In this document: positions 1-36,773 of the stretch, piece by piece
How the letters are laid out: each line of letters opens with the position of its first letter
How positions within the stretch are numbered: the stretch's first letter is position 1
Position numbers and translations under genes: made by a program
Notes under the pieces: generated by a model
Database searches by the model: none
Told to the model about the DNA's origin: nothing
Seen by the model: only the letters and a program-made list of their open reading frames with translations
IMG/VR virus record: IMGVR_UViG_3300032257_000055
Location: 1 to 36,773 of that record
Length of the DNA stretch: 36,773 nt
Direction: 5' to 3' (one strand)
Source of the DNA: a virus
Taxonomy: Duplodnaviria; Caudoviricetes

Positions 1-45
1 GTCTTTTAAGCACGCTCAGAGACTTTCAGATAGCCCCCTATGCTT
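1..45 (-). other. cos terminus, upstream half of cosN region
   Basis: Minus strand reads TAGGGGGCTATCTGAAAGTCTCTGAGCGTGCTTAAAAGAC into position 1. It lies between the HNH gene and terS on a circularised map, as in HK97-like cos phages. Confidence 0.65.
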
Positions 46-87
46 CTTTCTAAGCGCGGACATACATCATGCTATATGCTGGCATTG

Positions 88-381
88 CTATGCCTTAGCG
101 CTCAATGCAGGCGCTCTAGCCGCCATAGCATTCATCATTAACTTACTTTTATTTATTTCTGCCGTAACAATAAGATCAGCAATAGCAAAGGCTTTTGATG
201 CCTTCTGCGCCTTAGTTGTTGCCTTTTCTGACTGTATGATCTGCACTGCGCTTATTGTCTGGGCGCTAATGGCGCCAACCATCATTATTGCCAACGAACG
301 CCTAACCCTGAATGGCTTAGAGTATCGTGTGTCTATCCACTTTCTGGCCTTGCCTTGATGGTCTCTATAGCGCTTATCCAT
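88..381 (-). CDS. hypothetical protein (start revised to MDKRY at 381)
   Basis: ATG at 381 overlaps the end of the upstream ORF; Ala-rich helical C-terminus. Confidence 0.6.
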   Translation of the reverse strand: MDKRYRDHQGKARKWIDTRYSKPFRVRRSLAIMMVGAISAQTISAVQIIQSEKATTKAQKASKAFAIADLIVTAEINKSKLMMNAMAARAPALSAKA

Positions 382-634
382 GATCCACCAGCGCATCACG
401 CAGTGCAGCATAGTCGTAAGTGCCAGCCTCAATCAGATCAACACTATCTATACTTCTCCATTCGCGGCACTTACTACCAAACGGACATATGTATTCAACA
501 ACTAAATGCTTTCCTGATTCGCAGGCACCATTCATATCAACAATATCGACAACTATGCCGGCGGCATAAAAAGATAGCCCGTTTGATAGATTCTCATCAT
601 GACTTAAATCTCTAAAGAAGTAGCGCTTATTCAT
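374..634 (-). CDS. hypothetical protein (start MNKRY at 634)
   Basis: ORF track; ATG overlaps the stop of 627..800; coupled to the next gene. Confidence 0.65.
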   Translation of the reverse strand: MNKRYFFRDLSHDENLSNGLSFYAAGIVVDIVDMNGACESGKHLVVEYICPFGSKCREWRSIDSVDLIEAGTYDYAALRDALVDHG

Positions 635-800
635 GCCGATCATCACAAATGTTAATTACTTCACTCATCTGATCGTCATTGAATAATAATGCAGGATCTA
701 CCCCTTTTACAACAATAGAGTTGGGCTTATCATCAAAGTATGCAGGCGCCAAGCCTAGCGAGTGACGTATATAGTTAATTGTGCGCTTGAATATATTCAT
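627..800 (-). CDS. hypothetical protein, 57 aa (MNIFKRTINY...DDRHE)
   Basis: Read by eye; GGAG RBS upstream; TAATG overlap with the lipoprotein gene. Confidence 0.6.
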   Translation of the reverse strand: MNIFKRTINYIRHSLGLAPAYFDDKPNSIVVKGVDPALLFNDDQMSEVINICDDRHE

Positions 801-979
801 TAGATATTATCTCCGTAGTAGCACACAAAGCCATTCTTAGCGGGTATGATCTCACCACCTTGATCTGAGCATAGCTTGTAGTCGAACTCGTCGATCATTT
901 CATCACTGTCTGCCGCTCGGTCTGATCCGCCGCATGATGATAGGATGATTAAAACTGTTAAGGCTGCTAATATTTTCAT
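800..979 (-). CDS. small lipoprotein, 59 aa (MKILAALTVLIILSSCGG...)
   Basis: Read by eye; basic N-terminus, hydrophobic core, lipobox LSS-C; two further Cys. Confidence 0.7.
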   Translation of the reverse strand: MKILAALTVLIILSSCGGSDRAADSDEMIDEFDYKLCSDQGGEIIPAKNGFVCYYGDNI

Positions 980-1025
980 TTGATAATCTACTCGTGTAGT
1001 AGGTAATTGATTCGTGATAAGCGAG

Positions 1026-1073
1026 GCGGAAGGCGGTCACGAGTCCGCTTTTCGGGTTGCATACCCTATCCGC
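1026..1073 (-). ncRNA. Y-shaped C4/CI-like antisense-type RNA element
   Basis: GCGGA...UCCGC closing stem with inner hairpins GGG-UAUGCAA-CCC and GCGG-ACUCGUGA-CCGC; the loop is complementary to downstream sites at 1012-1017 and 990-996. Confidence 0.55.
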
Positions 1074-1079
1074 TATATA

Positions 1080-1108
1080 ATGATAGGCTAATAAAGCAAT
1101 GCTATCAA
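1080..1108 (-). promoter_or_regulatory. sigma70-like promoter
   Basis: TTGATA-17 bp-TATCAT; predicted +1 near 1073 coincides with the start of the RNA element. Confidence 0.55.
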
Positions 1109-1446
1109 GCCTTTGACTCACGCTTAGTTTTTATGTCATGGCATGATTTGCATATTGACTCTAGATTTCGCCTTTGATCTGTACCGCCCTTAGCCTTGTT
1201 TATAATGTGGTCCACGTCTACCGCTTTAGTGAATATACCGTCCCTTATACATGGTTGGCATAAATGCCCATCTTCTTGCAGCACTCTCACCTTAAGCTTT
1301 CTCCACTTGTGCCCATATCCGCGCTCATTGCTGCTCTTTCCGTTATGATTCCATGCTTCAATTTTATGATCGTTACATCTACCCTTTTTGGCTGCGTACT
1401 TGGTACACATGGGGTGAGTGCATGGCCTTGGAGCCGCCATAGGCAT
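1105..1446 (-). CDS. HNH endonuclease (HK97 gp74-like, terminase-associated)
   Basis: RGYG..W motif, CQPC, VDHIINKAKGGTD..NLESICKSCH; adjacent to cos/terS on the circular map. Confidence 0.92.
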   Translation of the reverse strand: MPMAAPRPCTHPMCTKYAAKKGRCNDHKIEAWNHNGKSSNERGYGHKWRKLKVRVLQEDGHLCQPCIRDGIFTKAVDVDHIINKAKGGTDQRRNLESICKSCHDIKTKRESKA

Positions 1447-1775
1447 TATAGTTTACTATCTATCTGAACGTAAAATCCACGGCTTAGACTTAGACCTGCG
1501 GCTGTTACGATATTATTCACAATATAAGCCTCACCACTTGAGCTGGTCGTTGTTAGTCTAACCGCGTTTGCATCTGTGTACGTTATGCCGTCAATTGTCA
1601 CCGATTGGTTTGTTTGCTCGCTTGCCTTTGTCCATCCTGCCGGCACTGTCCAGGTGCTTGTGCTTATCGTATCTCCATCCAGTTTAGTCGTCCAAACCAC
1701 ATAAAACGCATCATCATCGAGCGGGTTAAAGTCTTCGTTTAATCTTGGCGCTCGCTTACCGTTGTGTATAGCCAT
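1446..1775 (-). CDS. small virion protein, putative fibre/appendage adaptor
   Basis: Beta-rich 109 aa with P.DD..Y...W..KL.GDTISTSTW.V motif typical of small phage adaptor proteins; coupled to neighbours. Confidence 0.55.
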   Translation of the reverse strand: MAIHNGKRAPRLNEDFNPLDDDAFYVVWTTKLDGDTISTSTWTVPAGWTKASEQTNQSVTIDGITYTDANAVRLTTTSSSGEAYIVNNIVTAAGLSLSRGFYVQIDSKL

Positions 1776-2002
1776 TACTCATAAACCTCTATAATTCTAT
1801 CGCTTTTTGACATAACTAAAACCCTTTCTAGAGCGCATACCTGCGAGACCCTATCAACACCATCAACAAAAACCGATCTAGATCTAAGGCCCACATTATC
1901 CAGTGGAGACCCAATTGTATAGCCACTTGTGACAACGTTGGGAATATCACCAATTAATGTGCCATTCCCGAATCCTCTTGTTACTACTAGAGAAATTGAC
2001 AT
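1775..2002 (-). CDS. hypothetical virion-associated protein
   Basis: Translationally coupled on both sides (TAATG); VVTRGFG/VVTSGY internal repeat. Confidence 0.6.
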   Translation of the reverse strand: MSISLVVTRGFGNGTLIGDIPNVVTSGYTIGSPLDNVGLRSRSVFVDGVDRVSQVCALERVLVMSKSDRIIEVYE

Positions 2003-4272
2003 TACGTAGACCGCGTTCGGCTGGTTGGCTTTGTTGTATCAAGCGTATGCGTTGCCGCCGTTGTTGCGCCATCTAACTTTTTAGTTGTTATCGTTTTGCC
2101 AGTTATCGAAAAATCGCCTATCATTTGCTGTATCAAGTACAAAGCCTGGGCAATCGTTGGAGCCACACCATCATCCGCGTAGCTTTCCGTCATTTGCGTT
2201 GTGTGAATATCGCTTACACTAATGTCGTTCAATGCCGCTATAGCCACACCGTTTGCAGTGATACCGGCGTTGTCTGGCGCAATCGTATTGGCGCCATCAG
2301 TCCCGCGCATATCCGTATTAGTTGTTGTCACATCGACAAGATCAACATTAACAACCGCACCCGATAAAGTAGTGATTGCCCCAGCGCTTACAATGTCCGT
2401 TGCTGCTATATCGTTTAGCCCTGTAATTTGCGCGGGTATAGTCGTTCCTGTATCGACCAGTATTGCGTCAACGTTTGCATCAACTGTCGCAAGATTTGCC
2501 GCCGTTGCTGCGTTGTCAGTCCCTCGCATATCGGTATTTGTCGTTGTTGTTGCCACTGTCGTGACGTTTGCCACTGTGTCGGTTGATGGGTCGAAATAGT
2601 CAGCACTAGGAAGCGTTCGAGCCTCCATTTCCGCATTTGTCGGCCCGTCATATGCTGTTATAGCTGCACTTGACGCACTCTGAATTTGAGCGTAATCAAC
2701 TCGACCACCATCAACGATAGTCACGGCACCGCCTGAGCTATCTGTTAACGTGAAGTTGCCAAATATAGCCACCTGACCGCCTACACAGCTTGCATCAATA
2801 AGTATATTGCCTCCTTCTCCATGTATTTCTGATATCGACGAAGCAACCATGCCTTTTAACTGAATACCAACACTGGTTCTTGTAGATATAAATTGGACAT
2901 CTGCAAGGCTATTAAAATCGAATGTAGGATATGTGCCAACAGCAACGGCGCGCGGAACGTCCCACGTATATGTGTTTGATGCTTGAGCTGCCACAACGTC
3001 CCCGCCGAACGCGCAATCTGTTGCAAAATAATCGCCAAGGGTGTTGCCATCAAGCCGGCAAGAGTCAAGGAAGACTCGTTGAGCGTTGGAACCAGAGTCA
3101 TTACCCTGAATTCTTGCGCGCCTAAAATAGGAAAAACTTAGAGATCTACCATCCAGATTTACAACATACCCGCTCTGATCATTTTGGAAGTTGTACCCTT
3201 CGAAATCTTGACCTAATGCGCCTAAATTTGAACCATCAGATATGTTAAACGTGTTCAAACCTTGGGAATCTGCAATTGTTCTAGCGTCTGTAATGTTGTC
3301 GCTAGGATTAGATGCAGTTCCTACGCCAGAGCCGGTGCCTGAAATTCCTGTATTAGTGTTAATCCAAACAGCACCTCCCTCAAACCCCAAGGTTCCAGTT
3401 TGCGCAACAGCATATACAAAAACGCTATCTAATCGTAAAGTAGGGTTAGATTGAGCTGTTAAAGTTATAAATCTAGTTAGAACTCTACCTAGATTCGCGC
3501 CAGTACCCGTGTTTTCAAGGGGGATTAGAACAGCGTCAACAGTGTCATTTACTGACGTGTTACTTTTGCCCTCATAAATTGCTTTCGTTTCCCACGTAGT
3601 ATTTGTCCAGTTGTATGCCTGTATATATATCTCATCATTGCCACCGTTTAATATACCTTTAAAATCAATCAAGGTAGCGATGCGATCAGGCCCAACATTA
3701 AACTCTTGCACTATATCAATTATATTGCCCGTATCATCTATAACCTGTCGGACATTATCGGTTGCCTTTAAATCAGCAAAAGTTCCTGAAGTTTGAACAC
3801 CGACAAAGCTGACACCCTCTATCGAAGATAAAACATTGTCATTTTCAACAGCAAAAGGTATGCCAGATCCTGTTGCCGACCCTAGCGCATTTACCTGTGA
3901 TTGCGTCGCCGGATATGTGTCACCTAGCAATCCAGTCACACCATCAAACTGAAGCTCTAGATTATCGGCGGCTGTTGTGTCGTCGCTAATAGAAATGATA
4001 TTTGCATCAACTGAGGTATACACCTGGACGCTAGCCGTGATCGCTCCAGTACCGGTAAATGTGAAAGTAATATGCTCGCCGTTAGTTTCGGCCTGCGTTG
4101 GCGTGTAGCTGTGATAACCATTCCCCTCGTGAGCTGGTGCCGTTCCCGCGCCAGCCGTTTGGGTTCCGTTGTCGATAGTTACTAAGACAGAAACAGCGCC
4201 AGTGAAGGCGGTTCCATCTGCTACTGTCGTCATCTGTGCGCCAATGCTTTGACTCGCAACGTTCTTTTTCAT
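2002..4272 (-). CDS. large T/D/A/G-rich virion appendage (fibre-like) protein
   Basis: 756 aa; composition of structural fibres; repeated TTTNTDMRGTD; central beta-solenoid-like segment. Confidence 0.7.
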   Translation of the reverse strand: MKKNVASQSIGAQMTTVADGTAFTGAVSVLVTIDNGTQTAGAGTAPAHEGNGYHSYTPTQAETNGEHITFTFTGTGAITASVQVYTSVDANIISISDDTTAADNLELQFDGVTGLLGDTYPATQSQVNALGSATGSGIPFAVENDNVLSSIEGVSFVGVQTSGTFADLKATDNVRQVIDDTGNIIDIVQEFNVGPDRIATLIDFKGILNGGNDEIYIQAYNWTNTTWETKAIYEGKSNTSVNDTVDAVLIPLENTGTGANLGRVLTRFITLTAQSNPTLRLDSVFVYAVAQTGTLGFEGGAVWINTNTGISGTGSGVGTASNPSDNITDARTIADSQGLNTFNISDGSNLGALGQDFEGYNFQNDQSGYVVNLDGRSLSFSYFRRARIQGNDSGSNAQRVFLDSCRLDGNTLGDYFATDCAFGGDVVAAQASNTYTWDVPRAVAVGTYPTFDFNSLADVQFISTRTSVGIQLKGMVASSISEIHGEGGNILIDASCVGGQVAIFGNFTLTDSSGGAVTIVDGGRVDYAQIQSASSAAITAYDGPTNAEMEARTLPSADYFDPSTDTVANVTTVATTTTNTDMRGTDNAATAANLATVDANVDAILVDTGTTIPAQITGLNDIAATDIVSAGAITTLSGAVVNVDLVDVTTTNTDMRGTDGANTIAPDNAGITANGVAIAALNDISVSDIHTTQMTESYADDGVAPTIAQALYLIQQMIGDFSITGKTITTKKLDGATTAATHTLDTTKPTSRTRST

Positions 4273-4279
4273 GTCAGTA

Positions 4280-4927
4280 TCACTGTATTATTTGATTTGT
4301 GTTTGATGCCCATGCTGCCTGAAACCCGCCGCCGCCCGTTACTTCGATTACCTGAAACCCTACGGCATCAGTGGCGCTATCATCACTACATAAACACGTT
4401 ATCGTAACCGCAGCAGCAGTCAGCCCTGAAAATCGTACGTAGTTTCCGGTAGTGTCTGGAGTTCCTGCGCTTGTGCTTGTGACTTGCGTTAGCGTGCCAG
4501 AGTTGAAATTATCAGAGCCTTGGTTTTCGTAGTAATACGTTGTCGTGCCGTCGCTAACGCTGAACGTTTCGCCGCTTGCGTTCCCCACATCCTCAGCAAA
4601 ATATATGATTATGTCGTACTCAGAATACGGGATTTCGCTAAAATCTATCGTTGATCCGCTAGCGTCATCAGTCGCAACGCCACGAGTAAACATATCGAAC
4701 AGGTCACCAGACCCTACCGCTCGCGTGGTTTTGTTGCCTCGCATTGCAGCAGTAACCAAATCTAGAGTTGTGGCCGATCCGGTTTGATCCTCTAAATTTG
4801 TTTGTGACGTATTCGGAAACCCGCTGTATTGCAGCCAATTAGTATACGGCTCGACCCCAATTGTAGCCGTAGGGCTTACCGCTGTTCCGCTGCCTAAATC
4901 GCCTGATACCGCGTCACCGAATGCCAT
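4280..4927 (-). CDS. putative virion structural protein (beta-sandwich/carbohydrate-binding-like)
   Basis: 215 aa, S/T/G/D-rich; C-terminal GGGGFQAAWA; same operon as the fibre-like gene. Confidence 0.6.
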   Translation of the reverse strand: MAFGDAVSGDLGSGTAVSPTATIGVEPYTNWLQYSGFPNTSQTNLEDQTGSATTLDLVTAAMRGNKTTRAVGSGDLFDMFTRGVATDDASGSTIDFSEIPYSEYDIIIYFAEDVGNASGETFSVSDGTTTYYYENQGSDNFNSGTLTQVTSTSAGTPDTTGNYVRFSGLTAAAVTITCLCSDDSATDAVGFQVIEVTGGGGFQAAWASNTNQIIQ

Positions 4928-5232
4928 TATTTAGCACACTCTTTTAGTTGTTGTCTGTGTTTGACGTTAAACGTTTTAACTGCACTTTGAAGCAGTCCGA
5001 GCTGCACCGCCAACTCTTCATCTTTGACCGCGCCAGTACTCAACAATGAATTAGCGTGTGCTAACTGGTTGATAACTGTGAGTATTTCGACTTGAGCCGT
5101 TAGCGCTTGAATAGTGCCGTCGTGATCCTGCGTCTTGTTTCCCCACCAAAATATTGACACAACTATACCGAGTGACGTTACAGCACCAATTGTTTTTACT
5201 ATCAAACTAAAGTTTTTAGCTAGCCAACGCAT
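4927..5232 (-). CDS. membrane-anchored coiled-coil protein
   Basis: Start MRWLAK at 5232; one TM segment (IGAVTSLGIVVSIFWW) followed by heptad-like helix. Confidence 0.6.
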   Translation of the reverse strand: MRWLAKNFSLIVKTIGAVTSLGIVVSIFWWGNKTQDHDGTIQALTAQVEILTVINQLAHANSLLSTGAVKDEELAVQLGLLQSAVKTFNVKHRQQLKECAK

Positions 5233-5233
5233 A

Positions 5234-5527
5234 TTATCTCGATATAAAAACTGTTTCAGTCTCAGTGTGACGACATTTGTCACATTGTACCGCTAATTGT
5301 TTAATCTCAAGGCCCATTAAATCCAGCACTTTACGATCAATATCTGTCTGTATTGTAGCAAGGTTGCACACATAGTCATAATCTAGCCCGTATTTTTCAG
5401 CGTATAACTGGTATCCGATTTCTGGCGTTGAGCGCGCTTGGCGGCTTACTGAGTAGCGAACGTGAGACCTAAATTCACTTGCAAAGTGCTTAGCTAGTAA
5501 AGGCTTATCGACTGTGTATTGTTTCAT
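5234..5527 (-). CDS. hypothetical protein with C-terminal CxxC
   Basis: ORF track; fills the operon between neighbours. Confidence 0.6.
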   Translation of the reverse strand: MKQYTVDKPLLAKHFASEFRSHVRYSVSRQARSTPEIGYQLYAEKYGLDYDYVCNLATIQTDIDRKVLDLMGLEIKQLAVQCDKCRHTETETVFISR

Positions 5528-5536
5528 AACGCTATT

Positions 5537-5689
5537 TTACGCGCCTTGATACGCTAGCGATACTAGACCGACGAACGAGCCGCATAGCACAGCAATAACA
5601 AGACGACCGGTCATATTGTAGTAGGCTCCTTCCGCATAAAAATATCCGAAAATCCCAGCGATCAATACTAGCGTCGATAACAGAATCAT
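5537..5689 (-). CDS. small two-TM membrane protein, 50 aa
   Basis: Read by eye: MILLSTLVLIAGIFGYFY...LVIAVLCGSFVGLVSLAY; GAGGGG RBS. Confidence 0.6.
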   Translation of the reverse strand: MILLSTLVLIAGIFGYFYAEGAYYNMTGRLVIAVLCGSFVGLVSLAYQGA

Positions 5690-5712
5690 AGCACCCCCTC
5701 GATTTATATACA

Positions 5713-5798
5713 TTTTAGCACTATTAAATTAATTTATATATTTAACGCAAAAAGCTTTACACTAAAGTAAAAGGCTGTATAATTCTAATCATCGAAAC
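5713..5798. promoter_or_regulatory. divergent promoter region with inverted-repeat operator
   Basis: Plus: TTTACA(5756)-16 bp-TATAAT(5778), then CATCGAAAC; IR TTTAC-N6-GTAAA. Minus: TGCTAAAAT extended -10 near 5713-5721. Confidence 0.65.
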
Positions 5799-5818
5799 AA
5801 ACAACGGGAAGCAAGAAA

Positions 5819-6427
5819 ATGAAAACTACTAAAGAAGTTCTTGAGATTGCAATGGAAAACTCCGACAACGCTAAATCAGCAATTGATTTTCTTGAAGATG
5901 GCGCAGCAATGGCAGCGCTTGGAATCACCGACGAGGATCAAGATTCTGTTGAGGAAGCAAGCGAAATCTTATCGGGACCGATTTACAGCAAGGGCATTCA
6001 ATACATAAACAAAACTGACGACGCGACTACAGAAACTCGATGGTTCCACGTCAACGGCGAAGTTTGGGGCCTGTGTGACGATGGGCGAATGCTTGACGAA
6101 GACGGTATTCCTTGCTCCGACGAGCCGACTGAAATCAAAGAAGCGATTGAAGAATACATCAATGTTGCGCCCTCTCAATTCGTTCGCGATTGCAACAGCA
6201 AAGAAGCGATTATTGACGGCTTAAAAGACGAATCTACTAGAACATTTCACGCGGCCAGCTACTTAGCCGACGCTGTTTTAGATGATCTGAATTATCTTAC
6301 GCACGCTTGTTGTCACACTAGAGAAGAAAACTTGGCGGCTCAACTTGAAATATTTGTAGATGCTGGTGCGGTTTTTGACCACAAAGAAGCTATGGCGCTA
6401 GCTAACCGCCTTCTAGCCGCATCCTAA
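5819..6427 (+). CDS. acidic early protein (candidate anti-defence)
   Basis: First gene after a strong promoter; about 43 D/E versus about 15 K/R in 202 aa by hand count. Confidence 0.75.
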   Translation: MKTTKEVLEIAMENSDNAKSAIDFLEDGAAMAALGITDEDQDSVEEASEILSGPIYSKGIQYINKTDDATTETRWFHVNGEVWGLCDDGRMLDEDGIPCSDEPTEIKEAIEEYINVAPSQFVRDCNSKEAIIDGLKDESTRTFHAASYLADAVLDDLNYLTHACCHTREENLAAQLEIFVDAGAVFDHKEAMALANRLLAAS

Positions 6428-6461
6428 AAAACTAAGGGGCTACGGCCCCAATAGGTGAACC

Positions 6462-6710
6462 ATGAAAAAAAATAATTGCAATCTAATAAACTGCCCTATT
6501 TGCTCCGACGCTAAACGCTATGACACGATAGACGAATACAAAGACGCGGAGTTTGACGGTGACTATAAAGCTGTTGCTCAATTCTGGGGGTTTAATCCTG
6601 CGATGTTTTCGCAGCTACGACGCAAAAAAACGTATCGATTTGAGGTTGCGAAAAATGGCGATCATTCACGAATCAACGAAAAGCGCGAGACTAAAGGGGC
6701 TATGCAATGA
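6462..6710 (+). CDS. HTH-like DNA-binding protein
   Basis: YKAVAQFWGFNPAMFSQLRRK fits a Cro-type HTH; AGGTG RBS. Confidence 0.55.
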   Translation: MKKNNCNLINCPICSDAKRYDTIDEYKDAEFDGDYKAVAQFWGFNPAMFSQLRRKKTYRFEVAKNGDHSRINEKRETKGAMQ

Positions 6711-6886
6711 AAAGCAGCATTAAAACCATAGCGACAATTATAGTCTTTTTTGCCGCTGGCTGGTTTGCACATTTTTTATACATGGACTATCAGATATTAA
6801 CAGGCAAAATGCAGCCTGCCGTCACAGCCAGAAACAACGGATGGTATGTTGAGTATAAGCCCAGCGAGGATTTAAGCGATGAATAA
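6707..6886 (+). CDS. small membrane protein, 59 aa
   Basis: ATGA overlap; N-terminal TM (IATIIVFFAAGWFAHFLY). Confidence 0.55.
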   Translation: MKSSIKTIATIIVFFAAGWFAHFLYMDYQILTGKMQPAVTARNNGWYVEYKPSEDLSDE

Positions 6887-6970
6887 AAAAAGCGGGCTAA
6901 TCAAAGCCGTCGCAATAGTGACATTTTTTGTCATAGCATCTATAGCTGTATCAACTTTGGAGTATTCAGC

Positions 6971-7135
6971 ATGAGCGAATTCAGAACCGCTTTACAGTGC
7001 CAAGCGCGAGGCTGTGACGGCTGTGTAGTGTGCGATAGAGAGAATTATACTCAGGACGATCTTTTACAGTATAGAGCTATCGAAAAAGAGCTTAATGAGA
7101 GAATGAAAGACTTTCCAGAGTTTAACAATGGATAG
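6971..7135 (+). CDS. small Cys-rich protein, 54 aa
   Basis: GGAG RBS; CQARGCDGCVVC. Confidence 0.55.
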   Translation: MSEFRTALQCQARGCDGCVVCDRENYTQDDLLQYRAIEKELNERMKDFPEFNNG

Positions 7136-7149
7136 AATCATGTAGTACA

Positions 7150-7319
7150 ATGTATTGAGTGTATATTGATAAGGGCAGGTAACGCCCATTATGCGGACCT
7201 AAACTAACGAAGCCGAAACAGGGCGCACTTATGTACGTCGTAAGTGCGGAATCCTTAGTAGGACGGATCGAGTACTCCGAAATGGTAAGCCCTGCTCTTT
7301 TCAGTATACATTCATACAT
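7150..7319 (+). ncRNA. candidate structured ncRNA with about 29-bp closing stem and multibranch core
   Basis: 7150-7179 pairs with 7291-7319 (3 G-U, 1 mismatch, 1 bulge); inner helices; followed by a terminator. Confidence 0.65.
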
Positions 7320-7329
7320 AGAAGCTTAC

Positions 7330-7367
7330 AAAAAACCCGCTATTCAGAAATGTCTAGCGGGTTTTTT
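7330..7367. terminator. bidirectional intrinsic terminator
   Basis: AAAAAACCCGCTA-loop-TAGCGGGTTTTTT. Confidence 0.85.
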
Positions 7368-7419
7368 ATTGGGAGTCTTTGCAGAGACTTAACCCAGGGC
7401 AACGTGCTATCAACAGCAT
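7330..7419 (-). ncRNA. candidate small RNA (about 90 nt including terminator)
   Basis: Extended -10 TGGTATAAT (7424-7432); two hairpins, then the bidirectional terminator; no ORF. Confidence 0.5.
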
Positions 7420-7433
7420 ATAGATTATACCAC

Positions 7434-7470
7434 AAAAAAAGCCCCTAGATTTTTTACGTCTAGAGGCTTT
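7434..7470 (-). terminator. intrinsic terminator of the TerB operon
   Basis: GCCTCTAGA-loop-TCTAGGGGC followed by T7 on the minus strand. Confidence 0.8.
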
Positions 7471-7474
7471 ACGA

Positions 7475-7642
7475 TCATTCTTTATCTTGCCCTTTTGGGA
7501 ACTTCCAAACAACTAAAAAAAGCAGCCCAACAAGCAGTGCGTCAGCTAGAAATGACATAAAGAAAAGCCTAAAATCTACAACCACTATAAACACCCCGAT
7601 TATCACAATCAGGGGCGTTTTTGCTTTGCTGAAAAAACCCAC
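7475..7642 (-). CDS. small two-TM membrane protein coupled to TerB, 55 aa
   Basis: Read by eye: GTG start overlaps the TerB TAG; MGFFSKAKTPLIVIIGVFIVVVDFRLFFMSFLADALLVGLLFLVVWKF. Confidence 0.7.
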   Translation of the reverse strand: MGFFSKAKTPLIVIIGVFIVVVDFRLFFMSFLADALLVGLLFLVVWKFPKGQDKE

Positions 7643-8085
7643 TAAAACTCAATACCTAGGCTTTTCGGATTCAGGCCAAGCTTACTAGCAATTTCGCCAA
7701 GAATCTTAACTTCTTCAGGCTCCATTTCACCGTCAGCCATTGCAATGGTGTACGCCGCAACAAAAACGTCTTCCGACTCTTCTGTAGAGCTTGCGCAGTC
7801 TGCGATCTCGCGCATGATCTGCATTTTTCCGATCAAAAAACCAGCATCAAGCATATTGGTGAACTTATCTACCATCTTGCCAATTTCACCACCAAAACCC
7901 TGAAGCGCTGGGTGTGCACCCAACTGAGAATTTAGGTTTTCAATTTCTTCAGGCTCAATCTCACCATCAGCAGCGGCCACCAAAAGACAAGCGCCAACCA
8001 AGCCTTCAGCTAGATCTTTGTTTTCCATTTTCTTTACTTCATTTTTTAACTGACTTGCTTTCTTACCGAATAATTTACCTAACAT
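7642..8085 (-). CDS. terB: TerB-family (tellurite resistance/co-chaperone-like) protein
   Basis: Duplicated motifs VAAADGEIEPEE and IAMADGEMEPEE...IA..LGL characteristic of the TerB fold. Confidence 0.9.
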   Translation of the reverse strand: MLGKLFGKKASQLKNEVKKMENKDLAEGLVGACLLVAAADGEIEPEEIENLNSQLGAHPALQGFGGEIGKMVDKFTNMLDAGFLIGKMQIMREIADCASSTEESEDVFVAAYTIAMADGEMEPEEVKILGEIASKLGLNPKSLGIEF

Positions 8086-8237
8086 TTTTTTTCGCCTTCT
8101 CGTTTTGCTACTGCCGAAAATACAACATCACCTTTGGGTTTTTGCTCTTTCCATACGATCCTAACGCTACCGACTTCTAGTGCCCCCCTAAGTAATGCTG
8201 GATTTTTAACAATCTCAGTAATAGTTAAAGTTTTCAT
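8079..8237 (-). CDS. small protein, Phd/YefM-like N-terminus
   Basis: MKTLTITEIVKNPALL...V.I resembles the Phd/YefM DNA-binding fold; first gene after the promoter. Confidence 0.5.
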   Translation of the reverse strand: MKTLTITEIVKNPALLRGALEVGSVRIVWKEQKPKGDVVFSAVAKREGEKKC

Positions 8238-8265
8238 TTTGTTTTTCCATCTAAGGAGCACACAT

Positions 8266-8293
8266 AGTATTCGAATAGATCAAACAGTGTCAA
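8266..8293 (-). promoter_or_regulatory. sigma70 promoter of the TerB operon
   Basis: TTGACA-16 bp-AATACT. Confidence 0.65.
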
Positions 8294-8313
8294 CTATTAT
8301 TTATACCGGACAC

Positions 8314-8348
8314 AAAAAAGCCCTTGAAAGGCGAATAACAAGGGCTTA
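8314..8348 (-). terminator. intrinsic terminator
   Basis: AAGCCCTTG-loop-CAAGGGCTT then T-run on the minus strand. Confidence 0.8.
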
Positions 8349-8429
8349 AGATTGTTTTTTTTGCCGAATGGTGTTGACGCACCTTGGGTAAACAGTAGAG
8401 ATAGTACGGTTCAGCCCTTCACGGCAAGC
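8314..8429 (-). ncRNA. candidate small RNA (about 115 nt including terminator)
   Basis: Extended -10 TGTTATAAT (8435-8443); UUGCCG...CGGCAA closing stem, GGUG-CGUCAA-CACC hairpin, terminator; no ORF. Confidence 0.55.
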
Positions 8430-8620
8430 GTTATATTATAACACTTATACTGTTTTTCCAACCTTTCGGCATCGTCTATTTGATGCGCGTACGGTAACGA
8501 CGATAATCTAAACCGATTCCGACACCCAAAACTATAACCGGCACACTTTCGCCAAACTAGAAATCACGCACTAAGCGACATCTGAAAACGGACTAGCTAA
8601 AGCATTATTTATAATGTGGA

Positions 8621-8809
8621 TTAGAGCGGTGTTGTTATGGCCGATGTATCTCACGGCATAGCAGTAAACAGAGACTTAATTGACCAAGTTTGCGACTTAA
8701 TCGCATAGGCAACCGGCAAGTTGAAAAACTGTTCTCTGATAACGTGATTGATAGTGACTGATACTAATTAGATCCATCTAGTGTGCTTGTAGGTCAAGTG
8801 ACGCTCTAA
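8621..8809 (+). ncRNA. candidate multi-hairpin structured ncRNA (about 190 nt)
   Basis: TATAAT at 8610-8615; closing stem TTAGAGCG/CGCTCTAA; several nested hairpins including a GAAA tetraloop. Confidence 0.6.
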
Positions 8810-8895
8810 GTGACAACTATGTCCAAAATCTACCTAAACGCATTATCTATCAAATAGACCCGAAGAACTTAATTAACCTTTTTCGTAAATAACCC

Positions 8896-8937
8896 TTGCA
8901 TAGTTAACCTATTATGTTAATATAACTACATCGAAAC
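8896..8937 (+). promoter_or_regulatory. early promoter with inverted-repeat operator
   Basis: TTGCAT-16 bp-(TGT)TAATAT, then CATCGAAAC; IR TTAAC-N7-GTTAA. Confidence 0.65.
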
Positions 8938-8961
8938 GAAACACACACAAGGCGCAATGAT

Positions 8962-9126
8962 ATGAAACTTTATATATACAACAACGAAAACCAAGTGATT
9001 GCAATTGCTGAAGGTGAAAGCAATGACGAGTGCGAATCAAAGGCTCAGCCATATGCAAACGATTACGGAGCATCTTATAGCGATGCTGGCTTATGGGTAA
9101 ATGACGAGGAATCATTAAAAATATAA
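8962..9126 (+). CDS. small acidic early protein, 54 aa
   Basis: Read by eye: MKLYIYNNENQVIAIAEGESNDECESKA...; AAGG RBS; first gene after the promoter. Confidence 0.7.
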   Translation: MKLYIYNNENQVIAIAEGESNDECESKAQPYANDYGASYSDAGLWVNDEESLKI

Positions 9127-9518
9127 TTAACCTAAAAGCAGCTATAGAGGCCGCCAACGCAAATCATCGAAACAAAGCACACAAGGAAAGACGAGATGAG
9201 TTTTAAAAAGTTCATAAAAGCACTGAACATTGAAAGCAACCAAGAAGCCTACACGCCCAAGCCTAGACCTGACAGAGAAAAGATTGTATTTCATGGTGGG
9301 TGCCTTGGCTGTACTCAGCAATCTAATCAGCCAAACGGTGCGGATTTTTGTGTAAATTGCAAATACTTTGAATTTGATATGGACTTGCCAAGCTTAAGCA
9401 ATGAGCCTCCACGCCCGTCCGACATAGCTAGAGAAGAAATAAAACGGAGGCTAGGGCTGAATGGGTGAAAATATAATTAACTTAAAGGCGGCTATAAAGG
9501 CCGCTAACGCAAATCATC
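9118..9518 (+). repeat. 51-bp direct repeat (9118-9168 / 9468-9518), 5 mismatches
   Basis: Direct alignment by eye; the copies flank ORF 9196..9468. Confidence 0.9.
9196..9468 (+). CDS. hypothetical protein with two CxxC motifs
   Basis: AAGGA RBS; CLGC...CVNC. Confidence 0.7.
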   Translation: MSFKKFIKALNIESNQEAYTPKPRPDREKIVFHGGCLGCTQQSNQPNGADFCVNCKYFEFDMDLPSLSNEPPRPSDIAREEIKRRLGLNG

Positions 9519-9658
9519 AGCAGTGGGCGCAATCACAAGGTATAACGCCTAAGACGGTCTCAGAGCTAATCAAAGATGGTGCAATCGTAGTTGGTACGGT
9601 TGTATATCGTGAAACTAATTATCGTGTAGAGCCACGTACTAAAGGGGGTGATGTATGA
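9461..9658 (+). CDS. HTH (Cro/Aca-like) DNA-binding protein
   Basis: HQQWAQSQGITPKTVSELIKDG HTH pattern. Confidence 0.65.
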   Translation: MGENIINLKAAIKAANANHQQWAQSQGITPKTVSELIKDGAIVVGTVVYRETNYRVEPRTKGGDV

Positions 9659-9843
9659 AAACAAAATATTCGTTAGAAAAGTGTATCGAGGAGGCTGATA
9701 GGTTCATAGTTGCAGCTCAAGAAGCTATTAATGATTTAGATAGGTGCTCGCATTACAGCAAGGAATGCGCCACAGCAAAAAGAAAATCAATGGACCTAAC
9801 AAACGCACTTGTTGAGCTTAGAAAATCTAGTCATTACGGCTAA
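9655..9843 (+). CDS. hypothetical protein
   Basis: ATGA overlap, GGGGG RBS. Confidence 0.7.
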   Translation: MKTKYSLEKCIEEADRFIVAAQEAINDLDRCSHYSKECATAKRKSMDLTNALVELRKSSHYG

Positions 9844-9870
9844 CTAACCACGCACTATAGAAGGCGATGT

Positions 9871-10020
9871 ATGAACCTATTCGACCAGATAACAGAATTC
9901 TTCACGCGCGACGATAAGAGCGAGTTAGAGCAAGACTTGATAGAAATGCCCGACGACGCCAGCGCAACGATTATAGCGGCTATTGAGGCCGAGCTAGCAG
10001 CACTAGAAGGTAAGGAGTAG
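9871..10020 (+). CDS. small acidic hypothetical protein, 49 aa
   Basis: Read by eye: MNLFDQITEFF...LEGKE; AAGG RBS. Confidence 0.55.
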   Translation: MNLFDQITEFFTRDDKSELEQDLIEMPDDASATIIAAIEAELAALEGKE

Positions 10021-10022
10021 AT

Positions 10023-10217
10023 ATGGATATGAAGGTAGAAATTAGAGAGGAAAAAGGAGAGGTTACTCGGGTGCGGGTAAATATAGGCTGTGCGCGATTT
10101 GATATTACCGAGCAGTTCGGCAGGCTGAACATTCTAGCAAGCGGGGAATTAACTGTATCCCCTCGTTGCTCAAATGTAATTGAACTTGAAGCTGAGGCCG
10201 AGTGGGTTAACAGCTAA
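10023..10217 (+). CDS. hypothetical protein
   Basis: TAAGGAG RBS. Confidence 0.7.
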   Translation: MDMKVEIREEKGEVTRVRVNIGCARFDITEQFGRLNILASGELTVSPRCSNVIELEAEAEWVNS

Positions 10218-10236
10218 CAACATAGAGAGAACAGTA

Positions 10237-10545
10237 ATGTATAAGCCAATTAAAAAATATTCTATGATTTCAACGCACGACCAAGGCGTCTTGGCGCACA
10301 CAGATCATGAACACCATGAGAGCGCAGATTGGCCAACGCAGTGGTGCAAGTCTGATGATGTAGAGGCATTAGAGCAAGAGAGCGACGGATTTAGACAGCT
10401 ACTAGAAGAGATCAAGGCTATCTTTGAGCGGTGCGACAAGCGCGCACTTGGGACTTGCACGCTTCAAGGTGAGCCCAGCTTTAACGTTCTTGATGACTTA
10501 CTTGACGCAATTAACAGAGAGCTACATAAAGGAGGTGAATCATGA
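10237..10545 (+). CDS. hypothetical protein (start MYKP)
   Basis: ORF track with revised ATG; W...DDVEALE pattern common in phage early genes. Confidence 0.65.
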   Translation: MYKPIKKYSMISTHDQGVLAHTDHEHHESADWPTQWCKSDDVEALEQESDGFRQLLEEIKAIFERCDKRALGTCTLQGEPSFNVLDDLLDAINRELHKGGES

Positions 10546-10709
10546 CTAAACGATGCCCAGAATGCGACCAAGAGTCACCAGAAACACATTCATGCCCTGA
10601 CTTTGAGCGCTACAAATGCATAAATAAGCAGTGCAATTTAGCCGCTTTTGACATACACCGATCCACACGAAATTTGCGTTATATGTCATATAAGGTGGTT
10701 GAGGAGTAA
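10542..10709 (+). CDS. small Zn-finger-like protein
   Basis: GGAGGT RBS; MTKRCPECD...HSC...C...C. Confidence 0.6.
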   Translation: MTKRCPECDQESPETHSCPDFERYKCINKQCNLAAFDIHRSTRNLRYMSYKVVEE

Positions 10710-10713
10710 CAAA

Positions 10714-11046
10714 ATGAACTACAAAAACCCAAAAGACGACACGCCACCGTTCGACGTGTGGCTATTTTTAGAAATTGGCGACTTTTTCACTGTCGGTAGA
10801 GTAACTCGGCTAAGCCCGAATGACGTTGGCGCAATGTCGGAGCACGACCATTTTTGCGAGAGCGAAACCGAATATTTAGAGTATCAATTTTTTATACAGT
10901 GTATGACGACAAAGCACGAATTAAATTTAAACGCAATCTATCGAAATCCAGATTGCGGTTTTTTCGATAGCGACTTCATCGACCATTATTCAGATTCCAT
11001 CAAATCTTGGTCACTACTACCTGCAAAAGTTGAGGTGAAACCATGA
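10714..11046 (+). CDS. hypothetical protein (DUF551-like N- and C-terminal motifs)
   Basis: GAGGAG RBS; P.D..PP...L and I..W..LP motifs. Confidence 0.6.
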   Translation: MNYKNPKDDTPPFDVWLFLEIGDFFTVGRVTRLSPNDVGAMSEHDHFCESETEYLEYQFFIQCMTTKHELNLNAIYRNPDCGFFDSDFIDHYSDSIKSWSLLPAKVEVKP

Positions 11047-11198
11047 CAGACCTAACCCAATGCCCGACCTGCGGAAAAAAAGAGGCTTACTGCTATGTAG
11101 AGCACGCTCTAGCTAAATGGCTTGAGTGTCTCAACAGTGACTGTAGAGAGCTTTTTACAGTTAAAAACGAAGAGGCCGACGCTAAAAACCGGCTTTAA
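11043..11198 (+). CDS. small Zn-ribbon protein (Lar-like)
   Basis: GAGGTG RBS; MTDLTQCPTCG...WLECLNSDC. Confidence 0.55.
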   Translation: MTDLTQCPTCGKKEAYCYVEHALAKWLECLNSDCRELFTVKNEEADAKNRL

Positions 11199-11231
11199 TC
11201 TCGCTATATATTTGCTAATAAAGGAAAGACA

Positions 11232-11486
11232 ATGGGAATATTTAGATGGTTACGAAAATCAACGTGCAATCATGAGTTTTCAATATCAGAAATAACACTT
11301 ACTGGAATTAAAAGGCCGTTAAAGCCGACATCTCAAGACTTTTACTGGAGCGAGTGGAGAGAGTACCACGAGAAACTTCGCTACCACGATAGCATAGTAA
11401 AGCGAGTGTGGTGTTTATGCAGGAAATGCAACACCGGTTACTACTCAACATGCGGGCTAAGTCTACCTGGAAAGCTTGTTAGATAG
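11232..11486 (+). CDS. hypothetical protein with Cys/His motifs
   Basis: AAGGA RBS; C.H.F and CLCRKC motifs. Confidence 0.7.
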   Translation: MGIFRWLRKSTCNHEFSISEITLTGIKRPLKPTSQDFYWSEWREYHEKLRYHDSIVKRVWCLCRKCNTGYYSTCGLSLPGKLVR

Positions 11487-11494
11487 CTTATATT

Positions 11495-11649
11495 TGCTAT
11501 ACTCGATGTACGCAGTGTGACAACTGTAAACAATGCAGACGACAAGAGAATCTTTTCATAGTGCCCCTTGTTGCCGTAAATCTCTAACTACCCTTAGTTT
11601 CGTTGCCTGCGCGGCATTGTCACCGAGGGGCGCTTTAAAAAGGTTCTTT
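11495..11649 (+). promoter_or_regulatory. promoter and structured 5' leader of the replication initiator
   Basis: TGCTATACT extended -10; long nested stem sequestering the RBS; GTGACAA/TTGTCAC alternative pairing. Confidence 0.6.
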
Positions 11650-12396
11650 ATGTCTCTCACAAAGTCCAAAGGATGGGTTTGCATTCATCGAGAAATGCTC
11701 GAATGGGAGTGGTACGACGACATTAATACGTCTCGCCTATTCATTCATTGCATCCTGCGAGCTAACCACACCGCAACCAAATGGCGAGGCCACGATATCA
11801 ATCGAGGGGAGTTTCTAACGTCGCTCGAAACGCTATCTAAAGAAACTGGCTTAACAGTCTCTCAGGTTCGCACGTCATTAAAAAAGCTAGAATCAACGAA
11901 TGAGATCGCAAGCTTATCGCAGGCTAGAAGCCGCATGATTACTGTGCTTAAGTACAATCACTATCAAGACAATGACAAGCAAAGTGACAGGCTGATCGCA
12001 GGGTCATCGCAGGATGATCGCAGGATGATCGCAACAGATAACAATGATAACAAGAAAAACAATGAAACAATGAAAACAAATAGTGCTGATGTCGAGACGA
12101 TTATAGATCACCTGAACCTGAAAGCTGGAACGAACTTTAAGGCATCAACAAAGGCGACTCAGAAGATATTAAACGCTCGATTAAAAACCTATTCAGTTGC
12201 TGACTGCATGAGTGTCATCGAGACAAAGTGCGCCGAATGGAAAACAGATTCAAAAATGTCTGTATACCTTCGACCTTCAACACTGTTCAACGAAACAAAA
12301 TTCGAGGGCTATCTCAATCAACCGGTAGTTAGCACTGAATACAGCTCAATAACTCAACAAAACATAAACGCCCTAAGTGGCTTGGAGCTCGACTAA
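11650..12396 (+). CDS. phage replication initiator (wHTH N-terminus, conserved phage C-terminal domain)
   Basis: GWV.IHR..LEWEWY; RGEF.TSL..LS.ETGL...QVR..LKKL; C-terminal YLRPSTLFN..KFEGYLN. Start revised to MSLTK. Confidence 0.88.
   Translation: MSLTKSKGWVCIHREMLEWEWYDDINTSRLFIHCILRANHTATKWRGHDINRGEFLTSLETLSKETGLTVSQVRTSLKKLESTNEIASLSQARSRMITVLKYNHYQDNDKQSDRLIAGSSQDDRRMIATDNNDNKKNNETMKTNSADVETIIDHLNLKAGTNFKASTKATQKILNARLKTYSVADCMSVIETKCAEWKTDSKMSVYLRPSTLFNETKFEGYLNQPVVSTEYSSITQQNINALSGLELD
11904..12082 (+). repeat. replication origin: iterons plus AT-rich tract
   Basis: Four tandem 11-mers CAGG(C/G/A)T(G/C)ATCG at 11988-12031, two ATCGCA copies at 11904-11923, then A-rich AACAATGA x3. Confidence 0.75.
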
Positions 12397-12983
12397 TGGA
12401 AAAGCACGAACAAGATTCATTCAAGCAAACGCTTATCGGTATTGGTGAGCTCCACGGCAAGCAGATAACGCCTGCACTGGTAACGATCTATTGGCAGGCA
12501 ATGAAAGGCTTCACGCTAGAGCAATTCAGCGAAGGCATTAGTAAACATTGCCTAGACCCTGACTGCGGCCAATTCTTCCCAAAGCCTGCTGATATTGTTA
12601 AACAGCTACAAGGGACCAGTAAGGACAACGCAAGAGCTGTTGAGGACCGTGCAAAAATAGCGTGGTCCGTACTTATGGACCGAGTAGCTAGAATTGGGCA
12701 TCACGGCAACTTAGAGCTTGACGACAAGCAAGCAATAGCAGTCGTAAAAGCCATGGGCGGCTGGAGAAAGCTTTGCATGATAACTTACGACGATATGCCA
12801 TGGCGCGAAAAGGAATTTATCTCACTTTACGACACTTATGAGAATACGCCGCTTGAAATGCTGCCTAGCTCCTTACCAGGGCTTGATGACTTAACGAAAC
12901 ACAAGAAAGAGGCGCAAGAGCAAGCCGGCAACGTAATGGCCGGCCTAGAGGCTTACAGAGCGAGGATAGGCAAAGATGGATAA
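12396..12983 (+). CDS. putative helicase loader (DUF6475-like)
   Basis: Directly after the initiator; YW..M......F...H..DPD.GQFFPKPADI; MGGW..LC. Confidence 0.75.
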   Translation: MEKHEQDSFKQTLIGIGELHGKQITPALVTIYWQAMKGFTLEQFSEGISKHCLDPDCGQFFPKPADIVKQLQGTSKDNARAVEDRAKIAWSVLMDRVARIGHHGNLELDDKQAIAVVKAMGGWRKLCMITYDDMPWREKEFISLYDTYENTPLEMLPSSLPGLDDLTKHKKEAQEQAGNVMAGLEAYRARIGKDG

Positions 12984-13116
12984 CGAGAAAATAACAGATC
13001 AAGAGCTAGCTGAGCTCGACAAGCGCGGCTACAAACTAGACTGGCCTGAATACGAATACGATCACACATGCAGAGAGTGGGCTATAGTGCTCAATACTGG
13101 AGGCGAAAATGGATAA
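12976..13116 (+). CDS. small hypothetical protein, 46 aa
   Basis: Read by eye; overlaps both neighbours; ends LNTGGENG. Confidence 0.5.
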   Translation: MDNEKITDQELAELDKRGYKLDWPEYEYDHTCREWAIVLNTGGENG

Positions 13117-13513
13117 GCAGAAAGCAAAAATAATATCATTGCAAATAATAATGGTGCTAATCGGCTGCGTCCTTATCGGAAATGTAAACGTGGCTTTTGG
13201 CGTGCTTCTGTTTTTATGGGCTGACAATCTTAATAATGCAAGAAAGCCTAAGGGCGATGTCAATACTGGAGAAGAGAAATGAGCGATATATCTAAAATCG
13301 AATGGCAAACGTCAGAGCCGCCGGCAAATGTCGTGCTTTACGTGCTGTGCGACGACTACACGTTCGATTACGTCACAACAGCTACACGCATAGACTACAA
13401 GAAGCAAAACCCTAAGCAGAAGCGCGTAGGCTGGCGATGGGTTGATGAGCACGGCGAAAGGCTAGGCAGAAAAGACACCCCAAGCGCATGGGCTTACATT
13501 ATCAATACTGGAG
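13091..13513 (+). repeat. TCAATACTGGAG junction motif x3 (13091, 13260, 13502)
   Basis: Exact 12-mer, 6-7 nt before three consecutive ATGs. Confidence 0.85.
13109..13282 (+). CDS. small two-TM membrane protein, 57 aa
   Basis: GGAGG RBS; hydrophobic IISLQIIMVLIGCVLIG and VAFGVLLFLWA. Confidence 0.6.
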   Translation: MDKQKAKIISLQIIMVLIGCVLIGNVNVAFGVLLFLWADNLNNARKPKGDVNTGEEK

Positions 13514-13533
13514 ACGGAAATGGAAATACTTGA
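13279..13533 (+). CDS. hypothetical protein
   Basis: GGAG RBS; W.T.EPP...W.W...AWA pattern. Confidence 0.7.
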   Translation: MSDISKIEWQTSEPPANVVLYVLCDDYTFDYVTTATRIDYKKQNPKQKRVGWRWVDEHGERLGRKDTPSAWAYIINTGDGNGNT

Positions 13534-13753
13534 AAGCTTTGAATATTGGAAAATTACTGCGGTACTCGTCGCCTTGCTAGTTGGGATAGTCGTTATCGAA
13601 GTGATAGCAAGAATATTCTTTAGTCGCAGGGTGAACGTTGAAATACACCAAAAATACGGGTCAATACGAGCCGTTAGCATTCAGGTAGGCCGCGACACTG
13701 AAGTAGACGACCTAATCAAGCGAGCCCGTAACATAGACATAGGTAAAGAATAG
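13520..13753 (+). CDS. membrane-anchored hypothetical protein
   Basis: GGAG RBS; N-terminal TM. Confidence 0.65.
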   Translation: MEILESFEYWKITAVLVALLVGIVVIEVIARIFFSRRVNVEIHQKYGSIRAVSIQVGRDTEVDDLIKRARNIDIGKE

Positions 13754-13765
13754 CGTAAAAATATA

Positions 13766-13801
13766 TTGCATTGATGTGGTCATGGTGTACACTGTGGTCA
13801 T
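13766..13801 (+). promoter_or_regulatory. promoter with direct-repeat operator
   Basis: TTGCAT-16 bp-TACACT; TGTGGTCAT at 13775 and 13793. Confidence 0.6.
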
Positions 13802-13822
13802 AGCAATCAATAAGGCGAAATC

Positions 13823-14023
13823 ATGAAAGATCAGCGAAAGCGTAAGCATGTAAATTTAGAGCACGAACGGCCATTACGCGTGCTAGCGAACCACAAACAC
13901 GACGGAAATGTAACCGACGCTATGAACTCGTGTATAGCTAAGGGCTTACGCTGCCCAAACCTCACGCCTGATCAAGTAGCGGAATTGACCGGCGAGGCTA
14001 ATAAGGCTGCTAGCGATGAATAG
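13823..14023 (+). CDS. ribbon-helix-helix-like regulator
   Basis: Basic beta strand RKRKHVNL, helix LRVLA, G-turn, NVTDAMN.CI. Confidence 0.5.
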   Translation: MKDQRKRKHVNLEHERPLRVLANHKHDGNVTDAMNSCIAKGLRCPNLTPDQVAELTGEANKAASDE

Positions 14024-14549
14024 AGACCTATTAAAATTATTTCTACCAGAACCAAGCGAGCAAGAAATACGCGAGTTGTGTAGAGCTAAAAAAGAGGAGC
14101 TGGGATTTGATATTGAAAAGTCTACATTTCCGCTCAATCCGCTTTCTATAGAACCTACGATTAGTATAGAAGAGGCGGTCAAGCTGCTTGAATTATGGGA
14201 TTCGGTGTTGGATTCGGTGTTGGATTCGTTGGGGGTCTCTGTGGGGGAATCGGTGCGGAAATCGGTGTGGGAATCGGTGGGGGACTCTGTGTGGGATTCG
14301 GTGGGGGACTATGTGTGGGACTATGTGTGGGAATCGGCGGGTGGCTTGATGCTGGCTTATACCTCATCGATATTTTACGGTGTTGAGTCTTGGCACGGTG
14401 TCGAACATGAAAAAGGGGTGAACCCATTTCAGGCAGGAATAGACCTATGGGAATCTGGATATATAGCAGCGTTTGACGGCAAGAGCTGGCATTTAATGTG
14501 TGGAAAAGATGCGAAGGTAGTTTGGACGGGGAGCTTTAACGATGAATAG
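14016..14549 (+). CDS. hypothetical protein with tetrapeptide (W/G)-(D/E)-S-V repeats
   Basis: ORF track; 12-nt tandem repeats inside. Confidence 0.8.
   Translation: MNRDLLKLFLPEPSEQEIRELCRAKKEELGFDIEKSTFPLNPLSIEPTISIEEAVKLLELWDSVLDSVLDSLGVSVGESVRKSVWESVGDSVWDSVGDYVWDYVWESAGGLMLAYTSSIFYGVESWHGVEHEKGVNPFQAGIDLWESGYIAAFDGKSWHLMCGKDAKVVWTGSFNDE
14196..14339 (+). repeat. degenerate 12-nt tandem repeat, about 12 units (e.g. TGGGATTCGGTG)
   Basis: Seen directly. Confidence 0.85.
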
Positions 14550-14772
14550 AGATCCAATCAAGCCAAGACGCGACCAATTCAGCAACGGGCCTGCGGGCAG
14601 TATCAAATATCTAAGCGCTTTCGTCACGTATCAGGGCGCGCAATTAGTTTTGTTAGGCAGAGAAATCAAGGCGCTAAAGAAAAAGGTGCTGGCACTAGAG
14701 GCTAGGCTTAGGGAGGCTGAGGGGCGCGGCATGATAGCTAAGCACAAGCTTTATTTAAGCAAGAGAGCATAG
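14542..14772 (+). CDS. hypothetical coiled-coil protein
   Basis: GGAG RBS; overlaps the previous gene. Confidence 0.6.
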   Translation: MNRDPIKPRRDQFSNGPAGSIKYLSAFVTYQGAQLVLLGREIKALKKKVLALEARLREAEGRGMIAKHKLYLSKRA

Positions 14773-14827
14773 GTGATTTATTAAGACGTCAGATAAAAAC
14801 AACGTATGCGGTAAAATAAAGCCAGCT

Positions 14828-14974
14828 GTGACACATAGATGCTGCCCAAAATGTGGCTATCTTATGTCGCAACTTGAGGTGGACTTGATTCGTTTTGAGT
14901 TGCGTTGTCAGCGATGCAAAGAGCATACGATAAAAGAGTTTCAACCTATGCAGCTTGAGCATAGCCAGAATTAA
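14828..14974 (+). CDS. small Zn-ribbon protein (CPKC...CQRC)
   Basis: Read by eye from a GTG start; weak RBS. Confidence 0.45.
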   Translation: MTHRCCPKCGYLMSQLEVDLIRFELRCQRCKEHTIKEFQPMQLEHSQN

Positions 14975-15004
14975 TTCACATATAACTAGATAGGAGTAAG
15001 AACG

Positions 15005-15229
15005 ATGAAAGTGAAGCGAAACATAAGGACGAGCTTAACGCTTAAATGCGACAATCCAAGCGATACGTTTACGGTTGAGCCTACCAATATGGGCGAACCT
15101 TATCGCGAAGGCATATTAATCGGCATTGAGAATACTAACGAGTTTAACAAAAGCGTACATGTGATGCTTGAAGATAGCGAAGCCAAGCAGTTGCGTAATG
15201 TGCTGATTAATCGCTACCCGATAGATTAA
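15005..15229 (+). CDS. hypothetical protein
   Basis: AGGAG RBS. Confidence 0.7.
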   Translation: MKVKRNIRTSLTLKCDNPSDTFTVEPTNMGEPYREGILIGIENTNEFNKSVHVMLEDSEAKQLRNVLINRYPID

Positions 15230-15256
15230 CTTTTAACGCCATAGGGGGCGGTATAT

Positions 15257-15478
15257 ATGACAGATCAAGCAGAGTTAGAAGTGGCAGATCTTCACTACCT
15301 TGAAGAGCTATACGAAGAGCATTCAGCAGCTTCTGACGAGTTCGAGGCAGAAAAGGCTAATATGACTAGCGCTAATCGAGAGTATGCGCTAGAGAGTCTT
15401 TCAGCTAAAGCTAGAGCTATCGAGAGTTTTGAAGCTGATCACCCGAAAGCGGCTAATGCGTTTTGGGGTGATGAATAA
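15257..15478 (+). CDS. small acidic helical protein
   Basis: GGGGG RBS; E/D-rich. Confidence 0.65.
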   Translation: MTDQAELEVADLHYLEELYEEHSAASDEFEAEKANMTSANREYALESLSAKARAIESFEADHPKAANAFWGDE

Positions 15479-15498
15479 AAAAGCCCCATTACGGGGCT
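15477..15498 (-). terminator. intrinsic terminator of the lysis operon
   Basis: AGCCCC-GTAAT-GGGGCT followed by T-run on the minus strand; lies between convergent genes. Confidence 0.75.
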
Positions 15499-15525
15499 AG
15501 GCTATCGGCTATTTGCTGAAGTTCG

Positions 15526-15891
15526 TCAACTTGCGATTTCATGAATCGGTATCGACTCTTCTGCACCTTCTTCCTCTGCCTCTGGTTGTGATAATCCGCA
15601 GCTTTCGGCATACACATCGAGATCTTCACTGTTAATAGTTCCAGCATTAATCGCATCTCGCAACACTCGAAAGGCCTCGGCATGAATAGCTTTCTCCTTT
15701 GCAATTTTAGCCTCGTACTCCTCGATCGCCATCTTAGCTGGCGCAATAGAGTCGCGAAGCTTTTCAATTTTGGCATCGTTTTTATCAATCAGATCTGACT
15801 CTGTTTGCATACGTTTCGTAGCCTGAGAATTTGCTTCTTGTAGCTCGTTGATGCGTGATTCGATTTCGTTGATTTTGTCTAAAACGCTCAT
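15526..15891 (-). CDS. coiled-coil protein with acidic tail
   Basis: GAGGA RBS; long heptad pattern; no TM. Confidence 0.7.
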   Translation of the reverse strand: MSVLDKINEIESRINELQEANSQATKRMQTESDLIDKNDAKIEKLRDSIAPAKMAIEEYEAKIAKEKAIHAEAFRVLRDAINAGTINSEDLDVYAESCGLSQPEAEEEGAEESIPIHEIAS

Positions 15892-15904
15892 GGTATAAAT
15901 TCCT

Positions 15905-16036
15905 CTAGGCCGTACACACTGTGCGGCACATGTAATTGATTGGGGATAATTCTGTGGGTATCTTGTCAGTATTCTGTGTGCAAGGTGTGGATGAGCACGC
16001 AGATAGTAAAATGGTTGCTAGGAGTAGAGTTTTCAT
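15905..16036 (-). CDS. small lipoprotein, o-spanin-like, 43 aa
   Basis: Read by eye: MKTLLLATILLSAC-SSTPC...; ATGA overlap with the holin-like gene. Confidence 0.7.
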   Translation of the reverse strand: MKTLLLATILLSACSSTPCTQNTDKIPTELSPINYMCRTVCTA

Positions 16037-16599
16037 TTCTTAATCGCTCGAATCAATGCTGATACGCCAGACTGTATTGGGTGCCCGTTAGCTGCGTTAA
16101 ATCGCTGTGATTGCTCGGTTTGAATGGCGCCAAAGTAGGCTTTTAGCACATAAACGAGCGGAGCTATTACGCTGGCAATAAGCGCCCAGTTATTAGCTAA
16201 GGCGTTAATCATTGCGTGATCGCCATTTACCGCGGCATAACAAAGCGTCCAAACCGCGGTAACAGCGCACAATGCTAGAATATGAAACGAGTGTTTAGCT
16301 ATATACGGTCGTGTTGACTGCGGGTTCTTGGCGTCATGTGAAAGCATGATTTTAGTTGTATCCGCAGACTCAACGATTCTAGTTTTTTCAAGATCGATAT
16401 CGGCATTAAGAATAAGCGCTCTTTGTTCCGCAGGAAGGTTAGCAATAGCCGCGTCAACATCTGAACCCGTTGCAGTGGATGGGAGCTGCCTATCACTTGG
16501 AAGTAGCGCATTAACTGCACCAAGAATGGCGCCACCACCTGGCACCACTTCGGAAAATACCGCTGTAGCAGCTCTTTTTATGAAGTCTTCGAGTTTCAC
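16033..16599 (-). CDS. holin-like membrane protein (GTA 3TM-holin-like)
   Basis: Follows the endolysin; TRP motif, two C-terminal TMs and YFG motif. Confidence 0.65.
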   Translation of the reverse strand: MKLEDFIKRAATAVFSEVVPGGGAILGAVNALLPSDRQLPSTATGSDVDAAIANLPAEQRALILNADIDLEKTRIVESADTTKIMLSHDAKNPQSTRPYIAKHSFHILALCAVTAVWTLCYAAVNGDHAMINALANNWALIASVIAPLVYVLKAYFGAIQTEQSQRFNAANGHPIQSGVSALIRAIKK

Positions 16600-17012
16600 G
16601 TCATTTCACCCGTTCGCAATATTTCAGCGTTTCTCATTGCTCGGTTTTGAGTTTGATCAGCGTAACGAGAATCCATCAGCTCATTAGCTGCAACTTCCCA
16701 TTTTTCAGCTTTTAGCGCGTCGATCATCTTTTTGAATTTGAGCATACCAGCTACACCCATTTGATAGCACATATCAACTATGACGATTTGGCGTGCTTCG
16801 TTGAGTTCAATAAACCAGTCGTGACTTGCTGATAACTCAGATAGCAAGTCACATAGAATGCTATCTAGCCATACGCGAGCAACGTGCTTCGGCATAAGAA
16901 TTGTCTCTAGATTAAAGCCTACGCCAATCGTTGGCACATGCAGCGTATCTAAATACATATTCGGTCGAAAACCCTCCTCATCCCAGATCTTTTGCTGTAG
17001 CTTACTTTTCAC
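16596..17012 (-). CDS. endolysin, T4-like lysozyme (GH24)
   Basis: E-x8-D-x5-T triad (EEGFRPNMYLDTLHVPTIGVG); F.KM..AL....W..AA.E..DSR.A.Q...RA.R. Confidence 0.92.
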   Translation of the reverse strand: MKSKLQQKIWDEEGFRPNMYLDTLHVPTIGVGFNLETILMPKHVARVWLDSILCDLLSELSASHDWFIELNEARQIVIVDMCYQMGVAGMLKFKKMIDALKAEKWEVAANELMDSRYADQTQNRAMRNAEILRTGEMT

Positions 17013-17193
17013 GCCAAAATTCCTCTTTATCTAGTTTGTATTTGCCGGCACGCTCTATGACGACATAGCCACTTATGTAGCGACTCATATTCTGACTATA
17101 AGCGCCGACTAGTTCGCAAAATTTGGCTTTGTTGCCGCCAAGATCCGCAAGCATTTCAGCTACTTCGTGTATTTTTACTTTTGTTGTAATCAT
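17002..17193 (-). CDS. small Cro-like HTH protein (start MITTK)
   Basis: GNKAKFCELVGAYSQNMSRYI HTH pattern. Confidence 0.55.
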   Translation of the reverse strand: MITTKVKIHEVAEMLADLGGNKAKFCELVGAYSQNMSRYISGYVVIERAGKYKLDKEEFWREK

Positions 17194-17197
17194 TTGA

Positions 17198-17239
17198 TTG
17201 ACATACCCAATAATATGATTATACTTTAGCTCATCGAAG
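17198..17239 (+). promoter_or_regulatory. early promoter of the recombination operon, overlapping a divergent TATAAT
   Basis: TTGACA-16 bp-TATACT, then CATCGAA; minus-strand TATAAT at 17218-17223. Confidence 0.7.
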
Positions 17240-17343
17240 GCATTTAAGCAATTAGGAAATACTATGTTTACATGGCAATCAATCAAAGTTTCAAGTTTAA
17301 GCAAGTCTGATATAAAACTAATAAAATTACTTAGGGGATGGAA

Positions 17344-17502
17344 ATGATACGACGACAACTAACACGGAAAGAGCGCGCAAAATTAGAGCGCGATACTCGA
17401 AAGATTCTTGCCAAGTGGCGATCTATCGGTGTTAATTTGGCTCCGCAAAAACGCCTAAACTACTCACTCAAGAAGGCTGACAAATGCGTACTAACGGCAT
17501 GA
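17344..17502 (+). CDS. small basic hypothetical protein
   Basis: Read by eye: MIRRQLTRKERAKLERD...; chained overlaps. Confidence 0.5.
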   Translation: MIRRQLTRKERAKLERDTRKILAKWRSIGVNLAPQKRLNYSLKKADKCVLTA

Positions 17503-17660
17503 CTCAACAGCAAGCAATAGAAAAGCGCATGGCTCAGATAAAGCGCAACGGCATTAACGATCGAGCTGAAGGGCTTCCGTCTATGCCCGGGCAAGCAAGC
17601 CCTTACTACGAAGGCTACAAGCAGCAAAGCGAAAGAATGGGACTGAGGACGGTAAAATGA
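17484..17660 (+). CDS. small hypothetical protein
   Basis: Read by eye; AAGG RBS; ATGA overlap with erf. Confidence 0.5.
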   Translation: MRTNGMTQQQAIEKRMAQIKRNGINDRAEGLPSMPGQASPYYEGYKQQSERMGLRTVK

Positions 17661-18262
17661 ACGAAAGCTTAAATATATATCAAAGAATTAACGCTGTAAT
17701 GAGCGAATGCCAATATATTCAGAAAGTCGGGGCGCAGCAAGGGAAGGGCGTTAAGTATGATGAAGTAATGGCAATGATCCGCGAGCTTTTAATTAAGCAC
17801 GGAATTGTTATGGTTATGCGTCAATTGTCGCTAGATATTACGGGCGGCGTCGATGGAACAAAGCAGAAGGTATATCAGGGCCATTACGAAATGGATCTTG
17901 TAAACATTGACGCGCCGACCGAGATTGTTACACATTCTACATTTGCCCACGGCATGGACGGAGGAGATAAGGCTCCAGGCAAGGCGCACACGTATGCGGC
18001 TAAATTAATGCTTGTAAAGGGCTTCGGAATCGAAACCGGAGAAGATGAAGAAAGCAGATCAGAAAAGCAGGACCGAAAAAACACAATATCTGACGCTGAA
18101 CAAAAAAGCCTAGCTGACATGATTCGCGGAGATTCGAAACTATGGAGCAAGCTTTGCACTGCATACAAGATCAGCAACTTATCAGAGGTTCCAAGCTCTA
18201 AGCTCGCAGAAATGACCGGACGAATTGAGAAGTTTTGGAGTGCCAAAAATGCAAATAATTAG
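17657..18262 (+). CDS. erf: ERF-family ssDNA annealing protein
   Basis: NIYQRI..V; G.D.GDKA.GKA.TYA.K..L...F.I.TGED.E signature. Confidence 0.9.
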   Translation: MNESLNIYQRINAVMSECQYIQKVGAQQGKGVKYDEVMAMIRELLIKHGIVMVMRQLSLDITGGVDGTKQKVYQGHYEMDLVNIDAPTEIVTHSTFAHGMDGGDKAPGKAHTYAAKLMLVKGFGIETGEDEESRSEKQDRKNTISDAEQKSLADMIRGDSKLWSKLCTAYKISNLSEVPSSKLAEMTGRIEKFWSAKNANN

Positions 18263-18854
18263 AGGCGTTGATCAAGGATCAGGTGAGTGGCTAGATATCC
18301 GGCTAGGCAAAGTCACCGCAAGCAAATTTAAAGATGTTATGGCCGGCGGCAAAGGCGCAACTAGAAAAGCCTATATGCTTCAGCTCGCAGCTGAAATAAT
18401 AACAGGCATGAAAACCGACACATTCAAAAACAAGGCAATGGAATGGGGGACGGAAACCGAAGATCAAGCGCGCGCTAATTACGAGCTTAACGAGTCGCTA
18501 GAGGTCGAGGAGGTATCCTTTGTACTGCACGACACTTTAAGCGCTGGCGTAAGCCCTGACGGCCTTGTAGGTGATTGTGGGCTAGTCGAGTTTAAGTGTC
18601 CGAACACTACTACCCAGATCGAAACGTTCTTATCTGGAAAGATGCCAACGACTCACAAAGCGCAAGTTCAAGGCCAATTGTGGATAACTGAGCGCGAGTG
18701 GTGCGACTTCGTAAGCTACGACCCCAGAATTAACGGGGCCGCTGAATACTTTTGCGTTCGCATAAATCGTGACGATGAATATATAAAAACGCTAGAAGAA
18801 GGCGTGATCAAATTTATTAATGAACTAAACGAGCTAGTAGGAAAATTACGATGA
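18249..18854 (+). CDS. YqaJ/lambda-exonuclease family protein
   Basis: QGS.EW...R.G..TAS; M.WG...E..AR; SPDGLV....LVEFKCP; QVQGQLW....W.DF.SY. Confidence 0.93.
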   Translation: MQIIRGVDQGSGEWLDIRLGKVTASKFKDVMAGGKGATRKAYMLQLAAEIITGMKTDTFKNKAMEWGTETEDQARANYELNESLEVEEVSFVLHDTLSAGVSPDGLVGDCGLVEFKCPNTTTQIETFLSGKMPTTHKAQVQGQLWITEREWCDFVSYDPRINGAAEYFCVRINRDDEYIKTLEEGVIKFINELNELVGKLR

Positions 18855-19165
18855 AAGTAGGTGTGAGCTTAAAGATTGACGTTACAAAAATAGACAAGGC
18901 GCGACTGTTTGTGGGGCAAAAAGGCAAATACTTAGACGCAACGGTATTTATTGATGTAGATGAAAAAGATCAGTACGACAAAAACGGCATGATCACTCAA
19001 GACGTGACGAAAGACGAAAAAGATCAAGGCGTAAAAGGCAATATCCTTGGAAACTGCAAGGTTTTCTGGAAAGATCAAGGCGCTAGTTATGCGCCACCTC
19101 AACAGCAAAGCGCTCCACCTCCACCTCCACCAATGGATAGCATGGACGACGATATTTGCTTCTAA
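18851..19165 (+). CDS. putative ssDNA-binding protein
   Basis: Follows erf-exo; KIDV.KIDK...GKYLD core, P/Q linker, acidic tail DDDICF. Confidence 0.75.
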   Translation: MKVGVSLKIDVTKIDKARLFVGQKGKYLDATVFIDVDEKDQYDKNGMITQDVTKDEKDQGVKGNILGNCKVFWKDQGASYAPPQQQSAPPPPPPMDSMDDDICF

Positions 19166-19219
19166 CAACACCTAGCGCTCTTATGGGGCGCTTTAACTAA
19201 CAATGTAGGGAGTAATTAA

Positions 19220-19447
19220 GTGAAAACAATGTTTTTAATTGCGATAACGTTTTCTTTTTTCGGTTGTGGTCATGAGCTCGGCGATTGCGTCTTGGTTTCA
19301 GGTGGCGAATCCGTTGTGGTTGCTAAGTATTTGAAATTTAGTGGTGGTTTCCATTATTACGAAAAAGATGGTGAAATAATGTCAATAAGAGAGTCCGTAT
19401 ATACATCAGTAGACTCGTGCATAGATGGAGATAATCATGGACGCTAA
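19220..19447 (+). CDS. putative lipoprotein
   Basis: GGGAG RBS; MKTMFLIAITFSFFG-C lipobox. Confidence 0.6.
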   Translation: MKTMFLIAITFSFFGCGHELGDCVLVSGGESVVVAKYLKFSGGFHYYEKDGEIMSIRESVYTSVDSCIDGDNHGR

Positions 19448-19545
19448 CACACTGCTAATTGTCGCCGCATCTTTTGGTTACACATTTATATGCTTAGGCG
19501 TATTTCTGTGGTATTTACATAAATCTGAGCGCGAGATACATAAGT

Positions 19546-19836
19546 ATGAGTAAGCTAACAAAGGCGGCTAAAGGCCAAGAGTGTACGGTAAATATTTTCC
19601 CGTATTGCAATATGAACCCAGAGACTACGGTACTTGCCCATGCTCCATGCGAAGATAAGTGCATGTCTAAAAAGAGCCCTGATTTTTGGGGCGCTGATTG
19701 TTGTAGTGCCTGCCACGATGTTATCGATGGCCGCACACGAACTGACATACCGAGCGATGAGATTTACCTGTGCCATATGCGTGGCGTGTATCGCACAATT
19801 AAAAGACGAATCGAGCAAGGGTTGATTAAGCTATGA
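19546..19836 (+). CDS. DUF1364/YbcO-like Zn-binding nuclease-domain protein
   Basis: KL.KAAKGQEC.V.I...CN.NPETTVLAH...M..K..D..GA..CSACHD.IDGR. Confidence 0.88.
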   Translation: MSKLTKAAKGQECTVNIFPYCNMNPETTVLAHAPCEDKCMSKKSPDFWGADCCSACHDVIDGRTRTDIPSDEIYLCHMRGVYRTIKRRIEQGLIKL

Positions 19837-20216
19837 GCGAGCACACAGAGCAATGCGCAGTCGTTAAGTGGTTTAAGCTTCAGTACCCGAAACATAAAAG
19901 GCGAATTATAGCAATTCCGAACGGGGCGGTGTTGTCGGGAAATAAAATTCAGCGCGCTAAACAAATGAACTATTTAAAAGCCGAGGGATTGAAGGTTGGC
20001 GCTAGCGATTTGTTCGTAGCTGTTACAACAGATAAGCATTCTGGCCTTTGGCTGGAAATGAAAGACAAAAAGAAAACAAAGTGCACTGTAAGCCAAGACC
20101 AGCACGCTCACATGGTGGATATGATCGAGGCGGGATATGCCGCAACGTGGGCGGCTGGATTCGATAGGGCAAAGGAAGTCATCGAAGAGTATATGCTAGA
20201 TGAAAATAATCGATAG
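19833..20216 (+). CDS. VRR-NUC nuclease (putative Holliday junction resolvase)
   Basis: EH.EQ..VV.WF; AIPNG; K.EGL..G.SDL; GLWLEMK; Q.....M..AGY. Confidence 0.88.
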   Translation: MSEHTEQCAVVKWFKLQYPKHKRRIIAIPNGAVLSGNKIQRAKQMNYLKAEGLKVGASDLFVAVTTDKHSGLWLEMKDKKKTKCTVSQDQHAHMVDMIEAGYAATWAAGFDRAKEVIEEYMLDENNR

Positions 20217-20364
20217 AAAGAAGCCGATGACCGGAGAGCTGGCAAGTCGAACGCAAACCGGAACGCCTATTATTCTTTGGCACAATCAAACATACAGCTC
20301 TTTAAGTCGAAAAGACCTTAAAGCAAAGTTTTACGGAAAGCTGCGATATGAGTTTATAAAATGA
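20200..20364 (+). CDS. small basic hypothetical protein
   Basis: Read by eye; ATGA overlap with the next gene. Confidence 0.45.
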   Translation: MKIIDRKKPMTGELASRTQTGTPIILWHNQTYSSLSRKDLKAKFYGKLRYEFIK

Positions 20365-20687
20365 TAGATCTAACGGACGCTGAGAAAGCGCTAGAATTTC
20401 TCAAGAACACAGACCAAGAGGCAGGCCGCAGAAAGGCGTATGCGAGCGCTCTAGACGATATGCGCAAAACCGTATTGGCTATGACGTACAACGAGCTAGA
20501 AGCAAAGGGGAGCGCCGCAGATAGGCTCAAGAAGGCTGAAGGTAATCCAGACTACCTAGCGCACTTGGAAAAGCTACGAAAAGCCAACGAGGATTACCAC
20601 ATAATGAACAATCAAAGGATCACCGCATCTACACAAATTGAAATGTGGCGATCAGTAAACAGCAACCAAAGGAAGGGCAATATTTAG
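20361..20687 (+). CDS. conserved helical phage protein
   Basis: ORF track; C-terminal IE.WRS...N.R motif common in phage recombination operons. Confidence 0.7.
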   Translation: MIDLTDAEKALEFLKNTDQEAGRRKAYASALDDMRKTVLAMTYNELEAKGSAADRLKKAEGNPDYLAHLEKLRKANEDYHIMNNQRITASTQIEMWRSVNSNQRKGNI

Positions 20688-20791
20688 CCCTCCAATCGTT
20701 AACTACATGAGTCTAGATAAATGATTAACTACATAAAAAATCTAACCATTGCGATTATTATAATGCTCATTATTTACAGTCTATTTTACTG

Positions 20792-23203
20792 CTATGGATG
20801 AAAAACAAGTGTTAGCCTGACTGATGTCGTAGCTGTTATAACGTTCATAGCTACGCCAATGTTTGAACTGTCACAAAGCCACTCGGCAAATTCAGCTAGC
20901 GCTATAGTCGTTCCAGCACCGTTAGTAAGTCGGTAAAAGTCATTTGTCGTTATGTTGTTTTCTGAGGTTATATCAACGGTCGACGAGCTTTCTAAGCCGT
21001 CAGCAGCTTGGTATTGACCAACGCCCAGCGTCCCGCTCGTTATGTTAGTACGATCTCGCACGATAAAGGAGTGAGCTGTTCTTGCGTTCGTTGCGCTTAG
21101 CTGTATAGCTGTGACTTCTATCATCGACGGAACAAAGCCGACGTTGAAATTTACCAATCCCGTAGAGCTTGCTGTATATTGCTGAACCACCTTTCCTTGA
21201 GATCCGTGCCCCTGATTTCTGTATATGTCAACTTTATGCGGTAGCGCGACATTGCCAGCAAGACACTGTATTTGACTTGACGGAGAAATACCTGAGTTTG
21301 CGTATTTTCCGTTTTCTATACTCACGTCGCTAACTATATTATCTGTTCCAGCCTTCGATAACGCGACACATGACCGTGCTTGAGGAGATGACCTATAGTC
21401 CGTCTGAGTTGTTCGAACTCGTATATCGACACAGGGGGTATCTAGTAGTGATGAGATCACCACCCCATCTAGCTTGTCAACAGTCGTGCCGTCGATTCCA
21501 GAGGCTACAGCAAGAGGTTTGACAGGGTAAAGTATACTGTTATCTCTGACTATATCTCTAAGCGACACGTCGACATCAACATCGTTGCAGCCAAGTATAG
21601 AAACGCCATCTAGGGCCGTGTTCGCTATACTCCCGCGAGCCTTAACACCCGCGCAATAGTTAAGCTCTACACCAGACGAGGCTATATCCGTCAGTGTTGT
21701 GCCATCTATGCTGCAATCTATATCGATATCTTTAGCGTACGCTGAAAATATAGTGGATTCACCATTGTCTCTAAATTCGCCGCTAAGACTACCGCCTTTA
21801 ACGGGATTGAACGTAACAGCCGATCTTACGTTGTCATAGGCGTGATAATTGTCGATTATAGTATTCTCGCTGGGAACAAAATTACTCGTTCCTCCTGCCT
21901 CGCCCATTATTGCCCTATGATTCATGATAAAGCCTGAATCAGCACTGGTATCAATGCCGTTTAGCTCAAAAGTTCTACCTGATAAGTTTGCAACTGTATA
22001 TTCCCCATCCGGCACACTGGCCAAACCTGTCACTTCTTCGATGTAAACCTTTGAGCCATTCGAAACCGATCCGGGCGGGTTAGAATTTAGCGTTACCACG
22101 GCGGGATTAGCTTTTGTTATGCCGACAATAAGACGGACGCCGCCGAACGACTGTACATAAATTGGAGAACTAATGTCGTCGTCTTTGCCATTGTCGTGCG
22201 CAATACAGTTCGTTATCTTCATATTCAAGCAGCCGAGATCTTCTATCCCCCCGTTGCTCTCGTGATTTATTATCTCAACTCTATTGCAAAATGGATTGAT
22301 GACACCGCGAAACGATAGACAAGGGCCTTTAGTCGCATAGCTAGCGTCTGGATACGCTATGTAGCTTCGCCCCGCACCGTCAATAGTCAAGTCCTCAAAT
22401 CCTATATCGGAATCTTGACGCACGCGGTTGATAGGGATATTTGCATTTCTATACATCGGCATGGTTAGCGGCATCGAATTACTAACTCCAAACACTGTTA
22501 AGCCGACACCTGCGCCTTTCGACACAGTTTTTGATCTTTTTACTAGCTCCGATGATTGTATTGTTGTTCCGATTGGGTATTTTGCTATTCCACCGGTCGA
22601 TGCGAATGCTGTGTACATAGCTTGTCTCGCAGCTGTATCATCAGTTGACCCATCGGCTAATACACCGACAGACTTTGCGTTTATGACCCCGTCAACAATG
22701 ATAAGCTCCCATTCATGCCCCAGCGCATCACTAAGCTTTGCGTCGCCAAGCTGGGCGGGCGACTGACTAACTGCAAGCCCTGTCACGCCGGTTTTTCTCC
22801 ATTGTGCTGCGCCACCGTCGCCCTCACTGCTATAACCCTTCGTTTCGACAATCTGTCCAGTCGCAATAGAGGACATATCGCTAATTATTAAATTTTCAAC
22901 GGTGGAAAATGCACTTTCGTCTGAGGCTGAACCGCTCAACACGACAACGTTAGGGTAGTCTATGACGCCATCAACTGAAGCTGCTTGAATATCATAAGTT
23001 CCCTCTTCAACGTAAAACTGTGCGCGCCCGTTAGTGTCGGCAGTGAACGGATTATCAGCCGCCAATGTTCCCTCTATGTTTACCCATAAATCCACCAGGC
23101 CACCGCCGTTTTCGGCAGTGTTTTTTACCGAAACTATAGCGCCAGGAATGGTCTGCCCGCTGGTCGTTTTAGTTATAAATCTATCATAAATTGCTATAGC
23201 CAT
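20792..23203 (-). CDS. tailspike/receptor-binding protein with right-handed beta-helix (putative depolymerase)
   Basis: N-terminal anchor NPFTAD.NG...FY...G.YDI; TKGY...GDGGAA; G..ADG.TDDTAA pectate-lyase-like start; last gene of the tail operon. Confidence 0.85.
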   Translation of the reverse strand: MAIAIYDRFITKTTSGQTIPGAIVSVKNTAENGGGLVDLWVNIEGTLAADNPFTADTNGRAQFYVEEGTYDIQAASVDGVIDYPNVVVLSGSASDESAFSTVENLIISDMSSIATGQIVETKGYSSEGDGGAAQWRKTGVTGLAVSQSPAQLGDAKLSDALGHEWELIIVDGVINAKSVGVLADGSTDDTAARQAMYTAFASTGGIAKYPIGTTIQSSELVKRSKTVSKGAGVGLTVFGVSNSMPLTMPMYRNANIPINRVRQDSDIGFEDLTIDGAGRSYIAYPDASYATKGPCLSFRGVINPFCNRVEIINHESNGGIEDLGCLNMKITNCIAHDNGKDDDISSPIYVQSFGGVRLIVGITKANPAVVTLNSNPPGSVSNGSKVYIEEVTGLASVPDGEYTVANLSGRTFELNGIDTSADSGFIMNHRAIMGEAGGTSNFVPSENTIIDNYHAYDNVRSAVTFNPVKGGSLSGEFRDNGESTIFSAYAKDIDIDCSIDGTTLTDIASSGVELNYCAGVKARGSIANTALDGVSILGCNDVDVDVSLRDIVRDNSILYPVKPLAVASGIDGTTVDKLDGVVISSLLDTPCVDIRVRTTQTDYRSSPQARSCVALSKAGTDNIVSDVSIENGKYANSGISPSSQIQCLAGNVALPHKVDIYRNQGHGSQGKVVQQYTASSTGLVNFNVGFVPSMIEVTAIQLSATNARTAHSFIVRDRTNITSGTLGVGQYQAADGLESSSTVDITSENNITTNDFYRLTNGAGTTIALAEFAEWLCDSSNIGVAMNVITATTSVRLTLVFHP

Positions 23204-25381
23204 TTAGTTCACCTGTGGGCCTAATATGTTTGCTGTTCCTGATATTGTAACAAAACTAACACCATCAATGGCAGCTCCAGCAGCGCCGCCAGCGCTAGAC
23301 GCTGAAGCGCCCGAAACACCTGGTGTTCCGCCTGCGCCGGACTGTCCTGGCGCAGGATCACCGCCCAAAGTATCCGTCCCACCTGGTGATCCTGCAATGT
23401 TTCCAGCACCGCCGCCACCATTTAGACCGCCACCTATAGATGAGTATCCCCCGCCTCCGCCCCCGCCCCAAATATCAAAAGTTCCAATAATATCAACGGC
23501 AAAAGTTGTTAGCAGTGCTTTGCCACCTGACCCTCCAGCGCTTCCAGACGCGCCATTCCCGCCGTTACCGCCCGCCCCCTGTATCCTTCCGTCACCGTCA
23601 ATCTCCAAAATAACCCCAGCAGGCCAGCTACCAACATCAAGAGCCGGCTGTCCTGTAGAGTTTGAACCTATGCTAACTCCGGTAGAAACAACAAGTCTAA
23701 CGGTATTGCCGGAAACGGCGGGAGAATATATAGCATCATGAAGAGATCTAATATTTACGTTTCTTGTGTCGGTATTGATATTTATTATTCTAAGGCCTGG
23801 AACTGGGGGCTCTACTGTTCCAAAATTAACCTCCTCGGACACTATGGAGTATACGCCGTTTTTCTCCTCAATCGATATAACTTGGCAGCTTATCGGGTCA
23901 GCAGTATCACCCTGAGAATCTTCGAAAATATGACTCTGAATTGTTATAGTATCCCCAAGGCTAATGGGAGGCGTATTTATACAAGAGACAGGTATTTTTT
24001 TTGGTGTCTTTTGATATCTTGCAAGAATTTTATCGGAAACAGCGCTAACAGCAGGAAAGTTATCAGTTGTTATCCATCTGCTTGTTATAACTCTAATTGC
24101 TGGAGGGTTGTTTTCTAGAGCCACAACGGGATCGGTGCCTAGCGCCGCATGAATCGCAGAATAGTTCTTTTGCTCGCTTTGCTTTTCCGACGGGTTTCTT
24201 TTTCCGTAGTAAACCCAAAGCTCTGAAACCCGCTTGTTTTTTAACTCCTGTTGCTGAATTTTTCCGACAAGTATAGAGTCGTCAGTAAGTTCTCTTACCG
24301 GCAGCTCCTGCCTCAAAACCTTTAAAACTATATTCTTTTCCGGTATATCTACAAAAAAGGTTAGCCCAGCCTCACGGCAAAGCTCCTCTATAAGTGTTCT
24401 AACTGGCGTTGGCTTCATTATTTTAGCTGTGTAAAGCCGACCTAGATACGCATCAACCTCGGCTGTCCATGCTGCAAAGTCAACATAAGATGAAGGAATT
24501 GCCGTGGCGTTTGTTATCAAGTCATTTATTATAAATGCTGGGTCTTTTGCGTCATACTCAACGGCCAGCTGAAACGTCTCATCCGCTTCGTGATCATCAG
24601 CACCAGACCCACCGAAACCCCTAGCGATAAGCGTTACGGTATCGCCAGACCTTGTGAATTGGCAGTTTTCATCACCAATTGACGCGAATCCAGTTATGGG
24701 ATAGTCGGAATTTCCTATACCAGCTGGGGTCAGCGTTAGAGATGTGTCGGTATCTGTTATTGAACTAAGAAGAGACCCTTTCGACGGTAGCGGATATTGT
24801 GACTTATCTCCGTCAACAAACTTCATAATATCTTTTGCGGTGAATGAAAAATTACCGCTAGAGTCTGGTCCGGCTGTCGAATCAACTACATAGTAGCGCG
24901 AGGTCATTTCAGATATGTCCTGATCTGCGTACCCGTCAATAGTCCTAAACTCATAACCTTCAAGACTTCCCCATCTTGCGCTAAACTTACCCCAGTACGT
25001 CCCCTTGTTGTAAGGATTTCCAGTTCTTGACGTTGGGTAATTGTCAAACTCCGAATCATTTGATTTGAAATTTCGCATCGATACCGTTACGGACTCGCGA
25101 ACACCTAGCCCCTCCCCTGGGTCGATAACCAAAGGGCGGCGACTTATATTTTTGATACATGGCTGAGCTTCAATATTTATATCCAAGCTGCCGGAAGGCA
25201 TAGCCCAGCGCAAAACCTGATCTGAGCCGGCCAAATAGTTTGCAGGATCTTGGCATGTGCGCGGGGAGTTGTAGCACTTAAAGTCTCCAGTAACGCCAAC
25301 CGACGCTGTGCAGGGTGATGTACCGTAAACCCTAGAGCATGGGTTTATTACTAACTCCGCATATCTTACAACCTCTCTCAT
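23204..25381 (-). CDS. tail tip/hub protein with Gly-rich C-terminus
   Basis: Position after the distal-tail-like gene; N-terminal four-Cys cluster; GGGGGGG C-terminal domain. Start revised to MREVV. Confidence 0.8.
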   Translation of the reverse strand: MREVVRYAELVINPCSRVYGTSPCTASVGVTGDFKCYNSPRTCQDPANYLAGSDQVLRWAMPSGSLDINIEAQPCIKNISRRPLVIDPGEGLGVRESVTVSMRNFKSNDSEFDNYPTSRTGNPYNKGTYWGKFSARWGSLEGYEFRTIDGYADQDISEMTSRYYVVDSTAGPDSSGNFSFTAKDIMKFVDGDKSQYPLPSKGSLLSSITDTDTSLTLTPAGIGNSDYPITGFASIGDENCQFTRSGDTVTLIARGFGGSGADDHEADETFQLAVEYDAKDPAFIINDLITNATAIPSSYVDFAAWTAEVDAYLGRLYTAKIMKPTPVRTLIEELCREAGLTFFVDIPEKNIVLKVLRQELPVRELTDDSILVGKIQQQELKNKRVSELWVYYGKRNPSEKQSEQKNYSAIHAALGTDPVVALENNPPAIRVITSRWITTDNFPAVSAVSDKILARYQKTPKKIPVSCINTPPISLGDTITIQSHIFEDSQGDTADPISCQVISIEEKNGVYSIVSEEVNFGTVEPPVPGLRIININTDTRNVNIRSLHDAIYSPAVSGNTVRLVVSTGVSIGSNSTGQPALDVGSWPAGVILEIDGDGRIQGAGGNGGNGASGSAGGSGGKALLTTFAVDIIGTFDIWGGGGGGGYSSIGGGLNGGGGAGNIAGSPGGTDTLGGDPAPGQSGAGGTPGVSGASASSAGGAAGAAIDGVSFVTISGTANILGPQVN

Positions 25382-26262
25382 GCCGTAGCCTCTACACTTA
25401 ATCCCCAACTCATCCTACCGCCCATCGAGTCGCCTCCCTGGTTGTTGGGTTGAATATTATCCTTTGTCCACCCGTAAACTATATCATCCTCGTATTTTGT
25501 TGGACTCCAGCTAAAAAAGAACGTCTCTTGAGCTGACCCTTCGACCGCCTCGCTGTTTATTCCATTCACATGATTTATAAACGGCACAACATTCAATCTA
25601 ACATAGTCTGGGCTGTTGTTTTCTTGCTGTATTTCTGACGATCTATAAGCTCGCAAAACAACAGCCCCAAGATATTGACCGTTTTCTGATCCATAATTCT
25701 GTTTTTTTACATTTTTTACCATTGATGGAGAGTGACCAACATAAATTCGCCTCTGTAGGATTAGAACTCTGCCCATTTTGACGTGGGCAATAATCGGCGG
25801 GTTTATTTTCAGACCTGTTTTTTCTATCACTATTCTAAAATATGCTGTAACTGTGGTTACGTCAAAATAGTCAAGTATTGGACTGTCGTCATTGCTTGTT
25901 TTAAATGGAGTCAAATCTACCCATGTAATATTGTCAGCGCTAGATTGCATCTTGTAAGAAAACACCTCAGACCCAAGGTTATGCCTAGCTATACCAATAT
26001 AGTCAACCGGGTGCCGACCTGGGTTTTCTAGTAAAATATACTGAGTTAGGGTTGATGATGCGCCGCTATACCCCTCGCCCTCCCATGTCGTTGATGTGTC
26101 GGGAGACCACATATTTGAGGGCGGTCTAGATGACGATGTACCAGGTACAGAGATATCATCTACTGTTAGTACAGACCTATAAGCAAGTATCGGGCTATTT
26201 TTAGAGTAATCACTACCAAGAATTTCGTTTAGAAACCCTGCATTATTTATATATATGCTCAT
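25378..26262 (-). CDS. distal tail-like protein
   Basis: Directly after the tape measure gene; VDYIGIARHNLG motif. Confidence 0.7.
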   Translation of the reverse strand: MSIYINNAGFLNEILGSDYSKNSPILAYRSVLTVDDISVPGTSSSRPPSNMWSPDTSTTWEGEGYSGASSTLTQYILLENPGRHPVDYIGIARHNLGSEVFSYKMQSSADNITWVDLTPFKTSNDDSPILDYFDVTTVTAYFRIVIEKTGLKINPPIIAHVKMGRVLILQRRIYVGHSPSMVKNVKKQNYGSENGQYLGAVVLRAYRSSEIQQENNSPDYVRLNVVPFINHVNGINSEAVEGSAQETFFFSWSPTKYEDDIVYGWTKDNIQPNNQGGDSMGGRMSWGLSVEATA

Positions 26263-28097
26263 GCTGCAAACACCACTTGGCCGCCATCTTTCGAGAATTC
26301 ATGTATTCGCTCCCCGAACGCCTGCATTGACGCCCCTGAAAATATAGCGTTTGGATCAATAGAATCAACCGTTAGAGTTTGGCTTTGCTGCGCTTGAGCA
26401 CCACCAACCCCAACAGGATTCGGGGCCTGTGCGGGAGTCCCGCCACCACTTGCAGCCGCGCCACCTGCGCCGCCAAATTGCTGGTTTTTGATGTTTGATA
26501 GTTGGGCGAATCCAGTAGCAGCCGCCCACGCTACCGCCGGTATTGCCATAGGGTATCCAAGGCGCACACCCGCAGCTATACCTTGAAACGTACTAATTAG
26601 AGCGTCAGCAATGGCCCACGCTTTTGATATCTGGAAAGCTTTCTTGCTTCCTGTCGCCATTGTACCGACAACCGACTTCATGGCCCCAACCGTTTCACTA
26701 GTAGCCATACCCCAGTGGGATTTGGTCATCCTTTGGATTGCGCCGTTGCTTTCTGCGTGAATTCCCTGCACGTTTTTCAAGTGCTGCCTTAACGATTCCT
26801 CGCTTTGCGTTTGCTCTTCTGCTTGAACCTCTAAATCTGTTTGAGTTGGGTCTACCATTTCGTTGCGTGCATCAGCGACGACTTGAGCGGTTTCAATTGC
26901 GCGCTCTTTGACATCCTCTAGAAAATCATTGACGGCATCGCTTGGCATTGGCTGCATAGCCAAATCGTGTAATTCCTGCCGAACGACCGCAACGCTATTT
27001 CGCGCCTCATCCCCCAGACTTCGAAGACCAACCATAAAATCTGAATCGCGCAATAGATCCTTCTTTAAAATATCAACCCCAGGGATTTGATTTAGCTGAT
27101 CTATAACCGCATTGCTAGCCATAGTCGAAAGATCCAAGTATCCAAGAACAGCCTCAGACGCTAGCTCGAAAGAAGACACCGCAGCCGCACCAAATCCAAC
27201 CGCCACCAGCTTGACAGACTTAAACGCGACACGGAGTCCGTGAATAAAGTCGGCAAGTTTAGCTGCGGCCTTTATTGATCGAGTAACGGCTTTTTCAACA
27301 TGCACGCCAAATCCGCCCGACTCCTTTGCAAGATCTACGAATCTATCTGAAATTTCTTTAACAAATGGCGCAAGCTCGACCGTAAAAGTATTCCCAAGAC
27401 CTTCTATTACGGTTTGAGCTTCAAGAAAAGCATCGTTTGCCGCCTCGACTTGAGCCGCATCAATTCGCGTTATAGCAACACCGTATTCTTCAAGCTTTTT
27501 AACTGTTGGGGCAATGCCGTCTTTTTCGATCTGGTTTAAAACTTTCAGCATTGCTACGCCATCGCGCCCGAAAATATCGGTAGCAATTGACGCTTTGACC
27601 GTTTGGTTTTCTACGCCAGAAATAGCATCTGACAATTTTTGCAGTTGCTCGTCTGGTGACAGATTTATAATATCGTCTAAGTTTATACCTAGATCTTCCA
27701 GCGCCCTTGCGGCAGTCCCGCCAGACCTTGCGGCCATACCTAGATTCACCTCCATTCGACGCAAGCCTTTAGCCATGCTTTCAGCGCTAACACCGTTAAG
27801 CTCCGCTAGGTGATTAAGCGCTTGGAGTGATTCAGTTGTTACATTTAACGCGTCTGCCGTCTTAGCCAGGCTGTCGATCACCTTTGACTGTCTAGCGTAT
27901 AGCGCCGCAGTCATAGCCGCACCAGCCGCCACCGCAGCCGCGCCCATTTTGGCCGACGAGGTGGCAACCGCGCGCATTCTACGAACTGAGCTTTTGCTAA
28001 AATTCTTTACAGATCTAGCGGCTTTCGCCATGCCTTGCTCTAAATCTGCGGTATTTGCGCCAACTCTTACGGCTAAATCACCAACGGCTGCGGCCAT
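26259..28097 (-). CDS. tail tape measure protein
   Basis: 612 aa helical Ala-rich; VGDL.V.VGANT N-terminus; follows the tail chaperones. Confidence 0.92.
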   Translation of the reverse strand: MAAAVGDLAVRVGANTADLEQGMAKAARSVKNFSKSSVRRMRAVATSSAKMGAAAVAAGAAMTAALYARQSKVIDSLAKTADALNVTTESLQALNHLAELNGVSAESMAKGLRRMEVNLGMAARSGGTAARALEDLGINLDDIINLSPDEQLQKLSDAISGVENQTVKASIATDIFGRDGVAMLKVLNQIEKDGIAPTVKKLEEYGVAITRIDAAQVEAANDAFLEAQTVIEGLGNTFTVELAPFVKEISDRFVDLAKESGGFGVHVEKAVTRSIKAAAKLADFIHGLRVAFKSVKLVAVGFGAAAVSSFELASEAVLGYLDLSTMASNAVIDQLNQIPGVDILKKDLLRDSDFMVGLRSLGDEARNSVAVVRQELHDLAMQPMPSDAVNDFLEDVKERAIETAQVVADARNEMVDPTQTDLEVQAEEQTQSEESLRQHLKNVQGIHAESNGAIQRMTKSHWGMATSETVGAMKSVVGTMATGSKKAFQISKAWAIADALISTFQGIAAGVRLGYPMAIPAVAWAAATGFAQLSNIKNQQFGGAGGAAASGGGTPAQAPNPVGVGGAQAQQSQTLTVDSIDPNAIFSGASMQAFGERIHEFSKDGGQVVFAA

Positions 28098-28100
28098 GTA

Positions 28101-28316
28101 TTACTCCAACATTTCGTATAACGACGCCCATTTGTCTTTAATATTTCGCTTTTCGGGCGGTACTTTAGATTCATAATACAGCCAGAACTCGGCTGGTGAA
28201 AGTCGCCAAAACTCTGAAGGCGGCAAGCCCCACGCGCCAACTGCCACCATATAAGCTTCGCGAACTAGCCTTTGCTTGCTTTGCGCCTGCGCTTTCGTGG
28301 GGTCGTAGTCTTTGGG
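28101..28316 (-). CDS. tail assembly chaperone, -1 frameshift extension (gpT-like)
   Basis: Slippery C CCA AAG at 28316-28310; -1 frame gives ...AWGLPPSEFWRLSPAEFW...MLE stop. Confidence 0.85.
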   Translation of the reverse strand, partial: PKDYDPTKAQAQSKQRLVREAYMVAVGAWGLPPSEFWRLSPAEFWLYYESKVPPEKRNIKDKWASLYEMLE

Positions 28317-28636
28317 GGCGGCGATTCCTGCAAGTGTTCGGGCGGGATCATAAGCATTAATAGGGAATTAACAGCCTCCTGAATCGCTACACCTTCGCCT
28401 GTGCCGCCTATCATTGCCGAATATACCAGCTCTTGAGTAGCACCGCGCGCACCAGCATACTTCAATGCGTCACTGTATGCGCGTGATATTTTGCCAAACT
28501 TAACGCCGTTTTTTGATGTTAAGTCTTGAATTGTAACAACTTCCTCGATCACCTCGATTAAGCCCATTACCCTATCGTGCGGAACGGTGAACTCTTCACC
28601 CTTCCAGGATAAACCCACTTCGTGAAATATGCTCAT
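28265..28636 (-). CDS. tail assembly chaperone (gpG-like)
   Basis: Between the tail tube and tape measure genes. Confidence 0.85.
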   Translation of the reverse strand: MSIFHEVGLSWKGEEFTVPHDRVMGLIEVIEEVVTIQDLTSKNGVKFGKISRAYSDALKYAGARGATQELVYSAMIGGTGEGVAIQEAVNSLLMLMIPPEHLQESPPPKTTTPRKRRRKASKG

Positions 28637-29056
28637 TTATGCGGCCTCTGGCGTATAAACCCACGCCCCTGAACTTTCTAAAGTCCCGCTAAACGTGGAC
28701 GCATCATTATAAGGCATTCCAAGCTCAAAACCTGACAATCTAAAATCGCCGGTCAAAGTTGCTTTTGTGGTATTTGTCGGGTCAATGATAGCTAACTCAA
28801 GCTCAATATCTGTAAATAACTTAGATTGCGTAGTGTCCATAACCAGATTTAAGAGCGTGTCATCTTTAAATATACCGTCAATGGGTATATCAATCTGCTC
28901 TTGACCAGACGCGGCAAGAAGCAGGCGAATGCCGTCATCTTCACCGCTTGTAACATCGATACTTTCACCGCTCCAGTTCAAGCCTTTGGTTCTAACACCG
29001 GCCAACCGTGTAGCGCCCTTTTTTAATACTGCTTCTCTTCCAACAAATCCAGCCAT
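28637..29056 (-). CDS. major tail tube protein (TP901-1/GTA-like)
   Basis: G.RTK......E.IDVT..ED.G.R.LL; TF..TLESSG. Confidence 0.88.
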   Translation of the reverse strand: MAGFVGREAVLKKGATRLAGVRTKGLNWSGESIDVTSGEDDGIRLLLAASGQEQIDIPIDGIFKDDTLLNLVMDTTQSKLFTDIELELAIIDPTNTTKATLTGDFRLSGFELGMPYNDASTFSGTLESSGAWVYTPEAA

Positions 29057-29060
29057 GACA

Positions 29061-29504
29061 CTATACCTTTTGTAGTAAAATTTTAAACGTTGTGACGCCG
29101 TGACGAGTTAGACCGTCAGCATCGATAAAACTCTGAGAGCCTTCCCAATCTATCGCTATTATGTCATAGCCCGAATAGGTTGCTTTCTTTCTGTGTAGGG
29201 CATCATATATCGCCCCTTGAATCTGCTTTGTTTGCTTTTTACCTCGACCTCTAGACCATGAATGTATGGCAATTGTAGCCACATCTCCTAGCGTGTCATC
29301 GGTATCATCTTCGTTGTGAGTGCTTTCCCCTATGCTAACATAAGGAAATTTTTGCTCCTGGGGGACATCATCAAAAACACCCATAACAATAGCTTTAAGG
29401 TATGCGCTTGCATTAAGCAAATTATATACAGCACCTTGGACTGCTAGCTCAAAGCTTGGAAACTGATCAGGCAAAAAAACATTTTCACTAGAGTAAATGC
29501 TCAT
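29061..29504 (-). CDS. tail terminator (DUF3168-like)
   Basis: Q.AVY..L; VFDDVP....FPYV.IGE; IHSWS...G; D.DGLTRHGV. Confidence 0.85.
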   Translation of the reverse strand: MSIYSSENVFLPDQFPSFELAVQGAVYNLLNASAYLKAIVMGVFDDVPQEQKFPYVSIGESTHNEDDTDDTLGDVATIAIHSWSRGRGKKQTKQIQGAIYDALHRKKATYSGYDIIAIDWEGSQSFIDADGLTRHGVTTFKILLQKV

Positions 29505-29941
29505 TTCTTAGCGTTCCTTTTTGCTTCTCGTGCCAGCGCATTTTCTAGTTTTTGTCCAAACTGTCTTAGCAGTGTTTCGGTAAAGTTTGCGCTGGCTTTT
29601 TCGGCTGCCGGCTTTATGAATGGTCTTGCTGCTTGGCCGGTCTTGCCTTCTGTCCCGTACTCAATAAATCTCCAGTAAAATGCGTCGTGTTTTGCGTCGT
29701 TACCATGTTCAACCCTTACCTCACTTGTCGGGGCTGTTGGTGGCGACTTCTTGCGCTTGGCTTTGATTGCTTTGCGCAATTTCCCACTATCCCTTGGCGC
29801 TTCACTCTTTGCATCCTTTGCGATTTCAGCGGCCACGCCGTGAATAGCGGCGCGCATTAAATTTCTCGAGTGTCTAGGGCCGACATTTTCAAGCAAGTCT
29901 ACAAGCTCGGTAGTGCCTGTGATTTCAAAGCTTACACTCAT
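29501..29941 (-). CDS. HK97 gp10-like neck protein
   Basis: AP.DSG.LR.AI; FYWRFIEYGT....ARPFI.PA. Confidence 0.9.
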   Translation of the reverse strand: MSVSFEITGTTELVDLLENVGPRHSRNLMRAAIHGVAAEIAKDAKSEAPRDSGKLRKAIKAKRKKSPPTAPTSEVRVEHGNDAKHDAFYWRFIEYGTEGKTGQAARPFIKPAAEKASANFTETLLRQFGQKLENALAREAKRNAKK

Positions 29942-30267
29942 TGCGCAACGCCTCGCTCCGCATACATTTCTAAAAACATTGATCGTCTAGTGCGTTTAGG
30001 AATATATCGAATATTGTATTCGTCGTCATCAAATTTTATTCTGTCATTTTCTTTTATATCGTCACGATAACGTATAACAAAAAGACTTAAAGCCTCTGCG
30101 TTTAGCTTGTCGAACCGCTCAACTTCTTTTCCTGAAAGAGCCCGAACCTTGCAAAACACATCGCTATCAATAAAGCGAATAGTCAAATCTTTACCGCCAA
30201 ACCCGTCATCAGTGAGCACCTCTGCATAAAGGTCGATTTTTTCGTCTAACTCTCCAGCCCTATACAC
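29938..30267 (-). CDS. head closure protein (HK97 gp7/SPP1 gp16-like)
   Basis: RAGEL...I; D..GG; IRYR.DI....RI......YNI. Confidence 0.88.
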   Translation of the reverse strand: MYRAGELDEKIDLYAEVLTDDGFGGKDLTIRFIDSDVFCKVRALSGKEVERFDKLNAEALSLFVIRYRDDIKENDRIKFDDDEYNIRYIPKRTRRSMFLEMYAERGVAQ

Positions 30268-30811
30268 CTAACTGCACCCTATACGGCCAAATAGAGGCCA
30301 TTACTGCGGGATTTTCCGCCACCGAAAAGCCTATAACGCTTTCAGAACGTAAATCATAAAGATCTGTGATCATCATTAGCATAGCAACTTTAGCGCCTCC
30401 AAGCTCAACAGGTGCGCCAGTAGTGACCGTTATCGTGTAGCTTTTAGCGTTAGATGGAAATGAATCATCAGGATATATCACTTGTTCATCTGAAAATAGA
30501 GTATAAGTTCCTCCCGCAATTGTTTGCTGTGCGTTTTCGTCATCAATATACGTGATTGAATCAACGCTAATAAGATCAGGATACGGCAAATCAATTTTTG
30601 TTAAATCAAAGCCGCCATCAAATACGATTTTAACTTGCTGCTCAGTAAAAAACCTATTGCAAAACTTTTCGGCCTTATCTCGCGCAATAGCAACCAGCAT
30701 TTCGACATGATCGTCGTCGTCGCCTATTTTAACGCGCAATTGTGCACGAGCCTCATCCATGGATACAGGCTCAGAGGTGGGCGAAGTTACAGCAACGGTT
30801 TTATAGGTCAT
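30260..30811 (-). CDS. head-tail connector/adaptor (HK97 gp6-like)
   Basis: P.SEPVS.DEA..QLRV...DDD......A...AE.F..R; AMLM.I..LY..R. Confidence 0.88.
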   Translation of the reverse strand: MTYKTVAVTSPTSEPVSMDEARAQLRVKIGDDDDHVEMLVAIARDKAEKFCNRFFTEQQVKIVFDGGFDLTKIDLPYPDLISVDSITYIDDENAQQTIAGGTYTLFSDEQVIYPDDSFPSNAKSYTITVTTGAPVELGGAKVAMLMMITDLYDLRSESVIGFSVAENPAVMASIWPYRVQLGV

Positions 30812-31050
30812 TTATCTTTTTTTCCGCTAGATTTTATTTTCTTGTCTTCAATCAATGCTGATTTTAGCTTTTCGTTCTCTAACTCCTTTAGCTCCATCAC
30901 CTTTTTAGGGTCTGTAATTTCTGCAAAACTAGGAGGACGATATATCTCGCAAATCTTTTTTTCAATAAGTTTTCTAGCTCGCTCATCTGGAAAACCTTTA
31001 ACCTCACCAGCATCGCCAGCTTTAGACTTAATAAGACATTTAAGTATCAT
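30808..31050 (-). CDS. hypothetical head-region protein
   Basis: Between capsid and connector genes; AGEV..F...RA..LI..K motif. Confidence 0.65.
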   Translation of the reverse strand: MILKCLIKSKAGDAGEVKGFPDERARKLIEKKICEIYRPPSFAEITDPKKVMELKELENEKLKSALIEDKKIKSSGKKDK

Positions 31051-31094
31051 TTGATCACCAAATTATAGGGCGCTGTATTAGCCGCCCCCACTGA

Positions 31095-32294
31095 TTATGG
31101 AGCGACGGTAAATAAGCCCTTACAAAATGCGCTTGGTCGCTGAATGCCAAGGGTGTAACGCTCTTCCGCTAAAATTGCAACGCCATTTTTAACAAAATAA
31201 TCTGCATGCGATTCGCTAACTCGAATTTCTACAGATTCGCGATCATAGATTTTTGCGCCCATAGTCCAATCGCCAAGAATAAAGTTGCTGACTGTCATGG
31301 CATTTGTTACAACTACCGGCATGCGCCAAATGCGTTCGCTAGCACCTTCCGATGGAAACTGAATCATCAGATAGTGACCATCTGTAGCTTTTGCGGTCTC
31401 TAATGTTTCCCAGTCAGCAGGGTTTAAAACCACTCCGGTCATATTGTAGTATTCAGCAGTTTGGCACGTAGTAACAGCAGATCGAATATGCTCAATCATT
31501 GCAGCAGGAAGATCGGCAGCCGTTGTGCCCGACGCAATCTGGCCTACAGTTGGTACGTCAGCGTCAACCATGAGTCCAGTCATATTTCCGTTTGTGCCAT
31601 CACCGAAAAGTAGCTGATCGTCAGATTCCAATTGTAGTCCATACCGCAAATCAATATCGATTAGCGATTTAAGCATAGGGGCATCAGCTAAAGCTTGACG
31701 TGAAGCCGGCACCCAGTGCGCAATGGTAGAGCCTGGAAGCTGAACCAACTCCCAAGTAATGTTGGATTCGCCTTTGGCCGCAAACTCTGCGCTTTGCGCA
31801 CCTGCATTATTAGTAAAAACCAACTGTCGCATAAATTCAGCTGCGCCCGTAGACGAGGGAATTGTTGGGATCAAATCACGAATACGTTTTTGACGCTCTG
31901 GCTCTCGATATACGGTAGGGTCTCGATAAGTATCAACTAAAGGCCCTGCCGAAGTGGGAAGCGTAGTAATCGCCTTCTTACTAATTGACATTGGAATATC
32001 GCTTCCACGGTTCGTTGAGGTCATATTCTTAAATACGTCAGACTCAACAAAGCTATCACCTAGAGACTTCACTGAAGACGCCTCAGGTATTTTAGCCGCC
32101 TTCTGGTGAATATCTGTGATCTCATCTTTTAGCTGATCAATTAGCGCCTTTTGGGCCTCCATAGTCTCGCCCATTGACTTTAGTGAAGCATCGGAGGCTT
32201 TTCCACTTTCCTCTGTTTCTAGCTTTATTGCTTTAATTTTTTCATCGATCTGCTCTGCAATTTTAGCGAGCGCGTCTTTTGTTTCCTGTGACAT
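31095..32294 (-). CDS. major capsid protein, HK97 fold
   Basis: N-terminal coiled-coil delta domain; IAHW...SRQ.L.DA; LNP.DW; F.KN.V.ILAEER. ATG at 32294 with AGGTGG RBS. Confidence 0.95.
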   Translation of the reverse strand: MSQETKDALAKIAEQIDEKIKAIKLETEESGKASDASLKSMGETMEAQKALIDQLKDEITDIHQKAAKIPEASSVKSLGDSFVESDVFKNMTSTNRGSDIPMSISKKAITTLPTSAGPLVDTYRDPTVYREPERQKRIRDLIPTIPSSTGAAEFMRQLVFTNNAGAQSAEFAAKGESNITWELVQLPGSTIAHWVPASRQALADAPMLKSLIDIDLRYGLQLESDDQLLFGDGTNGNMTGLMVDADVPTVGQIASGTTAADLPAAMIEHIRSAVTTCQTAEYYNMTGVVLNPADWETLETAKATDGHYLMIQFPSEGASERIWRMPVVVTNAMTVSNFILGDWTMGAKIYDRESVEIRVSESHADYFVKNGVAILAEERYTLGIQRPSAFCKGLFTVAP

Positions 32295-32303
32295 GGTATC
32301 CAC

Positions 32304-32984
32304 CTATAATTTAAAGTTTAGTAGTGCATTTAGTGTTTCTTTTTCTTCTTTCTCGTCACGCTCACCGTGAATGCTCTTTACTGCCGCCACGGTCGCCGTG
32401 GCTTCAGATTGCGAAAGACCTTTTTCTCTCAAAAACTTTTCTACATCTTTTAGATGCTTTACCGACTTTATGCAAGTCTTAGACTCTTTAATATCTGCAA
32501 GACCTAGTGATTTTATTGCAGCCATAACGTTCTCTCCCATCATTCTTGGCTCACACGGCATGACCGTTAGTGTGTCTCGCTTTAAGGGCCAGTCAATAAT
32601 GTTTTTTCCATCTCTGCGCGTTCTTGAACCTATGGCTTCGCTAGAGTTTCCGATCACGCCTGCATCAATTAACGGCTCTATAAACTCCATATATTTAGCG
32701 TGACGATTAAGTACGCGCTCGACAAATATTCCATTGTCATCTACAACCGCAGTCTTCCAATCAACAAAACCTAGAACATCATCACTATTTACTCCCAAGC
32801 CATCAGGATCTAGACCGTGCTCGAAATCAACATGAAGCATTTTAGACGCCGTATACGGACTATCGAAATTTGTCGTCTTTAGGAAAGTTTCGCCGGACAT
32901 ATCCCGCCCGCCAAACAATACTATATAGTTTGATACTCTTAGCTCGTCATCACTTGATGATACCGATTTTAAATTATTATTCAT
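32304..32984 (-). CDS. prohead maturation protease (HK97 family)
   Basis: Between portal and capsid; D..GE.F, EH catalytic His, G.SS nucleophile, LTV.P.EPR. Confidence 0.85.
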   Translation of the reverse strand: MNNNLKSVSSSDDELRVSNYIVLFGGRDMSGETFLKTTNFDSPYTASKMLHVDFEHGLDPDGLGVNSDDVLGFVDWKTAVVDDNGIFVERVLNRHAKYMEFIEPLIDAGVIGNSSEAIGSRTRRDGKNIIDWPLKRDTLTVMPCEPRMMGENVMAAIKSLGLADIKESKTCIKSVKHLKDVEKFLREKGLSQSEATATVAAVKSIHGERDEKEEKETLNALLNFKL

Positions 32985-34170
32985 TGATTCCACCATTTTC
33001 CGATCCAAGCTCGACCAAAGAGCCATTCATGTATAAATTATCCCCGCCAGCCTTTGGGGGCCGGCCCTCTTCGGCCCTCCCCTCGTTTGGCGTTATCAAC
33101 GACGCGTTTACGGCTTTCGATTGAGCGTCAAGCCTAGTAGCCATATCTGCACGCAAAAGGCTATCAAAATTAAATTCTATATCTGTCGTTTTCCAATCTT
33201 CGCGAGGCATCAAGTTAACCTTCATGCTTAGCTCAATACGCTCCAGGTATGGCTTAACATTCAGTTTATAGAATCCCATGTTGATTTCAGCTATACCGCT
33301 ACCCCATGTTGTGGTGCCTGAAGTGTCATTAATTAGAACGGATGGCACACCTATAAACCTTGCCAAATCTTCAACAGAATATTTCCTGCTTTCTAGCAGC
33401 TGCATATCTGTTGGGCTAAGGCTTGTTTGCTGGTATTTAAAGCCAGCTTCAAGCACGAATAGAGAGTTGCTATCACCTTCGTTTAGCCCTTTATATGACT
33501 CCTTAATAGATTCTTTTTGTGCTGCTGTTAGAGCTTGATCTATAGTCAGTACGCCGTTTGTTTTTCCTCCGTTAGCAGCTAAAGTTCCCTGCCTATCAGC
33601 TAGATCTTTACTTAACCCAAGAGCATTTCCAGCGTATAACAAGGGTGAAAGTCCGACTATTCCATTGCCAAATATTTTTATATGCCAAATTGAATCCTCG
33701 CTGAATATTTTTACACTACCGTCTTCCGCTTTGTACTCGTAGACTATTGAGCCGTCCTTCATTAAAAACACATCAACTTGAGATGAAGGGTAAACCATCA
33801 GGGAAACTATTCGCCCAGCGGAAATCTGCTTTACAACATATGCATTACCCCATACGACAAGGTTTAGCATTAACTGCTCAAAAAACTCTATTTTTGTTTG
33901 GTATCTATTCGGCCTGTAATTCAAGAGTTCCCATAGGTCATTGTCTGTCTTTGGGGATTTTACGTTAGTTTCTAGATCCCGCTCATAGCAAACCAAAGGC
34001 ATTACCGAGACGGTCTCGGTAAGAAGTCGCACACCGGCCCAAAAAGCGCTCTGAGTCATTGCGACATCGAAGCTCTTTACTTCGGTAGGGGTGCTAGGAT
34101 ATTCCTTCTGCCGCCCCTCGGAGACAGTATCCCCGCCGTTGCCAAAAATATTAGAGAACCAATTAGACAT
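32977..34170 (-). CDS. portal protein, HK97 family
   Basis: LL..RPN.YQT..EF; L..WGNAY; G..GLSP; LE.R.YSVEDLAR..GVP; TPNE.R. Confidence 0.95.
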   Translation of the reverse strand: MSNWFSNIFGNGGDTVSEGRQKEYPSTPTEVKSFDVAMTQSAFWAGVRLLTETVSVMPLVCYERDLETNVKSPKTDNDLWELLNYRPNRYQTKIEFFEQLMLNLVVWGNAYVVKQISAGRIVSLMVYPSSQVDVFLMKDGSIVYEYKAEDGSVKIFSEDSIWHIKIFGNGIVGLSPLLYAGNALGLSKDLADRQGTLAANGGKTNGVLTIDQALTAAQKESIKESYKGLNEGDSNSLFVLEAGFKYQQTSLSPTDMQLLESRKYSVEDLARFIGVPSVLINDTSGTTTWGSGIAEINMGFYKLNVKPYLERIELSMKVNLMPREDWKTTDIEFNFDSLLRADMATRLDAQSKAVNASLITPNEGRAEEGRPPKAGGDNLYMNGSLVELGSENGGINE

Positions 34171-34178
34171 TCATACCC

Positions 34179-36077
34179 TTAACGCGCTAAAACTAATAAA
34201 TCATTAAAATCAATTCGAGCCGCATTGTCATTCATTGATCTGCTCAATGCCATCATGTGCGCTACAGCCCCATCTATTTTATTTTCTTCGCGCTCTTTGC
34301 GCGGGTAAACGTTGTCCTTTGCATCGGTTTTAGCGACAACGTTTGACAACATCCAAGTAAAAACTGGGTCGCCATTGTGTGAAACCTTTCTAGATCTAAT
34401 CAAACCGTCCATTTGCTTCATTGGCTCACTAAAATTAAGCACAGTTGGCCGAACCTCAACAACGGGAACGCCCTCACTCATAAGCTCAGTAACTAGCATT
34501 GTAGCTTGAAAAGGATCATAAGCCAATTCAACAAGCTCTAACATGCTTGACAGCTCCAAAATATCCTCTTTTATCTCGTTAAAGTCGATTATTTCACCAT
34601 CTGTTATAGTGATATAGCCCTCTTTTGCCCATGTCGAATAGTGAGAATTTGCCGCCCCATCGATAGCAGCCTCCGGCAAATAGTATTTTCCGAACCTTAC
34701 AAAGCTTTCGTCGCCCAAAGGAATCAATATTTCTAACGCAGCAACATCAACCTTGCTTGCCAAATCTAGGCCGATATAAGCGCGCATCCCTTTGAAATCT
34801 TCCAGCTTTAACGCTGTATCCTCTGCCTCAATCCACCGCTCAACATTGAAATAAGCTTCACGAGATCCAACCCACACATTAAGATGCTTTGTTTTATAGA
34901 CTGATTGCTTTCGAGCGTTGTTTTTGGCGTCGGCAAGTCTTGCTAATAGGAAATCTTCACCAACCGAAACGCCGAAATTAGGATTCGCTTTTTTTAGTGT
35001 CTCAACGCTTGCCCAATCGTCACCAGAATCAACCGAATAAATAAGCGCAAACAGCCTATCATTCTCTACCGCACCGTCTAGAATCTTCTGAGCTTCGAGC
35101 TGTAGCGCATAACACGGCCCAGAAAGGTTATCCCCCGCCGTTGTTATCGATAACAGCAAAGGCTGAGAGCGCGCCCCCATACCCGTTTGCATAGTGTCGT
35201 ACATTCTATCGTCAGAATGCTCGTGATATTCGTCAACAATTGCGCACGACGGGCTTGATCCGTCACCAGGGTTTCCAATTATTCGCTCAAACTTGGAGCC
35301 GGTTTTGGGAATGTTAATATTTGACGCACGAACATCAACGCCAAAATGATCGATAAGTTGCGGGTTATTTCTAGCCATGATCTGAGCGGGTATGAATACT
35401 TCGCCGGCCTGTTTCTCACTAGTCGCCCCGCTATACACCTCGGCTCCATGCTCGCCATCAGCACACAGCATATATAAACCGATAGCCGCGGCCAGTTGAG
35501 ACTTACCATTCTTACGCGGAACCAGTAGCAGAATCTCAGAATACCGGCGTAGGTCATTCTTTTTGCGCTTCCACCCGAAGATATTAACGACAAAAAACAC
35601 CTGCCAAGGCTCAAGTATTAAGTTTTTACGCTTGCGCGACCACTCGCCCTTAGTGTGAAACTGAAGCTCGACAAACTTACACGCCTTAGCTGCCGCTGCG
35701 TTGTCGTAGTAGCAAAGTGAGTCCTTGTCGTTTAGGTCGTTAAAGAAATTCCGACACGCTAATCGAATATATTTGCCGGCTGGGATCTCTCCGGATAGAA
35801 CACCTTCAGCGTACCCCTTAGCTATTGAAGTGTAATTCTTGCCGCGTGGTGCTGATACCATAACAACCTTTTCGGGCTGCTTGCGCTCTTGCTTTGGCGG
35901 CTCTGCGCCTTGCTTGTCGGCGCGCATTTGAAGGTATGCGATAACCTCTGGATGGCTGGCGTCTATCTTTTTGCCAACGAAGGCGTTAGGGAATTGCTTA
36001 CTGGCTACGCGGGTGATCGTAGCGGGATTAACACCCGCACGCCGCGCCAGATCTGCCTTGGTTATTAATTGTTGCAT
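34179..36077 (-). CDS. terL: terminase large subunit with N-terminal HTH extension
   Basis: L.PWQ; Walker A VPRKNGKS; Walker B AIVDEYH; ITTAG; GLDLAS..D; YDP; KIDG.VA. Confidence 0.96.
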   Translation of the reverse strand: MQQLITKADLARRAGVNPATITRVASKQFPNAFVGKKIDASHPEVIAYLQMRADKQGAEPPKQERKQPEKVVMVSAPRGKNYTSIAKGYAEGVLSGEIPAGKYIRLACRNFFNDLNDKDSLCYYDNAAAAKACKFVELQFHTKGEWSRKRKNLILEPWQVFFVVNIFGWKRKKNDLRRYSEILLLVPRKNGKSQLAAAIGLYMLCADGEHGAEVYSGATSEKQAGEVFIPAQIMARNNPQLIDHFGVDVRASNINIPKTGSKFERIIGNPGDGSSPSCAIVDEYHEHSDDRMYDTMQTGMGARSQPLLLSITTAGDNLSGPCYALQLEAQKILDGAVENDRLFALIYSVDSGDDWASVETLKKANPNFGVSVGEDFLLARLADAKNNARKQSVYKTKHLNVWVGSREAYFNVERWIEAEDTALKLEDFKGMRAYIGLDLASKVDVAALEILIPLGDESFVRFGKYYLPEAAIDGAANSHYSTWAKEGYITITDGEIIDFNEIKEDILELSSMLELVELAYDPFQATMLVTELMSEGVPVVEVRPTVLNFSEPMKQMDGLIRSRKVSHNGDPVFTWMLSNVVAKTDAKDNVYPRKEREENKIDGAVAHMMALSRSMNDNAARIDFNDLLVLAR

Positions 36078-36112
36078 GCAATTATTTTAAAGCTTGCATG
36101 CAACTACTGCAA
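36072..36112 (-). promoter_or_regulatory. leaderless sigma70 promoter for terL with two TTGCATGCAA palindromes
   Basis: TTGCAG-17 bp-TAAAAT-6 nt-ATG; palindromes at 36072-36081 and 36094-36103. Confidence 0.7.
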
Positions 36113-36120
36113 GTTAAACC

Positions 36121-36312
36121 TTAATCATGGCCGCTTTTGCCCTCATCACAGCCAATAGCCTTAAGTAAGTCGTCATCAACTACAATCTGTAGATTAAGTA
36201 TCGCTACATCTTGAATCTGCATATCAATATTGGCGCTTCGCACCTTCTTAACGCCTAAGTGATCCGATATACGTAAAATTAATTCTCGACCTGATAATTT
36301 TCTACTGACCAC
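36121..36312 (-). CDS. hypothetical protein between terS and terL
   Basis: GTG overlaps the terS TAG; GGAG RBS. Confidence 0.6.
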   Translation of the reverse strand: MVSRKLSGRELILRISDHLGVKKVRSANIDMQIQDVAILNLQIVVDDDLLKAIGCDEGKSGHD

Positions 36313-36713
36313 TACATTTCTCCAAATGGGTTATCGTTCTCGCCTTTGGGCACTACGATCTTTTGCCTGTCACTTGGCGTCATTCCGTACCGCGACATTA
36401 GCGAATCGAGGCGCGACAACTCCGCACCATTCAGCTGAGGTATGACCGCCTCCTTGTCAAACTCACCATGGCGAAATCGATAAAACAGCTTAGACATTAA
36501 TTCGAATGTAGGTCGATCCGTTTCGCTCAGTACACCGACGAACATGACCGAGACAAGATAGTCCCACACTTCTCGCTCACCCTCAGAAAAGTAAGAAGGT
36601 GCCGGCCCAATTCCGCGAACAACTTTAGGGGCGTCTTTATTTGCACGCCCTGAATTATGCTTTGCTGAGCCGTTTAAGTCTTTCATCAACTGCGGCTTTG
36701 CTGGTCTACCCAT
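36312..36713 (-). CDS. terS: terminase small subunit (P27-like)
   Basis: MGRPAKP...K.L.G; AP......E...W; GMTPSDR.K; NPF; AAGGAG RBS. Confidence 0.9.
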   Translation of the reverse strand: MGRPAKPQLMKDLNGSAKHNSGRANKDAPKVVRGIGPAPSYFSEGEREVWDYLVSVMFVGVLSETDRPTFELMSKLFYRFRHGEFDKEAVIPQLNGAELSRLDSLMSRYGMTPSDRQKIVVPKGENDNPFGEM

Positions 36714-36749
36714 GTCGGGACTCCTTTAATGTGAACAGTGTAAACTTAT

Positions 36750-36773
36750 ATTTTGAGGGTGTAAAAAAATGAC
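36750..36773 (-). other. cos terminus, downstream half of cosN region
   Basis: Minus strand begins GTCATTTTTTTACACCCTCAAAAT, 60 bp upstream of terS. Confidence 0.65.

Follow-up and report, generated by a model that had tools for sequence, protein, structure and literature searches.

A large terminase is a nuclease and ATPase without specificity, the dose of which must stay low, and to our knowledge little is known outside SPP1 of how phages keep it so. The terminase of SPP1 reportedly represses its own synthesis, a result said to come from Chai et al. in 1997. Elsewhere, the lambda repressor cI made from PRM is a leaderless autoregulated repressor, and the start of the IS10 transposase gene is protected from read-through transcripts by a hairpin. 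We know of no promoter at lambda cosB. For SPP1, a passage of PMC6316719 places pac over late promoters, those of the terminase operon.

The locus described here lies in a window (the whole stretch of DNA analysed, 36,773 nucleotides) of 36.8 kb of phage DNA from microbial mat metagenomes; its head module, HK97-like, is on the minus strand. Its large terminase (TerL) resembles HK97-type TerL in its PF03354 and PF20441 domains, its match to phrog_9, the gene order, a P27-like small terminase (TerS), an HNH gene and a cos-type end, but differs in about 79 extra N-terminal residues with a winged helix-turn-helix (HTH), a predicted leaderless promoter and twin palindromes. The extra domain is similar in sequence and fold to the DNA-binding domains of lambda gpNu1 and phage 21 TerS and to the TerS proteins of phrog_13700 and phrog_57 (Shewanella phage SppYZU01_04), the stand-alone family that we call the donor. 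As at the R sites of lambda cosB and in the donor genes, short sites are repeated in both orientations beside the gene start. In contrast to gpNu1-type TerS, the HTH is joined to TerL and not to an oligomerisation domain, and the sites are abutting perfect palindromes far from the genome end. Terminase-binding DNA would overlap terminase promoters as in SPP1, but SPP1 uses a separate TerS acting on pac, where the DNA is cut; the present domain belongs to TerL, the sites lie away from the place of cutting, and a leaderless mRNA is predicted. The likeness to cI lies in a leaderless start with overlapping operators and that to IS10 in a hairpin hiding the start codon of outside transcripts; here the HTH is of another class (Xis/MerR-like) and the regulated product is a packaging ATPase-nuclease. 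Terminase self-repression is already known from SPP1, and the HTH-on-TerL architecture was not found in the literature searched. Titles and abstract openings, mostly of papers outside subscription journals, describe neither an HTH-fused TerL nor leaderless terS promoters of the donor family, and the portions of two reviews searched for the word "fused" (PMC9611059, PMC7617512) hold no passage on a fused TerL.

The gene and its neighbour downstream are laid out as follows:

34179..36077, minus strand: complete fused terL, 632 aa, an ORF without internal stop that opens at ATG 36077
35910..36077, minus strand: winged-HTH domain of small-terminase type, residues 1-56, from homology searches and a model; the predicted recognition helix, NPATITRV, lies within it
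35841..35909, minus strand: variable charged linker, residues 57-79, modelled at low confidence and including Met73 (35859-35861)
35103..35609, minus strand: TerL ATPase domain, PF03354 (E 3.5e-27, above the curated cut-off)
34236..35069, minus strand: TerL nuclease domain, PF20441 (E 6.1e-38, above the curated cut-off)
32977..34170, minus strand: portal gene, starting 8 nt after the terL stop with its own Shine-Dalgarno (SD) sequence

The fused protein matches phrog_9 with an E value of 8.5e-168, and its best structural match is HK97 TerL (6z6d), obtained with a low-confidence full-length model (built from 8 sequences, mean pLDDT 47) that was used for this match only. Genes are ordered terS-terL-portal-protease-capsid. 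An HTH-TerL fusion had been read from the sequence in the original prediction, and it is borne out by the single 632-aa frame, by selection on the HTH (below) and by contigs of the X3 run covering 35821-35989 and 35966-36773, which span the HTH, the linker and the TerL start with zero differences. Neither the window ORF nor these contigs show a stop or frameshift between the two parts. An assembly artefact is unlikely because the X3 contigs are identical and seven other fused proteins exist. A short isoform from Met73 had also been proposed; the SD there is weak (duplex -4.8 kcal/mol), Met73 itself is private to the window genome, and the other four fused loci have no in-frame start codon between codons 52 and 100. 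As a conserved feature the isoform was rejected, as Met73 is not conserved among fused TerLs. Met51 (window 35925-35927), by comparison, is invariant in all eight fused proteins and has no SD; its invariance is probably structural.

Outside the head module, several regions of the window were recorded. An HNH gene lies at 1105-1446, and between it and the early region a minus-strand block (1446-4927) holds genes without family matches, including those for a Thr/Asp/Gly-rich protein of 756 aa and for a protein of 215 aa. A TerB tellurite-resistance-family gene (PF05099, phrog_632) is found at 7642-8085 on the minus strand; on the plus strand are a replication initiator with a DUF6475 partner (11533-12983) and an ERF annealase with a YqaJ exonuclease (17657-18854). 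No integrase was found in the subset of window ORFs that was scanned.

Residues 1-56/65 match phrog_13700 (E 2.5e-7) and phrog_57 (E 1e-4), and among phages the HTH is best matched by genes of SppYZU01 and Vibrio phages that immediately precede a large terminase. The 129 representatives matched are mostly 200-300 aa long and match at their N-terminus; of the 40 that were scanned, all match phrog_13700 and 34 also match phrog_57 (terminase small subunit). Only residues 1-56/65 align, and a gpNu1-type C-terminal oligomerisation or TerL-binding domain was not matched. PHROGs labels phrog_13700 as FtsK/SpoIIIE-like; by these alignments it is likely a small terminase and the label wrong, and the label seems to stem from an FtsK-gamma insert in some members. 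The model of the HTH (pLDDT 81.5) is a winged HTH of two helices, a beta wing and a third helix, and a homodimer prediction (score 0.00) points neither way. Structural comparison placed Xis (4j2n, Z 5.7), 7lxs (Z 5.5, rmsd 2.7, 48 aligned) and 6hn7_B (Z 5.5) in the top rows, which were tied among Xis, TerS DNA-binding domains, pSK1 Par and MerR-like domains; Z values of 5-5.7 show fold class only. Foldseek against the PDB gave nothing at E<=0.001, a PDB sequence search gave the TerS 7LWR at E 0.16, and a deeper profile gave AdcR of the MarR family (E 4e-4), in an alignment confined to the helix pair. The Pfam models HTH_3, LacI and HTH_26 reached E values of 0.015-0.03, all below cut-off. Of the HTH pattern originally named (Cro/LacI/gpNu1), the gpNu1 part holds through the phrog_57 and phrog_13700 homology; a Cro/LacI type was rejected, since those models stay below cut-off and the top structures are Xis, MerR and TerS. 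By homology, the domain is a gpNu1/Xis/MerR-type winged HTH of the small-terminase family that stands before lambda-type (GpA) large terminases.

Among 206 candidates from a search with residues 1-110, 8 proteins are fused (632-655 aa, the window's included), all with both TerL domains; with locus L023, fused TerL is known in nine sequences. Thirty positions are invariant among the first 55 residues of the fused proteins, and the linker varies freely. DNA was available for four fused relatives (L004, L017, L022 and L023), which with the window make five loci; what else matched in the DNA searches were unfused TerLs or short HTH hits. Across their 10 pairs, pN in codons 4-55 is 0.05-0.18 vs a pS of 0.54-0.80, and by this measure the HTH fusion is under strong purifying selection. 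Judged from these comparisons, the HTH-fused TerL is a real, conserved and rare architecture. Among 30-346-aa proteins, none of six candidates proved to be a free-standing or split HTH nearly identical to this one. A quick tree of 49 TerL cores groups the eight fused proteins in one clade with four short TerLs, which have ordinary-looking starts and are interleaved with them, with four changes between the fused and short states, at least three of which are forced by starred branches. The short P0138, whose unfused state was judged from its predicted protein and an ordinary-looking start, is the window's sister at 89% core identity; none of its DNA was found in viral_contigs, and the X6 and X7 runs do not extend over the terL start. 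The HTH module thus appears optional among close relatives and easily lost or swapped, provided that the short forms are called correctly. Such relatives, apparently without the HTH, are what one would expect of a neutral leftover of recombination between two terminase modules, a reading we consider scarcely tenable, as it is largely refuted by the strong purifying selection on the HTH, and the non-coding sites are kept too.

Upstream of the fused cassette the DNA differs between loci, with terS lying there directly or after one to three other ORFs. One such ORF is present in the window:

36121..36312, minus strand: 63-aa ORF of no known family, between terS and the terL promoter

This ORF is absent in L017 and L022, and other ORFs take its place in L004 and L023. 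Similar-looking small ORFs of unknown kind are inserted between terS and terL at L004:222-500 and L023:787-984, and the gap seems to be an insertion hot spot.

Directly before and over the start of the fused gene, the following elements were recognised (the palindromes have no strand):

36107..36112, minus strand: predicted -35 box TTGCAG, containing a TTGCA half-site, with TTG at the same position in 5/5 fused loci
36094..36103, no strand: palindrome 1, TTGCATGCAA, in the promoter spacer, perfect in 5/5 fused loci
36084..36089, minus strand: predicted -10 box TAAAAT, at the same spacing in relatives
36072..36081, no strand: palindrome 2, TTGCATGCAA, over the predicted transcription start and the start codon, perfect in 4/5 loci

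Read on the minus strand, TTGCAG (36112-36107) is followed by 17 nt, TAAAAT (36089-36084), 6 nt and ATG 36077, and the two palindromes are 22 bp apart. This is the layout of the original prediction, including the half-site in the -35 box and the missing SD: none precedes ATG 36077, where the duplex energy is +0.2 kcal/mol vs -8.2 for terS. A consensus promoter scan did not list the terL promoter, because its -35 box agrees with TTGACA at 3/6 positions only. With one mismatch allowed, TTGCATGCAA has only two matches in the whole window, and the chance mean being 2.7, two copies somewhere are not unusual; the 41 bp around the palindromes are the genome's densest TTGCA/TGCAA cluster (5 half-sites). 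Since the -35 box is weak and two near-copies of the 10-mer are expected by chance, relatives are needed to judge the arrangement, and the case for the predicted promoter rests on conservation in them.

All five fused loci have TTG, a 17-nt spacer holding TTGCATGCAA, TAnnAT, 6 nt, and an ATG inside the second palindrome. At equal spacing, the -10 box reads TATAAT in L004, L017 and L023 and TAGGAT in L022, so that its geometry is kept in 5/5 loci, and four of the five have no SD before the start. The exception is L022, which has a possible SD (-4.0) and whose second site is imperfect by one mismatch. As a control, 40 loci of unfused TerL were taken from two overlapping sets (75 and 80); among the 34 to which a start could be assigned, neither the palindrome nor a -10 box 6-7 nt before the start occurred (0/34). 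Twin palindromes alone were found in eight viral loci, one fused and seven elsewhere, and by themselves are not specific to fused terL. The palindrome/-10/palindrome pattern had two matches in viral_contigs, both fused loci. Among the twin sites seen elsewhere, L011:2602-2632 has two copies of TTGCATGCAA at a distance of 21 bp, immediately before what looks like the head-gene block of a lambda-like phage, with no HTH-TerL after them; at L014 (~3001-3030) and L015 (~2567-2596), the copies are 20 bp apart upstream of a small gene that we take to be AlpA-like.

Locus L023 keeps the promoter and both sites with 164 nt between the ATG of the second palindrome and the TerL start; an ORF of 55 codons begins at that ATG and ends in a stop codon overlapping the TerL ATG. 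The ends of the 164-nt insert (L023:1940-2107) look tRNA-like: they pair in the manner of an acceptor stem and include a T-loop motif. Neither ARAGORN nor Rfam called an RNA gene there, Rfam mir-8186 rows being chance hairpin matches, and the insert folds at shuffle level (z -0.07).

The donor family was examined at 80 loci, of which 69 were taken (near-copies and partial matches left out) and 64 kept after four duplicates and one short row were dropped. In 54 of the 64 the gene precedes an ORF of >450 aa, which was GpA-type in 6/6 tested. TAnnnT stands 6-7 nt before the start in 51/64, and a common end motif opens 36/69 loci, 82-108 nt ahead of the ATG. Upstream there are short direct repeats about 11 bp apart, one of them at -35, inverse of the start-codon region. 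In the 56 rows that remained when eight without a -10 box were left out, the start-codon hexamer recurs inverted upstream in 21, vs 6.5 in shuffled pairings, 0/5000 of which were as high. The NPxTxxR-type helix occurs with TTGCA in 7/7 cases, and TTGCA in 8/64 loci overall; the SxAAVTK-type helix occurs with TTAAC in 20/25 and with TTGCA in 0/25, these helix classes having been defined after inspection of the data. The fused proteins (NPATITR, TTGCA) fit the donor rule from helix to repeat. A tree built from the C-terminal 128 residues scatters the NPxTxxR type (6 changes), and the analysis suggests that the donor 5' cassette is exchanged as a block. Linkage can therefore explain helix-site covariation; independent helix-site pairs were 3/3 on starred branches, an underpowered comparison (p 0.25). 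Of the proposal that sites co-vary with the recognition helix, the association is thus seen in the donor family and its independence is confounded by linkage. In lambda-type loci (L027-L106), the genome end itself carries a leaderless-type promoter with helix-matched repeats, some 90 nt ahead of the terS ATG, and these terS genes are likely autoregulated, as far as their sequence goes. A stand-alone terS (L076:70-90) is identical to the window over the 15 bases that run from the -10 box to the end of the ATG. The cassette would have moved onto terL as a unit.

The donor sites also bear on the idea that the HTH targets the TTGCA terS-promoter/cosB sites, genome ends or TerS of competing lambda-type phages, its own sites limiting the dose. 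TTGCA is present at the genome end of 8/64 donor loci, the patchy presence of the fusion fits a conflict trait, and Rpp proteins of PICIs, which carry a similar domain, hijack TerS via heterodimers, according to a passage of PMC9026076. However, no shared host is shown, and donor sites are 11-bp-spaced direct repeats and not abutting palindromes, so that we regard this idea as very improbable.

RNA folding was predicted for both kinds of transcript. In read-through RNA the AUG is predicted to be paired (unpaired probability 0-0.04) in 5/5 fused loci, and in leaderless RNA it is predicted to be mostly free, again in 5/5. By this prediction, the two palindromes of a read-through transcript fold into a hairpin that hides the AUG. 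Any palindrome present twice gives a hairpin, which weighs against the best reading given below, and pairing beyond the palindromes exceeds that of shuffles in L004, L017 and L023 and not in the window or L022. With the AUG hidden in read-through RNA and free in leaderless RNA, TerL synthesis would depend on its own promoter, so repression would hit TerL more than the head genes. The palindromes might act only as this RNA hairpin, blocking TerL from read-through, with the HTH a general DNA grip for packaging. We hold this to be unlikely, while ranking it first among the alternatives: the hairpin in all five loci, the extra flank pairing in three and the poor specificity of the lambda DNA-binding domain alone (in a passage of PMC9026076) speak for it, but a hairpin needs a mere inverted repeat and not two self-palindromes of fixed sequence, the half-site is the same as with this helix type in stand-alone TerS genes, and the window and L022 are without extra pairing.

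Upstream of terL, the resident small terminase and the genome end were placed as follows:

36312..36713, minus strand: resident small terminase, P27/Terminase_4-like, with a strong SD (phrog_83, E 5e-20)
36737..36765, minus strand: weak promoter-like site upstream of terS, TTTACA-17-TACACT
36764..36773, minus strand: likely physical genome end, 3'-cos type, its overhang missing from the assembly

The resident terS is below the cut-offs of PF05119 and TIGR01558; with its phrog_83 match, it is the separate normal terS that had been noted from the sequence. The promoter-like site is weak because such sites occur in the region at chance level. The genome end is 60 nt upstream of terS and about 670 nt from palindrome 1. 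Contigs of X1, X2, X3 and X5 stop at 36773 (X1 and X2 may be the source), unfused relatives have the same end motif, and the motif is intact in L134 and L195; because the end recurs across runs and matches the relatives' ends and the L134/L195 motif, cos is likely here, 60 nt before terS. The window therefore has the HK97-type set of a separate small terminase upstream, an HNH helper and a cos end near terS.

From the palindromes to the terS start the distance is 372 nt (L017), 412 nt (L022), 610 nt (window) and about 1795 nt (L023), whereas across fused loci the palindromes are fixed to the base relative to the -10 box and the ATG. A fixed site-cos distance like that of gpNu1 was not found, as the distance to terS and the end varies, and no TTGCA half-site occurs in the 60 nt either side of the window's ends. 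In the passages seen, lambda cosN-cosB spacing is critical (PMC9026076) and HK97 TerS binds 15-29 bp from the cut (PMC11331095). A promoter role is favoured over packaging because the palindrome-end distance varies whereas in lambda the spacing is critical and HK97 TerS binds close to the cut. The sites could instead serve as a cosB-like anchor inside the genome, at which TerL would be loaded close to the left end so as to start or stabilise packaging. Donor sites, at about 40-110 nt from the contig end, are placed like lambda R sites, and the fold is tied at the top with TerS DNA-binding domains; against this stand the varying distances, the lack of half-sites by the window's ends, an intact resident TerS, the close HK97 binding just cited and the fact that an anchor need not keep promoter geometry. 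We rank this anchor second among the alternatives, and rather unlikely.

The best reading is autorepression, because the promoter geometry and twin palindromes are kept in 5/5 loci and the helix type tracks the site in donors: TerL, through its HTH on the two TTGCATGCAA palindromes, would repress its own predicted leaderless promoter, and the hairpin would hide the AUG. We put its probability at roughly 0.6. In this mechanism an HK97-type TerL, with a fusion, conservation and selection that are evident from the comparisons above, carries a winged HTH homologous to lambda-type TerS, and the donor stand-alone genes have the same 5' cassette, with the -10 box 6-7 nt before the ATG and sites at -35 and over the ATG. 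Transcription would start at the A of ATG 36077 and give an mRNA with a free AUG, and longer transcripts are predicted to pair palindrome 1 with palindrome 2 and so bury the SD-less AUG. Two HTH domains per palindrome would block RNA polymerase, and free TerL would cap its own level. Read-through RNA could still yield terS, portal and capsid, and for packaging the phage would rely on its ordinary resident TerS and on the cos end. The original prediction had extended repression to downstream morphogenesis genes, which is not implied, as transcripts for them could come from the promoter-like site before terS and portal is preceded by an SD of its own.

Several points count against self-repression: the apparently optional module, the linkage, the weak -35 box, the possible SD and imperfect site of L022, and the nonspecific twin palindromes. 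Passages of two papers add that HK97 TerL is a monomer in solution (PMC9410871) and that the isolated lambda DNA-binding domain binds specific and non-specific DNA about equally (PMC9026076). The same proposed sites could serve TerL to activate its promoter, as positive feedback for a late burst. The MerR-like fold, the site in the spacer and the weak -35 box are in keeping with activation, which is nevertheless quite improbable, as the second site covers the predicted start and the spacer is an optimal 17 bp, while MerR-activated promoters have long spacers.

More tentatively, and with odds somewhat short of even, self-repression may be one case of a swappable promoter-operator-HTH cassette. 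The lambda-type TerS family would then consist of leaderless autorepressors that use their packaging sites as operators too, by a helix code of NPxTxxR to TTGCA and SxAAVTK to TTAAC, and capture of the cassette on the large terminase of one HK97-type lineage would give a motor that senses its own free level, insulated by the hairpin from the head operon.

If self-repression is true, a TerS DNA-binding domain would have been reused as a transcription regulator on the motor subunit, in a compact design of a 60-residue domain and 41 bp of DNA. In the donor family, DNA reading by small terminases can be studied on dozens of natural helix/site pairs.
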